Sequence record: ON529851.1
DNA length: 64,000 nt
Direction: 5' to 3' (one strand)
The translations under genes and the position numbers were made by a program. Positions within the stretch are counted from its first letter, which is position 1; the number at the start of each line of letters is the position of its first letter. The notes below the pieces were generated by a model, which saw only the letters and a program-made list of their open reading frames with translations, was not told the origin of the DNA and did no database searches. This document shows, piece after piece, positions 1 to 64,000 of this stretch.

Positions 1-139
1 ACACGGCGCGGATCAGTCGCGACCGCTTCAACGACGGCGTGCATCTGGCGCATACCAGCAGGATGCCCGGTCCCAACTCAGGCATGATTGACGAACGTCG
101 CACGTACCGGGACTACGTCCGCAACCCCTTCTACGCCCG

Positions 140-556
140 ATGAGCGAGATCGCCAACATCATCGTCTGCGGCGGCCGCGTCGGGCGCAACCTCACCCAGC
201 AACGGGTCTGGCGGGTCATGGACGCCTTGGCGCCCAACTGGCCGCGCCCGTTCCGCATCGTTCAGGGCGCGGCGCGCTTCGCTGACGAGTGGAGCGGCCA
301 GTGGGCGCTGGCGCGCGGTCACCCGATGCAGCCGGTGCCGATCGACCCACGCTTCGACGGCGACGACCTGGACGCGCCCTACCAGCGCAACCAGCGCATG
401 GCGGATCACTTCCCGCCCTATGCCTGCGTCGGGTTTCCCGGCGGCAACGGCACCCTCAACATGATGACCATCTGCCACGAACTCGGCGTGCCCGTCGCCG
501 ATGTCGACCTCAATCACGACGGGACGTTTGAAATCCATTGGTGGCCTCAGAAATGA
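140..556 (+). CDS. SLOG-superfamily protein (DUF2493/YspA-like)
   Basis: IIVCGGR, QGAARFAD and GFPGGNGT motifs; ATGA overlap with next gene. Confidence 0.75.
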   Translation: MSEIANIIVCGGRVGRNLTQQRVWRVMDALAPNWPRPFRIVQGAARFADEWSGQWALARGHPMQPVPIDPRFDGDDLDAPYQRNQRMADHFPPYACVGFPGGNGTLNMMTICHELGVPVADVDLNHDGTFEIHWWPQK

Positions 557-1818
557 CCGACTTCGCCTTCGTCTACGCCAAACCGCGCCAGCATCTTCTG
601 ACCGAGGACGGCGCGCTGGAACGCCACCGCCCGATCTACAAGGTCGACGCCCTGGGCAAGATGCGCGTCTGGTTCATGGAGCGCCAGGATGAGAAGCACC
701 GCGTCGTCTCCGGCTTCGACGGCGGCTCGCTGGTGGCGAACGCCTGGACCGTGTGCAAGTCCAAAGGCAAGGGCAAGGCCCAGACCACGCCGCTGCAACA
801 GTGCGCCAAGGAGGTCGAGGCCCTCTACAAGAAGGCGCTGGAGCGCGACTATTACGAGACCCATGCAGAGGCCAAGGGTCCGCCGCGCAACTACCTGCCC
901 ATGCTGGCCGAAAGCTGGAAGGACACCACCTGGGACAAGTGGGTCGCCCGACTGAAGAAGGCGGGCTCCACACCGCTGCCAGGCACGACCGGGGTCTACT
1001 TCCAGCCCAAGCTGGACGGCTACTGCTGCATTTCCTACGACAGCAAGATGCAGTCGCGCGAAGGCCTGCCGATCCTGACGGCGCCGCATGTCGTCGCCGC
1101 GCTGGAATCCTTCTACGCGATGTTCCCCGGACGGCCGCTTCACGGCGAACTCTACAACCACGACCTCAAGGAAGAGTTCGAGGCCCTGGGTTCGCTTCTG
1201 AAAAAGCAAAAGGACATCACCCAGGACCACATCGACGAGGTCGTCGCCAAGGTCCAGTTCCACGTCTATGATTATCCGGGCGCCGGCGAACACCTGCCGT
1301 TCGGCGAGCGGATCGCCGCGCTGAAACGCGATCTGATCGCGGCCGGCGTCGATCTCGACAGCGGCGTCATCCAGATCGTGGAGACGACCGAGGTCCAGGA
1401 CGAGGCGCACCTGGAGACGCTGTGCGGCCTTGCCCTGGAAGCTGGATACGAAGGCGGCATCGGCCGCCTGCACCTGATCTACGAGAAGGCCAAGCGCTCC
1501 TGGAGCGTCATCAAGATCAAGATTTTCGATGACGCCGAGTTCGAGGTGGTGATGGTGCTGGAGGGCGAAGGCAACTACGCCGGTTACGCCAAGGCGGTGG
1601 TCTGTTGGCTGCCCGGCGCGGACCAGGAGGAGGGGCCGACCAAGGACAACACCTTCAAGGCCGGGATCAAGGGTCAGAAAAACCAGCGTCTCAAGGACCT
1701 GCTGACCGAGGAGAACCGGATCGTGACGATCCGCTACTTCGGCTACACCTACGGCGGCACGGGCAAACCGCGCTTCGCCGTCGCCACCAAATGGCACGGC
1801 CTGGAACGGGTGCTGTGA
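553..1818 (+). CDS. lig: ATP-dependent DNA ligase
   Basis: QPKLDG (KxDG), HGELY, FHVYD, GYEG and KIK motifs plus C-terminal OB-like region; ATG at 553 overlaps upstream TGA. Confidence 0.93.
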   Translation: MTDFAFVYAKPRQHLLTEDGALERHRPIYKVDALGKMRVWFMERQDEKHRVVSGFDGGSLVANAWTVCKSKGKGKAQTTPLQQCAKEVEALYKKALERDYYETHAEAKGPPRNYLPMLAESWKDTTWDKWVARLKKAGSTPLPGTTGVYFQPKLDGYCCISYDSKMQSREGLPILTAPHVVAALESFYAMFPGRPLHGELYNHDLKEEFEALGSLLKKQKDITQDHIDEVVAKVQFHVYDYPGAGEHLPFGERIAALKRDLIAAGVDLDSGVIQIVETTEVQDEAHLETLCGLALEAGYEGGIGRLHLIYEKAKRSWSVIKIKIFDDAEFEVVMVLEGEGNYAGYAKAVVCWLPGADQEEGPTKDNTFKAGIKGQKNQRLKDLLTEENRIVTIRYFGYTYGGTGKPRFAVATKWHGLERVL

Positions 1819-2114
1819 TGGAAGGATTCCAGCGCGGCCTTGAACTGATCGGCACCGGCGCCGCCGGACTGTTGGTGCTGGCGTGTCTCATCTTCGGCGC
1901 CTGCTGGTGCGGAATGAAGGTCGGCGGCGTCCTGGAGCCGCTCGCCACCAGCGCGCGCGCGCGCCAGAACGCCTGGACCGCCACGAAGGCCCTGGCCCAG
2001 GTCCTGTTCTGGATCGCCGTGATCCTGGGCGCGCTGGCGGCCCTGGGCTGCCTGGTGGAACTCCTGCTCGGCGCGCCCCTGGCGGACGCCGTCAACACTC
2101 TGGCGAGGGCCTGA
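1818..2114 (+). CDS. small membrane protein (2 TM)
   Basis: two hydrophobic stretches; TGATG coupling. Confidence 0.7.
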   Translation: MEGFQRGLELIGTGAAGLLVLACLIFGACWCGMKVGGVLEPLATSARARQNAWTATKALAQVLFWIAVILGALAALGCLVELLLGAPLADAVNTLARA

Positions 2115-2115
2115 C

Positions 2116-2379
2116 ATGAAACCTGATCCCACCTTCATCGACGTCGGCATCCTCTACCTGTTCGCCCTGGGGGTCACGACGGCGCTGATCATCTTGGGCG
2201 TCGACCTGGCGCGCCGCCTCGCGACGTCCGGCTTCGACGGGGCCTGGCGACGCCTGCGCAACACTGTCCTCTACCTCACGCTGACCCTTACGGGCGCTGG
2301 CCTCGCCATCGCCGTTCTCATGACCCTCGCCTACGGCGTCGGCTGGGTCGTTCACTTCCTGGGCTGGTGGCCCTACTGA
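2116..2379 (+). CDS. small membrane protein (2 TM)
   Basis: two hydrophobic stretches; operon packing. Confidence 0.7.
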   Translation: MKPDPTFIDVGILYLFALGVTTALIILGVDLARRLATSGFDGAWRRLRNTVLYLTLTLTGAGLAIAVLMTLAYGVGWVVHFLGWWPY

Positions 2380-2660
2380 TGGCGAACCTGGAGCGCTATT
2401 TCGAGGCCGGAGCCTCCGTGCTGATGCTCCTCGTCCTGCTCGCTTGCGGGCTGGGGTTCGCGTGGCGCGTCTACACGCTCACGCGAACGCGCCAGTGGGT
2501 CCGCGTGATTCGTTCGGTCCATGACTGGGTCTCGCCCTCCTACCCCATGCTCGGCGCAATGGCGACGGTTGCGGGCCTCGCCGCCTGTTCCGTCTTGATC
2601 GGCTGGACCCTCGACCTTCTCAACCTCTGGCCTTATTGGCTGGCCCCTGTTACAAGCTGA
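2379..2660 (+). CDS. small membrane protein (2 TM)
   Basis: two hydrophobic stretches; TGATG coupling. Confidence 0.7.
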   Translation: MANLERYFEAGASVLMLLVLLACGLGFAWRVYTLTRTRQWVRVIRSVHDWVSPSYPMLGAMATVAGLAACSVLIGWTLDLLNLWPYWLAPVTS

Positions 2661-2682
2661 GCCATTAGAAGAAAGTAAGCCG

Positions 2683-3159
2683 ATGAGCACTCTGAAAGAC
2701 CTTCAAGACCTCGCCCTCCAACAGCGCAAGGCCGCCGCCCAGGGCGACGGCGGCGAACACGCCGTCTTCCTCGCCATGATCCTGTCCGACGCCGCCGGCC
2801 TCGCCAAGGCGCAGCAGCGGCCGATGACGGACGACGACGCCGAGACCGCCATCCGGTCGACCGTCAAGGCGTTCGAAAAGACCCTGGCCGGCGACGAGGC
2901 CAAGGGATTGAAGCCGGTCGAACCCGACAGCGACTACGCCCGCAAGCTGATCGCCCAGCGTGACGTGATCGCCGCCCTGGTGCCGGCGCCGCTGGAAGGG
3001 CACCTGCTCGCCATGGCGATCCGCGACGCCGCCCAGGCGACCGAGAGCGAGATCAGCCCCAAGGGCATGGGCAAGATCATGGGCTGGCTGAACGCGCAGT
3101 ACCCCGGTCGGGTTGACGGCGCAAAGGTCAAGGCGGTCCTGGCCTCTGGTGTGGCCTAA
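2683..3159 (+). CDS. GatB/YqeY domain protein
   Basis: C-terminal KGMGKIMGWLNAQYPGRVDG matches the YqeY pattern; helical 158 aa. Confidence 0.8.
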   Translation: MSTLKDLQDLALQQRKAAAQGDGGEHAVFLAMILSDAAGLAKAQQRPMTDDDAETAIRSTVKAFEKTLAGDEAKGLKPVEPDSDYARKLIAQRDVIAALVPAPLEGHLLAMAIRDAAQATESEISPKGMGKIMGWLNAQYPGRVDGAKVKAVLASGVA

Positions 3160-3186
3160 ACGCGTCGGAGCCTGTAGGCGCAATAG

Positions 3187-3220
3187 AAAAGGCCCGCTGG
3201 AGCGATCCAGCGGGCCTTTT
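3187..3220. terminator. bidirectional intrinsic terminator
   Basis: AAAAGGCCCGCTGG-AGCGAT-CCAGCGGGCCTTTT between convergent genes. Confidence 0.9.
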
Positions 3221-3222
3221 GT

Positions 3223-3474
3223 TTAGCGGCGTTTCTTGAATGACCGGGTCTTGGGCTTGAACCCCTTCACCATCGGGGCGCCGACGTGCCAGTGGTCGCC
3301 GTGCGGGCAGGGATAGGGCTCCACCGGCGTGGCGCCGGGCAGCGTCATCAGGTAGGCGGCGTGACGCTCGGCGTCGGCGCGCGAGCGAGGGACCTTTCCT
3401 CGACACTCATCCACAGGTTCGCCGGGAAGCGTCGGCGTGGGCAGATCGCGCAGCGATCGCAACAGACTACCCAC
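3223..3474 (-). CDS. small Cys/His phage protein
   Basis: C...YPCPHGDHWHVG pattern. Confidence 0.65.
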   Translation of the reverse strand: MGSLLRSLRDLPTPTLPGEPVDECRGKVPRSRADAERHAAYLMTLPGATPVEPYPCPHGDHWHVGAPMVKGFKPKTRSFKKRR

Positions 3475-3979
3475 GCGAAACCTGCCTGCCCGCCAGCGAC
3501 GCCAACTCCAGGCGCCGGTTCAGATCGACGAGGGCGCGGTCCAGGTCCTCGTAGACGGGAATGCCGTAGCGTTCGCCCATGATGTCGATGTTGCCCTTGC
3601 GCCAGAAGCCCTGGGGGCAGCAGACGATCGTCTGGCGCGGTTTCAGGGCGCAGCACAGGCCGAACTCAGCCATGGTCACCGGGCTCTGGGACCCCGGTAG
3701 GTAGTTGACCAGGACGAAGTCGGCGCGCTCGATCATGTCGAGTTCCCAGTGGGCCTGGTTGTTGAAGGCCTCGCTGTCGATGGTCTGTTCCCACGACGAA
3801 TCCCAGGCCGGGCGGCGCGGGTTGTAGATGATCTCCGCGATGGGGCCGATCACCGTCGACGCCTTCTCCTGCCAGTCCAGGCTGTCGCCCATATCGATGG
3901 TGCCGGCGAGGAAGACGGTGGCCTTCGAGGCCAGAGCGCCCTTGTAGCGAATCAGGGGCGGGAAAACGACGTTGGACAT
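3467..3979 (-). CDS. nucleoside 2-deoxyribosyltransferase-like protein
   Basis: VFLAGTID..DWQ, YNPRR, WELDMIERAD, SPVTMAEFG. Confidence 0.85.
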   Translation of the reverse strand: MSNVVFPPLIRYKGALASKATVFLAGTIDMGDSLDWQEKASTVIGPIAEIIYNPRRPAWDSSWEQTIDSEAFNNQAHWELDMIERADFVLVNYLPGSQSPVTMAEFGLCCALKPRQTIVCCPQGFWRKGNIDIMGERYGIPVYEDLDRALVDLNRRLELASLAGRQVSRG

Positions 3980-4419
3980 TAGACCTCGCGTGGCGGCTGC
4001 TGGCCCGGCAGGGGTTCCAGCGCCGTGGTGATGGCGTCGACCGCCTCCCCGACCTGAGACAGGCCCGCGTAGGGCATGCCGTGCAGGTCCATCAGCTTGG
4101 CGAGCGCGACGATGCGCTCGGTGATGATGAACTGGAGGTGGCGGGCGACGGGCGGATTCAGGTCGCGCGACTTGTTGAGGTAACGCGTGACCTGGGATTT
4201 GGAGCAGCCGATCGCCTTGGCGATGTCGGCCTGCCAGTGATCCCCGTTGAGCGTGGAGCCGATCAGCCGGAAGTCCTCCGGGCTCAGAATTGGCGGCGCG
4301 GGGGCCACGGCAGGCGCCTTAGCAGGGCGAGCGCCCGCTGCTCGCGCAGGCCGTCCAGGGGACTTGGCGGCGGCAGGCGCACGGCGGGCGGGGGGCGTAA
4401 GGGTGGGGGCGTCCGGCAT
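3979..4419 (-). CDS. HTH DNA-binding protein with Ala/Pro-rich N-terminus
   Basis: QADIAKAIGCSKSQVTRYLN helix-turn-helix. Confidence 0.7.
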   Translation of the reverse strand: MPDAPTLTPPARRAPAAAKSPGRPARAAGARPAKAPAVAPAPPILSPEDFRLIGSTLNGDHWQADIAKAIGCSKSQVTRYLNKSRDLNPPVARHLQFIITERIVALAKLMDLHGMPYAGLSQVGEAVDAITTALEPLPGQQPPREV

Positions 4420-4420
4420 G

Positions 4421-5029
4421 TCATGCAGTCTCCGGGAGGGCGCCGCCCTTGAGCAGGGCGGCGTATTCGAACAGGGTCATCGGTGCGTCAGCGGCCCGAT
4501 TGGTCCAGGCGGCGGCGGTCCCGCCCACCTGGACGGAGGCCCCCGCGCCCAGGGTTTCCGCCAGGGCGAAGGCTTGGACGCCGGCGGTGGTGGGATAGTA
4601 GCGGGTGCGGCGCATCTGGTAGCCGACGTGCTGGTCGGTGGTGCGCAGCGCGCCGCCCTTGACCAGGCTGCGCACGGCGCCCGCGACGGACCCGCACAGG
4701 TCAGCCTGCCCCGCGTCTTCCAGGCGGGCGTGAATGTCCTTGACGGTCACGCCGGGATCGTCGGCGCCCTGGACGCGCCGGGCGGACCAGGCGCCCCAGA
4801 CGGCCTTGAAGATCGGCAGGTGGCTCAAGGTGAGCCGCACGGCGGGCTGATCGACCTTGCGCAGGACGACCGCGTCGCGTTTGCCGCCCGCCGGCGCGCC
4901 GCTGAGACGGCCGCCAGGGCGGGCCTGAGCGATCGCCGTCATCTCGACCGGGCGAACGATCTTGCGGCGCGCGCGCGCGCCCACCACTTCGGCGGCGCCG
5001 TCGTCGTCGATGTCGTCAAAAGCCTGCAT
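4421..5029 (-). CDS. hypothetical protein, possible winged-helix C-terminus
   Basis: GGAG RBS before ATG 5029; phage-like codon use. Confidence 0.6.
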   Translation of the reverse strand: MQAFDDIDDDGAAEVVGARARRKIVRPVEMTAIAQARPGGRLSGAPAGGKRDAVVLRKVDQPAVRLTLSHLPIFKAVWGAWSARRVQGADDPGVTVKDIHARLEDAGQADLCGSVAGAVRSLVKGGALRTTDQHVGYQMRRTRYYPTTAGVQAFALAETLGAGASVQVGGTAAAWTNRAADAPMTLFEYAALLKGGALPETA

Positions 5030-5176
5030 ATGCACTCCGCGCCCCCGATGGGGATCAAGGGGCTTAACCATATTGGAGACGCCTGTCAACGATCTCGGTC
5101 ACAAGACGTCGAGTGTTGACTGACAGCAAAGTTATGTCATACTTGCCATCACCCCGCAACGAAGGAGTATCGCTTC

Positions 5177-5488
5177 ATGCAGATCAACACCCGAGGCGTG
5201 CTCCTGATCGGCGCTGTCGCTCTCATTGTCCTCAAACTCGCCGGCGTGATCACCTGGCCCTGGCTGGCGGTCCTTGTGCCCGCCCTCGTCTACCTGACGC
5301 CGTTCATCTGGTCGCTCGCCTGCGCCCTGGCGGCCGTCGCCGTCGGCGCGGTCTTCCTGATCGGCGTGCTGATCATGGGCCTCGGCGCCAGCCTGATCGA
5401 GGCGGCGCGGTCGCACCGCTGGAAGAAGGCGCGCCAAGCCCAGTTGAAGGCCGGCGCCGTCGAAGGCCCCTGGGACTACCCCGCCTGA
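5177..5488 (+). CDS. membrane protein
   Basis: AAGGAG RBS; long hydrophobic segments. Confidence 0.7.
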   Translation: MQINTRGVLLIGAVALIVLKLAGVITWPWLAVLVPALVYLTPFIWSLACALAAVAVGAVFLIGVLIMGLGASLIEAARSHRWKKARQAQLKAGAVEGPWDYPA

Positions 5489-5736
5489 TGGGCATGGCGA
5501 CCGCCTCCTCGGGCAGCAACACCATGCCGGACTGGGTCCATGTCTACGACACCGCCGTCATCCACGCCAACAACGCCTCCGGGTCGGACGACAAGCCCGC
5601 GCCCCGGCCGAAGCGCCGCAAGCGGGCCAAGGCCCGCCAGAAGACCGTCGAGCATCTCTACGCCGACCTGATCAAGGCGGGGATCGTGCGGATCGAGCGC
5701 AAGAAGGGTCAGCCGCCCAAAATCATCTGGCTCTGA
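5488..5736 (+). CDS. hypothetical basic protein
   Basis: TGATG coupling; followed by terminator. Confidence 0.65.
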   Translation: MGMATASSGSNTMPDWVHVYDTAVIHANNASGSDDKPAPRPKRRKRAKARQKTVEHLYADLIKAGIVRIERKKGQPPKIIWL

Positions 5737-5737
5737 T

Positions 5738-5777
5738 AGAAAAACCCCGGAGGCGTGAGCCTCCGGGGTTTCTTTTT
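5738..5777. terminator. bidirectional intrinsic terminator
   Basis: AAACCCCGGAGG/CCTCCGGGGTTT 12-bp stem with A/T tracts on both sides. Confidence 0.9.
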
Positions 5778-5937
5778 GCGGCGGGCGCAGACGTCGCGAA
5801 CGCCTGGCGGCCGCCGAGGCCTGGCTTTTTGACCGACTTTCACGGTCGGGTTGGACAAATACGCTGGCCCACCTAACCCGATGGCCCCTGTTCATGAGGC
5901 GCGGCCTTGGCCCGTCGACTGACTGTACCGCACCCCC

Positions 5938-5978
5938 ACCCTAACGGGAGACCTGCCCAACGTCAAGATTTACGTCAC
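5938..5978 (-). promoter_or_regulatory. sigma70-type promoter with upstream CGT box
   Basis: GTGACGTAAATC-TTGACG-17 nt-TAGGGT. Confidence 0.6.
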
Positions 5979-5994
5979 TCGCCCTGGAACGCCA

Positions 5995-6023
5995 AAGGCC
6001 CCGGCGACGAGCGCCGGGGCCTT
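5995..6023 (-). terminator. hairpin after primase-helicase gene
   Basis: 12-bp stem AAGGCCCCGGCG/CGCCGGGGCCTT; short U tract. Confidence 0.6.
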
Positions 6024-6070
6024 CATGATCCTGCCGTATTCCCACCCGGCAGGACCGCCCGCCAATCCCC

Positions 6071-9000
6071 TTAGGCAGCGAGGGGATCGGGCTGGGGCTG
6101 CTCTTCCAGGTACTGTTCCACCCGTTGCAGGAAGAACATCGGATCGCCCTCCTCCGACAGGCCCGAACGGACCAGATAGTCGAGGTTGTCGATCCGGAAG
6201 GCGCGGCCGTCGAGGTTGTGCATCTTCTTCTGGAACATGCGCTTCTTCTGGTCGTCGTTGTTGCCTTCGATGATGTCCATCTCCATGCCGTAGGCGTGGT
6301 TGAACAGGTCGCCGGTGAGCACCTTGTTGAAGCCGTACTTCTTGATCCACTCCTTGACGAAGGCGCGGATCGCGGTCTCGTCCATGTCGGCGATGGCGCT
6401 GGCGCGGTTGTCGAGGAAGCCTTCGATGCCGCAGGCCTGGAGCACGCCGCCCACCTTGCGCGACCAGTCCTCGAACGAGGCCCGTTTGCGCTCTTCGAAC
6501 ATCGGCTTCTCCAGATCAATCCAATACTGGATCATGGTCAGGATGTAGCCGACGATCTTGGAGCGGTTCGAGTTCAGGAAGTCGGTGAAGTCCTTGTGGC
6601 GGAAGACCCGCGTCTGGATGTCGACCGTCTTGCCGTTCAGGCGCACCCAGACGATCCGGCGCTCCATTTCCGACAGCACGATCGGGTTGTTGCCGGTGCC
6701 GATCCAGTTGAACAGGTTCGGACGGCTGATGTTGGCCGTCTTGCCCAGCATGCGCCCGCCGATTTCCTGCGCCGTGATCGACTGAAGCAGGGCGCGGTTG
6801 TTGAACTCCTTCACGTCATCGAAGAACAGGTGAGAACGAGTCTCAATAATCGCCGACAGCAGCGACTTCTGCATCTCCTCCTCGTTCTGCGTGTAGCGCA
6901 TCGGAGCGCTCTCCTGGCCGTCGAACAGCAGCATCGGCAGCTTGCCCAGCAGGGTGCCGCCGGTGCCCGGCGTCGGTTTGGAGACGAAGAAGACCGGCGT
7001 ACAGCCGTTGATCATCCGGCGCATGAAGGGCGTGATGATCATCGCCAGGGCGTTCGCCTCCGACGGATCGCGCCGCTCGGTGCCGTTCGTGTCGTAGTCC
7101 AGGAACGGGAAGTCGATCAGGACCTCCTCACGCAGGAAGGCGACCGCCTCCTCGACCTCGGCCCAGGTCGGCGACTGCGGCACCGCGACGGTGAAGTTGA
7201 TGTTCGCCATCAGGATGTTGAGGTCGGCCTTGTAGCCCGGCGTCATCACCAGATCGCCGTCGGCGGTGAACAGGGGCGTGTAGATGATTTCCGGCGACTG
7301 CGGCAGTTCATTGTAGCACTGCTGATAGACGTATTCGCCGACTTCCTTCGGGATGGCCTCACGCGTGCCGTCGCCCTTTTCGGACCGGCGCATGAAGGTC
7401 ATGCGCTTGTTCATCTCCGAACGCATCGCCGCCTCGTTGAGGACGTCAAAGGAAATGCGGCCGGTCTTGGCGTTCCGGTTCAGGCGCACGGGATCGGTCT
7501 GGACGCAGGAGAAGGTCGGCTCCTTGTCCTTCTTGTTGGTCATGGTCAGGGTGCGGAAGCAGGCGTCGAAGGCTTCGTCGAAGTTGTAGCTGCTCTCGTA
7601 CTCGAAGACCTCGCGGCCCTTCGGGTCCTTGATCGAGCCCTTTTCGTTCTTCGCGCGCGAAATCTCCGCCCGCGCCGACTTCAGCAGCTTGGTGACGTTG
7701 GGCTGCGAGAGTTTCAGCGCCTTTCTGATCTTGGCCTCGATCTGGATGCTGCGCCGCGTCGGCAGGTTGGCCTCGATCACCGCGCGCAGGCAGTCGTCGA
7801 CATCCTCTTCCGAGGAATCCTCCGTCAGCCCGTCGACCAGCTTCTCGTAGACCTCGCGCGCGTCGTCCTCGACCTTGATCTTCTCGCCTTCCGGCGACAA
7901 CCCTTCGGAGCCCTCTTCCAGGAGGGCGTTGTAGGTCGGGTCGTCGATGGTGTCGCGATCGAACCAGTCGTCCTTGAGCATCTTGCCCAGGAAGTCGAGA
8001 TTGGTCCGCTGCGAGCAGCTATCGTGCTGGCACTTGATCGTGAAGATTTCGCTGGGGCCGTCGCCGGCGTTGACCGCGAAGCAGCCCTTGTCTTCCGGGT
8101 TGCCCGGATCGGAGTGATCCTCGTCGAAGGGGCACTCGATGTCGATCTTGTGGGCGCCGTTGGTGCGGATGCGGTCGTCGGCGTGGTCCTTGATCAGGTC
8201 CACGATCTGGAAGCCGCCGGCCGCCTTGATCGACCAGCGCCCCAGGTCGCGCCCTTCCTCGGTGGTCGACTTGGACTTCGGCTTGGACTTGTCCGTCGCC
8301 TTCACCTCGTTCAGCACCAGGTCGAGCAGGGCGTCGCCAGTGGGGGCGTCGTCGGCCCCGCCCTGCGCCAGTTCCAGCGACTTCCAGTCCAGCAGGTCGC
8401 CGCCGACAATGCGGGCCTCGAACGGCCGGTTGGCGGCGTGGCGCGGGAAGTAGAACAGGCGCGAGGGGTCGACGGCCGACCGGTCGAGCGGCAGGTCGCC
8501 CAGGGCCTTCGCCAGCGCATGGCAGACCTCGCCCCACATCTTCATGCCTTCGTCGTGGGTCTTCGCCACGGCGGTGGGCACGAAGGGCTCGGTCAGGGGC
8601 AGCACGATGCGGTGCTTGGGCATCGGGATGTGGTCAAGCTGGACCATGAACCCTTCGGGATCATGGACGTCGTCGACGTATTCGACCGTCTTGATGATCG
8701 ATTCGTCCCAGCGCATGGTGGGCTCTTCACGCAGGAAGCGCTCGATCGACTGCTGGGTCACGCCCTCGGCGATGTCGTGCTTCTTGCACCACTTGGCGAT
8801 GCGGTCCTTCAGCATCTTGGTCGAGGTCTTGGCGTGGCTGTGGGTGGTGTAGCGCACCGCCAGCTTGCCCAGCTTGACCAGAGCCTCGTCGATCACGGCG
8901 CCCGAGACGCCCACGTCGATGTCGAGCCCGACGCCGTAACAGGCCTTGACGGCGGCCTTCCGGCGCTGGTTGCCGACGATCTCGGCCAGCACGAAGGCCA

Positions 9001-9727
9001 ACCCGTCCTTCTTCTTGTCCTCGCGGTGGCGCGAGAGCATATCGACGAAGGTCCACACCGTCATGGCCTTGGGCGTCCACTTGACGGATTCGCGGTTGGC
9101 GCCGATGGAGACGGTCATCTCCTGCGCGTATCGCGGGTCGTCAAGCTGGAACGGGCTCAACAGCTTGGCGTCGTTCAGCGCGCCGTGGTCTTCCTCTTCC
9201 CACGGCAGGGCGTAGCCTTCAGTCTGGACGGCCGGGGTGTCGATCAGGATTTCGGGCGCCGGCGGCGCGTCCTCGACGTAGACCTCGGCCAGTTGGGCGA
9301 AGGTGACGTAGTGTTCGGGGTCGAGGTGGACGACTTCCCAGCCGTTGGCGCCGGGGGTCGGCACGGGATCGGTCAGATAGCCCGCCATCGCATCCGCGAT
9401 GGCCGTCACCTCCGGCGTGACCTGGACCGCCGCGTCCAGGGCGTAGGCGCAGATCAGCAGGCCGTCCTTGAACAGGACCGCCGTCGGCTTGACGACGTCG
9501 TCCTGCCACTGGTCGGGCTGGGCGTTCTCGGTATAGGAGTAGAGGAACGGCACATCGCCGTTGGCGGTCACCGGGTCCAGGTAGAGCGGCTCGGCGCCGG
9601 CGGCGGCCACGGCCGCCTCCAGGGATTCGGGGGTGGTGATTTCTGCGGTGACGTCACCGTAGATCAGGCGAAACGCGTCTTCGGTTGCGCTGACCAGCGC
9701 CGACAGGAATTCGTTCAGGGCTGCCAT
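6071..9727 (-). CDS. large primase-like / P-loop replication protein
   Basis: 1218 aa; Zn-finger-like CPFDEDH...CQHDSC; C-terminal P-loop-like KPTPGTGGT and LFFDD Walker B. Confidence 0.7.
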   Translation of the reverse strand: MAALNEFLSALVSATEDAFRLIYGDVTAEITTPESLEAAVAAAGAEPLYLDPVTANGDVPFLYSYTENAQPDQWQDDVVKPTAVLFKDGLLICAYALDAAVQVTPEVTAIADAMAGYLTDPVPTPGANGWEVVHLDPEHYVTFAQLAEVYVEDAPPAPEILIDTPAVQTEGYALPWEEEDHGALNDAKLLSPFQLDDPRYAQEMTVSIGANRESVKWTPKAMTVWTFVDMLSRHREDKKKDGLAFVLAEIVGNQRRKAAVKACYGVGLDIDVGVSGAVIDEALVKLGKLAVRYTTHSHAKTSTKMLKDRIAKWCKKHDIAEGVTQQSIERFLREEPTMRWDESIIKTVEYVDDVHDPEGFMVQLDHIPMPKHRIVLPLTEPFVPTAVAKTHDEGMKMWGEVCHALAKALGDLPLDRSAVDPSRLFYFPRHAANRPFEARIVGGDLLDWKSLELAQGGADDAPTGDALLDLVLNEVKATDKSKPKSKSTTEEGRDLGRWSIKAAGGFQIVDLIKDHADDRIRTNGAHKIDIECPFDEDHSDPGNPEDKGCFAVNAGDGPSEIFTIKCQHDSCSQRTNLDFLGKMLKDDWFDRDTIDDPTYNALLEEGSEGLSPEGEKIKVEDDAREVYEKLVDGLTEDSSEEDVDDCLRAVIEANLPTRRSIQIEAKIRKALKLSQPNVTKLLKSARAEISRAKNEKGSIKDPKGREVFEYESSYNFDEAFDACFRTLTMTNKKDKEPTFSCVQTDPVRLNRNAKTGRISFDVLNEAAMRSEMNKRMTFMRRSEKGDGTREAIPKEVGEYVYQQCYNELPQSPEIIYTPLFTADGDLVMTPGYKADLNILMANINFTVAVPQSPTWAEVEEAVAFLREEVLIDFPFLDYDTNGTERRDPSEANALAMIITPFMRRMINGCTPVFFVSKPTPGTGGTLLGKLPMLLFDGQESAPMRYTQNEEEMQKSLLSAIIETRSHLFFDDVKEFNNRALLQSITAQEIGGRMLGKTANISRPNLFNWIGTGNNPIVLSEMERRIVWVRLNGKTVDIQTRVFRHKDFTDFLNSNRSKIVGYILTMIQYWIDLEKPMFEERKRASFEDWSRKVGGVLQACGIEGFLDNRASAIADMDETAIRAFVKEWIKKYGFNKVLTGDLFNHAYGMEMDIIEGNNDDQKKRMFQKKMHNLDGRAFRIDNLDYLVRSGLSEEGDPMFFLQRVEQYLEEQPQPDPLAA

Positions 9728-9839
9728 TCAAACTTCGGGGGGCGGGGGTGAGCCGAGGGTGGGGACCTCGTAATGAAGCCGCACCCTCGGTCATCCCGCC
9801 TCGAATGTCAAGATTGACGTCAGTGAATGCCGTGATTTC

Positions 9840-10514
9840 TCACCAATTGGTGACGTTGACCAGATCGCGCTGGAACTCGCTGGGCTCGATATAGGCGGCG
9901 GTGGTTTCCAGCCGCTTGTGACCCATCAGCTTCTGGACGTCCAGGATCGAGCACTTCTTCTGGTTCGCCATGCGGGCGCGCACGGTGCCGAAGGTGCGGC
10001 GGCCGCTGTGCGACGACGCGCCGTCCAGCGAGGCCTTGGCGTAGAGGCGGCGGAACCACTGCACCACCGCGTTCGGCGTCACCGACCCCGGCACGAAGTC
10101 CTTGTCGATGGTGCTGACCGGGCGGTCGTTGCGGGTGCGCTTGACCTTGCCGTCGGCGGTCTTGGCCTTGGGCGGCATATAGTTGTGCACGGCGTAGAAG
10201 ACGAACTCGTCCTCGGGGCGGGCCTGGCGCAGGCGCTGGAGCACCGAGGCCAGTTCCGGCGTGATCGGGATCAGACGCTCGACCGAGCGCTTGCCGACGT
10301 CGCCGGTGATCGCCAGGGTGGTGCGGACCTTGCCGGCGGCGTCCAGCACGTTGGTGCGCCAGCGCAGCTTGGCGATCTCCGAGGCCCGCAGGCCGGCGAA
10401 GAAGGACAGGCGCAGGGCGGCTTCATCGCGCAGCGGATGATCGCTGGCGCGGGTGATCTTCAGGGCCGCCTTGAACTGCTGGCCGGTCAGGGTCTGGGCG
10501 CGCTTGGTAGCCAT
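9840..10514 (-). CDS. tyrosine recombinase (catalytic domain only)
   Basis: GLRASEI, SHSGRRTF, LMGH..LETTAAY: R-H-R-H-Y residues. Confidence 0.92.
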   Translation of the reverse strand: MATKRAQTLTGQQFKAALKITRASDHPLRDEAALRLSFFAGLRASEIAKLRWRTNVLDAAGKVRTTLAITGDVGKRSVERLIPITPELASVLQRLRQARPEDEFVFYAVHNYMPPKAKTADGKVKRTRNDRPVSTIDKDFVPGSVTPNAVVQWFRRLYAKASLDGASSHSGRRTFGTVRARMANQKKCSILDVQKLMGHKRLETTAAYIEPSEFQRDLVNVTNW

Positions 10515-10617
10515 GGGAAAGTTCCTCCGTTGATGTCGTCACGGAGTCACATAAAGAAGGCCGACATGACTGTCAAGCGTCTGTCAACGATCTCACGCCA
10601 AAATCGTCAAAGCGGCA

Positions 10618-11001
10618 TTAGGCCGGGTAGCGCCGCCCGGTGTTGACGCCGTCCTGGGTCGCGGTGGGCGCCGGCTCCACGCCGGTCTTGCCGTCCATGA
10701 AGCGGGCGCGGTGCGACGCCTTGGCCCCGGCCAGGGCCTTCGTCAGCAGAGCGCGATCGTCGCCGATCGACGCCTTGAAGGCGGTTTCGAAACGGTCCAT
10801 GGCGACGTCCAGGTCCACATCCATCTTCACCTGGTAGACCGGCACGTCCTCATGGACGAACTGGGTCCAGCGCGGTTGGCGCCGACCCTGACTGTCGTAG
10901 CCCGGCTTGATGATGTGAAAGGTCTCGCCGCCGAGGACAAAGGCGCCGATCTTGTTCGCCTTGAGCGCCCCGTCGTAGAGGGCGTGCGACTGCCGGCTCA
11001 A
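10618..11001 (-). CDS. hypothetical protein
   Basis: overlap-coupled ORF, high GC3. Confidence 0.65.
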   Translation of the reverse strand: MSRQSHALYDGALKANKIGAFVLGGETFHIIKPGYDSQGRRQPRWTQFVHEDVPVYQVKMDVDLDVAMDRFETAFKASIGDDRALLTKALAGAKASHRARFMDGKTGVEPAPTATQDGVNTGRRYPA

Positions 11002-11441
11002 TGGACGACTCGGCTGTCGGGCAGCAGGACGCCGTGCACGCGCTTGCCGTATTCGCGGTTGAAGGCGCGGTTCCAGTATTCCGCCGCCGCGTGATTCGAC
11101 CAGGCTTCGCTCGTCGCCAGTTCGGGGTTCTCATCCAGCAGCCGGGCGAAGAACACCGCGCGCAGGTAGGAGAAGTAGAGCCCGGCGCTGATCAGGCTCA
11201 GGTCGTCCGACAGTTGCCAGTCGTCGAGCGGCAGCGGCAGATCGAGGTGGAAGTGCTCCGGGTGCAGGCGCAGGGCGTCGGCGATATAGGCTGCCTTGGC
11301 CTTGTTGCTGATGCCCGACTGGAACGCCTCGTCGGGCGAATCGTCGGTCAGGATTGCGGCGTGGAGTTTGTCGTACTTGTGGCCGTAGCTGGGGGTTCGC
11401 TGGGGTCCGTCACCGTCACCGTGATTCCGTGGATTTCGCAT
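10998..11441 (-). CDS. hypothetical protein
   Basis: GAGG RBS; high GC3. Confidence 0.65.
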   Translation of the reverse strand: MRNPRNHGDGDGPQRTPSYGHKYDKLHAAILTDDSPDEAFQSGISNKAKAAYIADALRLHPEHFHLDLPLPLDDWQLSDDLSLISAGLYFSYLRAVFFARLLDENPELATSEAWSNHAAAEYWNRAFNREYGKRVHGVLLPDSRVVH

Positions 11442-11789
11442 GACTTCCTCGCATACCAGACAGGCTTCGACGCATCGCCGGGGCCAAAGATTTCGACAAA
11501 TTCATTCCGCGCCGCACGCTCTTGGCAGATGCAGCCTTCCACACCACGCTGGGGGAGTTCGGGATGACGGGGGAAACGCCCGCGCACCTTGGCGGGGGTC
11601 GTTTCCTGCGTGATGTTTCGCATTCAGCAATTCTGACTGAAATCCCGGCAAACGTCAAGAATTACGGCAGAGTTCGGGGCTTTGGTGGCGTTTATGCGTT
11701 GACAGTCGGCGTCCGCAAGGCCTATGCCGTCATTACCGTCATCGCCTACCGGAGTTCCCGCCTTGCGCTACGCCTATAAGCCCGACCAA

Positions 11790-13916
11790 ATGGAGGCCTC
11801 GGGCGTCCTGGCTGTCCGGAAATCGTCCACGCACACCTCGCGCAAGACGATTCGCATGCAGATCAACGACCTCTATTCCGACAAGGTCGGCGCCATCGTG
11901 CGCGAGATCACCGCCAACGCGGACGATTCGCATCGGCGCGCCGGTCAGGAGCGCCCCTTCTACGTTCACGTCCCGACGGCCCTGGAGCCCGAGTTCTTCG
12001 TGCGCGACTTCGGCTGCGGCATGACCGATCAGGTCATGGAAGAGGTCTACATCGTCATCGGCCTGAGCGACAAGGACGAGAGCGACGCCGAGACCGGCAT
12101 GTGGGGCCTGGGCTCCAAGACGCCCTTCTCCTACGCGGACCAATACACCATCACCTGTTTCGACGGCGAGACCGCGCGCCACTACGGCTACGGCATCGCT
12201 GACGACGGCATCCCCAACCTCTACACCCTGGCGATCGAGCCTTCCCCCGAGCCCTGCGGCGTGCGCATCGGCCTGGCGGTCGAGGCCCAGGACTTCCACC
12301 TGTTCGAGACGGCGGTCAAGCACAGCGCCGTCGCCCATGAGGGCCGGTTCGAGCACAACCTGGGCGACATCAACATCGGCACGGTCGCTTATCACGGCGC
12401 CGGGTGGACCGCGCTCAGCGAGGCGCCTTTGACCGGCGCCAGCGCCTACAGCGACACCTGGTGGGTGCGCCAGGGCTGCGTCATCTACCCGATCAAGGAT
12501 TCGCAGATCGCCCTGCCGCAGAGTTCGCGGATGGACGGACGTCTCACCTACATCCTGGACTGCCCGATCGGCTCGGTGCGCATGACGCCGTCGCGTGAAG
12601 CCCTCCAGTATGATGCGGAAGGGGTCGACTACCTCCGGGCGCGTATCGAAAGCGTCAAGGCGGAGATCGGCGACGCCGTTCATGAGGCGACCAAGGACAT
12701 CGTCTCGGTCGTGGACTATTTCGAGAAGGTGGCGAAGCTGAAGCCCGCCTTCCTCCAGCGCGACTTCACCCACCCCCTCACCGGCATGACCGGCTATTCG
12801 CTGACGTTGGGCTGGCCCTCGCTGATCTATAGCGCGGAGCGCCGCTCCGCCACGGGCGAATGGATGTTCGACATGCCCGGCGCGCTCGATCTGCGCTTCA
12901 CGCGCGCGGACCACCGTCGGGTCTTCATCCTGGACGACATCCGGCCCCTGCTGGACCCCTCGCGCGGGGAAAACGACGCCGCCAAGGGGGCGACCAAGTG
13001 GCTGACGCGCAGCGAACTGCGCCGGGTGAGCCGTTTCGTCCGCCATTACCTGGAATCGAAGTCCATCAACCAAGCGATCCTGGTCTGCAACGTCGATTGG
13101 AGCGACGATTACATCCAGGCCTTCAGCCACCAGAAGGGTAAGCCGGTCGCCGTCTTCGAACGCCTGACGTTTGACGACCTGCGCGCGGCGGTTCCCCGGC
13201 GCCTGGCGCCGCCCACGGTGAGCGCCCCCACGCCGCCGATCCGGGGGCTGGCGCTCGCCAAGGCCGCCGGCGAACAGAAGCCGGTCTTCACTGTGAGCGA
13301 GCCGGGCGAAAAATACGCCTGGGTGGCGTCCGACGAATACCGCAAGCAGGCCGGCGCCGTGTTCAAACTGGCGCGCAAGGCCGGGATTGAGGCGCTCTAC
13401 ATCGCCGCCGAGGGCGACGCCCAGAAACAGGTGATCGACGCCGGGCACCCCCACCTGTCGATCCCCCTGGGCAAGATGTTCACCCGCGCCGGATGGACGA
13501 TGGCGACGCACGAGTTCGTGCGCCTGACCTTCCCGTCCGACTATTCGAACAAGACGTCGGACTTCCTGCGCGCCTTGAAACAGGTCAGTCCCGAGCAATA
13601 CGACCGACTGGCCCAGGGCGAGGGCGTCTACTCCAAACTGGCGGCCGCCTTGAGCAAGGTGATCGCCAAGCCTCTGGTCAGCCTCTCGGATGACGAGCGC
13701 CGGGTGATGGAGGTGCTGCTGCCCAAGCCCGAGATGAAGGTGACCAAGAAGCTTCAGGAGGCCCAGGCGCTCTACAAGACTCTGGAGTCCCACTACCACA
13801 ACCCGACGAGCAAGTTCGTCAGCGAACTGAAAATCACCAAGGACCGGGCCGAGGATTACGTCAGCGCCGTCCTGGCGCTTCAGACCATCATCCCGCCCAC
13901 CGCCCGCCACTCCTGA
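11790..13916 (+). CDS. rIIA: rIIA-like protein (GHKL/HSP90-type ATPase N-terminus)
   Basis: LYSDKVGAIVREITANADD, VRDFGCGM, GMWGLGSKTPFSY; followed by rIIB. Confidence 0.88.
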   Translation: MEASGVLAVRKSSTHTSRKTIRMQINDLYSDKVGAIVREITANADDSHRRAGQERPFYVHVPTALEPEFFVRDFGCGMTDQVMEEVYIVIGLSDKDESDAETGMWGLGSKTPFSYADQYTITCFDGETARHYGYGIADDGIPNLYTLAIEPSPEPCGVRIGLAVEAQDFHLFETAVKHSAVAHEGRFEHNLGDINIGTVAYHGAGWTALSEAPLTGASAYSDTWWVRQGCVIYPIKDSQIALPQSSRMDGRLTYILDCPIGSVRMTPSREALQYDAEGVDYLRARIESVKAEIGDAVHEATKDIVSVVDYFEKVAKLKPAFLQRDFTHPLTGMTGYSLTLGWPSLIYSAERRSATGEWMFDMPGALDLRFTRADHRRVFILDDIRPLLDPSRGENDAAKGATKWLTRSELRRVSRFVRHYLESKSINQAILVCNVDWSDDYIQAFSHQKGKPVAVFERLTFDDLRAAVPRRLAPPTVSAPTPPIRGLALAKAAGEQKPVFTVSEPGEKYAWVASDEYRKQAGAVFKLARKAGIEALYIAAEGDAQKQVIDAGHPHLSIPLGKMFTRAGWTMATHEFVRLTFPSDYSNKTSDFLRALKQVSPEQYDRLAQGEGVYSKLAAALSKVIAKPLVSLSDDERRVMEVLLPKPEMKVTKKLQEAQALYKTLESHYHNPTSKFVSELKITKDRAEDYVSAVLALQTIIPPTARHS

Positions 13917-13932
13917 TCGGACCTAAGCCCTC

Positions 13933-15576
13933 ATGACCGACACCTCCGCCCCGAAGGCGCCCGCCGCCATGCCGATCGCCTTCATGATCGGCAAGGAACG
14001 CGTCAGCTTCGTGCTGAACTCGCGCCACCGCTCCTACCACCTGAAGTCCCAGCAGGGACAGGACCTGGTCGCCCTGCTGCGCGCCGTGCCCCAGGACGTC
14101 GAACGCATCGGTGAACTGGCGGACATCATCACCTATATCGCCAAGCAGTCGAACGGCCGCGTGACGGTGGACGACTGCGACCGCCTGCGCCTGGACGGCA
14201 AGCTGATCGACTACGGTCTGTCGGGGCGCATGGCCCAGGTCGTGGAAGCGGGCGTGCCGTTCGACGCGCTCAGCCGTTTCATCGAGAAGGTCTCCGAGAA
14301 CCCCGACAAGACGGTGGCCGAAGATTTGTATCGCTTTATGGAGAAGGGCGGTATCCCGCTGACTCCGGACGGCAACATCCTGGTCTTCAAGAAGGTCGAT
14401 CCGAACTACTACTCCTATGCCTCGGGCACGACGATGGCGCGCGCCACCCTGGCGGACGGCACGGTCAAAGAGATGACCGGCAAGGTCCTCTACCCGCTGG
14501 GCGGCTACGTCGAAATGGATCGCGAAGACTGCGACCCGAACCGCCAGCGCACCTGCTCCAAGGGCCTGCACGGCTGCTCGCCGGAATACCTGAACTTCTG
14601 GTACAAGCAGGCGGGCATCGTCCTGATCGGCGAAGTCGATCCCAAGGACGTCACCGCGATCCCGGCGGACCACAACGACCAGAAGCTGCGCTGCTGCCGC
14701 ATGAAGATCGTCGGCGAAATCCCCGAGAGCGACGCCAAGACCCACTTCCCTTCGGTGATTGAGCGCCGTTACGAGACGTCCTACCCGTCCTGGGACCTGT
14801 CGGACGACGGCCGCCGCGCCGGCGGCCCGGCGCTGGACGCCGAAGGCCGGACGCAGGCCTGGATCAAACGCGATGACGCCATGGTTTGGGGCGTGACGGA
14901 CGATGAAGCGGGCGAACCCACGGCGCCGGCGGACGCCGTCAACGACCGCATCCCCAACGCGGCCACCGAGGCGGCGCTGGAGGCGGTCGAGGCGGGCGAC
15001 GTGACCCGTCACGACACGGTCGACGACCTGATGGCCGACCTGAACGCGCCGGACGCGCGAACGCCGCTCCAGTTCGTCGCCACCGACGAGGACGACAACG
15101 AGTTCGACGTCTGGGGTTGCGGCCACGACGAAGGCCTGACCGCCGGGCGCCAGGACAAGGCGAACGGTTATCCGGCCGACGACGCCATCCTCAAGGAACC
15201 GCGCAACCTCGACGCCGACGACCTGAAATTCTATCGCGAGGGTTACGCCGAAGGCTACGCCAAGGGGTACGCCGAACCGGCCGACGAGACCCTGGCGGAC
15301 GCCGACGGCGAAGGCCGCTGGACCCTGGCCCGTGCGCTTGATGAAGGTCGCAAGTTTGGCGTCTTGGAGGCCGGCAAGGACCACAGCGAGGGCGTCGGCT
15401 ACGTCAACGACCCCTGGGACAGCCCGGTGCGCGACGCACTCGATGAGTGGCTCGAAGCCGCCTACACCGCCGATGAGGACGGGGGTTCCCACGAGCATCC
15501 GTTCGCCAAGGCGTTTGAGCGGGCTTACCGCGACGCCTACCACACGGCCTGGAACGCCCGTGAGGACGCCGCCTGA
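13933..15576 (+). CDS. rIIB: rIIB-like protein with acidic C-terminal extension
   Basis: LTPDGNILVFKKV, DCDPNRQRTCSKGLH, VDPKDVTAIPAD..KLRCC. Confidence 0.88.
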   Translation: MTDTSAPKAPAAMPIAFMIGKERVSFVLNSRHRSYHLKSQQGQDLVALLRAVPQDVERIGELADIITYIAKQSNGRVTVDDCDRLRLDGKLIDYGLSGRMAQVVEAGVPFDALSRFIEKVSENPDKTVAEDLYRFMEKGGIPLTPDGNILVFKKVDPNYYSYASGTTMARATLADGTVKEMTGKVLYPLGGYVEMDREDCDPNRQRTCSKGLHGCSPEYLNFWYKQAGIVLIGEVDPKDVTAIPADHNDQKLRCCRMKIVGEIPESDAKTHFPSVIERRYETSYPSWDLSDDGRRAGGPALDAEGRTQAWIKRDDAMVWGVTDDEAGEPTAPADAVNDRIPNAATEAALEAVEAGDVTRHDTVDDLMADLNAPDARTPLQFVATDEDDNEFDVWGCGHDEGLTAGRQDKANGYPADDAILKEPRNLDADDLKFYREGYAEGYAKGYAEPADETLADADGEGRWTLARALDEGRKFGVLEAGKDHSEGVGYVNDPWDSPVRDALDEWLEAAYTADEDGGSHEHPFAKAFERAYRDAYHTAWNAREDAA

Positions 15577-15980
15577 TGCCGGTCCTGTTCCAGAAGATCG
15601 TCAAGAGGGAGGACCTGCGGCGAAACCCGCAGGTGCTCTACGTCTTCGGCGACAACGTCCAGCGCGTCGGCCTGGGCGGCCAGGCCGGCGAGATGAGACA
15701 TGAAGTCAACGCCGTCGGCGTGGCGACGAAATATTCGCCGCGCGACTACTTCGGCGAGGACCCCGCCGAGGTCTCGGCGCAGAACCGGATCATCGACGGG
15801 GACATGAAGCCCCTGTTCGAGAAGGTGAACCAGGGCGGGGTCGTCGTCTGGCCCGCCGACGGCATCGGCACGGGCCTGGCGGACCTGCCGCGTGTGGCGC
15901 CCTCCACCTTCGCCTATCTCAACCAGAAGCTGGCGGCGTTGCTGAAGGCGGCCGACCTGTTCGACAAGGAGACGGCATGA
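15576..15980 (+). CDS. conserved phage protein with YVFGDN...GGQA motif
   Basis: LYVFGDNVQRVGLGGQA, NAVGVATK, DGIGTGLA. Confidence 0.75.
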   Translation: MPVLFQKIVKREDLRRNPQVLYVFGDNVQRVGLGGQAGEMRHEVNAVGVATKYSPRDYFGEDPAEVSAQNRIIDGDMKPLFEKVNQGGVVVWPADGIGTGLADLPRVAPSTFAYLNQKLAALLKAADLFDKETA

Positions 15981-16249
15981 CCCTTCCCGCCCTGACCGTG
16001 GACCATTACAGCCGCGCCGCCCAGCGCGCCAAGCCGGTGCTGAAGCGCGGCGACAAGGTCTACATGATCGCGCACGGCGCCGACGGCAACGGCTTCGCCA
16101 CCTACACCTTCGATCACTGGGACGAACACGCGCCCGGCGGCGACTTCTTCGTCTCGAAATCAGGGATCGACGAACTGCATCCGTTCAACATCGCGCGTCT
16201 CAACGGCGTGGCGGTCAACTTCCGGGACGAGGGTCATGTCGAGGCCTGA
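15977..16249 (+). CDS. hypothetical protein
   Basis: ATGA overlap, GGAG RBS. Confidence 0.65.
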   Translation: MTLPALTVDHYSRAAQRAKPVLKRGDKVYMIAHGADGNGFATYTFDHWDEHAPGGDFFVSKSGIDELHPFNIARLNGVAVNFRDEGHVEA

Positions 16250-16469
16250 GCCTGAAGAAAATCCATTCGATTCCATCCACGCCTGCATCGCCTTTTCTCC
16301 GCACGATTGGTCCCAGCACCACCGGATGGCGTGGATTTACGGCATCGTGTGCGGCTGGGACGCCGCGTCGATGAAGGAGGTGGCGGCCAAGCATCGCTGG
16401 GGGCCTAATGAGGTGGCGCGCTTGAAGCGGCTGCACATCCGCTACCAGGCGCAGAAGAAGGACGCCTGA
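16236..16469 (+). CDS. hypothetical protein
   Basis: tight operon packing. Confidence 0.6.
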   Translation: MSRPEPEENPFDSIHACIAFSPHDWSQHHRMAWIYGIVCGWDAASMKEVAAKHRWGPNEVARLKRLHIRYQAQKKDA

Positions 16470-16470
16470 C

Positions 16471-17073
16471 ATGGCGAACTACTGGAACCCGCTCTTCTAC
16501 ACCAAGGCGGACTACGACGGGTTCATGGTCCCGGCGGCCGAGGGCGGCCGAGGCCCCGACAACGCCCGCCACGAACTGGGTCTGGAGATCGACCACCACG
16601 CCGGCATGGAGACGGTGGCGCTGCTGCCGGGCGAGAGCGTCGAGCAGGCCGCCTATCGCGCCATGCGCGAGAGCCACGCCTTTCTGACCGACGACAATCA
16701 CGCCTGGGAGGTCGTTCCGGGCGAGCAGGCGCATTGGATGTCGCGCCTGCGGGTCATCAAGAACGAGAAGTCCGGATACTTCACCCGCATCCCCGGCCTG
16801 TCGTGGATGATCCTGGAGGACGGCCCCGGCGCCCACTGGTTCGACATGCGCTTCCGCCTCGCCACCGTCGGCATGATCGCCGCCGAGATCGAGGCCGACC
16901 GGGTGAAGGCCTTGGAGTATGACGCCGAGGCGGACGCCTGCAACGATTCCATTCGGGGCCGCAAGCGCGCCCGGACGGCGCGCAATTGCGCCCATTCGGC
17001 CCGGTTTCGCGGCGAGGTCGCGCCGGGGCGGCGCTGGCCGGATCACTTCCAAACCGAGAAAGTCCCCGCATGA
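16471..17073 (+). CDS. hypothetical protein
   Basis: AAGGA RBS, high GC3. Confidence 0.7.
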   Translation: MANYWNPLFYTKADYDGFMVPAAEGGRGPDNARHELGLEIDHHAGMETVALLPGESVEQAAYRAMRESHAFLTDDNHAWEVVPGEQAHWMSRLRVIKNEKSGYFTRIPGLSWMILEDGPGAHWFDMRFRLATVGMIAAEIEADRVKALEYDAEADACNDSIRGRKRARTARNCAHSARFRGEVAPGRRWPDHFQTEKVPA

Positions 17074-17387
17074 GCCTGGTCCGTTTCACCCTGACTTCAC
17101 CGCAGGACCCTGCGCTTCACGCGCGGGTCACCAACGCCCGGTGCGGGTTCAACGAACTGGTGCGTGAGGCGCGCCAACGTAAGATCGATCCCGGCGACGC
17201 CGTCTACGCCGAGCAGACCCTGAGGATGGCGGAAAGCCGTCACAGCGGGACCTGGGGCATTGCCGAATACGCCGACCGGATGCTGAAGGCGGCGCGCACG
17301 CAACATCGCGCCTATTTGCTGGCGCTGCTTGACGAGATGGACGCCTGGGACGCCGCGCAAGAGGCGAAGAAGGCGGCCCAGCCATGA
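17070..17387 (+). CDS. hypothetical protein
   Basis: ATGA overlaps at both ends. Confidence 0.65.
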   Translation: MSLVRFTLTSPQDPALHARVTNARCGFNELVREARQRKIDPGDAVYAEQTLRMAESRHSGTWGIAEYADRMLKAARTQHRAYLLALLDEMDAWDAAQEAKKAAQP

Positions 17388-17935
17388 AGGTCGTCTTGTT
17401 GGACTCTGCGGGCGCGGTCGTCGGCTACACGGCGGTGGGCGCCTTGCCGGTCGAAGCCCCGCAGCAAATCCCCGATCTGCTGGAGCATCGCGGCGTCTAC
17501 TACGCCCTGCAACCGCGCGAGGCCTTCCCCGAGGCCTTGGGCAACTGCGAGGCGGTCTTCAAGCAAGCCATCCTCGGCGACATCACGACCCCGGTCTATG
17601 CCGACAAGGTCGACGGGCTGGCGCTGAGGACCCTGGAAGGTCTGAAGTGGTTTCTGGCGCAACCGCGTGACGTCGTTCTGATCGATGACCCGCAGACGCA
17701 GGCCATGGTCGGACGGGGTGAAGCCCTCCTGGCGGCGACGGCGCCGCTGCATCCACACAACGCTCAGGTCCTCCAGGACCTTCGCGTCGCGGTCGCCGAG
17801 GCCCGCTACTGGATGAAGCCGGACCCTGGCACCGCCAGGGCCGTGGTTCAGGCGCGTAATCGCCATCACATCGCGGCGTCCAAGACCGCCTTCGCCCAGG
17901 CGATGCTCCACCCGCAAAACGAGGAACACCCATGA
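17384..17935 (+). CDS. hypothetical protein
   Basis: ATGA overlaps at both ends. Confidence 0.65.
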   Translation: MKVVLLDSAGAVVGYTAVGALPVEAPQQIPDLLEHRGVYYALQPREAFPEALGNCEAVFKQAILGDITTPVYADKVDGLALRTLEGLKWFLAQPRDVVLIDDPQTQAMVGRGEALLAATAPLHPHNAQVLQDLRVAVAEARYWMKPDPGTARAVVQARNRHHIAASKTAFAQAMLHPQNEEHP

Positions 17936-18246
17936 ACTGGCTCTTCTACGGGCAAAACCCGGACGCCCCGCGCGGGCCGTGCCGCCGACGGTTCCTGCCC
18001 ATTGCCCTGGCGGGCGCCGCCGCCCTGTCGGGCTGCAAGGGCGTGGCCGAGGAAATCCAGGCGGTCGGCATGCAGGCCCGCGACGACTTGATCGCGGGGA
18101 ACACCTACCACTACGATCCCCGTGTGAACCTCTGCTTCGCGGTCGGCTCCTATGCCCGCACCGGAAACTTCACCGACAACCTGACCCAGTCCTATGTGCC
18201 CTGCACCGACGCGGTCATGGCCCAAGCCCTGAAAGACGCCCCGTGA
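17932..18246 (+). CDS. putative lipoprotein
   Basis: RRR-hydrophobic-LSGC lipobox. Confidence 0.6.
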   Translation: MNWLFYGQNPDAPRGPCRRRFLPIALAGAAALSGCKGVAEEIQAVGMQARDDLIAGNTYHYDPRVNLCFAVGSYARTGNFTDNLTQSYVPCTDAVMAQALKDAP

Positions 18247-19100
18247 GTTATATCGCCCCCGTCCTGCCGCACGACGTCTACGGCGAGGCCAATGTGCGCC
18301 TCGGCCGCGTGGAGTCCGAAGAGAACGTCACCATCCTGTTCGCGGTGGAGTCCGGGTCGCGCGCCTGGGGCTTCCCCTCGCCCGACAGCGACAACGACGT
18401 GCGCTTCTTCTACGTGCGCCCGATCAGCCACTACCTGGGCCTGGAGTCCCCGCGCGACGTGATCGAACGCCCGATCGAGGACCCGTGGGACCTGAACGGC
18501 TGGGACCTGCGCAAGGCTCTGCAACTACTGGTCAAGGGCAACGCCACCGCCATGGAATGGCTGTCGAGCCCGCTGATCTATCGGGAGCACGGTCCGCTGC
18601 CGGCGCGCCTGCGTGACCTGATCAAGCGTCACGCCTCTCCGGAATCCAGCGCGCGTCACTATTTCGGCCTGACCCGGCAATGCTACGCCGGCGAAATCAG
18701 CAACCGGCCGACCGCCGCCCAGAACGCCCGGAACGAGGCTGACGGCGTCATCGTCAAGGGCCTGACCCAGGTCAACCTGAAGAAGTACCTCTATGCGGTG
18801 CGCGGCGCCATGTCGATCGCCTGGATCGCCCGCTACAAGGAGGTGCCGCCGATGACGATGCCGGCGCTGATGAGCCACGCCGTAGCCTCCGAAGCCGTCG
18901 CGGCCGAGATCACCACCCTGCTGCGGCGCAAGGCCACCATGGGCGAGTTCGGTCACGGCGATCGCATCGCGGTGCTGGATGAGTTCATCGAAGCCCAGAT
19001 GGACTGGGTCAAGGCCCAGGGTTTCGACCGCCTGCCGATGAGCGAGGCCTTCGCCGCCGAGGCTGAACAGCTTCTGCTCGACGCCCTGGGGATCGGCTGA
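18243..19100 (+). CDS. Pol-beta superfamily nucleotidyltransferase (RlaP/YcgL-like)
   Basis: AVESGSRAWGFPSPDSDNDVRF (GS..DxD), WDLRKAL, N...EWLSSP..Y, KKYLY; GTGA overlap. Confidence 0.88.
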   Translation: MSYIAPVLPHDVYGEANVRLGRVESEENVTILFAVESGSRAWGFPSPDSDNDVRFFYVRPISHYLGLESPRDVIERPIEDPWDLNGWDLRKALQLLVKGNATAMEWLSSPLIYREHGPLPARLRDLIKRHASPESSARHYFGLTRQCYAGEISNRPTAAQNARNEADGVIVKGLTQVNLKKYLYAVRGAMSIAWIARYKEVPPMTMPALMSHAVASEAVAAEITTLLRRKATMGEFGHGDRIAVLDEFIEAQMDWVKAQGFDRLPMSEAFAAEAEQLLLDALGIG

Positions 19101-19315
19101 TGGCGACGCTTCGTCTGCGCATCGTCGAGGTCGGCGCCGAAGGCGGCTTCCTGATCGAGCGGCGCCGGTGGTGGGGATGGGACGCCGTCGCCGTGCATGA
19201 TACTGTGTCCGAAGCCCATGACGACGCGATCGCCATGGGCGTGATGTGGCGGCGGGTCCGAGGCTACGCGGATACGGCCCGCGTGCGCATCGTCGCGAAC
19301 CACGCCTACGCATGA
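19100..19315 (+). CDS. hypothetical protein
   Basis: TGATG coupling. Confidence 0.6.
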   Translation: MATLRLRIVEVGAEGGFLIERRRWWGWDAVAVHDTVSEAHDDAIAMGVMWRRVRGYADTARVRIVANHAYA

Positions 19316-19563
19316 GCGCCCAGGCCATTCATCTGCTGGCGCTGGTCGTGCTGTTCCCGACCACGATCGCGTCGTTTGTCTGGTTCCTCATGGCGTGGGG
19401 TTTCCGGGGCGGCTTCGGCGTCACCTGGCGCTCGGTCATCCTGTCCGGCGCCGTCTTCCTGACGCTGTTCATGACCCTGGGCGTGGTCCTCTACCATCCC
19501 TACGCCCTGCCGAACCTCCTGTCGGGCATCGTCCTGCCGCCCAACCCCTTCAAGGTGCCCTGA
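19312..19563 (+). CDS. small membrane protein (2 TM)
   Basis: hydrophobic; ATGA overlap. Confidence 0.65.
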   Translation: MSAQAIHLLALVVLFPTTIASFVWFLMAWGFRGGFGVTWRSVILSGAVFLTLFMTLGVVLYHPYALPNLLSGIVLPPNPFKVP

Positions 19564-19914
19564 ATGGCCGTCGAGATCATCCAAGCCTACGCCGCCTTCG
19601 AGACCACGGATGAATTCGGTCGGCTCGGCGGAGTCTACGGCTATTATCAGAGCGAAATCGCCGCGCAGGCGGCGGCGGCGTGCATCGGCTGGTGGGGCGG
19701 TCCGGGGAGGGTCGTGCCGCATACGCTGATCGTGGCCGACGGGCGGTGCTACCCGATCATGTCCGGACAGGAAGCGGGTTTCGACCGCGACCTCCTCGAC
19801 AAAAACCTGATTGAGGAATCCCGCAAGACCAAGGCGGCCGCCTGGCGCAAAATCCAGGCGACGCTGACGCCGGATGAGATCGAAGAACTCGGCCTGAAGG
19901 AGCCCAAGGCATGA
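19564..19914 (+). CDS. hypothetical protein
   Basis: operon packing. Confidence 0.65.
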   Translation: MAVEIIQAYAAFETTDEFGRLGGVYGYYQSEIAAQAAAACIGWWGGPGRVVPHTLIVADGRCYPIMSGQEAGFDRDLLDKNLIEESRKTKAAAWRKIQATLTPDEIEELGLKEPKA

Positions 19915-20276
19915 CCAATCCCGTCGTCCTGATCGTCGAGGAGACGATCCAGCGCGCCTACAAGCTGGACCTCGATAATCCCGCCCACGCCGAACTGGTG
20001 GACCGGGTGCTGAACAATCCTCTGGACCGCCCGGCGGTGTTCGCCTTCGATCGCCACACCCCGCCGGCCTTGTTGGGCAAACGCGCCCTCAAGGGCAATC
20101 GCACGCCCTGGATCAGCGCCACGACCGCCAAGGGCCACCAGGTGCGCCTGGACCCGGACGCTGAGCACGCCGTCAACTCGATGATGACGCTGCTGCACGT
20201 CGACGAGAAGGGCAAGGCCTATCATCAGGTCAAGATCAAGCGCACCACGGTGGAGCGCGGGCCGGTGAAGTCGTGA
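19911..20276 (+). CDS. hypothetical protein
   Basis: ATGA overlap, AAGGAG RBS. Confidence 0.65.
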   Translation: MTNPVVLIVEETIQRAYKLDLDNPAHAELVDRVLNNPLDRPAVFAFDRHTPPALLGKRALKGNRTPWISATTAKGHQVRLDPDAEHAVNSMMTLLHVDEKGKAYHQVKIKRTTVERGPVKS

Positions 20277-20590
20277 GTGCTGTGATGCTTTGCCCCGAAA
20301 ACGCCGTGACGGTGGTCGGCGCGCCGCGCGATAAGAGCGGCCCGATCCTCCTGCGCCTGCACGCCAGTCACTACGCCCAGGCGGTGCAGGCGCTTCTGGA
20401 AGAGACGGCCGCCGACCTGCGTGACGATCTGAGCCCTGAAGAAGAGGCGGACCCGCAGGCTCAGGCCGACGCCGACCAGCAGGCCTGGAACGACGCCTGC
20501 GACCACTTCACCTCGGTGAAGGTCTATCGCGGCCACCCGCCGGAAGGATCGGACGTCGTGGCGTCGCTCCCGCTGATCCATGAGGAATAG
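20273..20590 (+). CDS. hypothetical protein
   Basis: GTGA overlap. Confidence 0.6.
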   Translation: MSAVMLCPENAVTVVGAPRDKSGPILLRLHASHYAQAVQALLEETAADLRDDLSPEEEADPQAQADADQQAWNDACDHFTSVKVYRGHPPEGSDVVASLPLIHEE

Positions 20591-20821
20591 ATGGCGCCCG
20601 GTTTCTATGTCGTGCGGATGCCGAAGAACGGCGCCGGCAGCCGCCTGATCGTGGAGAGCCGGCCGTTTCAGAAGATCGCCTGGATCGAGACACAGGAGCC
20701 GGGTTGGGCGCGGCGCCAGGCTGAACTCTGGTGTGACTTCGTCCAGTCGCAGCACCCCAAAGACGACGTCTTCGTGATCGAACGTAAAGGCCCCGAGATC
20801 GAGGCGGCGCGCGATGAATAA
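20591..20821 (+). CDS. hypothetical protein
   Basis: GAGG RBS; abuts upstream stop. Confidence 0.6.
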   Translation: MAPGFYVVRMPKNGAGSRLIVESRPFQKIAWIETQEPGWARRQAELWCDFVQSQHPKDDVFVIERKGPEIEAARDE

Positions 20822-21359
20822 CAAGCCACCGTGCAAGAAGGGCTTCCTGGCGAAGACGGTGCAGGACCTGGGCAGGCTTACGCAGCATTTTGACCTGGCG
20901 CCGCCCGAGGGCCACGACCTGAGTCTGAAGGCGCTGGAGCAGCAGGCCTGGGACTGGTTCGCCCAGGTTCTGCATCCGGTTGGGCTCGCTCTACATGATC
21001 TCAGCCTCACTTCCCGTCAGCAGCCCATGGACCGTCGCTGGGGAATCGCGCTGAACATCGCCTACGCGCCCGCGACGATCGGCTCGCTGGTCGTCATCAA
21101 CGTCCCGCCCTCGCGGGCTCCCGAGGGAAGTCGCGACTGCGTCGGCCTGCTGCTGGCGGCGGACCGGGAACGGACCTCGACACGCCTCTATGCGGAAGAC
21201 GGCGGGCCGGTGGGGTGGGGTGCTCGCTATCACCTGCAACGCCTCGACGGCTCCGTGCAGACCTGGGGCAACTGCACGCCGCGCGCCCTGATCACCCACC
21301 GCACGATCGAGATGTGCCGCACCCTCCACCGAGACGTCTACGGAGCGCGCAATGAATGA
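20814..21359 (+). CDS. hypothetical protein
   Basis: 8-nt overlaps with neighbours. Confidence 0.6.
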   Translation: MNNKPPCKKGFLAKTVQDLGRLTQHFDLAPPEGHDLSLKALEQQAWDWFAQVLHPVGLALHDLSLTSRQQPMDRRWGIALNIAYAPATIGSLVVINVPPSRAPEGSRDCVGLLLAADRERTSTRLYAEDGGPVGWGARYHLQRLDGSVQTWGNCTPRALITHRTIEMCRTLHRDVYGARNE

Positions 21360-21618
21360 ACCTCTGACACCTGCCGAGATCGATGAAGGCTGGAGGGCCG
21401 AGCCCTGCGGCTGCGCCTATCACCCTGGCTCCAGCACCCCGCGCCGCATCGACGGCGGCATGGTCGTGGTCAACGAAGGGTTCCGGCGACGGTGGTGTCA
21501 GGCGCACACCGACGAGATCATGCAAAAGCGTGACGCCCTGCGCCAGCGCCTGTTCGAAGCGGCGGACCTACCGACGCCCAGCCCGATGACGTTGTGGCTG
21601 CGGCGGAACCGCTGCTGA
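21352..21618 (+). CDS. hypothetical protein
   Basis: GGAG RBS; operon packing. Confidence 0.55.
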   Translation: MNEPLTPAEIDEGWRAEPCGCAYHPGSSTPRRIDGGMVVVNEGFRRRWCQAHTDEIMQKRDALRQRLFEAADLPTPSPMTLWLRRNRC

Positions 21619-21619
21619 C

Positions 21620-22090
21620 ATGGCGGTTCTCGACATCGGCTCGTGGAAGCCCTGGCCCTCGGGCGCCTTGTCCAACTTCCCGCCCCACGCCTTCGTGTTC
21701 GAAGACGTCGAGTGCGCCTCCATGGAGGGGCTGGTCCAGGCGTTCAAGTTCAACGAGCCCTATAAGCAGGTCATCACCTGCAAGGCCGTGGGCGAGGCCG
21801 CCAAAAACATGGGCCGCCGGCGCAACCTGCATTGGCAGCGCGCCCAGACCCTGTGGTGGAAGTCCGACGCCTACGACCGCCATGGCCCCGAATATCAGGC
21901 CCTGCTGGATCGCGCCTACAACGCCCTGGCGACCAACCCCGATTTCCGCGACGCCTTGCTCGCGACGGGCGATGATTTCCTGACCCATTCGATCGGCGGG
22001 CGCGATCCGCACGAGACGATCCTGACCGAAGCCGAGTTCTGCACCCGGCTGATGCGGCTACGCCGCGAAATCCGCGAAGGCCTGAGATGA
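21620..22090 (+). CDS. T4 gp30.3-like NADAR-superfamily protein
   Basis: LSNF.PH.FVFEDVECASMEGLVQAFK, QTLWW, ALLATG...LTHSIG, TILT..EF. Confidence 0.85.
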   Translation: MAVLDIGSWKPWPSGALSNFPPHAFVFEDVECASMEGLVQAFKFNEPYKQVITCKAVGEAAKNMGRRRNLHWQRAQTLWWKSDAYDRHGPEYQALLDRAYNALATNPDFRDALLATGDDFLTHSIGGRDPHETILTEAEFCTRLMRLRREIREGLR

Positions 22091-22341
22091 CCGCCCCCTG
22101 CATCTATTTGACGGCCCCGGCTGAACTGTACGAGGCCAAACGCTTCGGCGACGGTTGGCGCCCGGTCGCGCAGCCGGATCGCTTCCTGTGCGCCTGGGCC
22201 ACCTACCACGAGGACGCGGTCGCCGCGTTGTCGAAGGCGCCGCCCTGGCTGGTGACCAACGCCCTCGCCGGCCACCTGGTGCGGGCGAGCAAGGATTGCC
22301 CCCGGTGCCCCTACTACCAGGCGGGCGATCCCGTCGAATAG
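22087..22341 (+). CDS. hypothetical protein
   Basis: ATGA overlap. Confidence 0.6.
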   Translation: MTAPCIYLTAPAELYEAKRFGDGWRPVAQPDRFLCAWATYHEDAVAALSKAPPWLVTNALAGHLVRASKDCPRCPYYQAGDPVE

Positions 22342-22401
22342 CCGTAAATCCTGACATTTTCTGCCGTATTTCTTGACACCAACCACGGCGTTAACCATAG
22401 T
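22339..22401 (+). promoter_or_regulatory. promoter of RNA ligase operon with tandem CGT boxes
   Basis: GCCGTAAATC-CTGACA then CTGCCGTATTTC-TTGACA-17 nt-CATAGT. Confidence 0.65.
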
Positions 22402-22433
22402 CCGAGGCTTGAACCCCGACCTCAGGACTTGCC

Positions 22434-23672
22434 GTGAGCACCTTTGCTGTTCCGATCCTCGCGATCGACGACGTCTACGATCACCCCAACGCTGATCGAC
22501 TCTCCATCATCCGTATTCGCGGCTACGAAGCCGTCGCCGGCAAGGCCGAGGACGGCTCGCACCGCTTCGCCAAGGGCGAACGCATCATCTACGTGCCCGA
22601 GGGCGCGGTGGTGCCGGACCAGCACCTGAAGGAGCGCGGCTACTGGAACGAGGCCAAGGGCGTCGGGCTGCTGGCGGGCACAAAGGGCAACCGCGTCAAG
22701 GCCATCACCCTGCGCGGCGTGCTGAGCCAAGGCCTGGTCTGGAAGACCGAACCCCTCACGGGGGCGAAGGTCAAGGATCGCGTGACCGGAGACATCGTGA
22801 CCCAGGTGAACCCTGAGAAACCCGCTCTGGCGATCGCCACGGCTGAAGACGGCACGCAGACGGCGGTGATGGTCGATTTCGGCGACGACGTCGCCGACTT
22901 CTTCGGCATCACCAAGTACGATCCGCCCATCCCGCCGGGCCTGGACGGCGACGTCTTCGGTCTGTTCGAGGCGATGTTCAACTACGACATCGAGAACGCC
23001 AAGGCCTTCCCGAACCTGTTCACCGAGGACGACATCGTCACGGTGACGGAGAAGCTGCACGGCACCTTCTGCCGGATGACCTACATGCCCGGCATCGAAC
23101 CGCGCGAGGACCTGTTCGGCGACGGCCGCGTGGCGATCACCTCCAAGGGCCTGGGCGCCGACGGCCTGGTGTTCAAGAACACCGCCTTCAACCGCCAGAA
23201 GAACGTCTACGTCCGTAACATGCTGCCGCTGGTGGACCACTTCGTCTCGGCCTGCAACCAGGACGCCAAGGGCCTGACGGTCCACCTGATGGGCGAGGTT
23301 TACGGCGCCGGCGTGCAGGACCTGAAGTACGGCCGTACCGAGGATCAGGGCTTCGCCGCCTTCGACGTCTGGATCGAGAAGTCTGGCTTCCTGGCCGAGA
23401 TCGAGAAGGAGTACGCCTGCATCGCCTTCGGGGTGGAGCGGGTGCCGGTGTTGTTCGAGGGCTTCTACGACAAGGGCCTGATCGAGGACTTCGCCAAGGG
23501 CGACACTACGATCGACGGCGCCGAGAACATCCGCGAGGGCGTCGTCGTGACCCTGACCGGCGAGCAGGACAAACGCCCTGACGGCAACGGCCTGGGCGGA
23601 ACCCTGCGCCCGATCTGCAAGGTCGTGTCGGAAGCCTACCTGACCCGCAAGGGCGGGACCGAACTGCAATAG
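22434..23672 (+). CDS. ATP-dependent RNA ligase (DRB0094/Rnl2-like, N-terminal OB-like domain)
   Basis: TEKLHGT (KxHG), GEVYG, FAAFDV, REGVVV, KVVSEAYL; N-terminal HPNADRL. Confidence 0.9.
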   Translation: MSTFAVPILAIDDVYDHPNADRLSIIRIRGYEAVAGKAEDGSHRFAKGERIIYVPEGAVVPDQHLKERGYWNEAKGVGLLAGTKGNRVKAITLRGVLSQGLVWKTEPLTGAKVKDRVTGDIVTQVNPEKPALAIATAEDGTQTAVMVDFGDDVADFFGITKYDPPIPPGLDGDVFGLFEAMFNYDIENAKAFPNLFTEDDIVTVTEKLHGTFCRMTYMPGIEPREDLFGDGRVAITSKGLGADGLVFKNTAFNRQKNVYVRNMLPLVDHFVSACNQDAKGLTVHLMGEVYGAGVQDLKYGRTEDQGFAAFDVWIEKSGFLAEIEKEYACIAFGVERVPVLFEGFYDKGLIEDFAKGDTTIDGAENIREGVVVTLTGEQDKRPDGNGLGGTLRPICKVVSEAYLTRKGGTELQ

Positions 23673-23687
23673 GAGTCACGTTTTCCG

Positions 23688-24032
23688 ATGCAGTCGCTTC
23701 AAGACGGCCTGGTCGAATGGGCCACCTACGCCTTCGGGCGTGAAACGATCGACGACCAGCGCCAGCGCGCCATGCGCTGCCTGGAAGAGGCGGTCGAACT
23801 GGCCCAGGCCCTGGGCGTGGATGAGGCGGCCTGCCACCGGCAGGTCGTCCACACCTACGGCCGCCCCGTGGGCGAACCCGCCCAGGAGGTCGCCGGCGTC
23901 ATCAACGGCGCCCTGATGGCGGCCGAGAGCATCGGCGTCGACGGCCTGCTGGTCGCCGAGGCTGAACTGGAGCGGGTCTGGCTCTGCGTGGACGACATCC
24001 GCGTCAAGCAACTGGCGAAGGTTCAGCCCTAA
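23688..24032 (+). CDS. MazG-like NTP pyrophosphatase
   Basis: RCLEEAVELAQA..QEVAGV acidic helical motif. Confidence 0.65.
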   Translation: MQSLQDGLVEWATYAFGRETIDDQRQRAMRCLEEAVELAQALGVDEAACHRQVVHTYGRPVGEPAQEVAGVINGALMAAESIGVDGLLVAEAELERVWLCVDDIRVKQLAKVQP

Positions 24033-24035
24033 GCC

Positions 24036-25970
24036 GTGGCCCACATCGACTATGAGAACAACCTGTTCCTCGGACGGGGCACGTTCGAGGAACGGGAAAT
24101 CTTCCGTGACGTCCTGGGCAAGTTCCAAGGCTTCACCTTCTCGAAGGAATACGGCTGCTGGGTGACCGGCGACGTCCACATGGCCCAGGCGGTCAAGGGC
24201 GTCGTCTGGACCGACCGGGCCATGGGGCGGCTCAACACCCTGCTGGAAGCCGCCAAGATCAGTGAAGAACTGTCCTGGCGGGCTGACACGTCCTATGTGC
24301 CGCCGTCGCCGCCAGGGTTGAGTTATCTCCCCTACCAGCGCGCCGGGATCGAATACGCGTTGATGCGAAAGGACACCCTTATTGCCGATCAGCCTGGTTT
24401 GGGCAAAACTATACAGGCCATCGGTGTATTGAATGCTGATGAGACGATCAACTCTGCTCTATTCATCGTCCCCGCATCTCTAAAGATCAATTGGCACCGA
24501 GAGATCGACAAGTGGATGCTGCCCAACCTGACCTTCGGCATCGCCGAGGCCAAGCGGATCGACAAGGAGTTGATCGGCTACGCCAAGGCCTATGAACAGG
24601 TCGAGGACGGCGTCTACAAGTCCGGCCCCAAGGCCGGGCAGCCGAAATTCAAGAAGGTCGAGGTCCAGGGCAAGCCCAAGTATCGCAACGTCGAGACGTC
24701 GGACTACTGGCCCGACACCGACATCGTCATCATCAACTACGACATCCTGGAACGCTTCGCGGTCCAGATCAAGGAACGCAACTGGGACCTCCTGGTCTGC
24801 GACGAGTGCCATGCGCTCAAGAGCGCCGCGACGGGGCGCACCCTGTTCGTCCTCGGCGGCAAGCAGGAGTTCAACAAGACCCAGCGCGACAAGCGCAAGG
24901 CCGAGGGCCTGTCGACGCGCCCCGTCTGGCACCGCGCCATCGACGCCAGCCGCCGCGTCTTCCTGTCAGGCACGCCGATGATGTCGCGCCCGATCGAGTT
25001 GTGGCCGGTGGCGCACGCCTTCAACCCCTCCGGCCTGGGCCGGGACTACAACGACTTCGCCTACCGCTACTGCGCCGCCTGGACGACCGCCTACGGCCTG
25101 GACGTCTCGGGCGCCTCGAACCTGGAGGAACTGGGCCAGAAGGCGCGCGCCAGCTTCATGGTGCGCCGGCTGAAGCGCGAAGTGCTGCCGGAACTGCCGC
25201 CCAAGCGCCGGATCGTGGTCACGCTGGACAGCCCGGAAATCCGTGACCTGGTCGCCCGTGAGGACGAACTGGCCCAGGCGCTGCGACTCTATGAGAACGT
25301 CACCCTCAACAAGGGCGCGGTGGTCGACGAGATCAACCACGGCATCCAGATCGTCAACCACATGACGCGGATGGGGATGACGGACGAGTTCGATCCGGAC
25401 AACCCGAACTGGCGCTCCCTCGATCTGGATTACGCCGCCTCCGTCGCCGGCCTGGAGCCGCCGGCCGTCGCCATCCTGTTCGAGGAGATGGCGAAGGTGC
25501 GCCGCGACCTCGGGCTCGCCAAGCTGAGCGCGCTCAAGCCGTGGATGGACGACTTCCTGGAGGGCGGCGAGAAGCTGCTGATGTTCGCCTACCACTCCGA
25601 CGTGGTCAAGGCGCTGGCGTTGGCGGCCGAGAAGTGGAACCCGGCGGTGATCTGGGGCGGCACGCCGCTGCACAAGCGCCAGGGCGAGGTCGACAAGCTG
25701 CAAGGCGACGAAAGCTGTCGCCTGTTCATCGGCAACATCCAGGCGGCCGGCGTCGGCTTCACCATGACGCGCGCCCATGACGTCGCCTTCGCCGAGGGCG
25801 ACTGGGTGCCCAGCCAGATCGAACAGTGCGAGGACCGCGCCTGCCGCATCGGCCAGACGGCCGAGAAGATCAACAGCTACTTCCTGGTCGCGAACGGCTC
25901 GCTGGATTCCCGCATCGCCCAGGCCGCCAAGGCCAAGGAAGACAACATCAACCTGGCGATGGGCGCGTGA
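24036..25970 (+). CDS. SNF2/HARP-like SF2 helicase
   Basis: ADQPGLGKT, VCDECH, LSGTP, MVRRLK, GVGFTM, QCEDRACRIGQ. Confidence 0.92.
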   Translation: MAHIDYENNLFLGRGTFEEREIFRDVLGKFQGFTFSKEYGCWVTGDVHMAQAVKGVVWTDRAMGRLNTLLEAAKISEELSWRADTSYVPPSPPGLSYLPYQRAGIEYALMRKDTLIADQPGLGKTIQAIGVLNADETINSALFIVPASLKINWHREIDKWMLPNLTFGIAEAKRIDKELIGYAKAYEQVEDGVYKSGPKAGQPKFKKVEVQGKPKYRNVETSDYWPDTDIVIINYDILERFAVQIKERNWDLLVCDECHALKSAATGRTLFVLGGKQEFNKTQRDKRKAEGLSTRPVWHRAIDASRRVFLSGTPMMSRPIELWPVAHAFNPSGLGRDYNDFAYRYCAAWTTAYGLDVSGASNLEELGQKARASFMVRRLKREVLPELPPKRRIVVTLDSPEIRDLVAREDELAQALRLYENVTLNKGAVVDEINHGIQIVNHMTRMGMTDEFDPDNPNWRSLDLDYAASVAGLEPPAVAILFEEMAKVRRDLGLAKLSALKPWMDDFLEGGEKLLMFAYHSDVVKALALAAEKWNPAVIWGGTPLHKRQGEVDKLQGDESCRLFIGNIQAAGVGFTMTRAHDVAFAEGDWVPSQIEQCEDRACRIGQTAEKINSYFLVANGSLDSRIAQAAKAKEDNINLAMGA

Positions 25971-26386
25971 CCTCCCGCACCGCGTGGCAGAAAGAGATCG
26001 ACGACCAGTTCTGGGGCGGCGAACCGTTCGCCGTCCGTCAGCGCCGGGTCGAGGCTGAACGCCGCGAGCGGTGGTTCCAGGAAGTGCGCATCAATCCGTC
26101 GGCCGAGGTCCTGGTCGGGCTGTGCCGTACAGCGCGATCACAGGGTCTGCGCGGCATGCTGTACCAGGGAGACCTCTACTGGTGGCAGGCCTATTACGCC
26201 ACGCACCACGACGCCCTTCACTGGATGGCGATCCCCGGCAACAAACTGGCGTCCGGCGTGGAGTTGCACGTCTTCGACGACGGCGTAGGCCTGACCGCGT
26301 TCGAGCCGGCGGCTTTCGAAGCGTGTTTGAGCCACCCGAGCCTGATCGGCCGGATCGACGCTGAAGGCGTATTGATCAACACCTGA
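25967..26386 (+). CDS. hypothetical protein
   Basis: GTGA overlap. Confidence 0.6.
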   Translation: MTSRTAWQKEIDDQFWGGEPFAVRQRRVEAERRERWFQEVRINPSAEVLVGLCRTARSQGLRGMLYQGDLYWWQAYYATHHDALHWMAIPGNKLASGVELHVFDDGVGLTAFEPAAFEACLSHPSLIGRIDAEGVLINT

Positions 26387-26468
26387 CGGGCGCCGACGTT
26401 TTTCGCAACGCAACAAAAACGTGATAGGGGCGTTTCTTCAAGCTGTTCACCTCAGCTTCAGGGACCCC

Positions 26469-26798
26469 ATGCACACCCGTAATCCAGAAGAGTTCTCTCG
26501 TATCCTCGACGAGGCGGCCGAGCATATCGCGCGGCAGCCGATCCATCCCGGTCAGACCATGCCGGGGCTGTGGAGCCTGGATGACGGAACGCATGAGCCG
26601 GCGCGGCTGATCGGCGTGATCGTGGCCCTGGCGCTGGCGCAGGTGTGCAAGACCGGCGATTGCGACCTCCAGGAAGCGCTCGCCAGCTATGCCGCCGTCG
26701 CCCACGACATTCCCCTGATCGCCAAGGGCGGACCGGACGTGATCGCCGCGCAGAACCTGCGGGACGCCGCCCAGACCCTGCGAGAAGCGCGACACTGA
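26469..26798 (+). CDS. hypothetical protein
   Basis: AGGGA RBS; followed by terminator. Confidence 0.6.
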   Translation: MHTRNPEEFSRILDEAAEHIARQPIHPGQTMPGLWSLDDGTHEPARLIGVIVALALAQVCKTGDCDLQEALASYAAVAHDIPLIAKGGPDVIAAQNLRDAAQTLREARH

Positions 26799-26802
26799 CA
26801 CG

Positions 26803-26836
26803 AAAAAGGCCCGTCGCTGTCGAGCGCCGGGCCTTT
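26803..26836. terminator. bidirectional terminator closing the RNA island
   Basis: AAAGGCCCG/CGGGCCTTT stem. Confidence 0.8.
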
Positions 26837-26844
26837 GATCGTGA

Positions 26845-26931
26845 TGGAGGTGCGACCTGGACTCGAACCAGGATGAGGGTTTCCCCTACGGCTTATGAGG
26901 CCGCTGCCTATTCCAGCCGCGCCACCGCACC
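26845..26931 (-). tRNA. tRNA with CAU anticodon (Met or Ile2), long variable arm, U73
   Basis: acceptor GGTGCGG/TCGCACC-T-CCA; anticodon arm GCGGC-CTCATAA-GCCGT; V-arm AGGG-GAAA-CCCT; T arm CCTGG-TTCGAGT-CCAGG. Confidence 0.9.
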
Positions 26932-26942
26932 AAAAAGAAGTC

Positions 26943-27021
26943 CAGGCGTGCTCCCGTTACACTAAACCGGCGAGGGTCATGACCCTCGGGCGCCGGCTGC
27001 GGGGTTGAACCGCTCTGCCTG
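26943..27021 (-). ncRNA. circularly permuted tRNA mimic (YrlA-like module)
   Basis: order CAGGC, T arm GCGG-TTCAACC-CCGC, AGCCGGCG, palindromic hairpin GAGGGTCATGACCCTC, CGCCGGTT, TA, D arm GTGT-AACGGGA-GCAC, GCCTG. Confidence 0.75.
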
Positions 27022-27161
27022 TGTTTCCGCCGCTGCGCCATGCGAGCGCTGGCCGCTAAGCCAACGCCTGAGGGCTCGAACCCCGGCGACGAAGATTCGG
27101 ACCAGCCCGTCGGCCGGTCCACGAACGCCGCTGCGCCGAGGGAGGCGCCGAGGCGATCGAA

Positions 27162-27239
27162 TGGGAGCGGGGACACGATTCGAACGTGCGATCTCTTGGT
27201 TATGAGCCAAGAATGTTGACCGGGCTACACTACCCCGCG
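27162..27239 (-). tRNA. tRNA-Met(CAU), initiator-like
   Basis: CGCGGGG/CCCCGCT (C1xU72 mismatch), CTTGG-CTCATAA-CCAAG, GCACG-TTCGAAT-CGTGT, encoded CCA. Confidence 0.9.
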
Positions 27240-27250
27240 ACTCTTAGGCG

Positions 27251-27620
27251 CCAGTTCCGACGGCAGTGCGCCGGCTGGTACTCAACGGACTCCTCCGCCG
27301 ACCCTGCGCCAGGAACCATGGCGGACGCAGGATCAAGACGAAGGCGTTGCTTTACACCCACCTTGGACGTCGGACCCGTCGGGCCGACGAAACTTTGACC
27401 AGGGGTTATGGGACGAGTAATCCCGCCCTCTGGCCCGGCGGACTACTAGGCCTGCCCTTGCCTGGGCTCCCCCAGACGTCCGGCACGACTTTTGGTCAAC
27501 CAACCTTTACTCACGAAGACGGACGTAGCACCCGGCGTGGATCGGAACTGGTAGGCCCCTCTCCTGAACGGGCCGCCGTGCTCTGGCGGTGGTCCGTCGT
27601 CATCGCCGCCGGCGTCCGCC
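27251..27620 (-). ncRNA. candidate structured ncRNA between tmRNA and tRNA-Met
   Basis: no credible ORF; 10-bp closing helix 27542-27551/27251-27260; flanked by RNA genes. Confidence 0.4.
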
Positions 27621-27629
27621 TGCGAGAGT

Positions 27630-27971
27630 AAAGTGGGGAACTTTCTGTTCCAAGGCCCGGCAAGCCGGGGTTCCCCATACCCGTGGTCGCCCTTAGGCGG
27701 CCAGGAGGACTCGTTCGCCAGCGGCGAAGTTGTCGTTGTGTGCTTCGACAGTTGTCAAAGTTGGATCGTGAGCAGCCCGAAGACCACCATGCAGACCCTA
27801 GCACTCGCCATTCAATCCCGTCACCAACGTCAATCGATACTGTTCGGCCCCTCAAACCGCGCCCGTCTCCCATTATAGGAGGGGGATTGGTGGAGCCGAC
27901 GGGATTCGCACCCGTGTCTTGCCCGTCTGTTTCGTTCTCTCTGCTTCGGTCCGGAGACCTCCGCGCGACGA
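27630..27971 (-). ncRNA. ssrA: two-piece (circularly permuted) tmRNA, alphaproteobacterial type
   Basis: acceptor piece ends GACACGGGTGCGAATCCCGTCGGCTCCACCA (CCA 27888-27890); 36-nt spacer; coding piece starts GGGGCCG at 27851 (G3:U70, A73); tag frame 27743-27693 AHNDNFAAGERVLLAA*. Confidence 0.93.
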
Positions 27972-27977
27972 AATGCC

Positions 27978-28018
27978 TGTATACAGAGTCCGTTTCTGAG
28001 TGTCAAGCATTACGTCAA
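27978..28018 (-). promoter_or_regulatory. tmRNA promoter
   Basis: TTGACGTAATGC-TTGACA-17 nt-TATACA. Confidence 0.75.
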
Positions 28019-28026
28019 AGATTTTT

Positions 28027-28113
28027 TGGAGGGACGGGTGAGAATCGAACTCACGCCAGGCTTTCGCCAGGAGGATTTGCAGTCCCCCGCCTTACCACTC
28101 AGTCCACCGTCCC
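28027..28113 (-). tRNA. tRNA-Cys(GCA) with long variable arm
   Basis: GGGACGG/CCGTCCC-T-CCA (U73); GGGGA-CTGCAAA-TCCTC; ~16-nt extra arm CTGGCGAAAGCCTGG; GTGAG-TTCGATT-CTCAC. Confidence 0.9.
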
Positions 28114-28119
28114 CTGGTG

Positions 28120-28314
28120 TCGTTCTGGAGAGGGGAGCCCGCCCGTATCCGCCGCAGGTCCCGTGGTCGGTCCCGGCGGCGTCAGGGTTTCACGGCCCCA
28201 GGTCGACCCTCTCCCGTGATAGAGGGCGATACGCTGCGGACGGGCTCGCCTCTCCAGACGAGAAGGACCGCCCTGTTGCACTCCCCGGAGGGATCGTGTG
28301 GCGGCCCGTGACCC
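28120..28314 (-). ncRNA. candidate rod-shaped ncRNA upstream of tRNA-Cys
   Basis: promoter TTGCGG-17-TATAAG (28347-28319); stems TCTGGAGAGG/CCTCTCCAGA, GAGCCCG/CGGGCTC, CGTATC/GATACG. Confidence 0.55.
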
Positions 28315-28493
28315 TCGTCTTATAGCAGTGACGCCCCGTCCCCGCAACCGGAAAATGCCGACTATGTCTAAAATCCCGACACTTCCCGTTCAATTTGACA
28401 AGAAAATAGAGGATTGAACTTTATGTTAAGTCGTGCTACGCTCTTCGAGCGGCCGACATCAGTGCGCCGCGTCCTGCCAACGGAGACAACCAA

Positions 28494-29231
28494 ATGCTAC
28501 ACAGTGTTCATGGCGCCGTTCCCAAGCTTAAGCGCTGGTGCGGACCTTCCGCCATTTCCATCATTACCGGGCAGCCCTATCACCATGCTCTGGCGTTGCT
28601 CAAAGACGTCAAGGCGTCCAGGCGTACTTACCGCATCACGAAGGAGCCCGTCATCAAGGGCGCCTCGTCGCCAAGCGTGCGCACCGTCCTGAAGGACCTG
28701 GGCTACCGGACGACGCGGCGGGTGACGCCCTCAGGCGTCACCGTCGCGGCCTGGCTGGCGTCCCGACGACCCGACGACCTGTTCACGACCTTCCTGATCG
28801 TGGCGGCCAATCACTGGATGGTGGTGCGCGGCGACGAAGCCTGCTGCGGCATCCTCGGGACGCCGACGCCGGTCGAGCGCATGAAGTTCCGGCGCGGCGT
28901 CGTCACCGAGTGCTGGGTGGTTGAGGCGTCCGCGCAGGGCGTGGCGCCGATCGTCACCGAGGTGCGGGCCAAGCCGAGGGCGGCGGCGTCCGCCTGGGAC
29001 CGGCGTGAAGCGCGCGACCGCCGCGCTTTCGCCAAGCTGGCGCGCCAGCAGGGGTTCACCTACAAGATCGTGCGCGACTGCGACACGATCCGCTACATGG
29101 AAATCGACGCCTGCGGCCCGTTCCCCCAAGGGCTCGCCACCCTGCACCACGACTGGGCGGAGACCCTGGACCGGGTCCGGCACTGTCTGGAGCATCCCGA
29201 GGACGCCGCCGAGGGCAGCTACGGCCGCTGA
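28494..29231 (+). CDS. hypothetical protein, possible papain/C39-like Cys-His fold
   Basis: GGAG RBS; WCGPSAIS...NHWMVV; own promoter TTGAAC-17-TACGCT. Confidence 0.65.
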   Translation: MLHSVHGAVPKLKRWCGPSAISIITGQPYHHALALLKDVKASRRTYRITKEPVIKGASSPSVRTVLKDLGYRTTRRVTPSGVTVAAWLASRRPDDLFTTFLIVAANHWMVVRGDEACCGILGTPTPVERMKFRRGVVTECWVVEASAQGVAPIVTEVRAKPRAAASAWDRREARDRRAFAKLARQQGFTYKIVRDCDTIRYMEIDACGPFPQGLATLHHDWAETLDRVRHCLEHPEDAAEGSYGR

Positions 29232-29238
29232 ATGCAAG

Positions 29239-29270
29239 AGCCCCGACCGAGCGATCGGTCGGGGCTTTTT
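29239..29270. terminator. bidirectional intrinsic terminator
   Basis: AGCCCCGACCGA/TCGGTCGGGGCT stem then TTTT. Confidence 0.9.
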
Positions 29271-29279
29271 CTCGCCGTC

Positions 29280-29455
29280 GTCTGTTTCTCGGCCGGCGCA
29301 GCGTCAGGAGGGTGTGTCGCGAGACCTCCGTCACGGCTCCAGGGCGCTGGGTCCCCTGAAGCAATCCTCACCTGAACCGGGCTTTCCTCCCCAAGGGGCT
29401 GAAGGTGGCGGCGTCCAGGCGACCCTGCGGGGCTCACACGGCAAGGTCGCTTCTT
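29280..29455 (-). ncRNA. candidate ncRNA unit U4
   Basis: non-coding, hairpin-rich; shares CGTGACGG and an ACGCCG loop with U1-U3. Confidence 0.35.
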
Positions 29456-29529
29456 AATGCCAGGCATAGAAGTCGACAGGAGAAAGGGTTTTCCTATTCT
29501 CCAGCATTGGCGTGGTCCGATGTCGATGT

Positions 29530-29730
29530 AGCACAGCCTCTGGCTGCCGTCACGCCTGGTTCCCATTTCTAGGACGGCGTTCTCCTCAGAAGACGGGTCC
29601 GGGTAGACCTCGTGCGGCTCTTCAGCGCCTGACGGAACTCGACGACGTGGTTGCCGGCCGTCTGAACTGGCGTCCCCAAGCGCTCCCAGGGGCATGCCGT
29701 AGGAGTGTGGCAGGGTCCGCCCCACGCTGT
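29530..29730 (-). ncRNA. candidate ncRNA unit U3
   Basis: promoter TTGACT-17-GTATAT; 3' pseudoknot motif GGA-GAACGCCG-TCC...AGGCGTGAC. Confidence 0.6.
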
Positions 29731-29764
29731 GTCAGGATATACGACAATGAAGAGGGGGAAGTCA

Positions 29765-29995
29765 ACACCGCCTCTGGCGGCCGTCACGCCTGGTCGTTCG
29801 TCTCGGGCGGCGTTCCCGTCAGGCCTGATTGTCCCCGGCCGAGGTTTGTTCGGGGGAGCGGTGCGGTCAATCACCCCGACTCACGTTCTCTCGTAACCCG
29901 GCAGTACGGGCTTAAGCGCGCACGAGCGCTGCAAGGCAGTCACGCGGTGGTCCGCCTGTGGTGGGGCTTCAAATCCAGTCGCGCAATCCCCGCCT
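29765..29995 (-). ncRNA. candidate ncRNA unit U2
   Basis: promoter-like TTGACC-17-CATATA; same 3' motif; 27/29 identity with U3 3' end. Confidence 0.6.
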
Positions 29996-30029
29996 ATATG
30001 TCAGGATTGTCGTCAACGGTCAAGATGGT

Positions 30030-30240
30030 AAAGGGCGCTCTCTCCCGGTCACGCCTTGTCCTGATGTCTCAGCCGGCGTTCGCTTCAGACAGTACGGCAT
30101 TCTCGGGGCCGTCCCACTCACCCGCTGTCGTCGGGCCTGTTCCCAGAGGAAGGTCTACCCCAGGACAGATTGCTCCGGAGGCCAGGTCAGGGGCAAACCC
30201 TGTGTGCTGCGCCTAAGGACCTTCAGCAAGCGGAGAGCCT
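30030..30240 (-). ncRNA. candidate ncRNA unit U1
   Basis: begins after rsr terminator; AGC-GAACGCCG-GCT...AGGCGTGAC; CTCTCC/GGAGAG end pairing. Confidence 0.55.
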
Positions 30241-30262
30241 ATCAGGATCAGGGCGAGAGGGC

Positions 30263-30298
30263 AAAGAAAAACGGCCCTGATCTTCAGATCAGGGCCGC
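30263..30298 (-). terminator. terminator of the Y RNA-rsr operon
   Basis: CGGCCCTGATC-TGAA-GATCAGGGCCG then TTTTTCTTT. Confidence 0.9.
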
Positions 30299-30354
30299 AT
30301 CAAACTTACGTTGTAGCGTAATTCCGCACGCGGATTACGAATACCCGTGCCGGA

Positions 30355-31740
30355 TCAGCCGACGACGTTTCCGTCCGAGAAGTCCATCGCTTCGACTTCC
30401 CGGATATAGCGCAGGACGCTCTCCGAGAAGCCGTCGATGTGGACCCACCCGTTGCCGTACCCGACACCATTCTGGTGGCTGGCGACGTTGATCATATAGG
30501 CCTTGTCGGCCTTGGGCGCCGGCAGTCGTCCGCCGCCCATGCCACTGCTCAGGGCGCCGTTCGCCTGTTCGTCAGTGATGACGATCAGTCGGTCGCAGGC
30601 GAACTGGCGGTTCACCACGTCCACGGCCTGGGCCAGGGCGGTGCCGCTGTGCGGCTGCGAACGGATCACCGCCTCGACCCCCGCCATGCCCTTGCGGGCC
30701 GGCACTTCCACGAGGCCGTTGGAGAAGGTCACGACGCGCACGTCGCCCGGCAGGATCGACGCCAGCGTCGCCGCCGCGTCCATCCGGGTCAGGTCCGACT
30801 TTCCGGACAGCTTGTTCCGCATGGAATAGGAGACGTCGACCATGACCACGGTCGATCCCGTGAAGGGTTCGGCCTGGTTGATCGAGGCCACCAGGGCGTC
30901 GTCCAGCGCCCGCTCGAACGAGGGCGCATAGCGCGCCGCCGCCGTGAAGCGGAAGGGCAGGACGCGATCCGCGCCCTTGCGCGCCCGGATCGCGGCGTTG
31001 ACCAGATCGCGATCGACGCCGGCCTGCTCCATGTTGCGCAGGTTGCGCAGCAGGGCGAGGTAGCCCAGCTTGCCGTCGGTCAGCAGACGCGTGAACGTCG
31101 CCTTCTTGTCCGCGCCGCCCGACAGGGCGACTTCCCAGGTGTCGGGCGCCGCCAGTTCGTTGTCGACCAGCTTCTTGTAGAGGGTCTCGCGGTCATCGTT
31201 CGCCGGCTTGGCGTGCGCCAGGAACAGGACGTCGCGCAGACGCACCGACTTGGCCCGATCGTATTTGGCGATCTGGTAGGCGTCGAAGTTGCCGAAGGCC
31301 ATCGACAGGCCCTTCTTCACCTGGGCCGACAACGGCGCCTTCTTGCCGTTCGAGCGCAGCGGGTTCAGCGCCCAGTAGAGGGCCAGGAACTCGCTCAGTT
31401 CGTCAGCGCGCTGAATGACGCGCGCGATGGTGAGCGACACCAGGGCCGAACCTGAGCCGCGCTGGGCCAGCACGACGAGCAGCAGAAGGGGAACGTGACG
31501 CAGCTTGGCGTCCTCGCGGGCCTCGACGGCGATCTGGGCGAGGGTCTCGACCGGAACCTCCTTGGCGAGGCTCTGGATACGGTCGGCGATCGACACGCCG
31601 CTCTCGTAGAAATTGTCTTCCCAGAGCAGGCAGGACATGACCGACCGGCGCAGGGCCTGCGTCTTGGTCATCCGATCGGCCGGCGCGCCTTCATGAGTTC
31701 GCGCGGTGGTCGCTTTGGGCTTTGCGTTGATCGACGCCAT
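30355..31740 (-). CDS. rsr: Ro60/Rsr-like TROVE + vWA RNA-binding protein
   Basis: THEGAPA, LRRSVMSCLLWEDNFYESG, KYDR..VRLRDVLFLAH, TWEVALS, LLRNLRNM, VLPFRF; vWA DVSYSM, GT, ITDEQ; AGGAGG RBS. Confidence 0.93.
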   Translation of the reverse strand: MASINAKPKATTARTHEGAPADRMTKTQALRRSVMSCLLWEDNFYESGVSIADRIQSLAKEVPVETLAQIAVEAREDAKLRHVPLLLLVVLAQRGSGSALVSLTIARVIQRADELSEFLALYWALNPLRSNGKKAPLSAQVKKGLSMAFGNFDAYQIAKYDRAKSVRLRDVLFLAHAKPANDDRETLYKKLVDNELAAPDTWEVALSGGADKKATFTRLLTDGKLGYLALLRNLRNMEQAGVDRDLVNAAIRARKGADRVLPFRFTAAARYAPSFERALDDALVASINQAEPFTGSTVVMVDVSYSMRNKLSGKSDLTRMDAAATLASILPGDVRVVTFSNGLVEVPARKGMAGVEAVIRSQPHSGTALAQAVDVVNRQFACDRLIVITDEQANGALSSGMGGGRLPAPKADKAYMINVASHQNGVGYGNGWVHIDGFSESVLRYIREVEAMDFSDGNVVG

Positions 31741-31782
31741 GATGGGTCCCCTCCTAAGTGTCTGTCGGCAGGATGACCTTGA

Positions 31783-31937
31783 GGTTGGGGAGGAAAAGTC
31801 GAAAACCCTTTCATACCGGTGCGTCTACCGTTTCCGCCACCCGCGCATTGTGGCGCGCGAGCCAGGACTTGAACCTGGAAGCCCTTGACGGGCGCCGGTT
31901 CCAGACGAAGTATGGGCTCTCTGCGCCATCCCCGACC
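31783..31937 (-). ncRNA. Y-RNA-like element D: permuted class II (Leu-like) tRNA mimic with internal GCCA
   Basis: ACCGG, V-arm GCCC-GTCAA-GGGC, T arm CCAGG-TTCAAGT-CCTGG, CTCGCGC-GCCA-CAAT-GCGCGGG, TG, D arm GCG-GAAACGGTAGA-CGC, CCGGT; outer stem GGTCGGGGA/TCCCCAACC. Confidence 0.85.
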
Positions 31938-31957
31938 TCGCGGTCAGTGAACTCTCC

Positions 31958-32095
31958 GGCGCTCTGGTAGGAAGGCGGGGGAACATACGCAGCCGGATAG
32001 CGGGATCGAACCGCGAGACCGGGGGTTTGAATCCCGGCTTATCAACCAGCGATGTAACCGACCGCTTTCACCACCCGCCCACCAACCAGGGCGCC
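31958..32095 (-). ncRNA. Y-RNA-like element C: non-permuted degenerate tRNA-like core (UCA loop) in a long closing stem
   Basis: outer GGCGC-CTGGT/ACCAG-GCGCC and GGCGGG/CCCGCC; GGTGGTGAAAG motif; T arm GCGG-TTCGATC-CCGC; loop ATTCAAA. Confidence 0.7.
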
Positions 32096-32108
32096 GGAAA
32101 AGCAGAAA

Positions 32109-32259
32109 CATGAAGGCGGTGGGGGAATAAGCGACCCCACTCTTTTTTAGGCGTGCTACCGTTACACCAAACGCCGCTAGGCGACGTTGCGGAATCGAAC
32201 CGCTCATCCCGCTCCACATGCGATGAAAGTGACGTCTGTCGCCACCCACCGCCTTCATG
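32109..32259 (-). ncRNA. Y-RNA-like element B: permuted tRNA mimic
   Basis: 15-bp perfect outer stem CATGAAGGCGGTGGG; T arm GCGG-TTCGATT-CCGC; AACGTCGC-CTA-GCGGCGTT; D arm GTGT-AACGGTA-GCAC. Confidence 0.85.
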
Positions 32260-32269
32260 CTGTTGGTCC

Positions 32270-32445
32270 AGAAGCGTATGGTGGATCGACAGGGGAACCG
32301 GCGGAAAGGCGCCGTTTGGACTATCGTTCTAACCAACTGAACTACCGCCGCGCCCGAGGGTGCGCCGGGTGGGACTCGAACCCACGACCTACAGTGTGCG
32401 AAGAATGCCTCTCCTTCACCACCTGTCGACCCGCCATACGCTTCT
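32270..32445 (-). ncRNA. Y-RNA-like element A: permuted tRNA mimic with bulged helix
   Basis: 12-bp outer stem AGAAGCGTATGG; GTCGACAGG/CCTGTCGAT; GGTGG[T]GAAGG/CCTTTCCGCC; ACTGT-AGGTC-T arm GTGGG-TTCGAGT-CCCAC; D arm GTTC-AGTTGGTTA-GAAC; ATAGT. Confidence 0.88.
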
Positions 32446-32464
32446 CGACCCTGTCCGCGACAGT

Positions 32465-32580
32465 CCCGAGGACTGACCCCGCAGAGAACCGGAGTTCCCT
32501 TGCGGGGTCAAGTCGTCCGGGAATAGGCGGAACCGAGAGCGGGGCCAAGGCCCCAACGTACCAAAAACGAAGAACTCGGT
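32465..32580 (-). ncRNA. 5' leader hairpins of the Y RNA array
   Basis: TGACCCCGCA/TGCGGGGTCA 10-bp stem; ACCGAG/CTCGGT enclosing GGGGCC/GGCCCC. Confidence 0.4.
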
Positions 32581-32625
32581 CCCTGTCGCCACGGACAATG
32601 ACTGTGTGCCCGATCCCGTTCATTG

Positions 32626-32643
32626 TGTCAACAACGACGACAG
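32626..32643 (-). promoter_or_regulatory. -35 element with CGT box upstream of Y RNA array
   Basis: CTGTCGTCGTTG-TTGACA; -10 not clear. Confidence 0.5.
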
Positions 32644-32663
32644 AAAAAGTTGGGATTTGCGGC

Positions 32664-32696
32664 AAAAAGAAACCCCCGGATCGCTCCGGGGGTTTC
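32664..32696 (-). terminator. terminator after repressor gene
   Basis: GAAACCCCCGGA/TCCGGGGGTTTC stem then TTTTT. Confidence 0.85.
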
Positions 32697-32728
32697 CACG
32701 ACGTCTGACGTCGGCGGGGGTTCCAGGG

Positions 32729-33445
32729 TCAGACGCCGATCTTGCCCACCACCTTGCCCAGCAGGGTGATGCTCTTGGCGGGGACGTCGCGGTGTCCGCG
32801 ACGGTCCTGATCGAAGATGCGGTAGGGGCCGTTGGCGCTGGGGCGGGTGAGGTGGTCGACGCGGACCTCGCCGTCCAGGGCGTAGACGAAGGTGGCGCCC
32901 GTGGGGGTGGGGGTCGCCTCGCGCTGCACGAAGGCCATCTCGCCCGGTTGCAGGTTCTCGGCGAAATCGTCGATCCGGATCAGGGCGAGGGATTCGGTCG
33001 GCACGTCGAACTGGGTTTGCAGCCAGTCGGCGAACATGGGCCAGGCGCGGGCGGCGGTGAAGCCCTTGCGCGGGCCGGCGAACTCGACTTCTTGCAGGGT
33101 GACGAGGTCTTCGATCCCGTCGGCCAGCCATTGCGGCGCGGTTTGCAGCGCCTCGGCGAGGATGTCAGCCTTCTGGGTGCCGAACGCCAGCCACTCCGGC
33201 GAACATTGCAGGGCCTCGGCCAGGGTGACGATCTTCTCGATGTCCGGCAGAACGTCCCCGGTCTCGTACATGCAGTAGGCGGAGCGGGACAGGACCTTCC
33301 ACTCGGCCTGGCGGCGGTTGTAGAATCTGATCTTGGCCGCAACCTCGGCCTGGGACATGTCCAGTTCCATGCGGCGCGACGTCATGCGCTCCTGCATGGT
33401 GGTGGGGTTATCGATCATTCCCTTGAGCGACCCCTTGCGATGCAT
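32729..33445 (-). CDS. XRE-family HTH / S24-like repressor
   Basis: RRMELDMSQAEVA...YETG..P..EKIVTLAEALQCSPEWLAFG; C-terminal S24-like beta domain; AAAGGA RBS at 33445. Confidence 0.8.
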   Translation of the reverse strand: MHRKGSLKGMIDNPTTMQERMTSRRMELDMSQAEVAAKIRFYNRRQAEWKVLSRSAYCMYETGDVLPDIEKIVTLAEALQCSPEWLAFGTQKADILAEALQTAPQWLADGIEDLVTLQEVEFAGPRKGFTAARAWPMFADWLQTQFDVPTESLALIRIDDFAENLQPGEMAFVQREATPTPTGATFVYALDGEVRVDHLTRPSANGPYRIFDQDRRGHRDVPAKSITLLGKVVGKIGV

Positions 33446-33844
33446 GGGTCCTTTCTCCTTGAGAACGGCAGACTTAATAGGGCGGGTCGCTTCCAGCGTG
33501 CTCGGCATCTCTTATAGTCCTCTTCTTAGGCGACCGGTCCCCCGGCCTGCGGCGCCATGTCAACAGCGGTAACCGCGACTGACAGGAATGGTTGCAGAGG
33601 CTTGTATCGATTGTCTGGCAACGAATCAACGCCAGACAACGAAAAAACCCCGGCGACACGCGATATAGGCGCTGTCACCGGGGCTTCAACCATCAGTCTG
33701 AGGCGATCTTGTGTCCGAGCCGATTCCCTTAAAAGCCCGTCAGATCACAGATATTGGTGTTTTTCTTGACGCCTACCGCCAGCCATCCTCACAGGAATGG
33801 GGTGCGACACTCTGTCGCACCTTTATCCACGCAACTCTGCGCGA

Positions 33845-34489
33845 TCAGGCTTGACCGGTAGACCCGAATCCGCCTTCGCCGCGCCGAGTCGGGCTCAGCG
33901 TCTCGACTTCGACCCAGCGCGCCTGGATGACGGGCGACACCACCGCCTGGGCGATTCGATCCCCACGCTGGATCGGGAACGGCTCCTCGCCCGCGTTGAA
34001 CAGGATGACCTTGATCTCGCCGCGATAGTCGGCGTCGATCGTGCCGGGCGCGTTCAGGACGAAGACGCCGTGCTTGGCCGCCAGCCCCGAGCGCGAGCGC
34101 ACCTGGAGTTCGTAGCCGGCGGGGATGGCGACATTGAACCCGGTCGGCACCAGGACCCGCTTGCCGGGCTGGAGGTAGATGTCGGCGCCCGCCTTGATCG
34201 CCGCGCGCAGGTCCATGCCGGCCGCCTGGGCGGTCTCATAGGCCGGCATGGGGAGATCGACGCCGTAAGGCAGGGCGACGAACTCGATCGGCACGGCCCT
34301 GTCGAGGCCTTGCAGGTAGAGCGCCGCGTCGTGCCAGGTCATCCGCGTGCCCGACGGCAGGACGACGGCGTCTTGCTCGCCGTAGCCGACATGGATGTTG
34401 TCGAAACCAGCGGCGACGAACTGGCGCCGCAGGGCCTCGGCCGCCTCATGGCGACCGGACCGCACGTACTGGATCAGGACTTCGCTCAC
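33845..34489 (-). CDS. dut: trimeric dUTPase with ~70-aa N-terminal extension
   Basis: AGMDL, RSGLA, GTIDADYRGEI, RIAQ, RGEGGFGSTG. Confidence 0.95.
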   Translation of the reverse strand: MSEVLIQYVRSGRHEAAEALRRQFVAAGFDNIHVGYGEQDAVVLPSGTRMTWHDAALYLQGLDRAVPIEFVALPYGVDLPMPAYETAQAAGMDLRAAIKAGADIYLQPGKRVLVPTGFNVAIPAGYELQVRSRSGLAAKHGVFVLNAPGTIDADYRGEIKVILFNAGEEPFPIQRGDRIAQAVVSPVIQARWVEVETLSPTRRGEGGFGSTGQA

Positions 34490-35820
34490 GCGGTCAGAAC
34501 CTTTTCGAGTTCGGCTGCGCCGCCGAGGAATTCGGCTTCGTGGAAGAACTCCTCGGTGCCGGCGCCGACGTTGGCGGGGACGGCGCCGACGTCGAACACC
34601 AGCGGGAAGGTGCGCCAGCCGGGCTTGGCCGCTTCCTTCAGCCGCGCGCGTTCTTCCGCATCCTCGATCAGGTGGAACTCGACCTTATGGTCCGATCCCA
34701 GCAGCAGGGCCTTGGCCTTGTCGCAGTAGGGGCAGTTCGGCATGGTGTAGACCACGAACGCCTTCGGCAGGGTCGTGATCAACGTCTTGGCGATCTTGCC
34801 GGCGCCGCCCTCGACCAGCAACGGCCCGCGCTTCAGGAAGCTGAAGGCGTTGTCCCAGCCCTGGGTCTCGCCCTTGCCGTATTCCGTCGAGCGCTGCTCG
34901 AAGAAGTTGGTGTGGGTCGGCGCGTTCATGATCCAGTCCAGCCAGTCGAACGGGTTCTCCTTGACGCCGTAGTTGGCCTTCAGCCCCAGTTGCAGCAGGC
35001 GGCGGTCGGCGATGTAGCGGATGTAGGCCTTGGCCTCGGCGGGCGTCACGCCGTCCACGCCGCCCAGCGAGAAGGCCTGGTCGATGAAGGCGTCTTCCAG
35101 GTCCACCATGTCGCGGCAGGCCTGATAGATGCGCTGCTTGGTCTCATCGTTCCAGATGCGCGGGTGCTCCTTGATCAGTTCGTGGAGCAGCTTGATCATC
35201 GATTCGACGTGGTGGCTCTCGTCGCGGATCGACCATTCGACGATCGTCGTCATGCCCTTCATCAGGCCGCGACGCTGGAACGACATCAGCAGGGCGAACG
35301 AGGAGAACAACTGCATGCCTTCGCCGAAGGCCGAGAAGACGGCGATGTCGACGGCCAGGTCGGAGATGCCCTTGCCGGTGTTGCGCTCGAACATGTATTC
35401 GTGCTTGGAGCGCATCGCGGCGTAGTCCTGAAACGCCTTGAACTCGATTTCGGGCAGGCCCAGCGTGTCGATCAGCGTGGCGTAGGCGTCGATGTGGTTC
35501 GCCTCGGCCGCAATGAACGACCCGATCATCATGCGCAGTTCAGGATGCTGGAAGCGCAGGGCGTACTTTTCGAAGTAACCGCGCGCAACATCGACATCAG
35601 CTTGCGTGAAGAATCGGAAAAGCTGGGTGAGCAGCGACTTCTCGTTGTCGCTCAGCTTCTTCTGCCAGTCCTTGACGTCGTCCGCCATGGGGGCTTCGTG
35701 CGGCAGCCAGTGCATGGACTGCATCGTCTTGTAGGCCTGGTAGGCCCAGGGGTAGGCGAAGGGCTTGTAGTAGTCGCGGGGCTCAAGGAGCGAAGGCTGG
35801 ACGTGGGGGACGGTGGTCAT
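34486..35820 (-). CDS. nrdB: class Ia ribonucleotide reductase beta subunit fused to glutaredoxin
   Basis: FFTQAD, EANHIDAY, EGMQLFSSF, RDESHH, NFFE; C-terminal YTMPNCPYC...WRTFPLVF. Confidence 0.93.
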   Translation of the reverse strand: MTTVPHVQPSLLEPRDYYKPFAYPWAYQAYKTMQSMHWLPHEAPMADDVKDWQKKLSDNEKSLLTQLFRFFTQADVDVARGYFEKYALRFQHPELRMMIGSFIAAEANHIDAYATLIDTLGLPEIEFKAFQDYAAMRSKHEYMFERNTGKGISDLAVDIAVFSAFGEGMQLFSSFALLMSFQRRGLMKGMTTIVEWSIRDESHHVESMIKLLHELIKEHPRIWNDETKQRIYQACRDMVDLEDAFIDQAFSLGGVDGVTPAEAKAYIRYIADRRLLQLGLKANYGVKENPFDWLDWIMNAPTHTNFFEQRSTEYGKGETQGWDNAFSFLKRGPLLVEGGAGKIAKTLITTLPKAFVVYTMPNCPYCDKAKALLLGSDHKVEFHLIEDAEERARLKEAAKPGWRTFPLVFDVGAVPANVGAGTEEFFHEAEFLGGAAELEKVLTA

Positions 35821-35827
35821 GTCTATC

Positions 35828-36397
35828 TCAGGTTTGGATGGGGTCAGGGGCCTGGTCGCCCCAGAGCGCCCAGCCGGGACGAGCGCGGCGGGCGAAAAGT
35901 TCGATCTTGGACGCCTCGGGGTAGAGGGCCTCGATCCGTTCGTGGACGTCGTCCGGCTTGCGGGAATGTTCGGTGCGCGGGGCGAAGACGGTCTGGACCA
36001 CCTTCTCGCTCGCCAGCTTCATCGGACGGCCCTTGGCGACCGGAGAGGCCGCCAGGACGTATTCGGTCAGCGGCTTCACGATGGAAGGGCGCACCCCCTG
36101 GGCGCCGATGGGCGAGCCGTCCATCTTGGTCTTGATCCAGACGAAGGCGACGCCGCGATAGTGCAGCTTCCAGGCGCGCAGGCAGTCGAGCGCGAAGTCC
36201 AGGCGCGGCGAGGTCACCCACATGAACAGGACGCCGTTGTCGGACAGTAGCTGGCGCATCGGAAACGCCAGCAGGTCCGCGTCGGGCATCGTGTTGTAGT
36301 GGTTCGCCGCCGCGCCCATCTTGTCCTGCTGGCCGTGGTATTCCCACGGCGGGTCGGCCAGCACGACATCGAAGGTCCCCTGGGGGAGGGCGATCAC
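35828..36397 (-). CDS. MT-A70 family adenine methyltransferase
   Basis: ADPPW, LFMWVT, FVWIK, EHSRKP, IELFAR. Confidence 0.9.
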   Translation of the reverse strand: MIALPQGTFDVVLADPPWEYHGQQDKMGAAANHYNTMPDADLLAFPMRQLLSDNGVLFMWVTSPRLDFALDCLRAWKLHYRGVAFVWIKTKMDGSPIGAQGVRPSIVKPLTEYVLAASPVAKGRPMKLASEKVVQTVFAPRTEHSRKPDDVHERIEALYPEASKIELFARRARPGWALWGDQAPDPIQT

Positions 36398-36400
36398 GCC

Positions 36401-39220
36401 CTACCCCTCACACGCGACGCAGGTGCTGTCGTCGAGCGGGTTGGCGCTGAGCGCCAGACCTTGCGGGACTTCGGCGATCACCTTGCGCTCCACCTTCGAG
36501 TTGGTGTTCTCGGCGCGGCGCGGCGTCGTCGAGCGGTAGTAGTAGAGGCTCTTCAGCGGCGCGCCTTCGCCGTCGGGGTCCCAGGCCATGTAGTGGACCT
36601 CGGTGGCGTAACCGGCGTCGGCGTCGTGCGGGAAGGCCAGGTTGATCGACTGCGCCTGGTCGATCTCGCCCTGACGGTCACGGGCGTGCTGGACGACCCA
36701 GCGCATGTCCAGTTCCGTGAAGGTCTTGAACACGGCGCGGACGTGTTCCCAGTCGTCGGCGTCCACGAAGGTGCCGAAGATGTCGTAGACCGCCGGCTCG
36801 CCCAGCTTCTCGATGCGGATGCCCAGGTTCTGGATCGACCCTTCGTCCGCGACGATGGCTTTCCAGACTTCGGCCGTGTCCAGGTTCCGCTTGCGCAGTT
36901 CACGGATCAGGAAGGGGTTCTTGACCGCGAAGGACCCCGACAGGGTCTTCTGGAGGTAGGCGTTGGCGCGCCACGGCTCGACCGACGGCGAGGTGTTGCC
37001 GCACAGGATCGAGGACGAGGCGTTCGGGGCGATCGCCAGCTTGTGCGCAAAGCGCTCGCCGGTGCCGGCCATGTCCGGCGCCTCGCCGCGCTCGGCGCCG
37101 AGGTCCAGCGACGCCTGGTCGGCGTCCGCGCGGATGTGGCGGAAAATCAGCTTGTTGATCTCACGCGCCGCATTCGATTCGAACGCGATCATCTTGCGCT
37201 GGAGCAGGGCGTGGAAGCCCAGCAGGCCCAGGCCCACCGACCGCTCCTGGGTCGCCGAATAGACCGCATAGGCCAGTTCCGGCGGCGCATCGTTGATGAA
37301 GACCTCCAGGCAGTTGTCGAGCATCCGCATCAGGTCGGGGATGAACTCCGGCACGGTGCTCCACTCGGGGTACTTCTCGCCGTTCACCGACGACAGGCAG
37401 CAGACGGCGGTGCGCTTGGCGCCGGTGTCGTCGCGGCCGGTCGCCAGGGTGATCTCGGTGCAGTTGCCGGTCAGGACGCCGTTGAAGACGCCGCGCGAAC
37501 GCTGGGACTCGGTGAAGCAGAAGGTGTCCGACTTCCAGGCCAGGGGCTGGACATCGACGACGACCGGCAGCGGCGTCAGCTTGCCGATGTGATCTTCCGG
37601 CAAACGTGACTCCTGCTTGACCAGCAGGCCCTTGTTCGCCAGGCGATGCACGTCATAGACGTTCAGCATGAAGCCGGCGCCGGTGTCGGTGATGCGCACG
37701 CGCGGGGTCAGCCCGGCTTCGAGCGCCGCCAGGCGCATCTCGCGCACCAGATCAGCGTCAGCCGTCGCGACCGACAGATAGTCCCGGAACCCGGTGGCGT
37801 CCGCCTGCTCCAGTTCGATCCACTCGCCGGCGGCGTCCATGACGCCGGCGAACCAGGCCAGACGGGCGTCCTGCGACCAGCGCAGCGGCGCGCGGCCCGA
37901 CGGGATCGTCTGGGGCTCGAAGCGGATATAGAGGCCTTCCGCGACCGTGTCGGCCTGGGAGTCCACCGACACCGACAACAGGCGCTTGAGCACGCCCACA
38001 TCGGTTTCACGCGCGAACACCGACAGACGGTTCTTGTCTTCGAAACCGGTGAAGGTGGCGTAGCCCGCCGTATAGGCGGTGTCGATCGAATGGTCAGCGT
38101 CGTTCGGGTTGACGACGGTCGGGTGGTGAGCCGGCTCCAGGCGCAGGCCCGCCGTCAGTTCGCCGGCGCGCTTCAGGCCTTCGGTGGTGTAGAACTTGTG
38201 GTGGGGCGTGCAGTCGAGGTGCGAACCGTCCTCGAACCAGACGCGCACCAGTTCCTGGGCCGTGCCGGTCTGCTCGACCGTGGTGACGCTCCAGTCCTCG
38301 CCGTTCCAGACCTCGACCTGCTGGCCCTTGAGGGCGCCGATCGGCGCATAGCCGTCGCGCGTCAGGATTTCCGTCTGCGGCGTGACGCACAGGTTGGACT
38401 GGTTGACGCGAAGGCCCTTGGCCTTCTGCGTTGCCGGCAGGGCGGCGTTGGCGTGGTCGACGAAGAACAGATAGGGCTCGCCCGTCTGCTTGCGCGTCTC
38501 GATGATCAGGCGCCACAGCGCTCGGGCGTCCACCGTCTCGGTGACCGCCTTGGTCTTGGGATCGACCAGATCGAACGCGCCTTCATCGGCGACGGCCCGC
38601 ATGAACTCGTCGGTGATGCAGACGGCGTTGTGCAGGTTGGTGAACTTGCGGTTCTCGTCGCCGCCGGTCGGCTTGCGGCCGGTGATGAACTCGACCACCT
38701 CGGGGTGGCTGATGTCCAGATAGGCCGCATAGGAGCCGCGACGGGTCCCGCCCTGGCTGACCGACAGGATCAGGCGATCGACGGTGGCGATGAAGGGCAC
38801 CACGCCGGTCGAGGCCGAGCCCTTGGAGGTCTTGGCGCCGTTCGAACGCAGGCCGCCCCAGTAGCCGCCGACGCCGCCGCCGACCGACGACAGCCAGCCC
38901 GTCTCGGCCCAGTGGTCGAAGATGCCGGCGCGGCTGTCTTCGGCGGTGGTCAGGAAGCAGGAGATCGGCAGGCCGCGATCCGTGCCGCCGTTCGACAGCA
39001 GCGGCGTCGCGAACATGAACCAGCCCTGCGAGACGTAGTCGTACAGGCGCTGCGCATGGGCCTCGTCGTCGGCGAAGGCCGCCGAAGCGCGTGCAAAAGC
39101 TTCCTGGGGCGAGGTCTCGCCAGGGATCAGGTAACGGTCCCGGAACGTCTGGAGGGTGAATTCATCGAACACCTCGTCACGCGTGAGATTAAGGCGAATA
39201 GACGAGCGGTCGACAGACAT
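36401..39220 (-). CDS. nrdA: class Ia ribonucleotide reductase alpha subunit (no ATP cone) with intein
   Basis: ATPLLSN, PISCF, QGGTRRGSYA, QSNL|CTEI, AIAPNASSS, QAQSINL, KSLYY, C-terminal CVACEG. Confidence 0.95.
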   Translation of the reverse strand: MSVDRSSIRLNLTRDEVFDEFTLQTFRDRYLIPGETSPQEAFARASAAFADDEAHAQRLYDYVSQGWFMFATPLLSNGGTDRGLPISCFLTTAEDSRAGIFDHWAETGWLSSVGGGVGGYWGGLRSNGAKTSKGSASTGVVPFIATVDRLILSVSQGGTRRGSYAAYLDISHPEVVEFITGRKPTGGDENRKFTNLHNAVCITDEFMRAVADEGAFDLVDPKTKAVTETVDARALWRLIIETRKQTGEPYLFFVDHANAALPATQKAKGLRVNQSNLCVTPQTEILTRDGYAPIGALKGQQVEVWNGEDWSVTTVEQTGTAQELVRVWFEDGSHLDCTPHHKFYTTEGLKRAGELTAGLRLEPAHHPTVVNPNDADHSIDTAYTAGYATFTGFEDKNRLSVFARETDVGVLKRLLSVSVDSQADTVAEGLYIRFEPQTIPSGRAPLRWSQDARLAWFAGVMDAAGEWIELEQADATGFRDYLSVATADADLVREMRLAALEAGLTPRVRITDTGAGFMLNVYDVHRLANKGLLVKQESRLPEDHIGKLTPLPVVVDVQPLAWKSDTFCFTESQRSRGVFNGVLTGNCTEITLATGRDDTGAKRTAVCCLSSVNGEKYPEWSTVPEFIPDLMRMLDNCLEVFINDAPPELAYAVYSATQERSVGLGLLGFHALLQRKMIAFESNAAREINKLIFRHIRADADQASLDLGAERGEAPDMAGTGERFAHKLAIAPNASSSILCGNTSPSVEPWRANAYLQKTLSGSFAVKNPFLIRELRKRNLDTAEVWKAIVADEGSIQNLGIRIEKLGEPAVYDIFGTFVDADDWEHVRAVFKTFTELDMRWVVQHARDRQGEIDQAQSINLAFPHDADAGYATEVHYMAWDPDGEGAPLKSLYYYRSTTPRRAENTNSKVERKVIAEVPQGLALSANPLDDSTCVACEG
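37463..38389 (-). mobile_element. intein (309 aa) in NrdA with degenerate LAGLIDADG region
   Basis: starts CVTPQTEILT after QSNL, ends GVLTGN before C(+1)TEI; WFAGVMDAAG block. Confidence 0.92.
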
Positions 39221-39391
39221 AGGCGTTTCCGTAGAAAAGGCTCTGCCCAGCAAAAAGTGCTGTCTAAACAGAGCCTTAGAGATTTAGTGAAAGGTGGTCA
39301 CTCTATCGAGAAACCGGCTGATTGTCAATTATTACGGCAGTCAGTTAGGGAGATTGATTCCTTGACAGGCACTCATCCCGAAACGTGACTC

Positions 39392-39613
39392 CTACTCGTC
39401 CGCGTACTTCAGATTGGCCGCGCGCAGGATGTCCCTGACATTGCACAGCTTTCCATCCAGGGTGTAGCCCAGCTTGGTCTCTTTCATGCGCGGACCGAGG
39501 ATCGCCTGGGCGATCTCCATCAGCGGCGGCGGATCATTGAAGGGCACCACGGGGTGATTGTCCTCGCGCGGCAGGCGCTTGGACAGCTTCTCGTTGACGG
39601 GTTTGCGAGCCAT
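39392..39613 (-). CDS. hypothetical protein
   Basis: follows upstream stop by 3 nt; high GC3. Confidence 0.6.
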   Translation of the reverse strand: MARKPVNEKLSKRLPREDNHPVVPFNDPPPLMEIAQAILGPRMKETKLGYTLDGKLCNVRDILRAANLKYADE

Positions 39614-39616
39614 AGG

Positions 39617-39898
39617 CTAGGCGGCTCCTTTACAGGTCTGGGGGTGGGCGTTGTCCGGGACGACGCAGACGCGTTCGGTGCGAACGCAGATTTGGCGCGG
39701 GTGATCGACGGCGATCCATTGACCCTGGATCAGGCGGCGCACCTGGCCCGGCTCCGTGCGGTAGGCGGCGCAGGTCGTCTCCCAGTACGGCCGGGGCTTG
39801 ACCACCCCGACCGCCTTGGTGATTTCATAAACGCCGCCCAGCGCGCCCGCGAGGACCACGCACCAGAACGCAATGCGAATCTGGGTGATGACCCGCAT
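39617..39898 (-). CDS. membrane-anchored hypothetical protein
   Basis: N-terminal TM; TGATG coupling. Confidence 0.6.
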   Translation of the reverse strand: MRVITQIRIAFWCVVLAGALGGVYEITKAVGVVKPRPYWETTCAAYRTEPGQVRRLIQGQWIAVDHPRQICVRTERVCVVPDNAHPQTCKGAA

Positions 39899-40323
39899 CA
39901 GGCGCCGCGCACCCGGTCGTGGTGGGAGGTCTGGATCGGGCAGGGCGCCGTGATCTTGACCTTGGTGACCCGATGGGGCGGATAGTGGACCAGCACATGG
40001 GGCTGGTTCGTCTGGACCGAGCGATAGCCCGTTGCGACGATGGCCGAGGCGTGCTCGCGCGCGGCCTGCATCGACGGCAGATCATAGTCGTAGACGACGC
40101 CGTCGTCGATGTAGACCGAGACGATCCAGTTCTGTCGAATCGCGCCGCCGCCGCTGGCCGTGCCGCCGGCGCCTTGATAGACGTCGCGGGGCACGGCGCT
40201 GCCGCCGCCAAGGGTGGAGACCGCCGCTTCGCCGCCGCCCACGACGACCGGGACGTCGGCGGCGGACGCGTAGGGCCGCCCGGCGGCGTCTTCGCGGTCC
40301 ATGCCCAGGAAACCGGGGCTCAC
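39898..40323 (-). CDS. hypothetical protein
   Basis: operon packing; start uncertain (40323 or 40302). Confidence 0.6.
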   Translation of the reverse strand: MSPGFLGMDREDAAGRPYASAADVPVVVGGGEAAVSTLGGGSAVPRDVYQGAGGTASGGGAIRQNWIVSVYIDDGVVYDYDLPSMQAAREHASAIVATGYRSVQTNQPHVLVHYPPHRVTKVKITAPCPIQTSHHDRVRGA

Positions 40324-40326
40324 GCC

Positions 40327-40701
40327 CTAGCCCTCGACGGTCGAGACGGCCCCGGCCAGGGCTTCGTCGGCGGCGTCCGCGACCGCGTCTTCGTCCGCGC
40401 CGGCTTCAAGCTGACGGGTGACGTCGCGCAGGGTCTCGTTGACCAGGTTGACGGCGCTGCGGAAGTCTTCCGGCTGCGTCTGGATGATGTTCGACACCGC
40501 CAGGGCGATCACGTCGACGATCGACACCGGGAACGACTTGTCCGGGTAGAGTTCGTTCATCTTGGCGCCGTGCAGGCCGAGGCCGACGGTGAAACCGCCG
40601 CCGGGGGCTTCGGTCAGGGTGATGATGGACTTGGGGGCTTCGGTCATGGCGGACTTCTTGGCTTGACGGCGCTGGAGGCGCGACTTGGAGGCGGTGGTCA
40701 T
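40327..40701 (-). CDS. hypothetical protein
   Basis: GAGG RBS; high GC3. Confidence 0.65.
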   Translation of the reverse strand: MTTASKSRLQRRQAKKSAMTEAPKSIITLTEAPGGGFTVGLGLHGAKMNELYPDKSFPVSIVDVIALAVSNIIQTQPEDFRSAVNLVNETLRDVTRQLEAGADEDAVADAADEALAGAVSTVEG

Positions 40702-40713
40702 GGGGACCCTCGG

Positions 40714-41016
40714 TTAGGCTGCGGGCGGCTCGTCGTCGCGCCGCAGCAGGTGTTGGATGCGGTTGGCCGCGTCGACCTCGTTGATCGAGCCCGACGCCAG
40801 CAGTTCATCCATGCGGTCAGCGATCAGCCCCTCTTCGTCGAGGGACAGGACCGCCAGGAGGTAAAGACCGGCCAGAGAGACGTGCTTGCGAATGTCCGGC
40901 CGCTCGGGGAGGTTGACGATCAGTTCCACGTCCGCTTCTTCGTCGTCGCCGATGTCGAAGAGGTTGAGCGTATATTGCCGCAGCGAAAACAGATCGGCGG
41001 TGGAAGAAGAGGTCAT
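40714..41016 (-). CDS. hypothetical acidic protein
   Basis: GGAG RBS; high GC3. Confidence 0.6.
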   Translation of the reverse strand: MTSSSTADLFSLRQYTLNLFDIGDDEEADVELIVNLPERPDIRKHVSLAGLYLLAVLSLDEEGLIADRMDELLASGSINEVDAANRIQHLLRRDDEPPAA

Positions 41017-41098
41017 GACCGGCGGGCTCCAGATCGTCATTGCCGTAATTGTTGGCAATCAATGTCACGATGGCTGACGCCGGTCAACGCGGTTTGAC

Positions 41099-41374
41099 CT
41101 AAGAAACCCTGCTGGTTGAGGCGGTTGAGCCGAAACGCGCAGGAGGGTGCGGCAGCGGCGTCCACCATTCGTGGTAGCCCGGCCAGCCGCCCAGATCGAC
41201 CACGGTGGTGAAGTCGCCGATCGACAGTTCGTAGCCCCGCCCCTGACACAGGGGCGAGCCGACATAGGGCGCCTCGGAAACCGGGTTGGTCCACCACAGG
41301 ACGTCGCCCATGTCCTCGTGCCACTCGTCGATATGGCGGGCGTCAGGGGTCGGAGGACGCGCGGTCATGCCCAT
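41099..41374 (-). CDS. Trp-rich hypothetical protein
   Basis: WHEDMGDVLWW...WPGYHEWWTP pattern. Confidence 0.6.
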   Translation of the reverse strand: MGMTARPPTPDARHIDEWHEDMGDVLWWTNPVSEAPYVGSPLCQGRGYELSIGDFTTVVDLGGWPGYHEWWTPLPHPPARFGSTASTSRVS

Positions 41375-41586
41375 TCTCCCCGGTGCAGACGCGCGTCGCC
41401 GTATTGGCGCTCACGCGGGTCCTTGAAGATCACCTCTTCGACGCCGTGCAGCTTCCTGGCGTAGTCCGGCACGAACAGGCCGGCGAGGCTCGGATTGTCG
41501 AGCCAGGCCTGCCAGTCGGCGCGCCGGGCGTGCTCGACCAGGAACCACATCCCCTCGACCTGGGTCAGGAAGTAGTAGCCCTTCAT
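41365..41586 (-). CDS. hypothetical protein
   Basis: TGATG coupling to thyX. Confidence 0.6.
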   Translation of the reverse strand: MKGYYFLTQVEGMWFLVEHARRADWQAWLDNPSLAGLFVPDYARKLHGVEEVIFKDPRERQYGDARLHRGEWA

Positions 41587-42521
41587 CACAGGCACTCGTT
41601 GGGCACGAACTTGCGGAACTGGGCGAAGCCCTTGAGATTGCCCTGCACCCAGTCGGGCTCGACGTCGAAGGCGATGCGGGCCTGGTGCTCCAGGGGCGAA
41701 GCGTGCAGCGGCGTGGCGCCGGCCAGGCGCAGATAGAGGTTGAGGTCGGTGTCGATCTCGGGGCGGGCTCCGTCGTGCTTGGAATAGCTGACGCGGCAGC
41801 AGCGGGCGGTGGAGATCGCCAGCAGCAGCGCATCGACCGGCGACACGCGCTCGAACGGTCCGCCCAGGTTCTCGACGCCGCACAGGGTGTCGATGATCTG
41901 GTAGGCGAGCGGGTGACGATTGAGTTCAAGCACCACCCGCTTGGCGTCGGCGATGTCGTCTTCGGTGACATAGGGCAGATGCCAGTCGCCTTCGCGCAGC
42001 AGGCGCGGTTCGGCGTCCTGGCGCGCCTGCTTGATCGCCTGGGCCAGATGCATGATCTCGTCCTGGGCGTCGGTGTGGTCGCGCAGGGCGTCGAAGTTCG
42101 ACCAGGTGGTCGAGGTGGCGACCACCTCGATATAGCCGAACCACTCCAGCGGGCGGTTGACCCACTGCTTGTGCACGTTCAGGCCGTCCTTGGCCGCCAG
42201 CAGGCGGGTCTTCTCCAGGACGAAGTCCGCCATTTCGCGCCAGATCGCCTCAGCCTCGGCCTGCTGGGACGGCGACAGGAAGTCGCCCGGCTGCATGCCC
42301 GGCTGATTGACCCGGAACTGCGGGACATAGATGTCGGCGTCGCGGATCGTCAGCGAGGCGTGGGGAATGGCGCGGCTCGACGAGGCGTTGCGGCTGAAGA
42401 CGCGGTGCGTCATGAAGTCGGCGTGCACCATGCGCGGGTAGCGCAGTTGCAGGGTGTCGATGCGCTCGCCGTCCTCGGTGATCGAGGAGGCGATGGATTT
42501 GGCGGTGATTTGAGGAATCAT
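41586..42521 (-). CDS. thyX: flavin-dependent thymidylate synthase
   Basis: MTHRVFSRNASSSRAIP (RHRxxS-like), NRPLE, LR....AQ.E, HASPLEH. Confidence 0.9.
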   Translation of the reverse strand: MIPQITAKSIASSITEDGERIDTLQLRYPRMVHADFMTHRVFSRNASSSRAIPHASLTIRDADIYVPQFRVNQPGMQPGDFLSPSQQAEAEAIWREMADFVLEKTRLLAAKDGLNVHKQWVNRPLEWFGYIEVVATSTTWSNFDALRDHTDAQDEIMHLAQAIKQARQDAEPRLLREGDWHLPYVTEDDIADAKRVVLELNRHPLAYQIIDTLCGVENLGGPFERVSPVDALLLAISTARCCRVSYSKHDGARPEIDTDLNLYLRLAGATPLHASPLEHQARIAFDVEPDWVQGNLKGFAQFRKFVPNECL

Positions 42522-42760
42522 TCGGAAGGCTTCCAGTCCTTGGACCAGCTTTGCTTGATCGCGGCGGTGAAGAGTTGAACGGGGCGGCTGTAGAAGTCGG
42601 CGAAGGCGTCCCAGGCGTCACCCAGGGCGCTGGGGAGAACCCAGAGCACGGTCGGGGTCATGCCGAGCACCATCACCGGCACGGCGACGAAGATCACCGC
42701 CAGCCGGCGCAGGAAGGTGGACCGGATGCCGCCGATCAGGCCGTTGGGACCGAGGGCCAT
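42518..42760 (-). CDS. small membrane protein
   Basis: hydrophobic segment; overlap coupling. Confidence 0.6.
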   Translation of the reverse strand: MALGPNGLIGGIRSTFLRRLAVIFVAVPVMVLGMTPTVLWVLPSALGDAWDAFADFYSRPVQLFTAAIKQSWSKDWKPSE

Positions 42761-43380
42761 CAGAGGTCCTTGCCCGGAGCGGCGAAGGTCGCCAGCGGCA
42801 CGGCGCTGGCCGGCGCCAGCAGCAGGGCGGTGTCGCGCAGGTCGCGGGCCGTGCGATCGTTGATGATCGTCATGGACACGGGCAGGAGAGGGATTTCGCG
42901 TTCCGACGCGTGGGCGCCGTAGACGTCCACGATCTTCTGATCGTCGCCGTGGTTGTTCATCTTGCGCGGGTCGGTGATGCGGATCAGCGAGGCCCCCATG
43001 GCGCGCAGCATGGCGGCCTCGTTCAGGAAGCGGCAGTCTGAGCAGACCACGCCTTCGGCGCCGTCGCGCAACAGGTCGTTGACGGTGCGCTCGAACGCCT
43101 TGACCCAGGTGTCGTCGAGGTAGCCCCGGAACATCTCGGTGCCGATCCGCTGGAGCAGTTCGCGCGGCGACTTGAACGGATAGCGATCCAGGACCGTCTC
43201 CTTCAGCACCGGGTCGAGCATCTCGATGTAGGAGACGCCGTACACACGGTGGCAGACGTCGCGCACCGGATCGGCGAAGTTGACGTGGGCGTAGCCGTAG
43301 GTTTCGGTCAGGGCTTCGGCGGCGGTGGTCTTGCCGTGGCCGCGCAGCCCGGTGAACGCGATGATGGGGCGGGCGCTCAT
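42760..43380 (-). CDS. deoxynucleoside monophosphate kinase
   Basis: GLRGHGKTT, FADPVR, PRELLQRIGTE, SDCRFLNE, HASE. Confidence 0.9.
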   Translation of the reverse strand: MSARPIIAFTGLRGHGKTTAAEALTETYGYAHVNFADPVRDVCHRVYGVSYIEMLDPVLKETVLDRYPFKSPRELLQRIGTEMFRGYLDDTWVKAFERTVNDLLRDGAEGVVCSDCRFLNEAAMLRAMGASLIRITDPRKMNNHGDDQKIVDVYGAHASEREIPLLPVSMTIINDRTARDLRDTALLLAPASAVPLATFAAPGKDL

Positions 43381-43405
43381 GGGCGCAGTCCTTTCGGGCA
43401 GGAGA

Positions 43406-44770
43406 TCAAACAAGGATTTTGAGGGTTTCGGCCGCACGGGTGATGCCGGTGTAGAGGTGCTTGTCGGCGTCCTCGCGGAAGCAGCCCGACTCGTCGATGA
43501 GCACGACATGGTCCGACTGCGAGCCCTGGAAGTTGTGCACCGTCAGCGCATAGGCCCAGTCGAGTTGGATCAGACGCTGCTTGGCGCGGTAGGCCGAGCG
43601 GCTGTCGGTCGAGAAGGAGTTCTTCTTGGTCGTGTAGTGCTCTTCGAACAGACCCTGGAACACGGCCTTGTCCATGTATTGCGCGCCGTCCTCGTCCTCG
43701 AAGGACATGCGGCAGGCGTTCTGGCCCGGCGAGAGGTTGACCTGCTCCGACAGGCAGGTCGCCAGGGCGCCGTTGACCAGCGCCGGGTGCTCCTTGGAGT
43801 TCTTGCGCACGATCAGCGGCTCGCCGCCGACCGGTCCCGAGGCCAGGCCTTCGCGATACATCCGCGTGATGCGCCAGCGCGTCCGGTTCGTGCCGCACAG
43901 CACCTGGGGCACCTCGACGTCGAGGCCCTGACGCCGCTCCGCCGCCGCCTGGATGGCGCTCTCGGGGTCATAGTCGCGGCGGCTCATGACCTCGGCGCGC
44001 ACGACGCCCGAGGAATCCTTGAACTGCCCCATCGGCAGGTCCTTGCCCTGACGGGCCAGGGTGGCAAGCTGGATGATGGGGTTGTCGGCGGCCTGGCGGT
44101 GGATTTCGGTCAGGAAGAAATCGGGGTCGCCCGCCGTCAGACCGGGCTTGTCGCCGACCGGCGGAAGCTGGCCCGGATCACCCATGGCGATGATCGGCAC
44201 CTTGAACGACATCAGGTCACGCGTCATCTGGAGGCCGACCATGGAGGCCTCGTCGACGACGATCACCTTCTTGTTGGCGATCGCGCTGTCGCCGTTCAGT
44301 TGGAAGTTGATGCGGTCCTCGACGTAGCAGTTCTCCAGATCGGCTTCGAGACGCCGGATCGTGGCCTGGACCTTGACGATCTCGGCGTGGGCGCCGCCCG
44401 ACTTCAACAGGGCGTCGCGCGCGACCTGGGCGGCGTACAGTTCGTTCTCCAACTGACCCACGGGCGCCGGCTTGGCGCGGTAGATCGCCGAGTGAATCGT
44501 CGAGGCGAACGGCAGGGCGAACTTCTGCGCCTTCAGCTTGGCGCTCATGATCTTGGCGGCCTTGCCGGTCGGCGCGCAGAAGCCGATCTCTTCCGGGCTG
44601 AAGCCCAGATCGTCCAGGATGAAGGGCAGGATGGTCGACTTACCGGTGCCCGCGAAGCCGCCGATGTAGGTGACTTCCTCCGGGTACTCGCCTTTCAGGC
44701 GGGCCGTGACGACGCGCACGGCGTCGCCCTGGTGTTCGGTAAGGGTGGTCATATCCGAAAGGTGCGCCAA
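43406..44770 (-). CDS. RecD/Dda-like SF1B helicase
   Basis: GFAGTGKS, DEASMV, GDPGQLPPV, YALTVHNFQGS, LYTGITRA. Confidence 0.9.
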   Translation of the reverse strand: MAHLSDMTTLTEHQGDAVRVVTARLKGEYPEEVTYIGGFAGTGKSTILPFILDDLGFSPEEIGFCAPTGKAAKIMSAKLKAQKFALPFASTIHSAIYRAKPAPVGQLENELYAAQVARDALLKSGGAHAEIVKVQATIRRLEADLENCYVEDRINFQLNGDSAIANKKVIVVDEASMVGLQMTRDLMSFKVPIIAMGDPGQLPPVGDKPGLTAGDPDFFLTEIHRQAADNPIIQLATLARQGKDLPMGQFKDSSGVVRAEVMSRRDYDPESAIQAAAERRQGLDVEVPQVLCGTNRTRWRITRMYREGLASGPVGGEPLIVRKNSKEHPALVNGALATCLSEQVNLSPGQNACRMSFEDEDGAQYMDKAVFQGLFEEHYTTKKNSFSTDSRSAYRAKQRLIQLDWAYALTVHNFQGSQSDHVVLIDESGCFREDADKHLYTGITRAAETLKILV

Positions 44771-44924
44771 GGGGCCTTGGACGGGATCACACTGCGGGAG
44801 GTCGGCGGCCGTTCAGGCGCACGCACGCTCCCCCAGTCGAGCCGACTGAGAGCGATGAAGAGGAAACGGGTGGGAGGGGAAGCGCCCCGCCCGGCGAACC
44901 GGGCGGGGCCTTCAGTCGCGTCGC

Positions 44925-45758
44925 TTAGAAGCGACGGCCACGGCCGGCGGGGGCCGCAGCGGGAGCCGCCTGCTCCTGGGTTTCAGCCGGAGCGGCGTTG
45001 GCCGAGCGGGGGGTGCCCGCCGAGGCCGGCGCGTCGCGGCGTCCGCCACGCTTGGGGGCTTCGGCGGCCGGTTCCGGCGTGGGTTCCGGAGCCGGCAGCG
45101 CCGCCTGCTGAGCCGCCGGTTCGTCAGCGACGTAGTCGTCGGCGTTGGAGCCTTCGCCTTCCTTGTAGCCGGCGAACTCGTCCTGGGTGATCCAGCCCTT
45201 GATCACGAACTTCGGCGCGTGCTTCTTGACCTTGCGGCCGCCGTCGCGGGGCTTGGCCTCGAACTCGTTGGCGCCGAGTTCGATGACCGGCACCATGCCG
45301 GGGTTGCTCTTGAACTGACGCGCGAAGTCTTTCATGACCGCTTCCAGCGCGTTCATCTTCGAGCGGTTGTTCGCCTGGAACAGCAGGGCCGGGGCGTCGC
45401 CTTCGATCGGCACGAACTCGATCGTCTTCTGCTCCGACCAGCCGTCGTCCTGGCCGTAGGGGCCATAGTCGGGCAGCAGGTGCTTCTGCGGCGGCACGCC
45501 CTCTTCGAGGGTCATCATGATCTCTTCCTGGACCTTGCCGTCCTTCCAGCAAATCCAGCCGCGCTTCAGCGTGCGCGGGTCCATCGCCGCCTGGGTGCCG
45601 ATCTCCAGATCGGTGTCATCGGCGCCGTAGCTGTAATAGCCGTCGTTGCCGTTGAACTTCAGGAAGGCCGATCCGCCGCCACCGCCACGGTAGCTTTGGG
45701 CTTCGGCCGCGAGGGCGGCGTAATAGTCGTCCGTGGACGTAACGAGAGCGTTGCTCAT
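44925..45758 (-). CDS. putative ssDNA-binding/annealing protein
   Basis: FLKFNGNDG beta-rich core with low-complexity acidic tail; lies between helicase and exonuclease. Confidence 0.55.
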   Translation of the reverse strand: MSNALVTSTDDYYAALAAEAQSYRGGGGGSAFLKFNGNDGYYSYGADDTDLEIGTQAAMDPRTLKRGWICWKDGKVQEEIMMTLEEGVPPQKHLLPDYGPYGQDDGWSEQKTIEFVPIEGDAPALLFQANNRSKMNALEAVMKDFARQFKSNPGMVPVIELGANEFEAKPRDGGRKVKKHAPKFVIKGWITQDEFAGYKEGEGSNADDYVADEPAAQQAALPAPEPTPEPAAEAPKRGGRRDAPASAGTPRSANAAPAETQEQAAPAAAPAGRGRRF

Positions 45759-45810
45759 CTTCTTCTACTTCTAATTCTAAGACTAAGTCTAAGGTTGGGG
45801 GTTATCCCGC

Positions 45811-45855
45811 CCGACTACGCGCCGGGCGGGAGTTGTCCTTCCGACTACGCGCCGG
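45811..45855. repeat. 15-bp direct repeat CCGACTACGCGCCGG x2
   Basis: exact copies at 45811-45825 and 45841-45855 upstream of the SSB-like gene. Confidence 0.8.
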
Positions 45856-45963
45856 ATGGACGGGGTCTTTCGTCAGACCGCTTTGCGTTTATTTGTTATT
45901 GTCGAGAGGTGGCTTCGACGAATATAGTCTTAGCACAAATCTCATCTTGGCGGAAGTAAAACG

Positions 45964-47061
45964 CTACTCCTCGTCAGAGATTTTTGGACCCTTTTCCTTA
46001 ATGGTCAGACGATCATGACCTTCGGACGTCTTGGTGAAATCTTCCACCGGAAGCCCTGCGGCCCGCATGGCTTCAACGTCGTAGGTCTTCCTGCCCTTCA
46101 TCCAGGAGAGGGAAACCTTCGCCAGACCGGGCACCTCGGCCCGACGAACTCCAACGTCGCGGAACCAGGCCTTAAGTCTCTCTGAGGCTGACCTGTATGC
46201 CGCTTCCGAGGTCTTGCGCGCTGCGGACGCCGCCCGCTCTTCGCGCAAGATGTCCTCGAATTCCTTCATGATCGGCAGCGCCATGTTGCTGGCGTTCGCC
46301 TCGCCCGACGTGGGGGTCGACAGCCGCGACGCCTTGGCGCATGCCTGGGTGAACTTGCAGTAGGTGCAGCCGCCGTCGACCTTGCCCTCGGGGTAGACCT
46401 GACCGACATCCTTGATCTTGTAGACAGACCGAGCGCGCTCCTTGGCGATGTCGTATTCGATCTGATCGAACGGGATCACGAACACTTCGATGTCGTCGAA
46501 GAAGGAGGCGTCGATATAGACGATGACCGCGTAGTTGGGCTTGTAGTCTGTCGTCTCGCGAATCGTTCCCATCTGCACCTGGGTCTGGCCCCGGTGAATG
46601 CTTTTCTCTTCCTTCAGATTCACCCGAGGGTCGATCGACTTGATCTCGAAGTTGAAGCAGCCGGAGCCGCCGAGACTGGGGATGCCGTAGACCGCCAGGG
46701 CGTCGTCGTCGGCGTCGATCACCAGACCGTCGGGCGTGGCGGTCAGGGGCGCGTCGGCCGCCTTGAACGTCTGCTGGTCGTCGCCGCCCCAGATCAGGCG
46801 CGTGTCCCAGAAGTGGTTCTCCAGGAACCACTTGACGGCGGGCTCGGCGAAATGCTGCTCGATCAGGTCGCCGCGTTGCAGGGCGCCCCAGCTTTCGACA
46901 TAGTCCTTGTCGACCTCGCCGCCGTGTTTGGCGAACCACGTCTTGCGCAGGCAGCCGAACGCCTCGGACGCGCCGACCGTCTTGGAGCGGTCGTGCGCCC
47001 AGACCTTCTGGTGGCCTTTGACCCAGGTGTCGTAGGCTTCCTTGAAGTCAATTGCTGCCAT
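45964..47061 (-). CDS. Cas4-like PD-(D/E)XK exonuclease with Fe-S cysteines
   Basis: GCLRK, ATPDG, FEIKS, Q.Q..M, CTYCKFTQAC. Confidence 0.85.
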   Translation of the reverse strand: MAAIDFKEAYDTWVKGHQKVWAHDRSKTVGASEAFGCLRKTWFAKHGGEVDKDYVESWGALQRGDLIEQHFAEPAVKWFLENHFWDTRLIWGGDDQQTFKAADAPLTATPDGLVIDADDDALAVYGIPSLGGSGCFNFEIKSIDPRVNLKEEKSIHRGQTQVQMGTIRETTDYKPNYAVIVYIDASFFDDIEVFVIPFDQIEYDIAKERARSVYKIKDVGQVYPEGKVDGGCTYCKFTQACAKASRLSTPTSGEANASNMALPIMKEFEDILREERAASAARKTSEAAYRSASERLKAWFRDVGVRRAEVPGLAKVSLSWMKGRKTYDVEAMRAAGLPVEDFTKTSEGHDRLTIKEKGPKISDEE

Positions 47062-47198
47062 TACGGATTTCGTGACTCATTCAAACCGGCGCGGCGCCGG
47101 ACGTGTTGGGCGGGTCGCCGGGCATGAAGAGCGCGACGAGCAAAAGCAGGAGGGCCAGGGCTTCCATCAGTCCGGCAAGGCCCGGTGCAGGGCCTCGG

Positions 47199-47813
47199 TC
47201 ATGCCGCCGCCTCGGCCTTGGCGGCGCGTTCGGCCGCCAGGTGGTCCTGGATGAACCAGAAGAGGTCGCGGCAGTCGATGACGTCGCCGATCGCCTGGTG
47301 CGCCGAGGTCGGTTCGCGGTGCAGCAGCTTGCGCACCGCGTCTTCCAGCTTGGGCCAGGCGTAGCCCTGGTAGCCGTTCTTGTTGGGGAACTTGCAGATC
47401 GGGATGCCGGTCTGCATGGTGCAGAACTGATTCTTACCCTGGAAGACGTCGAGCGACGAATTGCCCGACAACAGCCGAGCGGCGTTGTTGATGATGTTGA
47501 CGTCGAACTCGATGTTGTGCGCCACCACCACGTCCGCGACCGCGACCATGTCGCAGAACACGTCCAGAACCGGGCCTTCCGTCAGACCGATCGCCCGAGA
47601 CACCGCCGTGGTCGTGCCGTGCACATTGGACGAAGCGAGCGGGATCGGCTGGTCGCGATAGACGATCATGTCCATACGCATGAGTTCGGCGCGCGTCTCG
47701 CTGTCCTGGAGGATGGCGGCGATCTGGACGATGCGCGGCTGGTCCTGATGACCGCACGCCATGCGCTTGTTCCACAGACCGGTGGTTTCGGTGTCGAAGA
47801 AGAGCAGGTTCAC
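47199..47813 (-). CDS. DEDDh 3'-5' exonuclease (DnaQ-like)
   Basis: FDTETTG, AHNIEFD, AHQAIGD. Confidence 0.9.
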   Translation of the reverse strand: MNLLFFDTETTGLWNKRMACGHQDQPRIVQIAAILQDSETRAELMRMDMIVYRDQPIPLASSNVHGTTTAVSRAIGLTEGPVLDVFCDMVAVADVVVAHNIEFDVNIINNAARLLSGNSSLDVFQGKNQFCTMQTGIPICKFPNKNGYQGYAWPKLEDAVRKLLHREPTSAHQAIGDVIDCRDLFWFIQDHLAAERAAKAEAAA

Positions 47814-47814
47814 G

Positions 47815-48321
47815 TCACGCGTCTCCCGAGGGCTTCGGGTTCTTCAGGGCGTCGAGCCGCTCCTTGAGGAAGTCGGACATATAGGCGACAGACCCCTCGG
47901 GCGCGGGGCGCTCCGCCGGCTGGGCGGCGCGATTCTCGGCGACCATCTGGTCTTGCGCCGCCGCCATGGCGTTGGCCTGAGCCTGGGCGTAGGCCGCCAG
48001 GGTCGTCAGGACGTGCGCGACGATCAGGGTATAGCCTTCAAACGCACCGCGCGTGCGGGCGGCGACCAGATGGTTGATCAACGCCCAGGCGGCGTTGAAG
48101 ACGAACCAGCCGACCGCCGCCAGCCAGGTGATCCGATACAGCCCCGCCGTCGGGGCGCCGATGAAGCCGGGCGCCAAAGCATGGCCGACGGTGAAGAACA
48201 GCGTCAGCCCGCCGGTGATCAGCAGCAGCAGCGTCGTCAGCGCGCGGAAGCCTGCCGCATCGGCGGCGGGCTGGTAGGGCGCCGGTTTCGGCGGGGTGTT
48301 CGGGGGAGTGTCGGGGGACAT
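47815..48321 (-). CDS. membrane protein (3 TM)
   Basis: three hydrophobic segments; GAG RBS. Confidence 0.65.
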   Translation of the reverse strand: MSPDTPPNTPPKPAPYQPAADAAGFRALTTLLLLITGGLTLFFTVGHALAPGFIGAPTAGLYRITWLAAVGWFVFNAAWALINHLVAARTRGAFEGYTLIVAHVLTTLAAYAQAQANAMAAAQDQMVAENRAAQPAERPAPEGSVAYMSDFLKERLDALKNPKPSGDA

Positions 48322-48412
48322 CGGGGCGTCTCGCTCTTGAGGGACCTTGTTAACCATATTGGCGGTGAATGTCAACATTCCCGGCAGTGATCCGCCGGAA
48401 AATGTGACTCCA

Positions 48413-50896
48413 TCAGTGCGTTTCCGACCAGCGGCGGCCGAACTTGGTGTCCACGTCGACCGGCAGGCGGAAACCGAACCCGGCGCCGGCGTCGTAGGCC
48501 GCGTCCTTGATGTTTTTCTCGCAGATCGCCATGATCCGGGCGTCATCGCGGACCGCCACCTGGAGTTCGTCGTGAATCCAGGCCACGATGGCGAAGTCGC
48601 CGTCCCAACCGTGTTTCAGGCCGTCTTCCAGGCAGTATTCGTGGAAGTTCACGCACCACTGCTTGGCGATCGTCGCGCCGGCGCCCTGGAGCAGGGTGTT
48701 CAGCGCGGCGTGCTGCGCCCGCACGAACAGGCGGCGCCCGTCCATCGCATCCAGCATGCCGGACTTGGCCTGCTTCTGGATGTTCTTGACCACCATGCCC
48801 AGAGCGGGAATGCGGGTCATCAGACGGCGGCGCATTTCGGCCCCGACCTTCTTGGCCTCGGTCGGCCGCAGCGCCAGCGCCGGGTCGATGACCGTGCCCA
48901 GCTTGAAGTCCTGGGCGCCGTAGATGAGGGCGTAGATGAAGGTCTTGGCGGTGTCGCGGTTGTTCAGTTCGAGCGCGGCCGTGTGCAGGTCGTGCGGGTC
49001 GGATTCGACCACCAGGCGGCCGTAGACGCCGTCGTCGAACTCGGCCATGAAGTGACCCAGGGCGCGCAGTTCGATGCCCTTCTGGTCGGAACCCATGAGA
49101 ATCCAGCCCTGGGGCACGATGAAGAGGTCGCGGCAGTTCCAGCCGTGATCGCCCGGACGGCCCTTCAGCATCTGCTTCTTGGTCAGGACCTTCTGACCCT
49201 CATCCAGCAGATACCAGCCGTCGCGGCCCTCGATCGCCTCGACCCGGACGAACTCGCCCTTCTCGTTGACGTAGCCGTTCAGGCCGTCGCGCACGATGAC
49301 GTCGAGCGGCGAACCGTCCTTCATCTTGGCCTTGGCGGGGTTGCCCTCAAGCTGTTTGCCGGTCAGCGGATCAAGCAGCGGCGTCAGGTCGGCGCGGTGC
49401 TCGAAGACCTGCTTGTCGTCAGGACCGTCGACCCAGTAGCCGTAGATGATCTTGCCCTTCTGGAAGTCGATGCCGACCCCCGGCTCCAGCCACTGCTTCA
49501 GCTTCTTGAAGACGACGCGCGGGACCTGGGCGATGTTCGGATTGGCGTGCGAGGCGCGGTTGGTCACCGTCCCCCCGACGTTGAACGTCGGGTGGATGCG
49601 ACCGTCGCCGCGCTCCATCGCCTTGCCGATCCAGCCGTTCTTGCCGTCGACAAGCTGGCCGAGCCGCTTGTTGTAGTAGAACAGTTCGGCCAGTTCGTCG
49701 CAGATCGGGATCGTCTGGGCGAGGTCGCGCAGGATTTCGTCGTTGACGGCGATGCCGCCGGCCTCCGTCTTGTCGCGGTCGTCGTGGTCCCAGCCGTAGA
49801 CCTTTTCCAGGCGCTCGATGATCTGCGGGCGCGAGCCGGGGTTGAACTCCTTCAGTTCCACCGGGCAGTAGGCGCAGCCTTCCATCCGGTCCGGCTTGCC
49901 CGAGCCCGGCTTGAACTTCATCGTCTTCTTGGGAACCGTGATGTCGCCCCAGTTGGAGCGACCCAGGTCTTCGCCGTGCTCGGTGCGCGGCTTGTAGGCG
50001 ATCTTGGTCTTCTTGATCTTGCCGTTGTCGTCCAGCAAGGGCTTGCCGGTCTCGGGGTCGAGCATCTCGACCGTGTATTCCTTGCCGATCGTCTTCCACT
50101 TGGACGGCACCCACCATTCGCCGAAGTGCGCGATCGCCTTGCGCTCCTTCTCCTCGACGACGGCGCGCAGTTCCGCTTCCAGGGCGCGCGCGGCCTCCAT
50201 GTCGAAGGGGAAGCCGTTGTTGGTGACTTCCTCCATCAGGGCGTGGACCCGATGCTCCAGCGTGATCGACTGTTCGGAGTGACGACGCGGGTCGACCTCC
50301 ATCAGGCGCCACAGGGCCTCGTTGACGTTCAAGTCCTGAACGCAGTAATCCTCCATCTCCTGGCTCCATTCGGACCAGACGAGACGGATCAGTTCTTCCT
50401 TGGGATAGTCCGGGTAGAGGGACTTGTAGTAGGCCTGCTTGGTCTTGGCGTAGTCGCCCTTGGGGAAGCCCAAGCGCTGGCCCCAGGCCTCCAGGCCGTG
50501 TCGGCCGATCTGGGCGCCTTCGATCTCGTCGCGCTTGAAGCGGCGGAAGTCGCGCTCTTTCTCGTCCGCGTAGAAGATGCGGCTGAGCACCATGGTGTCG
50601 CGCACCAGGGCGTTGCACTGGAACTGCGGGTAGAGCAGTTCGATCGCGGGAATATCGAAGCCGACGATGTTGTGCCCGACGAGCAGATCAGCCTCGGCCA
50701 GCATCGCCACGCCGCGCGCGATCTGGTCCGTCCGCTTGTTCTTGCGGAAGACGTGCGTCTGACGCGTGGTCAGATCGCGGATCGCGAGGATGTGGATACG
50801 GCTCTTGACGTCGTCGCCCTTGTGGGCGGTCAGATAGGGCAGCAGGCCCGTCGTTTCGATGTCGAAGAGGTACTGCTTACCGGGGGGCAGTTGCAT
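48413..50896 (-). CDS. polA: family A (T7-like) DNA polymerase
   Basis: FDIET, GHNIVGFD, YCVQD; GSDQKGIELR, RDTAKTFIYALIYG, NTLLQGAG, IHDE. Confidence 0.96.
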   Translation of the reverse strand: MQLPPGKQYLFDIETTGLLPYLTAHKGDDVKSRIHILAIRDLTTRQTHVFRKNKRTDQIARGVAMLAEADLLVGHNIVGFDIPAIELLYPQFQCNALVRDTMVLSRIFYADEKERDFRRFKRDEIEGAQIGRHGLEAWGQRLGFPKGDYAKTKQAYYKSLYPDYPKEELIRLVWSEWSQEMEDYCVQDLNVNEALWRLMEVDPRRHSEQSITLEHRVHALMEEVTNNGFPFDMEAARALEAELRAVVEEKERKAIAHFGEWWVPSKWKTIGKEYTVEMLDPETGKPLLDDNGKIKKTKIAYKPRTEHGEDLGRSNWGDITVPKKTMKFKPGSGKPDRMEGCAYCPVELKEFNPGSRPQIIERLEKVYGWDHDDRDKTEAGGIAVNDEILRDLAQTIPICDELAELFYYNKRLGQLVDGKNGWIGKAMERGDGRIHPTFNVGGTVTNRASHANPNIAQVPRVVFKKLKQWLEPGVGIDFQKGKIIYGYWVDGPDDKQVFEHRADLTPLLDPLTGKQLEGNPAKAKMKDGSPLDVIVRDGLNGYVNEKGEFVRVEAIEGRDGWYLLDEGQKVLTKKQMLKGRPGDHGWNCRDLFIVPQGWILMGSDQKGIELRALGHFMAEFDDGVYGRLVVESDPHDLHTAALELNNRDTAKTFIYALIYGAQDFKLGTVIDPALALRPTEAKKVGAEMRRRLMTRIPALGMVVKNIQKQAKSGMLDAMDGRRLFVRAQHAALNTLLQGAGATIAKQWCVNFHEYCLEDGLKHGWDGDFAIVAWIHDELQVAVRDDARIMAICEKNIKDAAYDAGAGFGFRLPVDVDTKFGRRWSETH

Positions 50897-51031
50897 CAGA
50901 AGTGACCAGTTGGCGCAGGTCCCCGGCCGTGAGCGGGCCGGGGCTGAGCAGTTGTTGGATCAGGGCGGCGGACAAGCCCTCCGCCCTCAGAATCGTCGCG
51001 GGGTCGCGGGACATCAGCAGCGGCGGAGGAG

Positions 51032-52039
51032 TCACGCTGCTTCGCGTTTCATGACTCCATCCAGACGTTCGCCGAGCCAGCGGACGACCGGAACGGCCAG
51101 GGAGTTGCCGATGGCGGTGCGGCGCGCCGTCACCGAGGCGCCGGGGATGTCGGTGTAGCCGTCCGGCATCCCTTGCAGGCGCTCGTACTCCACCGGGGTC
51201 AGGGCGCGCACGACCCAACGCCCTTCGTGCTGGGTCAGGACCTGGGCGACGGAGCCGCCGCCGGCGGCCGTGCGCAGGCAGTTGGACACTTCGTCGCCTT
51301 GCTCGATCTGCTGGGCCTTGACGCCCTTCAGGACGCGTCCCCGGATGGCGATGCGATAGGCAGGGGCGACAGCGCCTCCAGCAGTTCCGGCGACAGCGTC
51401 CGTCCCGCCGCCCGCGCGTTCGCCAGCAAGGTCGCCTTGCGGTCCTCGCTCAAAAAGAACGTCGCGGGGATCGATTCCGCCCCGAGGACACGCGACAACG
51501 TAGACGCGCTCGCGTTGTTGGGGCAGGCCGAAGTGTTGTGCGTCCAGGACTCGCCAAGCAATGGCCCGTTTGGGGCCAAGCACATAACCAGAGTTCGTCC
51601 ACCGATCCCCTGACGGGACGAGGTTCCCAAACTCTCCGGCCAGGGCTCCGAGGAATTGTCCAAAGGCGTTGCAGTCATCGGTAAGCAGTCCGGGCACGTT
51701 TTCGAAGAAGAAGACATCAGGATCGATCTCGTCGATCAGCTTGATGCCAGCGAGGGTGAGGAAGCCGCGACCGCCGTCGACGCCGGCCTTCTTGCCGGCT
51801 TCGGAGAAGTCCTGGCAGGGGAAGGAGGCCCAGAGGATGTTGACGGCCTTGCGGAAGGCTTCGCCGTCGATCGTCAGCAGGTTGCCCAGGTTCGGCGTTT
51901 CGCCGTAGCGGTGATGCAGGAAACGGGTGGGGAAGGCGGCGTTGTCGGCGAAAAAGACCGGCGTCAGCTTGAGGTCCTTCCACGCCAGCGAGACGGCTTC
52001 AATGCCGGAGCAGAGGGTGGCGAAGGTGCGTTGGGTCAT
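51032..52039 (-). CDS. C5-cytosine DNA methyltransferase
   Basis: LCSGIEA, FPCQDFS, ENVPG, PQQRERVY, TPVEYERLQG, IGNS. Confidence 0.93.
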   Translation of the reverse strand: MTQRTFATLCSGIEAVSLAWKDLKLTPVFFADNAAFPTRFLHHRYGETPNLGNLLTIDGEAFRKAVNILWASFPCQDFSEAGKKAGVDGGRGFLTLAGIKLIDEIDPDVFFFENVPGLLTDDCNAFGQFLGALAGEFGNLVPSGDRWTNSGYVLGPKRAIAWRVLDAQHFGLPQQRERVYVVACPRGGIDPRDVLFERGPQGDLAGERAGGGTDAVAGTAGGAVAPAYRIAIRGRVLKGVKAQQIEQGDEVSNCLRTAAGGGSVAQVLTQHEGRWVVRALTPVEYERLQGMPDGYTDIPGASVTARRTAIGNSLAVPVVRWLGERLDGVMKREAA

Positions 52040-52100
52040 GGGTCCGGTATGGTTAACGAATGCCGTGGATGGAGTCAAGGATTGACGGGAAAGCTGACAA

Positions 52101-52877
52101 TCACTCCACCTGACCCGGCCAGACCCGGTCCGCCAGGCGCAGCAAGGCGCCGATGACCAGCTTCTTGTCCTTGCCGTTGACGAAGGGGCTCATCGTCTCG
52201 GGCCAGCGCGGGGGCAGGCCCATGAAGGGCAGGGTGCGCTCGGCCGCCGCGAACTCCGAGGCGGCGAAGCCGGCGACCTGGTGGAGGCCGACGGCGTAGG
52301 AGTGCAGGCCGTAAAGCTTCTCGTTGTCCCCGTCGTGGTAGCCCATGCCGAGGCGGATTTTCTCGATCTCGCTGTCGTAGGCCATCCAGCAGAAGCGGCC
52401 GTCGGGCAGGTCCAGATGCTGGGTGTCCCAGTCGAGCGGATGCCCGAAGGCGTCGATGCGGCACCGGTCGACCGCCTGGGCGAAGGGCGCCAGGCGGCCG
52501 ATCGCCTTGATGGTCGCAACCAGCGGCATGAACCGCCCCGCCGACAGTTCCAGGCAGGGGGTCCGGTCCAGCAGGGCGCGGTATTCCGCCACCGTCTGGC
52601 CGGCGCTCGACAGCGGATGGCGCTTGCCTTCGACCTGCTCACGCAGCAGCAGGCCGTCGACGGGATCGCGCGACGCCAGCCAGTCCACGAAGGCCGAGAC
52701 GTGGTATTCGTGCACCTGCGGCCCCAGGATATGGGCGCGCTGGAGTTCGTTGACCGATTCCATGCCGAAGCCGATGTGCAGGCTGTTGTTCTCGTCCTGA
52801 TGCAGGGCGTAGAGGAACAGCCGGCTCGCGCCGGTGGCCTTCAAAGGCGTGCGTTCATAGGCGTTGAGGAGGCTCAC
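52101..52877 (-). CDS. hypothetical protein
   Basis: GTGA overlap; high GC3. Confidence 0.65.
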   Translation of the reverse strand: MSLLNAYERTPLKATGASRLFLYALHQDENNSLHIGFGMESVNELQRAHILGPQVHEYHVSAFVDWLASRDPVDGLLLREQVEGKRHPLSSAGQTVAEYRALLDRTPCLELSAGRFMPLVATIKAIGRLAPFAQAVDRCRIDAFGHPLDWDTQHLDLPDGRFCWMAYDSEIEKIRLGMGYHDGDNEKLYGLHSYAVGLHQVAGFAASEFAAAERTLPFMGLPPRWPETMSPFVNGKDKKLVIGALLRLADRVWPGQVE

Positions 52878-54586
52878 AGGCGCCACTTCGCTCCCTGCAT
52901 GGTGATGATCTGCCGGTGACCGTTGCGCAGGGTCACGACGTGGGAATGGGACCAGCCCGACAGGCCCTTGTTGTACCCCATGTCCAGCTTGGACGTGGTG
53001 CCCGCCACATAGGCCCCGTCGATGATCTGACAGGCGTGGGTGTGGCCGGTGGTCGACTTGGCGCCAGCGCGGGTGAACTGCTTGGGCGCCCCGCGCGCGC
53101 CATTGGCGCCCAGGTGGCCGTGCATGCCCTTCTCGATGTCCATGACCATGAAGGATTCGTCTTCACGGAGGAACCGAACGCCTTCGCAGGAGACGTCGTC
53201 GAAATGGTCGGTCAGGACGTATTCGAAGACCGAGAAGCCCTTCTCGCGCTCGCGGATCGACTGATAGGTGCGCCGCTGGCACGCCAGGAAGAACTCGGCG
53301 TTGCGCGGATCATGGCGATAGTCGGCTTCCTTGAGCCAGCGCTTCAGCGCCAGGTCGTGGTTGGATTCCACCACCACGGTCTGGCAGAAGTCCCGGCGCG
53401 TCTTCTGGATGAAGTCGCCGACCTCGTGCAGTTCGGTCTCCACCGAATCCGCGCCGTCCACGTAGAGCGAGAACATGTGGTGCGGATCGCGCAGGTTGTG
53501 GTGATTGCGCGCCTGGAAGTCGCAGACGTCGTGGAAGAATTGATACGACGGGCGCAGAGCGTCCAGGATCGGCATCGGATCGCCGGACGTAATCGTGTCC
53601 CAGCGGCGCCCTTGTCCCCGGCCCTTGTCGTCGAGCGGATAATAACCGAAGCAGGCCTTGGCGACGACGGGGTCGATCTGCGCGACGTGCAGGTCGCCCC
53701 AGTTGACGGAGGCGACGCGGTGGCGGCTGGTGATCACCGGCGTATTGCCCCGCGTCGACTTGTCCAGGCGCGTCTCGACGCGCACGTCCAGGTCCATGAA
53801 GGACCCGTCCGGCTCGGCGAACAGGTGCCGGCAGAAGAACTCGCCCTGGTCGTTCATCTCGACCAGTAGCGCCGCGACTTCATGGTGGAAGGCCGCCTTG
53901 ATGCCCGCCTTCTTCTTCACATAGTTCGGCAGGGTGATCGAGCCGGTGGTCATGTTCAGCTTGGTCGGGGCGTGCTTCATCGTCGGCACCGACTGAAGCT
54001 GGACCTTGGCGTGGGGGAAGATGCCCCAGCGATGCTTGGTGTAGGTCTCAAAGCCGCTGAGCGGATTGACCGCCGTCGGCTGGGTGTTCATCTCGCCGCA
54101 GTAGTCGATCTTGTCGCCCAGCCGGATGCGCTTGTTCGAGATATAGGGAATGACCCGGAAGTGGTGGCTGGGCTCCTTCTCGTTCTTGCCGCGATCGTCG
54201 CCGTCCTTGGCGTGGCCCCGGTACAGCTTCTTGTTGTAGGTGTAGCCCGAGATCATGATCTCGCACGGCCCGTCCTTGGCGAGGTGGTCCCGATAGACTT
54301 CCAGGTTGGTCAGGAAGTCCTCGTGGATCGCCGTTTCGGTCTGGGCCGAGGTCAGGATGAAGCGCCGGACGGTGCCGGGCTCCACCACGATCTTCTGCGG
54401 ATCGACCGGCGGGATGTAGCTGAACGGGTCGCGATGCACCTTGTGCAGGCGCAGTTGCAGGGTCGAGCGCGCCACGCCATAGTGGCGGCTGAACTGCCGC
54501 TGACCGCCCATGTCGGTGACGATGCGGTCAAGTTCCTCGGGCGAGACGGAGTCGAGGTCGAAGGACCCCTTGGCTTCAGCCGGCAA
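52874..54586 (-). CDS. T5 A1-like protein (HTH + calcineurin-like metallophosphoesterase)
   Basis: N-terminal HTH; ILTSAQ; GDLH, HD, SNHD, HGH.G.NGARG, GHTH. Confidence 0.75.
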   Translation of the reverse strand: MPAEAKGSFDLDSVSPEELDRIVTDMGGQRQFSRHYGVARSTLQLRLHKVHRDPFSYIPPVDPQKIVVEPGTVRRFILTSAQTETAIHEDFLTNLEVYRDHLAKDGPCEIMISGYTYNKKLYRGHAKDGDDRGKNEKEPSHHFRVIPYISNKRIRLGDKIDYCGEMNTQPTAVNPLSGFETYTKHRWGIFPHAKVQLQSVPTMKHAPTKLNMTTGSITLPNYVKKKAGIKAAFHHEVAALLVEMNDQGEFFCRHLFAEPDGSFMDLDVRVETRLDKSTRGNTPVITSRHRVASVNWGDLHVAQIDPVVAKACFGYYPLDDKGRGQGRRWDTITSGDPMPILDALRPSYQFFHDVCDFQARNHHNLRDPHHMFSLYVDGADSVETELHEVGDFIQKTRRDFCQTVVVESNHDLALKRWLKEADYRHDPRNAEFFLACQRRTYQSIREREKGFSVFEYVLTDHFDDVSCEGVRFLREDESFMVMDIEKGMHGHLGANGARGAPKQFTRAGAKSTTGHTHACQIIDGAYVAGTTSKLDMGYNKGLSGWSHSHVVTLRNGHRQIITMQGAKWRL

Positions 54587-55313
54587 AATACATCTCCGCC
54601 TTGGCGTGCGGGGCGGTCAGGGCCTTGCGCCAGTCCCAGACGTACCAGGCGTAGGAGAAGCGCGGGCTCTTGGAGTCCTCGCCCGCCTTCTTCTCGATCC
54701 AGACCGGACGGAAGCGCAGGGTGATCTTGGCGATGAAGGCGGGGTGGTCGATCAGGTGGGCGCGACCCTTGGCCGTGTCCCACTCATGGCGCATCAGCAT
54801 GGCGACGTAGCCCTGCTCGGCCTCCATCAACTCCAGCGCCTTCTCAACCGCCAGCACGGCTTCCTTGCCGTAGGGCGGGTTGGTGATGATGCAGTCCGGG
54901 CGGAAGCCCAGGGCCGCCTCGACCTCGGACATGGAGATCGGACGGGCGGGCGCTTCGTTTTTCGTGACTCCGCCGTCCAGCGTCGCCTTGTCGATCGTGC
55001 GCTCCCAGGCCGCCACGGCGATTTCGTGGGCGTCGCCGTCGGCGTAGATGTTGAAGAAGTCCAGCATCGCCGTGGGGTCGAGGCCCTCGTAGCGGTGAAT
55101 GTCGCTGGTGGCTTCCAGCCGGCACAGCGGGCCGACCAGTCGGGAAATGGCGCCGTTGCCGGCAAAGGGCTCCCAGAAGGCCATCTGCTCCAGGTCGTCC
55201 TCGACCACAGAGATGAAGGCCTCGGTCGCGCGGGCCGGGGTCGGGTAGAAGTCCAGGGCGTTCCGGGGGTAGTTCGTACCCCCCAGCATGGAGGGGTCTT
55301 GACGCGTGGTCAT
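54576..55313 (-). CDS. amino (N6A/N4C) DNA methyltransferase
   Basis: DFYPTP, WEPFAGNGAI, ITNPPY, YAWYVWD. Confidence 0.88.
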   Translation of the reverse strand: MTTRQDPSMLGGTNYPRNALDFYPTPARATEAFISVVEDDLEQMAFWEPFAGNGAISRLVGPLCRLEATSDIHRYEGLDPTAMLDFFNIYADGDAHEIAVAAWERTIDKATLDGGVTKNEAPARPISMSEVEAALGFRPDCIITNPPYGKEAVLAVEKALELMEAEQGYVAMLMRHEWDTAKGRAHLIDHPAFIAKITLRFRPVWIEKKAGEDSKSPRFSYAWYVWDWRKALTAPHAKAEMYFAG

Positions 55314-55867
55314 TCAGCAGGCCGTTTTGATGAAGGGGATGCGCGGTCGGAGCGCTTGCGGCCTTCTTGGTCTCACGATTAACCACGAACGTCAAGATTT
55401 ACGTCAATGGGAGTCAGTTACACTGGCACACTTGCGCCGGGGCCGCCCTTGGTCTATTCGGTGGGCTTCGAGAAGACGACGAGGATCGTCGAGCGTCTCC
55501 TGGCCGCGCATGGGTCAGGATCAACGCCGTCGTCTCAGGGAGACGCGGACCTAAGGCGATAGGGCTCCGCGTCAATGGGTGAAGTGAGGAACGGACGGCG
55601 CATCCGTGTTGGAGCCATAGTCCAGGTGGGCGATTCACTGCCTTACCCGGTCCGAGTCGCGGTGATCGAATACCGCCGCGTGACGTGACGCCGACCGACA
55701 GTAGAGGATGGCGTGACCTAAGGGGAGAGGCCCATGCAGGGCGGACCGCGTCGGACGCGGCCGCCGACTAGCCGGAGGGGCTGCACACCCGATGGACAGG
55801 ATCGCCCCGCCCGCGAAGAAGCGAATGGGGGATGACGCCGGCGCGGCCGACACAGACGACGCGCACG

Positions 55868-55900
55868 AAAAAGGCCCCGATCTTGCGATCGGGGCCTTTT
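55868..55900. terminator. bidirectional intrinsic terminator
   Basis: AAAAGGCCCCGATC/GATCGGGGCCTTTT 14-bp stem. Confidence 0.92.
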
Positions 55901-56451
55901 GAGTCGTGGCGGGGTCCTCGGTTTTCATCGTCGCGGCCGGCGTGCCTTTCGCTAAACGATCCCGCATCTCTTCGCGCCGGGCGGACCCGGACTACTTTAC
56001 CGCCGGCCCCCATACGGTGAACCTAGAAGGCAGGGCCTCAAGCGCATCCTAGCAGCGCCATAGCGGTGTGTGAGGAAGGACTTCTCACCTCACGACCTTG
56101 GAAGTGGACGACCGGGGAAGCGTCCCGCCGGCCTGGTCGTCCGGGCATTGCGCCCTTGAAAGCGAAACGGCAGGTGGGGACGGACCCGACCTGCCGCTCT
56201 GTGACCAGGGGAGAGGCGTACCTGTCCCGTTGGTCGGTGCGGCGGCGCATGGTCCGAAGACCAGAGGAGCCTGTGATCCGGGGTAACTCGAAAGTCCCGC
56301 GCGCTCACCCGCTGCTGTTTATTCTGATGCCCCGTCGTTCCAGCCGGGGACTGCGTGTGGCCGTCGCCAATACCGCCTTGGTCCGTTCCAGGAGCCACCC
56401 TGCCTGAGCAGTCGCCAGCGAAGCCGTACTATAAGCGCCTCGCCGAGAAGA
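55868..56451 (-). ncRNA. candidate ~585-nt structured ncRNA
   Basis: consensus promoter TTGACA-17-TATAGT (56486-56458) to terminator; several 6-8 bp hairpins; no credible ORF. Confidence 0.55.
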
Positions 56452-56503
56452 GGCCGGACTATAATCGTAGTTTTCTGTTATGTCAAGATCGACGGCAGAA
56501 AAA

Positions 56504-56863
56504 TTAGCGGCCGAAGCGGAAAAATCGCTTCAGCGGCGATTCCGTCTCGCGCTTGTATTGCTCGGCGTAGTCGGCCTTGCGTTTCTTGGTCTCGCCGACG
56601 GTGTCATGGCAATCCGCCCAGGCGCCGTGCAGGTCCCGATCGTAGGCGGCCTTGTCCTCATCCAGACGCGGCAGTCCCGGCGCGGGGCGCGGGGGCACGA
56701 CGGGCTCGTCCCGGCACTCGGTGATCGAGTCCGGGTAGAGGCTGTCAGGGGACAACAACACCGTCGGGCTGCTTGCGCAGGCCGACAGCAGCAGGCTGGT
56801 CGTCAGCAGGAGCGCCGCCAATCGGGCGGGCTTGCGCTTCCGCGCGGCGGTCGAGGGCTTCAT
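56504..56863 (-). CDS. o-spanin (Rz1-like lipoprotein)
   Basis: basic N-terminus, LLLSAC lipobox, Pro-rich; overlaps i-spanin in another frame. Confidence 0.8.
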   Translation of the reverse strand: MKPSTAARKRKPARLAALLLTTSLLLSACASSPTVLLSPDSLYPDSITECRDEPVVPPRPAPGLPRLDEDKAAYDRDLHGAWADCHDTVGETKKRKADYAEQYKRETESPLKRFFRFGR

Positions 56864-57278
56864 CTTGGGCTCCGTGATAGTCGGGTCGTTCGGCGGCGAT
56901 ACCGTCAAGGGCGGCGTCGTGTTTGCGGCCCTGGGGGGCCTGTTCAATCCGCGTGGTGATGCGGTCGTTCTGGGTGCGGCGCACGTCGCGCTGGGCGGCG
57001 CGCCGCGTCTGGGATTTCTGGGCGTCCTCGTCCGCCTGGGCCTGGCGGGCGGCGCCGGCGATCTGGGCCTCAAGGGCGTCGGCGCGCTTCTCCGAGTGGG
57101 CGAAGGCCAGGACCGCCAGAACCAGGCCCAGGACGAACCAGGTGCGGATGTCGGCCGCGATCTTCATGACGAACGCCGGCCCCACCGTGAACCACAGGGC
57201 GACCACGGCGGCGCAGACCGCCGCAATCGTCCACAGGGTGGCGGGGTTGAGCAGGAGGGCCAGAAGGATGGAGAACAT
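56745..57278 (-). CDS. i-spanin (Rz-like)
   Basis: N-terminal TM segments then Ala/Gln-rich coiled coil; follows endolysin. Confidence 0.75.
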   Translation of the reverse strand: MFSILLALLLNPATLWTIAAVCAAVVALWFTVGPAFVMKIAADIRTWFVLGLVLAVLAFAHSEKRADALEAQIAGAARQAQADEDAQKSQTRRAAQRDVRRTQNDRITTRIEQAPQGRKHDAALDGIAAERPDYHGAQDEALDRRAEAQARPIGGAPADDQPAAVGLRKQPDGVVVP

Positions 57279-57739
57279 CAGCGCTTGAACGTCACAGGGT
57301 GGATGCCCTGGCGATAGCCTGAGCCGTTGTAGGTCAGGTTCTGCTGGCGCATCCGGGGGTTGAAGGAGATGTGTACCCACCAGGCGCCGTTGGGCTTGCG
57401 CTCGTGGATCAACTGGTCGTAGTCCAGTTCGGAGGCGGCGATCTCGCGGCAGATCGCCAGGGGATCGCCGAAGCCGGGGCAGGTGAAGTCGACGGCCCAG
57501 CCCAGGGCGTGGTCGGAGTTGGGCACGCCGCCCACGGCGCGGTTGACGGCCGGGTTGCGGTAGGCCGAGTTGACCCGGATGGCGTTGTCGCCCAGCACCC
57601 AGCGCACCTGCTCCATCCGCTGGGCGGTCTGGCGCATATTCTCCAGGTGGGCTGGGGTCGGCATGTTGTCGTTGCGCAGACGAGCGGCGGCGTCTGACCG
57701 CACAAACTCTGCAAGCGTGAAATGGTCAGACAGGCGCAT
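57278..57739 (-). CDS. peptidase M15-family endolysin
   Basis: LSDHFTLAEF, SAYR, SDH..GWAVD, WVHIS. Confidence 0.9.
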   Translation of the reverse strand: MRLSDHFTLAEFVRSDAAARLRNDNMPTPAHLENMRQTAQRMEQVRWVLGDNAIRVNSAYRNPAVNRAVGGVPNSDHALGWAVDFTCPGFGDPLAICREIAASELDYDQLIHERKPNGAWWVHISFNPRMRQQNLTYNGSGYRQGIHPVTFKR

Positions 57740-58260
57740 CAGTCCGTCACCCCCGTGTCCGAGGCCTTGTCGTCATCGACAGAGGGCATGGGGCGTCCGC
57801 CCCGGAAATCATTGCGGCCGCCGAACCCGCCGTAGCCGCCTCCGAAGCCGCCGCCGCTGTAGTCGTCGTCCTTCTTGCCGCCGCCGAAGCCGTAGTCGAC
57901 GTTGCGCGAGGTGGACGGATCGACATCGGGATCGTCGGCGGTGGTGACCAGGGTCAGACCGGCGCCGCCCGGCCCCTTCAGCGACAGGCCCTTGATCGTG
58001 CCCAGCATCGAGATGATGACCAGGGCGAACAGGCCCAGGAAGATGTAGCCGTAGTTGATCAGGCCAGTGATGATCTGGGTCTGGAGGCCGTTGTATTCGG
58101 CCGTGTAGGTCACGGCGAACCAGACCAGCACGATGATCATGCCGACGAACAGCGGGAACAGCGACATGCCCGACAGGATGATCGACACGCGCTGGAGATG
58201 GTCCGGGCGATCGCACAGGACGTCCATGGTGTCGCGCATCCAGCGGAAGAAGCGGCTCAT
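57739..58260 (-). CDS. putative holin/antiholin (2 TM, Gly-rich acidic tail)
   Basis: two TM segments; between two lysins; TGATG coupling. Confidence 0.55.
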   Translation of the reverse strand: MSRFFRWMRDTMDVLCDRPDHLQRVSIILSGMSLFPLFVGMIIVLVWFAVTYTAEYNGLQTQIITGLINYGYIFLGLFALVIISMLGTIKGLSLKGPGGAGLTLVTTADDPDVDPSTSRNVDYGFGGGKKDDDYSGGGFGGGYGGFGGRNDFRGGRPMPSVDDDKASDTGVTD

Positions 58261-58307
58261 GTTGTGGCGCAGCCGCAGCGGCGACGGCGAGGTCGGCCAG
58301 CCGGACA

Positions 58308-58916
58308 TCAGCGGTAGGACCAGGCGGTCTGAAGCGACTGGGCGGCGGGGTGGCCGCCGTAGACCATCAGTTCGGCCAGGCGGCGGCGATAGAGCCCCAG
58401 CGCCCACTTGCCGTTGGCGTTGGACCAGCGGGCGAAGGCGATCTGGATGTTGACCGGTTCGGCCTTGGCCTTGGACTGCGCCGCCAGGCCCGACATGGAG
58501 ATGTTGCCGACCTTGCGGGCGCCCTGGGCGTGCAGACGCGCGACCGCCGAGGAGCGGAACCCGGCGGTGCCGATGTTGAAGCACATGGAGACCATGGCGT
58601 CGAACTCGCCCTGGTAGGTGCGGGCGTCGGCGATCCGGTTGACCTCGGCGACGTAGCGCTTGAGGTCGTCGGTCAGCAGGGCGTCGGCTTCGGCGACGGT
58701 GATGTGCTGTTTGCCGAACATCCGCTGCATGGCTTCGCGGGTCAGTTGATCCGCGCGCGGGCGGCCGAAGACGTCATAGTCGATGATCTGTCCCGTCGGC
58801 GTCGTCAGGGCGTGGCCCCAGCCGATGGTCGAGACGTGGGCCGAGCAGTAATAAGGCTCGGCCTCGAACTGCTCGGTGGACTGAATCAGCTTCAGCCCTT
58901 CCGAGGAAATTTGCAT
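58308..58916 (-). CDS. GH24 muramidase (lysozyme)
   Basis: E-x8-C-x5-T (EQFEAEPYYCSAHVST), TIGWGH, FDAMVSMCFNIG, GLYRRR.AE. Confidence 0.9.
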   Translation of the reverse strand: MQISSEGLKLIQSTEQFEAEPYYCSAHVSTIGWGHALTTPTGQIIDYDVFGRPRADQLTREAMQRMFGKQHITVAEADALLTDDLKRYVAEVNRIADARTYQGEFDAMVSMCFNIGTAGFRSSAVARLHAQGARKVGNISMSGLAAQSKAKAEPVNIQIAFARWSNANGKWALGLYRRRLAELMVYGGHPAAQSLQTAWSYR

Positions 58917-59016
58917 TGTAATGGAGACACGGGCTGTCAAAAAGTCTGGCAGATTGTGCCAGACATATTGACATTCGTCAAGAACTCCACTAGGGGCGCG
59001 CCCGCGTCGCGCCGAC

Positions 59017-60141
59017 TCAGTCCTCGGGCGGCAGCAGCGTCAGGCCCGGCGGCACGGGCGCGCGAGGATCGATCCCGGCGGCGGTCCAGGCCCGATGCGG
59101 CACCTGGAGCGTCGATCGCCCTTCCAGCGCGCGCTCCAGCGCCTGGCTGAAGCGGGGCAGGGCCAGGCCGGTGCCGTAGGTCCAGATGTGGTCGCCGTGC
59201 CGGCGCAGGCCGAAGGAGCCGATCTCAATGCCCGCCAGCATCAGATCGCGGCCCTCGTCGGTCTTCTCCTGGGACAGGGCGGCCTCTGGCGCGCCGAGGC
59301 GAAGCGCCAGTGCATGGGCGTCGGCCAGCATCGCCTTCCAGCCCGTGTCGCTGGCGTAGGTGGTGTCGTAGAGTTCGACCTTCATGAAGGTCGGAAAGTG
59401 CAGGTCGTCCTCGGCGTCGCCCAGCCGGAAGCAGGGCGTGCAGGCGACCATGGGGCCGTGGCCGATGGCGCCGTCTTTATCCAGGTGGAGGAAGGACTGT
59501 TCGGCGGAGCCCACCAGATAGCCCAGTCCCTCCACCCGCGCGGCGTATTCGGGGTTCGGGCAGGTGATGTCGACGGTGTCCTTGGACACCGCCCAGGGCG
59601 TCTCGACATAGCGGTAACCCTCGGCCTCGTAGAAGGCCAGGGCCTCGCCCAGCAGGGCGTAGTCGATGCGCGGCATCCGGGGCAGGTCTTTGTGAGCCGT
59701 GATGACAGGATGGCGCCCGCGCATCTGGCTGATCTCGTTGCGGATCACGCCGACCCAGCGCGACTGCTTGGGCGAGCCGGTCTCGGCGTGATCGATCGCC
59801 TCCAGCGGCTGGTCGTTGAGGTGCGCCAGCGGGGCCGACAGGCCGTAGCGCTTGTGAATTTGCGCGCGCACATAGTCGGGCCACTCAATATCGCTGGCCC
59901 GATAGAAGCGCCAGTCCGGCGGCGGCGGCGGGCTCGGACGGCGGACCTGCTCCGCCGCTATCAGGGCGCGCAGCTTGGCCTCCAGCTTGGGACCGTAGCC
60001 GGATTGGAACCAGGGCGTGGGCCGCGCCATCATGTCGTCCAGCGTCACCGTGGGGTGAAACTCCGAGGTGAAGACCGCCTCCTCGAACCGCTCCAGGTCC
60101 AGGTCGATCACAAAAACAGAACGCCAGTCAGCGTCGTCCAT
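59017..60141 (-). CDS. class II aminoacyl-tRNA synthetase-like catalytic core with unknown N-terminal domain
   Basis: GYRYVETPW (motif 1-like), GSAEQSF, TPCFR..FMKVE (motif 2-like), GIEIGS, GTGLALPRF (motif 3-like). Confidence 0.7.
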   Translation of the reverse strand: MDDADWRSVFVIDLDLERFEEAVFTSEFHPTVTLDDMMARPTPWFQSGYGPKLEAKLRALIAAEQVRRPSPPPPPDWRFYRASDIEWPDYVRAQIHKRYGLSAPLAHLNDQPLEAIDHAETGSPKQSRWVGVIRNEISQMRGRHPVITAHKDLPRMPRIDYALLGEALAFYEAEGYRYVETPWAVSKDTVDITCPNPEYAARVEGLGYLVGSAEQSFLHLDKDGAIGHGPMVACTPCFRLGDAEDDLHFPTFMKVELYDTTYASDTGWKAMLADAHALALRLGAPEAALSQEKTDEGRDLMLAGIEIGSFGLRRHGDHIWTYGTGLALPRFSQALERALEGRSTLQVPHRAWTAAGIDPRAPVPPGLTLLPPED

Positions 60142-60604
60142 TGACGAAAGCCCTTTCGGTGATGTCGGCCATGGTGTCCAGGTCCGCCATGGTGAGATTG
60201 AAGCGGGCGAGATAAGCCCGGATGGCGCCCTGGAGGTCCGCCAGTTCGACCAGGCCCATGATGGTGGCACCCTGCTGGACCGCGTCGGCGAACTCGGCCG
60301 CCTCTTCGATGATCTTGGAGGGTTCGCCGAGCACGCCCTTGGCGATCGGGGTCAGGTGGTAGCCCGGTCTAACTTCCTCAGCCGCCTCGAACGGCCTCAT
60401 CACCTGGGCGAACTCGTGGGCGGTCATTCCGCCGTCGTTCAGGCCGTCAAGGGCTGCGCTGGCATAGCGATCATATTGGTCTTTGTTCGGCCCTTCTCGC
60501 GACGTATCGCCGAACTCGCGCAGGCTCTCGTAGTCATGGCCGTCCCGGCGCGCGAGATGCGTCACGATTGCCGTGAACTGGCGTTGGTAGAGGTCGTCTA
60601 ACAT
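60128..60604 (-). CDS. MazG-like pyrophosphatase domain protein
   Basis: SKIIEEAAEFADA...VELADL. Confidence 0.65.
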   Translation of the reverse strand: MLDDLYQRQFTAIVTHLARRDGHDYESLREFGDTSREGPNKDQYDRYASAALDGLNDGGMTAHEFAQVMRPFEAAEEVRPGYHLTPIAKGVLGEPSKIIEEAAEFADAVQQGATIMGLVELADLQGAIRAYLARFNLTMADLDTMADITERAFVNGRR

Positions 60605-60635
60605 CCGCCACGGTTACGTCAGCGACCCGCTGGTG

Positions 60636-61265
60636 TCAAGCAACCTGACGGTGGTTGACGGGAATCTCGTCATCCGCCAGCAGGTCCGCCAGCGGGCGTT
60701 CCGGAATATAGGTCAGCGACGACGGCGTCGCGCGCACGATCTCGATCCCGCGTGCCTGGAGCGCCGCGATCAGGGGCGGATAGAGAGGGCCGAAGGCCTT
60801 GGTGTAGTTGGTTTCCTTGGTCGGCACCGGATGACCGGCGTGCCAATGGGAGGCCGTGCCGCCCTGGAACCCCATGTCGTAGCCCAGCAGGACGATCCGG
60901 GCGACGCCCAGGTGCAGACACAGGTTCAGCGCCATGTAGCCGCTGTCGTGTCCGGCGAGGTGTTCAGGATCAGTCGACAGCGCCGGGCCGCCGGCCTCGA
61001 AGCGCATGTCGCGGTAGAGGCGTTCGACCCGACGATCGACGGTCGGCGAGGGCGTGAGGATGCGGCCGGAGAAGGTCGGCGGCACGCGGTCGCGATGCCA
61101 GTCCCACCAGCGGGCGTCGGCGAAGAAGAGGATGTCGGGGTCGGGGACGATCTGGTAGGCGTTGTTCAACGCGATCGTGCGTCGGTCGCGCAGTCCGCTC
61201 AGGTCCATGCCCTTCAGGCTCGGCCCGCCGCCGATGATGTAAGCCGTCTCGCCGCGCCAGTCCAT
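60636..61265 (-). CDS. DUF115/CST-like Rossmann transferase
   Basis: IIGGGPSL, ALNNA, FFAD, SGYMALNL..HLG...I.LLGYDM. Confidence 0.7.
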   Translation of the reverse strand: MDWRGETAYIIGGGPSLKGMDLSGLRDRRTIALNNAYQIVPDPDILFFADARWWDWHRDRVPPTFSGRILTPSPTVDRRVERLYRDMRFEAGGPALSTDPEHLAGHDSGYMALNLCLHLGVARIVLLGYDMGFQGGTASHWHAGHPVPTKETNYTKAFGPLYPPLIAALQARGIEIVRATPSSLTYIPERPLADLLADDEIPVNHRQVA

Positions 61266-61345
61266 GCGTCCCCTCTGTCAACGATCGCCGTCAGAGCCCT
61301 CATAGAGGACCCGACGGCGATGTCAACAAGGACGGCAATGAAGGC

Positions 61346-62425
61346 CTATTGCGTGACCTTCCAGCCGAACTCGGCCGCGTTGACTTCGGCGGCGGTCCAG
61401 GCGCCGCCGCCGGGGCGGGGCAGCACGGTCTGCTCGGCGCGGTAGGCGTTGGTCATCTCAATCAGGACCGCCTGGGGCGCCCCATCCGCCTCGGTCCCCG
61501 CCAGCCGGGCGACCGGCGCGATCTTGCGCGGCGACATGCCCGGCGTCCGCGCCGTCATCGTGGCGACGACCGCGTGAACGGTGGCCGCCGCCGCCCCCGC
61601 CGACAGGTCGCCGTAGACGTAGGTGTCCTTTGACCCGACGGCGCTGATCGCGGCGTAGGAGGTGTCGTTGTTCGGCACCACTTCGGAGACCGCCTGCCAG
61701 GCCGTCGCCGCGCCGGTCGGCGTGGACTGGGTCGTGGTGCCGGGACCGGTCGGCCGGATCGTCTCCATGACCAGGTCGCCCAGGAAGCCGTTCATCGTCG
61801 ATCCTGCCGAATTATGGATTTGAGGATCGTCAAGTCGCCAGCTACCGTTCGTGTGGAACGAGGCGCTGTAGATCGACTTCGCACCCGCCTGATAGAGGTC
61901 TCCGGTGAAGTCGATGACGGTGGCGCCGTTGAGGCGGATTTCGGCCGTGCCGCCCGTATCGTCGATATTGGCGACGCGCATCTCAACGCGCAGCCACGCC
62001 CCCAGCGCCAAGGGCATGTCAGCCGTGGCGATGACCGTATTGTTCCGCAGCAGCACAAGCTGCCCCGTGTTGTTGATCCCGACGCAAACCCAGGTGTCCA
62101 GCGTGCCGGCGGGGTTCGATCCCGTGGTCGACGACGGGCCGGTATTGACGGCGCTCATGAGGTGCCGAAGGTTGGACGGGGTCGACAACATGTAGATGGA
62201 GGCGGACAAAAACAACGTGTCTTGGCCCACCCCGCAATGCGGCGTCGGGAGGGCTTTCGAAAGAATGCCCTGGGCGGTCACCGTAGACCCGATGAGGCTG
62301 ACGCCCCCCAGGCGCCCGGTCGTGGTCGAGAGCGTCTGTGAGGTCGTCGGCGCTGCGTCCCACTTGCGCGCGAGGTCGGCGACCGCCGCATGGGAGTCGA
62401 GAGAGTCGTTGAAGATATGCGCCAT
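61346..62425 (-). CDS. tail protein with ConA/LamG-like beta-sandwich
   Basis: beta-rich, W.RVEMR..EIRLNG, WRLDD; lower GC3. Confidence 0.65.
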   Translation of the reverse strand: MAHIFNDSLDSHAAVADLARKWDAAPTTSQTLSTTTGRLGGVSLIGSTVTAQGILSKALPTPHCGVGQDTLFLSASIYMLSTPSNLRHLMSAVNTGPSSTTGSNPAGTLDTWVCVGINNTGQLVLLRNNTVIATADMPLALGAWLRVEMRVANIDDTGGTAEIRLNGATVIDFTGDLYQAGAKSIYSASFHTNGSWRLDDPQIHNSAGSTMNGFLGDLVMETIRPTGPGTTTQSTPTGAATAWQAVSEVVPNNDTSYAAISAVGSKDTYVYGDLSAGAAAATVHAVVATMTARTPGMSPRKIAPVARLAGTEADGAPQAVLIEMTNAYRAEQTVLPRPGGGAWTAAEVNAAEFGWKVTQ

Positions 62426-62428
62426 GTC

Positions 62429-63502
62429 TTAAGGGGTCCGAATGATTTCAATCGTTTGTTGGGTCGTCTGGACGGCCTGTGCTGCGCGGGCCACGAGGAC
62501 CTCCACCGTCTCTTGGGTCACGCGGGTCGGCTGGGCCGTCCGCACCGTGAGGGCCTCCAAGACGTGATGCGTCAGGCGCACGGGTTGGGGATCGTCCGCG
62601 TGGGCGCGGATGACCATCACGCCTGCACGCCCCGCCGTGGCGTAAAGGCCGCCATAGCCGAGTTCGCTTCCGGGGTAGTCTGTATCGGTGATGTTGACCG
62701 GCGTACGGCTGATCCCGCCCCCCGCAAATTGCGGCAGGTCGTAATAGAGATGGTAGCCGTCCAGGCGCCACGACGATCCGCCGCCCGCCGGACCGCTGTA
62801 GAGGGTGTCGTTGCGGTAACCGCCGCCGCCGCCGTAATAACCGCCGCCGCCGCCGCCACCGCCGTTCTCAAGCGCCCGGATCGACGTCATATAGCCCTGC
62901 CCGCCGTGCAGATAGCCGCCGCGCGACAGGGGATTGGCGTTGAGCGGCAGGCCCTCGCCCCCCTCTGACTGGGCGCCGCCCGTAGCGTGCGCGCTGGAAC
63001 CGCCGACGGCGCCGCCGCCGCGTCCCGCAAAGGTGTTCAGGTTGCCGGCCCCGCCGCCGCCGGCCGCCACCAGGGCCAGTTGGCCCTGAAGCCACAGGCG
63101 GGTTGAGCCGCCGCCGCCGCCCGAGATGGAGGCGATCGTTGAGCCTGTGTGACGCCCGCGACCGCCGTCGCCGCCGTCAGGCCAGCCGCCATAGCCGCCG
63201 CGTACGTCGCCCGTTAGGAGGCCGAGTTCGCCGCCGCCGCCGACTTCGATCGCGATCAGGTCGCCCGGTGTCACCTCGAAGACCCGAGAAATGTAACCCC
63301 CCGCGCCGCCGACGATCGAGCCAAAGGTTCCGTAGGGGACGCTGGCGCCCCCCGCGCCCCAGGCCTTGACCTCAATTAGGCGACACCCTGCGGGGATTTT
63401 CCGAATTTCACGGCTCCGCGTGAAGTTGACGATATTCAGTCCCAGCGCGAGCGGGGCGGCCGAGGCGTTGCGGGCGGCGGCGACGAAGCCGGGAATCAAC
63501 AT
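62429..63502 (-). CDS. glycine-rich tail/virion protein
   Basis: WGAGG, GGGGGS, GGGGGGGYYGGGGG, GGSS glycine-rich domain. Confidence 0.75.
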   Translation of the reverse strand: MLIPGFVAAARNASAAPLALGLNIVNFTRSREIRKIPAGCRLIEVKAWGAGGASVPYGTFGSIVGGAGGYISRVFEVTPGDLIAIEVGGGGELGLLTGDVRGGYGGWPDGGDGGRGRHTGSTIASISGGGGGSTRLWLQGQLALVAAGGGGAGNLNTFAGRGGGAVGGSSAHATGGAQSEGGEGLPLNANPLSRGGYLHGGQGYMTSIRALENGGGGGGGGYYGGGGGYRNDTLYSGPAGGGSSWRLDGYHLYYDLPQFAGGGISRTPVNITDTDYPGSELGYGGLYATAGRAGVMVIRAHADDPQPVRLTHHVLEALTVRTAQPTRVTQETVEVLVARAAQAVQTTQQTIEIIRTP

Positions 63503-64000
63503 TATACCGGCTCCAGATCGCCGAACAGCGACCAGACGTCGGTCGCCGTCTGGACCAGGGACGCCACCGAATGGGGGCGACGCAGGCGCGGCAGCATGTC
63601 CGCCGGGTATTCCAGCGTGACGCCCGCCCCCGCCAGGACCGTGAGCGTGCCGGCGCCGCTGCGCCGCACCGAGACCGAGGCCCCCAGGGGGAAGGCCACA
63701 GCCGAATGCGGCGGCACCGTGACGGTCCGGTTGAACGTCGAGGAGAAGGACCGGAACCCGCGCCGGTCGGAAAGCGCGAGCACATAGTCCCCGTCTGCTT
63801 CAGCCTGGACGCTGATCTTCAACAGGTCCTGCTCGAACGCCGGAGCGAGATCGTCGGTCGTCGACAGACGCCGCCACCCTTGCACCGGCGGAGTCGAGAC
63901 CATGACGATCTGGCCCGGCGCGCCGGGCACACCGGACGCGGGCGTGTTCGTCGGCGGAACGCCAATGCCGATCCCGGTCTGATAGTGGGGATCATCCGTA
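63502..64000 (-). CDS. tail fibre-like protein, C-terminal part (5' end outside window)
   Basis: open frame to window edge; TVTVP..AFPLGASVSV...G.LTV.AGAGVTL...GDL C-terminal module. Confidence 0.7.
   Translation of the reverse strand, partial: TDDPHYQTGIGIGVPPTNTPASGVPGAPGQIVMVSTPPVQGWRRLSTTDDLAPAFEQDLLKISVQAEADGDYVLALSDRRGFRSFSSTFNRTVTVPPHSAVAFPLGASVSVRRSGAGTLTVLAGAGVTLEYPADMLPRLRRPHSVASLVQTATDVWSLFGDLEPV

What the first reader, a model, noticed from the sequence alone, without database searches (positions are those of the whole stretch)
31740..32643. Phage Ro60/Rsr gene preceded by a tandem array of four tRNA-mimic Y-like RNAs
Seen in sequence: four consecutive 138-176 nt elements (A 32270-32445, B 32109-32259, C 31958-32095, D 31783-31937), 10-20 nt apart. 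Each is closed by its own terminal stem (perfect 12 and 15 bp in A and B), and the last ends 43 nt before the rsr ATG. A, B and D show T arm, loop-closed acceptor stem, then D arm: a circularly permuted cloverleaf whose anticodon stem continues into the closing stem. A has a single-bulge helix GGTGG[U]GAAGG/CCUUUCCGCC, and C repeats GGTGGTGAA. Established: bacterial YrlA Y RNAs have this permuted tRNA-like domain plus a bulged Rsr-binding helix and lie beside rsr. Inference: the modules look derived from different tRNA types (Leu-like D; Gln/Gly-like B; AGGUC-type A), giving a panel of Rsr-tethered tRNA decoys or gates, possibly against anticodon nucleases. I know of no description of an array this diverse in a phage.
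Basis: partly seen in the sequence, partly recalled or inferred. Interest (0 to 1): 0.95.

Follow-up and report, generated by a model that had tools for sequence, protein, structure and literature searches.

The report
Five-module Y RNA array before phage Ro60
A giant Brevundimonas phage carries, just upstream of its Ro60/Rsr gene, an unannotated operon of five stem-closed small RNAs (three of them circularly permuted tRNA look-alikes); they belong to the known Y-RNA partners of Ro60, and related phages carry between one and eight of them.

Summary
The window is Brevundimonas phage vB_BpoS-Marchewka. The 990-nt gap between an HTH gene and the TROVE+vWA (Ro60/Rsr) gene has no annotation in GenBank. 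On the rsr strand it folds into five self-closed modules, not four: E, A, B, C and D, plus one plain hairpin.

All five share one frame: outer stem, U-GG-YGNAG, inner helix, UACUUC-like element, body, GCNNRUUCC, outer stem. A covariance model trained only on minimal modules finds A–D independently and hits nothing else in the 64 kb.

A, B and D contain T arm, closed acceptor hairpin and D arm in that order, the YrlA topology. C is a cloverleaf in native order. E has no tRNA part.

Covariation across orthologues is strong. The same frame lies next to rsr in about 70 of the other phage and MAG loci examined, with 1–8 modules per locus.

This is the known Ro60/Y-RNA system; Y-like RNAs were already reported for the relative CcrColossus. 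It is a new, unusually large and mixed member. Rfam's YrlA model misses it. The anticodon-nuclease decoy idea has no support, because A, B and D have no anticodon loop.

The parts
32664..32698 (-). Intrinsic-terminator hairpin with a U run, ending the upstream HTH gene. It marks the 5' limit of the array's transcription unit.
   Evidence: Read directly (GGAAACCCCCGGAGCGAUCCGGGGGUUUCUUUUU). Partial Rfam matches to terminator-containing families.
32626..32631 (-). Conserved TTGACA (-35-like), exactly 28 nt upstream of module E's stem in Marchewka, Domovoi, Gurke and Colossus. Candidate promoter; inferred.
   Evidence: Sequences. The sigma-70 consensus scan found no full promoter, so this rests on conservation and fixed spacing only.
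32509..32600 (-). Module E: a minimal Y-like RNA with no tRNA arms. Outer stem UGUCCG/CGGACG, U-GG-CGACAG, inner 9-bp helix, UUCUUC, apical hairpin, GCCUAUUCC.
   Evidence: R2 62.0 bits (E was in the training set). RNAalifold on 5 orthologues keeps both helices, with 3 compensatory pairs. Same frame in 12 unrelated phage loci.
32451..32508 (-). Plain conserved hairpin at the position where Gurke, CcrPW and Colossus carry a full module (F). It has no Rsr-site motif.
   Evidence: No R1 or R2 hit.
32265..32450 (-). Module A: YrlA-type. About 25-bp outer stem, U-GG-UGAAGG, helix GGAGAGG/CCUUUCC, AC-stem analogue ACUGU/AUAGU, 5-nt variable loop AGGUC, T arm, closed acceptor hairpin, D arm (core 32326-32385), GCCGGUUCC.
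   Evidence: Rfam YrlA 32.6 bits, E = 6e-5, below the gathering score of 69. R1 56.8 bits. R2 31.9 bits, E = 2e-6, not in training. ARAGORN accepts the re-permuted form. 19 of 58 pairs compensatory.
32107..32261 (-). Module B: permuted T arm, 7-bp acceptor hairpin (loop CUA) and D arm GUGUAACGGUAGCAC (core 32151-32204), with a V arm and an A-rich linker. Frame U-GG-CGACAG ... GCUUAUUCC.
   Evidence: R1 39.1 bits. R2 38.6 bits, E = 3e-8. ARAGORN accepts its T, acceptor and D parts only when given a synthetic anticodon arm. 18 of 50 pairs compensatory.
31952..32101 (-). Module C: cloverleaf in native order (D-like hairpin AUCG/UGAU, anticodon-like arm, T arm GCGGUUCGAUCCCGC). Its closing helix continues into the frame U-GG-UGAAAG ... 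GUAUGUUCC. Same orientation as Yrn1.
   Evidence: R2 36.5 bits, E = 1e-7. Only a weak Rfam tRNA-Sec match, 21.9 bits, and no ARAGORN call. 17 of 48 pairs compensatory.
31774..31946 (-). Module D: permuted class-II (Leu-like) tRNA mimic with AC stem ACCGG/CCGGU, long variable arm, T arm, acceptor hairpin and 3-bp D stem GCG..CGC (core 31821-31878). The acceptor loop reads GCCA (31854-31851) plus CAAU, which looks like a tRNA 3' end followed by a spacer.
   Evidence: R1 53.2 bits. R2 29.2 bits, E = 2e-5. ARAGORN accepts the re-permuted form as an 88-nt tRNA. RNAalifold recovers every arm, with 13 of 44 pairs compensatory. NCCA loops are tabulated.
31748..31755 (-). Shine-Dalgarno AGGAGGGG, 7 nt before the rsr ATG.
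   Evidence: Read directly.
30355..31740 (-). rsr: phage Ro60 orthologue, 461 aa (TROVE/HEAT ring plus vWA).
   Evidence: Pfam TROVE 2.6e-12 and VWA_2 2.8e-6. Full-length match to Thermus phage phiLo Ro60, 9KOP/9L5Y, E = 1.6e-19. Annotated as 'RNA-binding protein' in ON529851.
30271..30298 (-). Intrinsic terminator after rsr; 3' limit of the unit.

Best explanation
The HTH-rsr gap encodes a polycistronic array of five Y RNAs that partner the phage's own Ro60 (Rsr) protein.

Shown by sequence analysis:
- Each module is closed by its own stem.
- Each carries the same two-strand frame, U-bulge + GG/CC + internal loop YGNA/GCNNRUU, then an inner helix followed by a UACUUC-like element.
- The frame lies next to rsr in 33 of 38 independent phage loci that were found without any reference to rsr.
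- Three modules carry a circularly permuted tRNA domain (YrlA topology). One carries a cloverleaf in native order. One is minimal.

Inferred from position: the array and rsr form one transcription unit, from a conserved TTGACA upstream of E to the terminator after rsr. The precursor is probably cut in the 3-6-nt spacers or in the long outer stems. D, whose acceptor loop reads GCCA+CAAU, may additionally be cut by RNase P.

Inferred from established Ro60 biology (D. radiodurans, S. Typhimurium, Thermus phage phiLo): each module binds one Rsr ring through the conserved frame. Its distal domain acts as an effector or tethering module, most likely linking Rsr to the host 3'-5' exonuclease PNPase for handling structured RNA during infection. 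The tRNA-like heads would stabilise the RNA and dock tRNA-binding factors.

The purpose of having several different heads is not known.
For: Identity and context:
- The window is 100% identical to ON529851.
- The adjacent gene is TROVE+vWA and aligns over its full length to phiLo Ro60.

Structure:
- Array z-score is -10.7.
- Each module's own flanks pair; flanks from different modules do not.
- Pairs with compensatory changes: A 19/58, B 18/50, C 17/48, D 13/44, E 3/21.

Permuted tRNA core:
- In 15 paralogues and orthologues, 11 of 12 T/acceptor pairs covary. 90.6% of cells are paired against 60.9% in shuffles, and the covariation score is 0.75 against 0.06-0.18 for slid partners.
- ARAGORN accepts the re-permuted constructs.

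Shared frame:
- Model R2 was built from minimal modules only. 14 of its 17 pairs covary, with a score of 0.75 against 0.21.
- R2 finds A, B, C and D at E = 2e-5 to 3e-8 and nothing else in the 64 kb.
- All 120 R2 hits in 413 kb of related loci lie on the rsr strand and upstream of rsr.

Link to rsr, tested without assuming it:
- A motif scan of IMG/VR returned 80 loci. 38 of them are R2-positive. 33 of those 38 have a TROVE gene in the locus. In 31 it lies 76-1422 nt downstream on the same strand, and in 2 the module lies about 190 nt downstream of rsr.

Published precedent:
- YrlA RNAs lie beside rsr in 254 bacteria and 22 phages (PMC4201824).
- The YrlA crystal structure is a tRNA mimic without a CCA end or an anticodon loop (bioRxiv 10.1101/312249).
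- phiLo Ro60 binds upstream Y-like RNAs and host PNPase in vitro (PMC12135203).
Against: - There are no expression, end-mapping or binding data for this phage or any close relative.
- Rfam's YrlA model scores A at only 32.6 bits against a gathering score of 69, and misses B-E.
- The published Rsr motif GNCGAAN0-1G is matched only approximately.
- The canonical YrlA D and T stems are close to the consensus in A but not in B or D.
- The promoter is only a conserved -35-like hexamer; no full sigma-70 match was found.
- R2 does not match the region upstream of phiLo Ro60 where the experimentally bound Yrl1 and Yrl2 were taken from. No module here is therefore tied by sequence to a biochemically validated Ro60 ligand.
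- 5 of the 38 R2-positive loci have no detectable TROVE gene nearby.
Confidence: 0.8

Rival explanations
1. One reading: the modules are Rsr-tethered decoys or gates. They mimic particular tRNAs and soak up host anticodon nucleases or other tRNA-targeting defence toxins.
For: - The heads are of different tRNA types: class I with an AGGUC variable loop in A, and class II, Leu-like, in D.
- The phage invests in tRNA biology, with 24 tRNAs (PMC10070969), a tmRNA and an RNA ligase 7 kb away.
- In many other loci rsr sits inside large tRNA gene arrays.
Against: - A, B and D have no anticodon loop, which is the element that known anticodon nucleases recognise. The stem continues into the Rsr-site helix.
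- C's loop is not conserved among orthologues.
- Most acceptor ends are closed by a loop, so enzymes that need a free CCA end are not mimicked either.
- No known defence or anti-defence gene was seen next to the array.
Confidence: 0.08
2. The array is mainly a cis-acting 5' leader of the rsr mRNA. Rsr binds the repeated sites on its own transcript and so autoregulates its translation or stability. Under this reading the modules are not released as separate RNAs.
For: - All modules lie between the only promoter-like element and the rsr start codon, with no terminator in between.
- D ends 33 nt before the ATG.
- In nearly all related loci the last module ends 76-480 nt before rsr.
Against: - The tRNA-like domains, and their covariation, are not needed for a simple autoregulatory operator.
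- In two IMG/VR loci and in phiLo the modules lie downstream of rsr.
- In bacteria, Y RNAs encoded beside rsr accumulate as free RNAs (PMC4201824).
Confidence: 0.1
3. The elements are decaying or split tRNA genes, relics of tandem tRNA dimers, with no function tied to Rsr.
For: - ARAGORN and the GenBank pipelines call parts of the orthologous modules tRNAs: tRNA-Ser in Gurke and Kikimora, tRNA-Gln in Colossus.
- The 5' motif U-G-G-C-G-U-A-G looks like tRNA positions 8-15.
- NCCA plus a spacer occurs in about 10 of 58 acceptor loops.
- A dimeric-tRNA origin has been proposed for YrlA (Sim and Wolin 2018, as cited in 10.1101/312249).
Against: - Origin and present function are separate questions.
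- The non-tRNA frame is conserved and covaries in unrelated phages, and it is tied to rsr in position and strand.
- No module is called a tRNA in its native order in this window.
Confidence: 0.02

Closest known systems
YrlA Y RNAs (Rfam RF02553; Chen et al. 2014, PMC4201824; crystal structure 6CU1, bioRxiv 10.1101/312249)
   Same: They are encoded beside rsr on the same strand. The 5' and 3' ends pair into a stem that carries the Ro60 site. The distal domain is a tRNA mimic ordered V/variable, T arm, closed acceptor stem-loop, D arm, with the anticodon stem replaced by the connecting helix. A UA follows the inner helix. Some have a CCA-like acceptor loop, and M. smegmatis YrlA is cut by RNase P.
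   Different: All modules score below Rfam's gathering score (A 32.6 bits against 69). The Ro-site motif is UGGYGNAG placed after the outer GG-rich stem, not GNCGAAN0-1G before it. The D and T stems, nearly invariant in YrlA, differ in B and D, and D is class II. Five to eight modules of mixed architecture sit in one operon, whereas Chen et al. report 355 putative YrlAs in 276 genomes, about 1.3 per genome.
Thermus phage phiLo Ro60 with Yrl1/Yrl2 (PMC12135203; PDB 9KOP, 9L5Y)
   Same: Its protein is the closest solved relative of this Rsr (E = 1.6e-19, full length). It is a phage-encoded Ro60 with Y-like RNAs in the flanking non-coding DNA. Binding to host PNPase has been shown in vitro, which is the model for the mechanism proposed here.
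   Different: The published Yrl1 and Yrl2 are upstream hairpins chosen by a CGAA motif, with no tRNA-like domain, and R2 does not match them. R2 instead finds a module just downstream of the phiLo gene.
D. radiodurans Yrn1 and the four small RNAs upstream of rsr (Chen et al. 2000, 2013, as cited in PMC4201824)
   Same: Several small RNAs are encoded in tandem upstream of rsr. In Yrn1 the T and D arms are in native order relative to the Ro-binding stem, as in module C. Yrn1 tethers Rsr to PNPase.
   Different: No sequence relation was tested. Yrn1 keeps both strands of the metazoan-like Ro helix. Only one of the four Deinococcus RNAs is counted as a clear Y RNA.
Orthologous arrays in CcrColossus/CcrPW (8 modules), Gurke/Kikimora (6) and Xanthomonas phage MET23-P3 (5)
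   Same: Same frame, same position between a DNA-binding or other upstream gene and rsr, and the same module types. Modules A, B, C, D2 and E are orthologous to those of the Caulobacter and Brevundimonas phages.
   Different: Module content differs. Marchewka lacks F (only a hairpin remains), D1 and D3. Gurke ends with D1 rather than D2. Acceptor hairpins have been replaced wholesale even between phages that are 91% identical.

Membership tests
YrlA (Rfam RF02553 / Chen et al. 2014) | Encoded within 4 kb of a Ro60/Rsr (TROVE) gene, on the same strand | tested here: met
   The modules lie 33-860 nt upstream of the TROVE+vWA gene on the minus strand.
YrlA (Rfam RF02553 / Chen et al. 2014) | Domain ordered T arm, closed acceptor stem-loop, D arm (permuted tRNA), joined to the Ro stem through an anticodon-stem analogue | tested here: met
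   Met for A, B and D: R1 gives 56.8, 39.1 and 53.2 bits, covariation is seen in 11 of 12 pairs, and ARAGORN accepts the re-permuted constructs. Not met for C (native order) or E (no tRNA part).
YrlA (Rfam RF02553 / Chen et al. 2014) | Motif GNCGAAN0-1G in the 5' strand (proposed Rsr site) | tested here: inconclusive
   There is no exact match. The variants are GGUGAAGG (A), GGUGAAAG (C), GGCGACAG (B, E) and GGCGCAG (D). They sit in a different position relative to the G-rich stem than in the Rfam consensus (alignment).
YrlA (Rfam RF02553 / Chen et al. 2014) | Nearly invariant D-stem and T-stem sequences (UAGCUCA..GGUAGAGC; GCGGGUUCGA.UCCCGC) | tested here: not met
   A is close (UAGUUCAGUUGGUUAGAAC; GUGGGUUCGAGUCCCAC). 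B has UGGUGUAACGGUAGCAC and D has UGGCGGAAACGGUAGACGC.
YrlA (Rfam RF02553 / Chen et al. 2014) | Score at or above Rfam's gathering threshold (69 bits) | tested here: not met
   A scores 32.6 bits; B-E have no YrlA hit. The same holds for 20 related loci and for Colossus, where the best scores are 42.3, 30.5 and 29.9 bits.
Y RNA (functional class: Ro60-bound ncRNA) | 5' and 3' ends pair into a stem that holds a conserved bulged or internal-loop Ro site, with a variable distal module | tested here: met
   The R2 frame is present in all five modules. 14 of 17 frame pairs covary across 13 unrelated minimal modules.
Y RNA (functional class: Ro60-bound ncRNA) | Physical association with Ro60/Rsr; accumulation as a discrete small RNA | not testable with these tools
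   No transcriptome or binding data are available for these phages.
Canonical tRNA | Cloverleaf in native order with free acceptor ends and a 7-nt anticodon loop, recognised by tRNA finders | tested here: not met
   ARAGORN and Rfam tRNA find nothing in 31740-32643. C reaches only 21.9 bits on tRNA-Sec.
phiLo-type Yrl RNAs (PMC12135203) | Sequence or structure relation to the Yrl1/Yrl2 RNAs shown to bind phage Ro60 | tested here: not met
   With filters off, R2 finds nothing in the 460 nt upstream of phiLo Ro60. It hits downstream instead, at L186 3988-4061 (29.8 bits).

The most novel reading that the evidence does not exclude
The array is a panel rather than redundancy. Each module presents Ro60 with a different tRNA-class head: class I, class II with an encoded CCA junction, a native-order cloverleaf, or none. 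After RNase P cuts at the NCCA+spacer loops, some modules would become two-piece tRNA mimics with a free CCA end. The panel would couple phage Ro60/PNPase, and possibly the nearby RNA ligase, to surveillance, repair or selective decay of particular tRNA classes while the phage runs translation on its own 24 tRNAs. That would give the tRNA-like domain of bacterial Y RNAs, whose function has been unknown since 2014, a concrete and testable role.
Probability: 0.12. Interest if true: 0.8.

Novelty: new member of a known kind. Interest (0 to 1): 0.45.

Why it matters
Bacterial and phage Y RNAs are known, but the job of their tRNA-like domain is not. In most genomes there are only one or two copies to work with. 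These cultured phages offer five to eight distinct modules in one operon, each with a clear orthologue series. The phages are Marchewka and its relatives on B. pondensis LVF1, CcrColossus on C. crescentus, and 43-kb Xanthomonas phages.

That makes a natural experiment in which individual heads have been gained, lost and swapped while the Ro-site frame stays fixed.

The frame defined here is captured by a model that hit only the rsr strand upstream of rsr in 413 kb of rsr loci, and mostly directly upstream of rsr elsewhere. It finds Y RNAs that Rfam's YrlA model misses. It also exposes tRNA mis-annotations in GenBank and predicts which nucleotides a phage Ro60 should contact.

This extends a known system. 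It is not a new one.

Tried and rejected
- **Rfam at gathering thresholds.** It found no YrlA in the window or in 20 related loci. Only the E-value mode showed A.
- **A hand-written rule** (TGGYG + CC + 7-nt flank pairing). It found the five modules but had a high background: 16 other hits in the window, against 7.2 (maximum 15) in Markov nulls. I replaced it with model R2.
- **Single-sequence MFE folds.** They mis-pair D's T arm with its variable region and join E to the following hairpin. The alignment-based folds were used instead.
- **Assigning a tRNA identity to each head.** I aligned each head to 130 ARAGORN tRNAs from the fetched loci. The result was only weak tendencies: D to Leu, B to Gly, A to none.
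- **Tying the frame to experimentally bound RNAs.** I fetched phiLo, but R2 does not match the published upstream region.
- **Literature gaps.** Supplementary Tables S1/S2 of Chen et al. 2014, which list how many YrlAs were reported for CcrColossus, and the 2020 Annual Review are not held. I therefore cannot say exactly how much of the Colossus array was already described.
- **Alternative pairing of GGCG with a 3' CGCC/CGCU.** This fits many large modules but not the minimal ones, so I did not adopt it.
- **Protein coding.** No gene caller annotated the gap in seven phage records, except a 42-aa ORF on the opposite strand in CcrPW. The substitutions preserve RNA pairing.


Full report
**What the window is.** Positions 30300-32700 are 100% identical to Brevundimonas phage vB_BpoS-Marchewka (ON529851, 348 kb, Dolichocephalovirinae). 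The gene at 30355-31740 (-) is annotated 'RNA-binding protein'. It has TROVE and vWA domains and aligns over its full length to the Ro60 of Thermus phage phiLo (PDB 9KOP/9L5Y, E = 1.6e-19). It is therefore a phage Ro60/Rsr. The 990 nt between it and the upstream HTH gene (32729-33445) carry no annotation in GenBank.

**Checking the observation.** On the minus strand the gap folds into self-contained domains. The array's MFE lies 10.7 sd below shuffles. With extended stems they are A 32450-32265, B 32261-32107, C 32101-31952 and D 31946-31774.

I add a fifth module, E (32600-32509), and a plain hairpin (32508-32451). Each module's 5' flank pairs with its own 3' flank (7-10 of 10 positions) and not with those of the other modules (mean 5.8).

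**The shared frame.** Every module, here and in the orthologous gaps of Domovoi, Gurke, CcrPW and CcrColossus, starts with outer stem, U, GG, YG(N)NAG. Eight to eleven nucleotides later comes (A/U)(C/U)UUC. Every module ends with G-C-N-N-R-U-U-CC and the outer stem.

The same frame defines short 'minimal' modules upstream of rsr in a dozen unrelated IMG/VR phages. The consensus is: stem, UGGYGNAG, 9-bp helix, UACUUC, loop, helix, GCUUGUUCC, stem.

On an alignment of 13 such minimal modules, 14 of 17 pairs show compensatory change. 86.9% of cells are paired against 59.5% in shuffles. The covariation score is 0.75, against 0.12-0.21 when partners are slid.

The model built from them (R2) contains E but none of A-D. 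It still finds B, C, A and D as full-length matches (38.6, 36.5, 31.9 and 29.2 bits; E = 3e-8 to 2e-5) and nothing else on either strand of the 64-kb window. Across 413 kb of related loci, all 120 of its hits lie on the rsr strand and upstream of rsr.

**The tRNA-like parts.**
- A, B and D contain a T arm, then a closed 7-bp 'acceptor' hairpin, then a D arm.
- On 15 such cores from five phages, 11 of 12 T/acceptor pairs covary. 90.6% of cells are paired against 60.9% in shuffles.
- Model R1, built from those cores, scores A 56.8, D 53.2 and B 39.1 bits.
- I cut A and D in the acceptor loop and bridged their native anticodon-stem analogues with a synthetic 7-nt loop. ARAGORN then calls both tRNAs, D as an 88-nt class-II tRNA. 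B passes only with a fully synthetic anticodon arm.
- The orthologue alignment of D recovers AC stem, variable arm, T arm, acceptor hairpin, D arm, a second helix and the frame.
- A is the only module Rfam's YrlA model sees, at 32.6 bits and E = 6e-5, well below the gathering score of 69.
- C is a cloverleaf in native order whose closing helix runs into the frame. Its loop sequence is not conserved among orthologues.
- E has no tRNA part.

**Transcription unit (inferred).** A terminator hairpin ends the HTH gene (32698-32664). A TTGACA lies exactly 28 nt before E's stem in four diverged lineages. There is no terminator within the array. A strong Shine-Dalgarno precedes rsr, and a terminator follows it (30298-30271). 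The sigma-70 scan found no complete promoter, so the promoter call rests on conservation alone.

**Relatives.**
- The orthologous gaps hold 5 modules in the Marchewka group, 6 in Gurke/Kikimora and 8 in CcrPW/CcrColossus.
- Modules have been gained and lost. Marchewka's last module is type D2 and Gurke's is type D1.
- Acceptor hairpins have been replaced outright even between phages that are 91% identical.
- Beyond this group, R1 finds at least one permuted core directly upstream of rsr in nearly all 55 independent viral and MAG loci.
- R2 counts 1-4 modules in most loci, 5 in the 43-kb Xanthomonas phage MET23-P3, and 8 in IMG/VR contig 3300014489_000001.
- As a test that does not presuppose rsr, I scanned all IMG/VR contigs for the bare motif. 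Of the 80 loci returned, 38 are R2-positive. 33 of those carry a TROVE gene in the locus. In 31 it lies 76-1422 nt downstream on the same strand. The other 42 matches are R2-negative and look like chance hits.

**What is already known.**
- Chen et al. 2014 (PMC4201824) described YrlA RNAs with exactly this permuted tRNA domain beside rsr in 254 bacteria and 22 phages. They noted that M. smegmatis YrlA is cut by RNase P and receives CCA.
- The crystal structure (bioRxiv 10.1101/312249) shows a tRNA mimic lacking a CCA end and an anticodon loop. That paper also cites a dimeric-tRNA origin model.
- PMC12135203 (2025) solved phiLo Ro60 and showed that it binds two upstream Y-like RNAs and host PNPase. 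It credits Chen et al. with Y-like RNAs in CcrColossus.
- The paper describing the Brevundimonas phages does not mention Ro60 or Y RNAs.
- The kind is therefore known. What this locus adds is an unannotated, unusually large and mixed array, and a frame consensus that Rfam's model does not capture. On Colossus the Rfam model scores only three of the eight modules, all below threshold.

**How it most likely works.** Shown: the modular anatomy, its conservation, and its tie to rsr. Inferred from Ro60 biology: each module binds one Rsr ring through the frame, and the distal domain acts as effector or tether, most plausibly to host PNPase. The tRNA fold would add stability and a docking surface for tRNA-binding factors.

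D's acceptor loop reads GCCA+CAAU. NCCA plus a spacer occurs in about 10 of 58 cores, roughly ten times the chance rate of about 1.6%. This suggests RNase P processing in a subset of modules. Domovoi's D lacks it, so it is not essential.

The 17-25-bp outer stems of A-D would insulate each module's fold. They could also be RNase III sites, which is speculative.

**The decoy idea.** Known anticodon nucleases recognise the anticodon loop. A, B and D have none, and C's is not conserved. I found nothing that supports this reading. It stays possible only for factors that recognise the tRNA elbow or body.

**Verdict.** Assigning these RNAs to the Ro60/Y-RNA (YrlA-like) system is well supported. The specific functional story is not. 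Novelty: a new member of a known kind, and among the largest arrays seen in this sample.

Noticed in passing
window 27693-27950 (-): A two-piece (permuted) tmRNA of the alphaproteobacterial type, 57.2 bits against Rfam tmRNA_permuted (gathering score 47). It is not annotated in ON529851, and the phage paper states that no tmRNA could be detected (PMC10070969).
   Followed up: partly
window 26932-27161 (-): The 230-nt spacer between the two tRNA-Met genes holds two more units ordered T arm, acceptor hairpin, D arm (R1: 26946-27014 at 26.3 bits; 27023-27085 at 14.9 bits). Each is preceded by UGGCGCAG. Neither has the R2 frame. The spacer is conserved in the Marchewka group (88-99%) and unannotated. 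MFE z is only -2.4.
   Followed up: partly
L003 2959-3033 (Gurke), L005 2942-3016 (Kikimora), L007 4609-4676 (CcrColossus): The GenBank features 'tRNA-Ser' (Gurke, Kikimora) and 'tRNA-Gln' (Colossus) lie inside Y modules D1 and B. They are most likely miscalls, because the outer stem plus UGGCGYAG imitates an acceptor stem plus D arm. ARAGORN makes a similar 'tRNA-Pro' call on a module in another fetched locus.
   Followed up: partly
L048, L049, L056, L058, L025, L011, L037: In these MAG and IMG/VR loci, rsr and its 1-4 Y modules sit in the middle of dense tRNA gene arrays, with 6-23 tRNAs per 6-7-kb locus by ARAGORN (L011 by Rfam tRNA hits). In this window rsr likewise lies 2.2-3.5 kb from tRNA-Cys, the tmRNA and two tRNA-Met genes.
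   Followed up: partly
L186 3988-4061 and 4179-4266 (Thermus phage phiLo, MH673673): R2 finds a Y-frame module immediately downstream of phiLo Ro60 (29.8 bits, with UACUUC and UUUCC) and a weak second one (7.9 bits). Both overlap the annotated hypothetical CDS phiLo_25. R2 finds nothing in the upstream region from which the published Yrl1 and Yrl2 were taken.
   Followed up: partly
L187 1351-1954 (Xanthomonas phage MET23-P3, OK913680): This 43-kb phage carries five R2 modules, two with strong permuted tRNA cores, in the unannotated 700 nt before its rsr. Its close relatives include Usme, Tenjo and Tabio. Large arrays are therefore not confined to jumbo phages.
   Followed up: partly
window 26845-26931 (-) and 28027-28113 (-): One tRNA-Met (26845-26931) and the tRNA-Cys are each 87 nt long, with a 12-13-nt insertion that forms a long variable arm (alignments). 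That is unusual for these isotypes in bacteria.
   Followed up: no
window 29232-30354: This 1.1-kb stretch downstream of rsr has no annotated gene, no Pfam hit on its two longest plus-strand ORFs, and no Rfam, R1 or R2 match. Its content is unexplained.
   Followed up: partly
window 22434-23672 (+): An RNA ligase (Pfam RNA_ligase PF09414 plus the PHA02142 OB domain) lies 7 kb from rsr. In bacteria rsr is often linked to RtcB or other RNA ligases.
   Followed up: no
L080, L144, L076, L112/L133 (IMG/VR): These loci have strong R2 modules (42-58 bits) with no detectable TROVE gene in the 1.2-3 kb downstream. They may be orphan Y-like RNAs, or rsr may lie elsewhere in those genomes.
   Followed up: partly
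L188 (crAss001, MH675552) and L189 (Ralstonia phage RsoM2USA): Both phages encode Rsr homologues (36% and 44% identity), but neither has an R2 hit or a full R1 hit near the gene. crAss001 has a 900-nt unannotated gap downstream of the gene with only T-arm-like matches. Their Y RNAs, if they have any, follow a different pattern.
   Followed up: no

Follow-up and report, generated by a model that had tools for sequence, protein, structure and literature searches.

The window analysed here, the whole 64,000-nt stretch of sequence record ON529851.1, comes from the giant Brevundimonas phage Marchewka, with which it is 100% identical. It encodes an orthologue of the Ro60 (Rsr) protein, in which Pfam recognizes the TROVE (2.6e-12), VWA_2 (2.8e-6) and vWA_Ro60 (7.7e-4) domains. 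Relatives of this phage protein are numerous, with more than 500 in viral collections and more than 500 in genome collections. Directly upstream of the Ro60 gene lies an array of five tandem Y-like RNAs, named Y0, A, B, C and D (Table 1). Element D is the last of the five. Its 3' end lies about 35 nt ahead of the ribosome-binding site of the Ro60 gene and on the same strand, which is the neighbourhood that characterizes RNAs of the YrlA class. The five Y-like RNAs are probably co-transcribed with the Ro60 gene. A scan of positions 31600-32900 for promoters and terminators returned neither, and the transcription units are inferred. The GenBank annotation of Marchewka's phage family misses five or six Y-like RNAs as well as the two-piece tmRNA, and some of these RNAs are mis-annotated in relatives as tRNA-Ser or tRNA-Gln.

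Table 1. Element D, its parts and the surrounding features in the window (RNA letters, tRNA numbering in brackets)
Feature	Position	Strand	Remarks
ATP-dependent RNA ligase	22434-23672	opposite to D	PF09414 and N-terminal OB domain
Two-piece tmRNA of the phage (GGCUCC-A-CCA...)	27693-27950		weak R1 match, 13.6-15.4 bits
Ro60/Rsr orthologue, 461 aa	30355-31740	minus	presumed protein partner; immediately downstream of element D
Whole Y RNA D, about 147-171 nt	31775-31945	minus	basal stems, Ro60-type motif, internal loop and permuted tRNA-like domain; from fold and orthologue structure
Anticodon-stem 5' strand CCGGU (27-31), then AUGAAA	31809-31819	minus	CCGGU at 31819-31815, preceded by A26; AUGAAA is the 3' side of the internal loop
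U8 G9 and Leu-type D arm GCGG-AAACGGUAGA-CGC	31821-31839	minus	D arm proper at 31837-31821
Acceptor 5' strand GCGCGGG (1-7)	31840-31846	minus	pairs with 31855-31861
Linker CAAU, 4 nt	31847-31850	minus	ends in U(-1) before the predicted RNase P site 31847/31846
Discriminator G73 and CCA within the acceptor loop	31851-31854	minus	G73 at 31854, CCA at 31853-31851
Acceptor 3' strand CUCGCGC (66-72)	31855-31861	minus	seven pairs with 31840-31846
T arm CCAGG-UUCAAGU-CCUGG	31862-31878	minus	matched by model R1
Variable arm CGCCCGUCAAGGGCUU, 16 nt	31879-31894	minus	stem GCCC/GGGC (4 bp), loop GUCAA; class II feature
Anticodon-stem 3' strand ACCGG (39-43)	31895-31899	minus	pairs with 31815-31819
UACUUCG, 5' side of the internal loop beneath the tRNA-like domain	31906-31912	minus	invariant in the orthologue alignment
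Ro60-binding-type motif UGGCGCAG, basal stem 5' strand	31921-31928	minus	compare YrlA GNCGAAN0-1G
Rest of the array (Y0, A, B, C)	31958-32596	minus	
Module C	about 31958-32098	minus	tRNA-like domain in normal order; from fold
Module B	about 32108-32262	minus	R1 33.4 bits; from fold
Module A	32301-32413	minus	Rfam YrlA 32.6 bits, R1 60.2 bits; from fold
Y0	about 32505-32596	minus	without tRNA domain; from fold

The minimum free energy fold of RNA D has -79.4 kcal/mol (z -3.2). In its tRNA-like domain the parts follow one another in the order anticodon-stem 3' strand, variable arm, T arm, acceptor hairpin, D arm and anticodon-stem 5' strand, and all of the features that a sequence-only reading of this DNA had listed were found, on the minus strand at 31815-31899. 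The acceptor stem consists of seven pairs, one of them G-U, and the T stem of five, the combination known from M. smegmatis. The nucleotides that make the tertiary interactions of a tRNA are all present (U8, A14, A15/U48, G18G19, G53-C61 and U54-U55-C56-A58). Within the acceptor loop, G73-CCA is followed by the 4-nt linker with U(-1) and then by G1, a layout that corresponds to the 3' end of a pre-tRNA abutting the 5' leader of a pre-tRNA. In the minimum free energy fold, G73 can form a wobble pair with U(-1), giving an 8-bp helix with a 6-nt loop. Beneath the tRNA-like domain lies an internal loop with 14 nt on one side and 6 nt on the other, and then an 8-bp stem. The Ro60-type motif of D, GGCGCAG at 31921-31927, departs by a single base from the consensus GNCGAAN0-1G, which was defined near the 5' end of YrlA as the Ro60 contact (PMC4201824). 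Its counterparts in the siblings of D are GGCGACAG, GGUGAAGG and GGUGAAAG, and a motif of this class is found on the 5' side of each array module. Many unrelated modules have the UACUUCG segment ahead of their T arm as well, and the class I modules carry it too.

Searches of Rfam, both at the gathering score and with E values up to 10, gave no family match at D, RF02553 (YrlA) included, and a covariance model of our own, R1, was therefore built from a seed of 45 Ro60-adjacent modules, all from other lineages. Sibling A is matched by RF02553 below threshold, at 32.6 bits where the gathering score is 69 bits. The long variable arm of D and its divergent stem probably explain why RF02553 fails there. 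The Ro60 loci compared were those of the best 80 of more than 500 viral and the best 80 of more than 500 genomic relatives. R1 scores D with 32.0 bits (E 1.3e-9, 91 kb searched) and has about 280 matches in 190 Ro60 loci, nearly all of them just upstream of the Ro60 gene and on its strand. ARAGORN makes no call on the native sequence of D, as expected with a permuted order.

The structure drawn manually for D is 95.6% paired in six distinct orthologues, with 11 doubly changed pairs, compared to 35-47% in slid controls. The acceptor stem differs in sequence in each of three lineages and all changes are compensated. In the fully paired T arm (100%), lineages differ in both bases of three of the five pairs, while the variable-arm helix, also 100% paired, varies on one side in two pairs and the CCGG core of the anticodon stem is invariant across all orthologues. 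The D-type module is kept in at least four phage lineages, at the same place ahead of Ro60. Because of the R1 match and the covariation across three phage lineages, element D is to be regarded, on comparative grounds, as a YrlA-class Y RNA and as the presumed non-coding partner of the phage Ro60. Rather than a new kind of tRNA gene, D represents a variant within the known YrlA family, which had previously been reported in phages, among them CcrColossus, a relative of Marchewka (PMC12135203). Binding of D by Ro60 is very probable.

Like the known YrlA RNAs (RF02553; M. smegmatis YrlA, PMC4201824), D lies directly ahead of a Ro60/Rsr gene and in the same orientation. It also shares with them a basal stem, which in D has the Ro60-type motif one base off the consensus, and a tRNA-like domain in which the T arm is followed by a closed acceptor stem and then the D arm. 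The acceptor stem of M. smegmatis YrlA also has 7 bp; there it is cut by RNase P, yielding a two-piece, CCA-ended RNA. D differs from the published and Rfam YrlAs, which have a short V region, in its long variable arm and tRNA-Leu-type D arm, in being one of five tandem Y-like RNAs and in escaping the Rfam model. Furthermore, the whole N73-CCA is encoded in D, while in M. smegmatis trimming is followed by the addition of CA.

By sequence comparison, the permuted tRNA-like domain of D is derived from a tRNA-Leu. Among 232 tRNAs called by ARAGORN, six of the seven D arms closest to that of D belong to tRNA-Leu. In blastn, the variable arm is the one part of D with a match outside its lineage, and this match is an annotated tRNA-Leu. 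Scanning metagenome and viral sequences for the pattern of the D arm and anticodon stem gave 240 loci, 180 of which are normal, genuine tRNA-Leu genes; the permuted matches number eight, namely four D-type modules from two lineages and four tandem tRNAs. These two comparisons were used in place of a global alignment of re-permuted D with the 232 tRNAs, which was uninformative because the stems dominate the score. Variable-arm length, taken from the 5-bp anticodon stem, was too noisy for classing modules, and class II modules were found by the D-arm pattern. Of a class II Leu-type body, D has the variable arm and the D arm, with a discriminator G73 rather than A73. In the L265 module the variable arm is identical to that of the neighbouring tRNA-Leu gene, and in the phage contigs L218 and L302 class II tRNA genes stand in tandem, 8-10 nt apart and with acceptor stems that are nearly the same.

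The occurrence of an internal NCCA in Ro60-adjacent modules is non-random. In counts that exclude the Marchewka window, CCA stands in the exact tRNA register (loop offset 1) in 15 distinct modules with 14 distinct stems. It does so in 11 of the 33 loops of at least 8 nt (binomial p 2.8e-10), and CCA at offsets 0, 2, 3 and 4 was counted 1, 0, 0 and 2 times. These counts are conservative, since true tRNAs were filtered out with ARAGORN, which takes some obvious YrlA modules for tRNAs too. The discriminator in the 15 modules is A in seven, G in five, C in two and U in one, so that purines account for 12 of the 15. Nine of the 15 have U(-1), compared to 18 among the 86 other loops (p 0.003, Fisher test). 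In a sister module, ACCA is kept between CcrColossus and L042, next to a 30-nt linker that differs as much as shuffled sequence. D itself reads C-CCA-ACAG in CcrColossus and CcrPW, in the same N-CCA register, and its N-CCA-N4 arrangement is thus kept in two lineages that are about 70% identical and differ in stems, discriminator and linker; within the D lineage alone, retention of three bases at about 70% identity is not significant. Part of the NCCA enrichment could come from the repeated birth of modules out of CCA-encoding tandem tRNA genes.

Opening of the acceptor by RNase P and 3' trimming, as proposed from the sequence alone, agrees with the precedent of M. smegmatis YrlA, and the enrichment of NCCA and U(-1) and the G1-C72 pair favour the same reading. 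RNase P cuts M. smegmatis YrlA, which has a 7-bp stem, in vivo, M1 RNA does so in vitro, and the 5' half of this RNA is CCA-ended (PMC4201824), which makes a two-piece opening of D plausible. YrlA has also been described to adopt the L-shape of tRNA (10.1101/312249). For D, the cleavage is inferred, and the chances for and against it appear evenly balanced. The tRNA-like domain of D would take up the L-shape, and the host RNase P would cut between 31847 and 31846. Removal of CAAU by 3' exonucleases back to the CCA would then leave a two-piece, CCA-ended Y RNA whose pieces stay attached to each other through the acceptor, anticodon and basal stems and which Ro60 binds, as for M. smegmatis YrlA. 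In the manner of other Y RNPs, the resulting RNP may gate Ro60 and may tether it to a host exoribonuclease (e.g. PNPase) or to a tRNA-binding factor during infection. Modelled in the fold, the G73-U(-1) pair could hinder RNase P cleavage or shift it. A Y RNA that is opened into two pieces is the preferred explanation of element D as a whole, and a reasonably probable one.

A competing and clearly less probable explanation is that D is a Y RNA that stays intact, with an acceptor hairpin closed as in Salmonella YrlA and a GCCA that is a roleless relic of the parental tRNA-Leu gene or tandem pair. The close relatives Domovoi, Papperlapapp and Kabachok, the Domovoi group being 90% identical, keep the module with a closed CUCUG loop without CCA, and the loop is also closed and CCA-less in a fourth D-type lineage, L265/L277 (the CCA-less D-type loops have 5-6 nt). 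A CCA end is therefore not needed for keeping the module. The acceptors of most YrlA-like modules are tetraloop-closed as well, and the G73-U(-1) pair can reduce the 8-nt loop of D to 6 nt, but a small closed acceptor loop does not keep RNase P from cutting M. smegmatis YrlA (PMC4201824). Marchewka encodes CCA in all its own tRNA genes and in its two-piece tmRNA, and the tandem tRNAs of L218 and L302, together with the variable-arm identity in L265, point to a recent derivation of modules from tRNA genes. Speaking against a relic are the retention of CCA in exact register in 14 distinct stem backgrounds, its survival next to a fully randomised linker in CcrColossus and L042, and the confinement of the U(-1) enrichment to the NCCA class. 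Marchewka and Domovoi constitute a natural experiment in this respect, since their modules are 90% identical and the CCA loop is present in the former and absent from the latter.

Going beyond the preferred two-piece opening, the opened D might be aminoacylated and then, like two-piece tmRNA, take part in translation or serve as a charged-tRNA decoy, but charging of D is not supported and must be considered improbable. D does combine the full upper half of a tRNA and its tertiary-pair nucleotides with a 7-bp acceptor stem and an encoded CCA. The charging of class II tRNAs does not involve the anticodon, which LeuRS and SerRS do not read. LeuRS requires A73, however, as known from tRNA-Leu identity in E. 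coli, whereas the discriminator is G in D and C in CcrColossus and is variable across the NCCA modules; furthermore, CCA is wholly missing in close relatives. A possible aminoacylation of M. smegmatis YrlA has been raised by Chen et al. The host clade also matures a permuted tmRNA with an internally encoded CCA, and the phage carries one itself (Table 1). With this two-piece tmRNA of Alphaproteobacteria (RF04321), D shares the order T arm, acceptor 3' strand, N-CCA, intervening segment and acceptor 5' strand; in the tmRNA the intervening piece is removed and both pieces remain base-paired. Unlike the tmRNA, D has no tag reading frame or resume codon and no pseudoknots, it possesses a D arm, a variable arm and a Ro60 association, and its intervening segment measures 4 nt compared to about 30 nt. 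A tmRNA-like alanine identity was rejected, as the third acceptor pair of D is G3-C70 and the G3-U70 on which that identity depends is absent.

It is highly improbable that D is a functionless, decayed pair of tandem tRNA-Leu genes, the 3' half of one followed by the 5' half of the next, with an accidental YrlA-like score. Chen et al. warn of 'dimeric tRNA' false positives, tandem tRNAs do yield NCCA plus a spacer, and R1 weakly matches the T arm of a real tRNA that precedes another tRNA (27118-27201). Yet no D arm or anticodon arm lies upstream of D and no T arm downstream, and the spacer is just 4 nt. This candidate was rejected on the grounds that the conserved anticodon stem and covarying basal stems tie both halves together, that the module holds its position before Ro60 in at least four phage lineages and that it contains a Ro60-type motif.

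The sequence-only reading had described D as a complete permuted class II tRNA. The permuted, tRNA-Leu-shaped domain, the encoded discriminator and CCA and the 7-bp acceptor hold good, but the anticodon loop is absent: D is not a complete tRNA because the supposed half-loops are the two sides of the 14/6-nt internal loop in the putative Ro60-binding stem. The A-U-GAA-A register that had been read into them is lost in the Domovoi group (90% identical), where one nucleotide is deleted, and in CcrColossus the triplet would be AAG. Joining at 37/38 does work in silico, where ARAGORN calls the product as an 88-nt class II cloverleaf, tRNA-Phe(gaa), with the anticodon loop AUGAAAA in Marchewka. The cut point, however, is freely chosen to give a 7-nt loop, U33 and a purine at 37 arise about once in 8 by chance per choice, and the junction is not conserved in relatives. 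In the permuted tRNA genes of Cyanidioschyzon merolae and other algae and archaea (PMC3978253), the 3' half is likewise encoded before the 5' half and an intervening sequence closes the acceptor until RNase P and tRNase Z act on it. Unlike D, these genes have a bulge-helix-bulge, are circularised by a splicing endonuclease and a ligase, and give a full anticodon loop that decodes; they generally rely on CCA addition, while D encodes its CCA. That D is a true circularly permuted tRNA gene, its 37/38 ends joined by the phage RNA ligase and its acceptor opened to give a decoding GAA tRNA, is the least credible of the explanations and was rejected, since the junction has no bulge-helix-bulge (but a 14/6-nt loop with the Y RNA motif UACUUCG inside it, and an 8-bp stem) and no conserved anticodon loop, bacteria have no known splicing endonuclease (10.1101/312249), the ATP-dependent ligase that the phage does possess is encoded 9 kb away on the other strand, and the decoding of Phe codons by a Leu-type tRNA body would lead to misincorporation. 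The idea that such an RNA blurs the border between Y RNA and permuted tRNA, suggested for D, has already been published for YrlA (10.1101/312249).

Taken as a Y RNA, D has further counterparts in Deinococcus radiodurans Yrn1 and in Yrl1 and Yrl2 of the Thermus phage phiLo, which are Ro60-bound Y RNAs, some of them phage-encoded upstream of a Ro60 gene, and Y RNAs of this type can bridge Ro60 to the host PNPase (PMC12135203). In Yrn1 the T and D arms are in the other orientation than in D, as they are in sibling C, and the phiLo Yrls, for which no tRNA-like domain is described, resemble Y0 and differ from D.

The class II, tRNA-Leu-derived module and the tandem tRNA-Leu genes of other phages provide a concrete birth route for permuted tRNA mimics. 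A more far-reaching proposal, which we regard as rather unlikely, is that phages and Alphaproteobacteria share a distinct subclass of Ro60-associated Y RNAs that is encoded as a pre-opened tRNA, with N73-CCA and an RNase P site in the acceptor loop. Its members would mature into two-piece, CCA-ended tRNA mimics that serve as substrates of tRNA enzymes, namely those of CCA repair and perhaps EF-Tu or a synthetase, and the array would be a panel of tRNA look-alikes. If so, D would be the mimic of tRNA-Leu in this panel, which would recruit Ro60 and an exonuclease to host tRNA-acting factors, such as anticodon nucleases, or would act as a decoy for them during infection. A whole subclass built for RNase P opening and a genuine CCA end, which the NCCA enrichment suggests, would make the M. 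smegmatis case a selected design and not a curiosity, and would point to partners that read tRNA 3' ends.

Element D lies on the minus strand of the Brevundimonas phage vB_BpoS-Marchewka, a 348-kb jumbo phage of the Dolichocephalovirinae (base 1 of the window is ON529851.1 base 248001), within a 990-nt gap without annotation between an HTH gene and a gene for a 461-aa protein. Because this protein matches Pfam TROVE, VWA_2 and vWA_Ro60, it is a Ro60/Rsr orthologue, the presumed partner of Y RNAs. Three tRNA genes and a two-piece tmRNA are found close to D on the same strand, all four with an encoded CCA. Two of these tRNAs, tRNA-Cys(GCA) and one tRNA-Met(CAT), each measure 87 nt and have variable arms of 12-13 nt, which is atypical for tRNA-Cys and tRNA-Met in bacteria and phages.

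Features of the window around element D and its RNA-related genes
Feature	Position	Strand	Remarks
YqeY/GatB-like protein	2683-3159	+	RNA-metabolism gene
ATP-dependent RNA ligase, N-terminal OB domain	22434-23672	+	PF09414, PF21189
tRNA-Met(CAT)	26845-26931	-	
Sixth, B-like permuted tRNA-like element	26941-27024	-	R1 18.5 bits, E 8e-6, filters off
Two-piece (circularly permuted) tmRNA	27693-27950	-	Rfam RF04321 57.2 bits; internal GGCUCC-A-CCA; absent from GenBank annotation
tRNA-Cys(GCA)	28027-28113	-	
Ro60/Rsr orthologue	30355-31740	-	TROVE 2.6e-12
D	31815-31899	-	core of Y RNA 31775-31945
C	about 31958-32098	-	tRNA-like domain in normal order (31991-32063)
B	about 32108-32262	-	permuted tRNA-like domain; short closed loop
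A	32301-32413	-	permuted tRNA-like domain; loop A-CCC-UCGGGC
Y0	about 32505-32596	-	Ro-type motif GUGGCGACAG; no tRNA domain; strongly conserved, CcrColossus included
HTH gene	32729-33508		
RNase T/DEDD-family exonuclease	47199-47813	-	PF00929; annotated as DNA repair exonuclease

D belongs to a known family, the YrlA-type Y RNAs, and adjoins a phage Ro60 gene. The Rfam YrlA model gives no match at D and scores its sibling A at 32.6 bits, under the threshold of 69. Most of 190 Ro60 loci gathered from viral and genome collections carry modules that match, in a simple scan, a T arm, 7 nt, a loop, 7 nt, U8 and a D arm. A covariance model of such Ro60-adjacent modules (R1), trained on 45 modules all from lineages outside this phage subfamily, matches A (60.2 bits), B (33.4 bits) and D (32.0 bits; E 1.3e-9) in the window, and the permuted tmRNA weakly. 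Over the 190 loci, it yields about 280 matches, nearly all on the Ro60 strand immediately upstream of the gene. Given these matches, D is one of the Ro60-adjacent permuted tRNA-like modules.

The architecture of D recurs four more times upstream, in Y0, A, B and C. The tRNA-like domain of C runs from D arm through an anticodon-like arm (loop AUUCAAA) to T arm, with an 'acceptor' stem that continues into the Y stem (Rfam tRNA-Sec, 21.9 bits); this orientation is like that of Deinococcus Yrn1 as described, and unlike that of YrlA. Every array member contains a G-G-C/U-G-N-A-(N)-G motif resembling GNCGAAN0-1G, which Chen et al. 2014 (PMC4201824) put forward as the site where Ro60 contacts YrlA RNAs. 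None of the five RNAs is annotated in GenBank, where some of their counterparts in relatives are labelled tRNA-Ser (Kikimora, Gurke) or tRNA-Gln (CcrColossus). The sixth element, flanked on either side by a tRNA-Met gene, lies 3.3 kb past the 3' end of the Ro60 gene and 4.8 kb from D; it has an 18-nt hairpin within its acceptor loop and a AUGGCGCAG motif immediately upstream.

The permuted layout with internal G and CCA proposed by the sequence-only reading was recovered part by part on the minus strand. From 5' to 3', ACCGG is followed by a 16-nt variable arm (CGCCCGUCAAGGGCUU), the T arm CCAGG-UUCAAGU-CCUGG, the acceptor hairpin, UG, the D arm GCGG-AAACGGUAGA-CGC, A, CCGGU and AUGAAA. The proposed 7-bp acceptor stem is likewise present with all seven pairs, as is the full set of nucleotides for tRNA tertiary contacts. 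D is not free-standing, but embedded in a larger stem structure: beneath its CCGG stem lies an internal loop with 14 nt in the 5' strand and 6 nt in the 3' strand, then an 8-bp stem and more stems out to 31945 and 31775, and the 5' strand contains UGGCGCAG plus UACUUCG.

D-type modules are found in Marchewka and Bambus, in Domovoi, Papperlapapp and Kabachok (about 90% identity), in CcrColossus and CcrPW (about 70%) and in two IMG/VR contigs, L265 and L277. Across an alignment of 7 sequences, pairing over the whole structure reaches 95.6%, compared to 35-47% when partners are slid by 1-3 columns, and both sides have changed in 11 pairs. For the acceptor hairpin, Marchewka has CUCGCGC-G-CCA-CAAU-GCGCGGG, CcrColossus has CUUGAUC-C-CCA-ACAG-GAUCAUG, the Domovoi group has CCUGCAU-CUCUG-GUGCAGG, and L265 has a stem closed by GCGA; by comparison of these modules, the acceptor stem is real. 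N-CCA-N4 persists in the two lineages farthest apart and is gone in two others, a retention that at about 70% identity is not significant alone.

Recurrence of the internal NCCA (discriminator N73 plus CCA within the acceptor loop) was counted across loci, leaving out the window, merging identical modules and removing ARAGORN-tRNA overlaps and wrong-strand modules. CCA at loop offset 1, equivalent to positions 74-76, occurs in 15 distinct modules with 14 different stems. Among loops of at least 8 nt it is found in 11/33 (binomial p 2.8e-10; composition-based expectation 0.025 per loop), while offsets 0, 2, 3 and 4 give 1, 0, 0 and 2; for loops of at least 5 nt the count is 15/101 (p 3.6e-8). 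A purine serves as discriminator in 12 of the 15, and U directly precedes the 5' strand in 9/15 versus 18/86 other loops (p 0.003). U at this position (-1) is the leader base favoured by bacterial RNase P; D has U(-1), G1-C72 and G73. The B-type modules of CcrColossus and contig L042, whose stems differ through compensated changes, both keep ACCA despite 30-nt linkers as unlike as shuffled sequence (17 identical versus 17.2 +/- 1.5). Statistically, the internal NCCA is not a product of chance. Three NCCA modules with quite dissimilar acceptor stems (L009:2147, G-CCA-UCUAU; L043:2105, A-CCA-UCUAC; L140:2316, G-CCA-UCUUAU) have the linker start UCU(A/U) in common, and the loop may thus be constrained beyond CCA.

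The D arm of D is of tRNA-Leu type, with Leu in 6 of the 7 nearest D arms among 232 ARAGORN tRNAs, and 180 of 240 loci matched by the D arm plus anticodon-stem-strand pattern are ordinary tRNA genes. By blastn, the sole match of the variable-arm/T-arm half beyond this phage lineage is an annotated tRNA-Leu. In L265 (2270-2560) and L277, contigs of 231 and 435 kb, a class II D-type module with closed GCGA loop directly follows a normal tRNA-Leu(GAG) gene; no Ro60 gene was found within the retrieved locus. Module and tRNA have an identical variable arm (CGCCCGAAAGGGCTT), which suggests that the module recently arose from a phage tRNA-Leu gene or underwent gene conversion with one. Aminoacylation of D itself is unlikely, as G73/C73 speaks against a Leu identity and G3-C70 against an Ala one, and members of the NCCA class differ in their discriminator. 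That D is a decayed tandem tRNA pair is very improbable, because covarying stems bind its two halves together. Also very improbable is a decoding tRNA produced by joining at 37/38, as earlier proposed: ARAGORN does draw a class II cloverleaf of 88 nt with a GAA anticodon in silico, but D has no bulge-helix-bulge, its 'half loops' belong to the conserved Y RNA internal loop, the Domovoi group loses register, the CcrColossus triplet differs, no suitable bacterial endonuclease is known (10.1101/312249) and the RNA ligase gene is 9 kb off on the opposite strand.

Y RNAs that carry a tRNA-like domain were defined as YrlA and detected in 254 bacteria and 22 phages (Chen et al. 2014, PMC4201824). The crystal structure confirmed the L-shape of YrlA, and it was already termed a circularly permuted tRNA with closed acceptor, with possible further processing discussed (10.1101/312249). 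CcrColossus is among the phages listed with YrlA-like RNAs, and a phage Ro60-Y RNA-host PNPase complex was obtained in vitro (2025, PMC12135203). Opening of D by RNase P would have a precedent in Mycobacterium smegmatis YrlA: this RNA, whose acceptor stem also has 7 bp, undergoes cleavage at the RNase P site in vivo, and M1 RNA cuts it in vitro. Nibbling then leaves a CCA end, and Rsr keeps both halves bound; the counterparts in Salmonella and Deinococcus, whose stems are shorter, are uncut (PMC4201824). The main text of that study, which reports only the top YrlA of each genome, makes no mention of a CCA encoded in the genome or of a long variable arm.

As a YrlA-type RNA, D would probably share one transcript with the Ro60 mRNA and the sibling RNAs; its base would bind Ro60, and its top would adopt a tRNA-Leu-like L fold. 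In layout, the acceptor loop resembles a pre-tRNA 3' end (G73-CCA) joined via a 4-nt U-ending leader to a pre-tRNA 5' end. RNase P would cut at 31847|31846 and exonucleases would then trim to A76 (31851), giving a nicked Y RNA with a CCA end, as in M. smegmatis; such an opening appears at least as likely as not. Following a suggestion of Chen et al. (PMC4201824), the CCA end may shield D against 3' exonucleases; alternatively, a tRNA-binding partner may read it. Since relatives with closed loops exist, the D-type module can do without cut, trimming and CCA end. New here are the class II body derived from tRNA-Leu, a statistically recurrent subclass in which N73-CCA is encoded in full and has flanks of RNase P type, and Y-like RNA arrays of five to six members.
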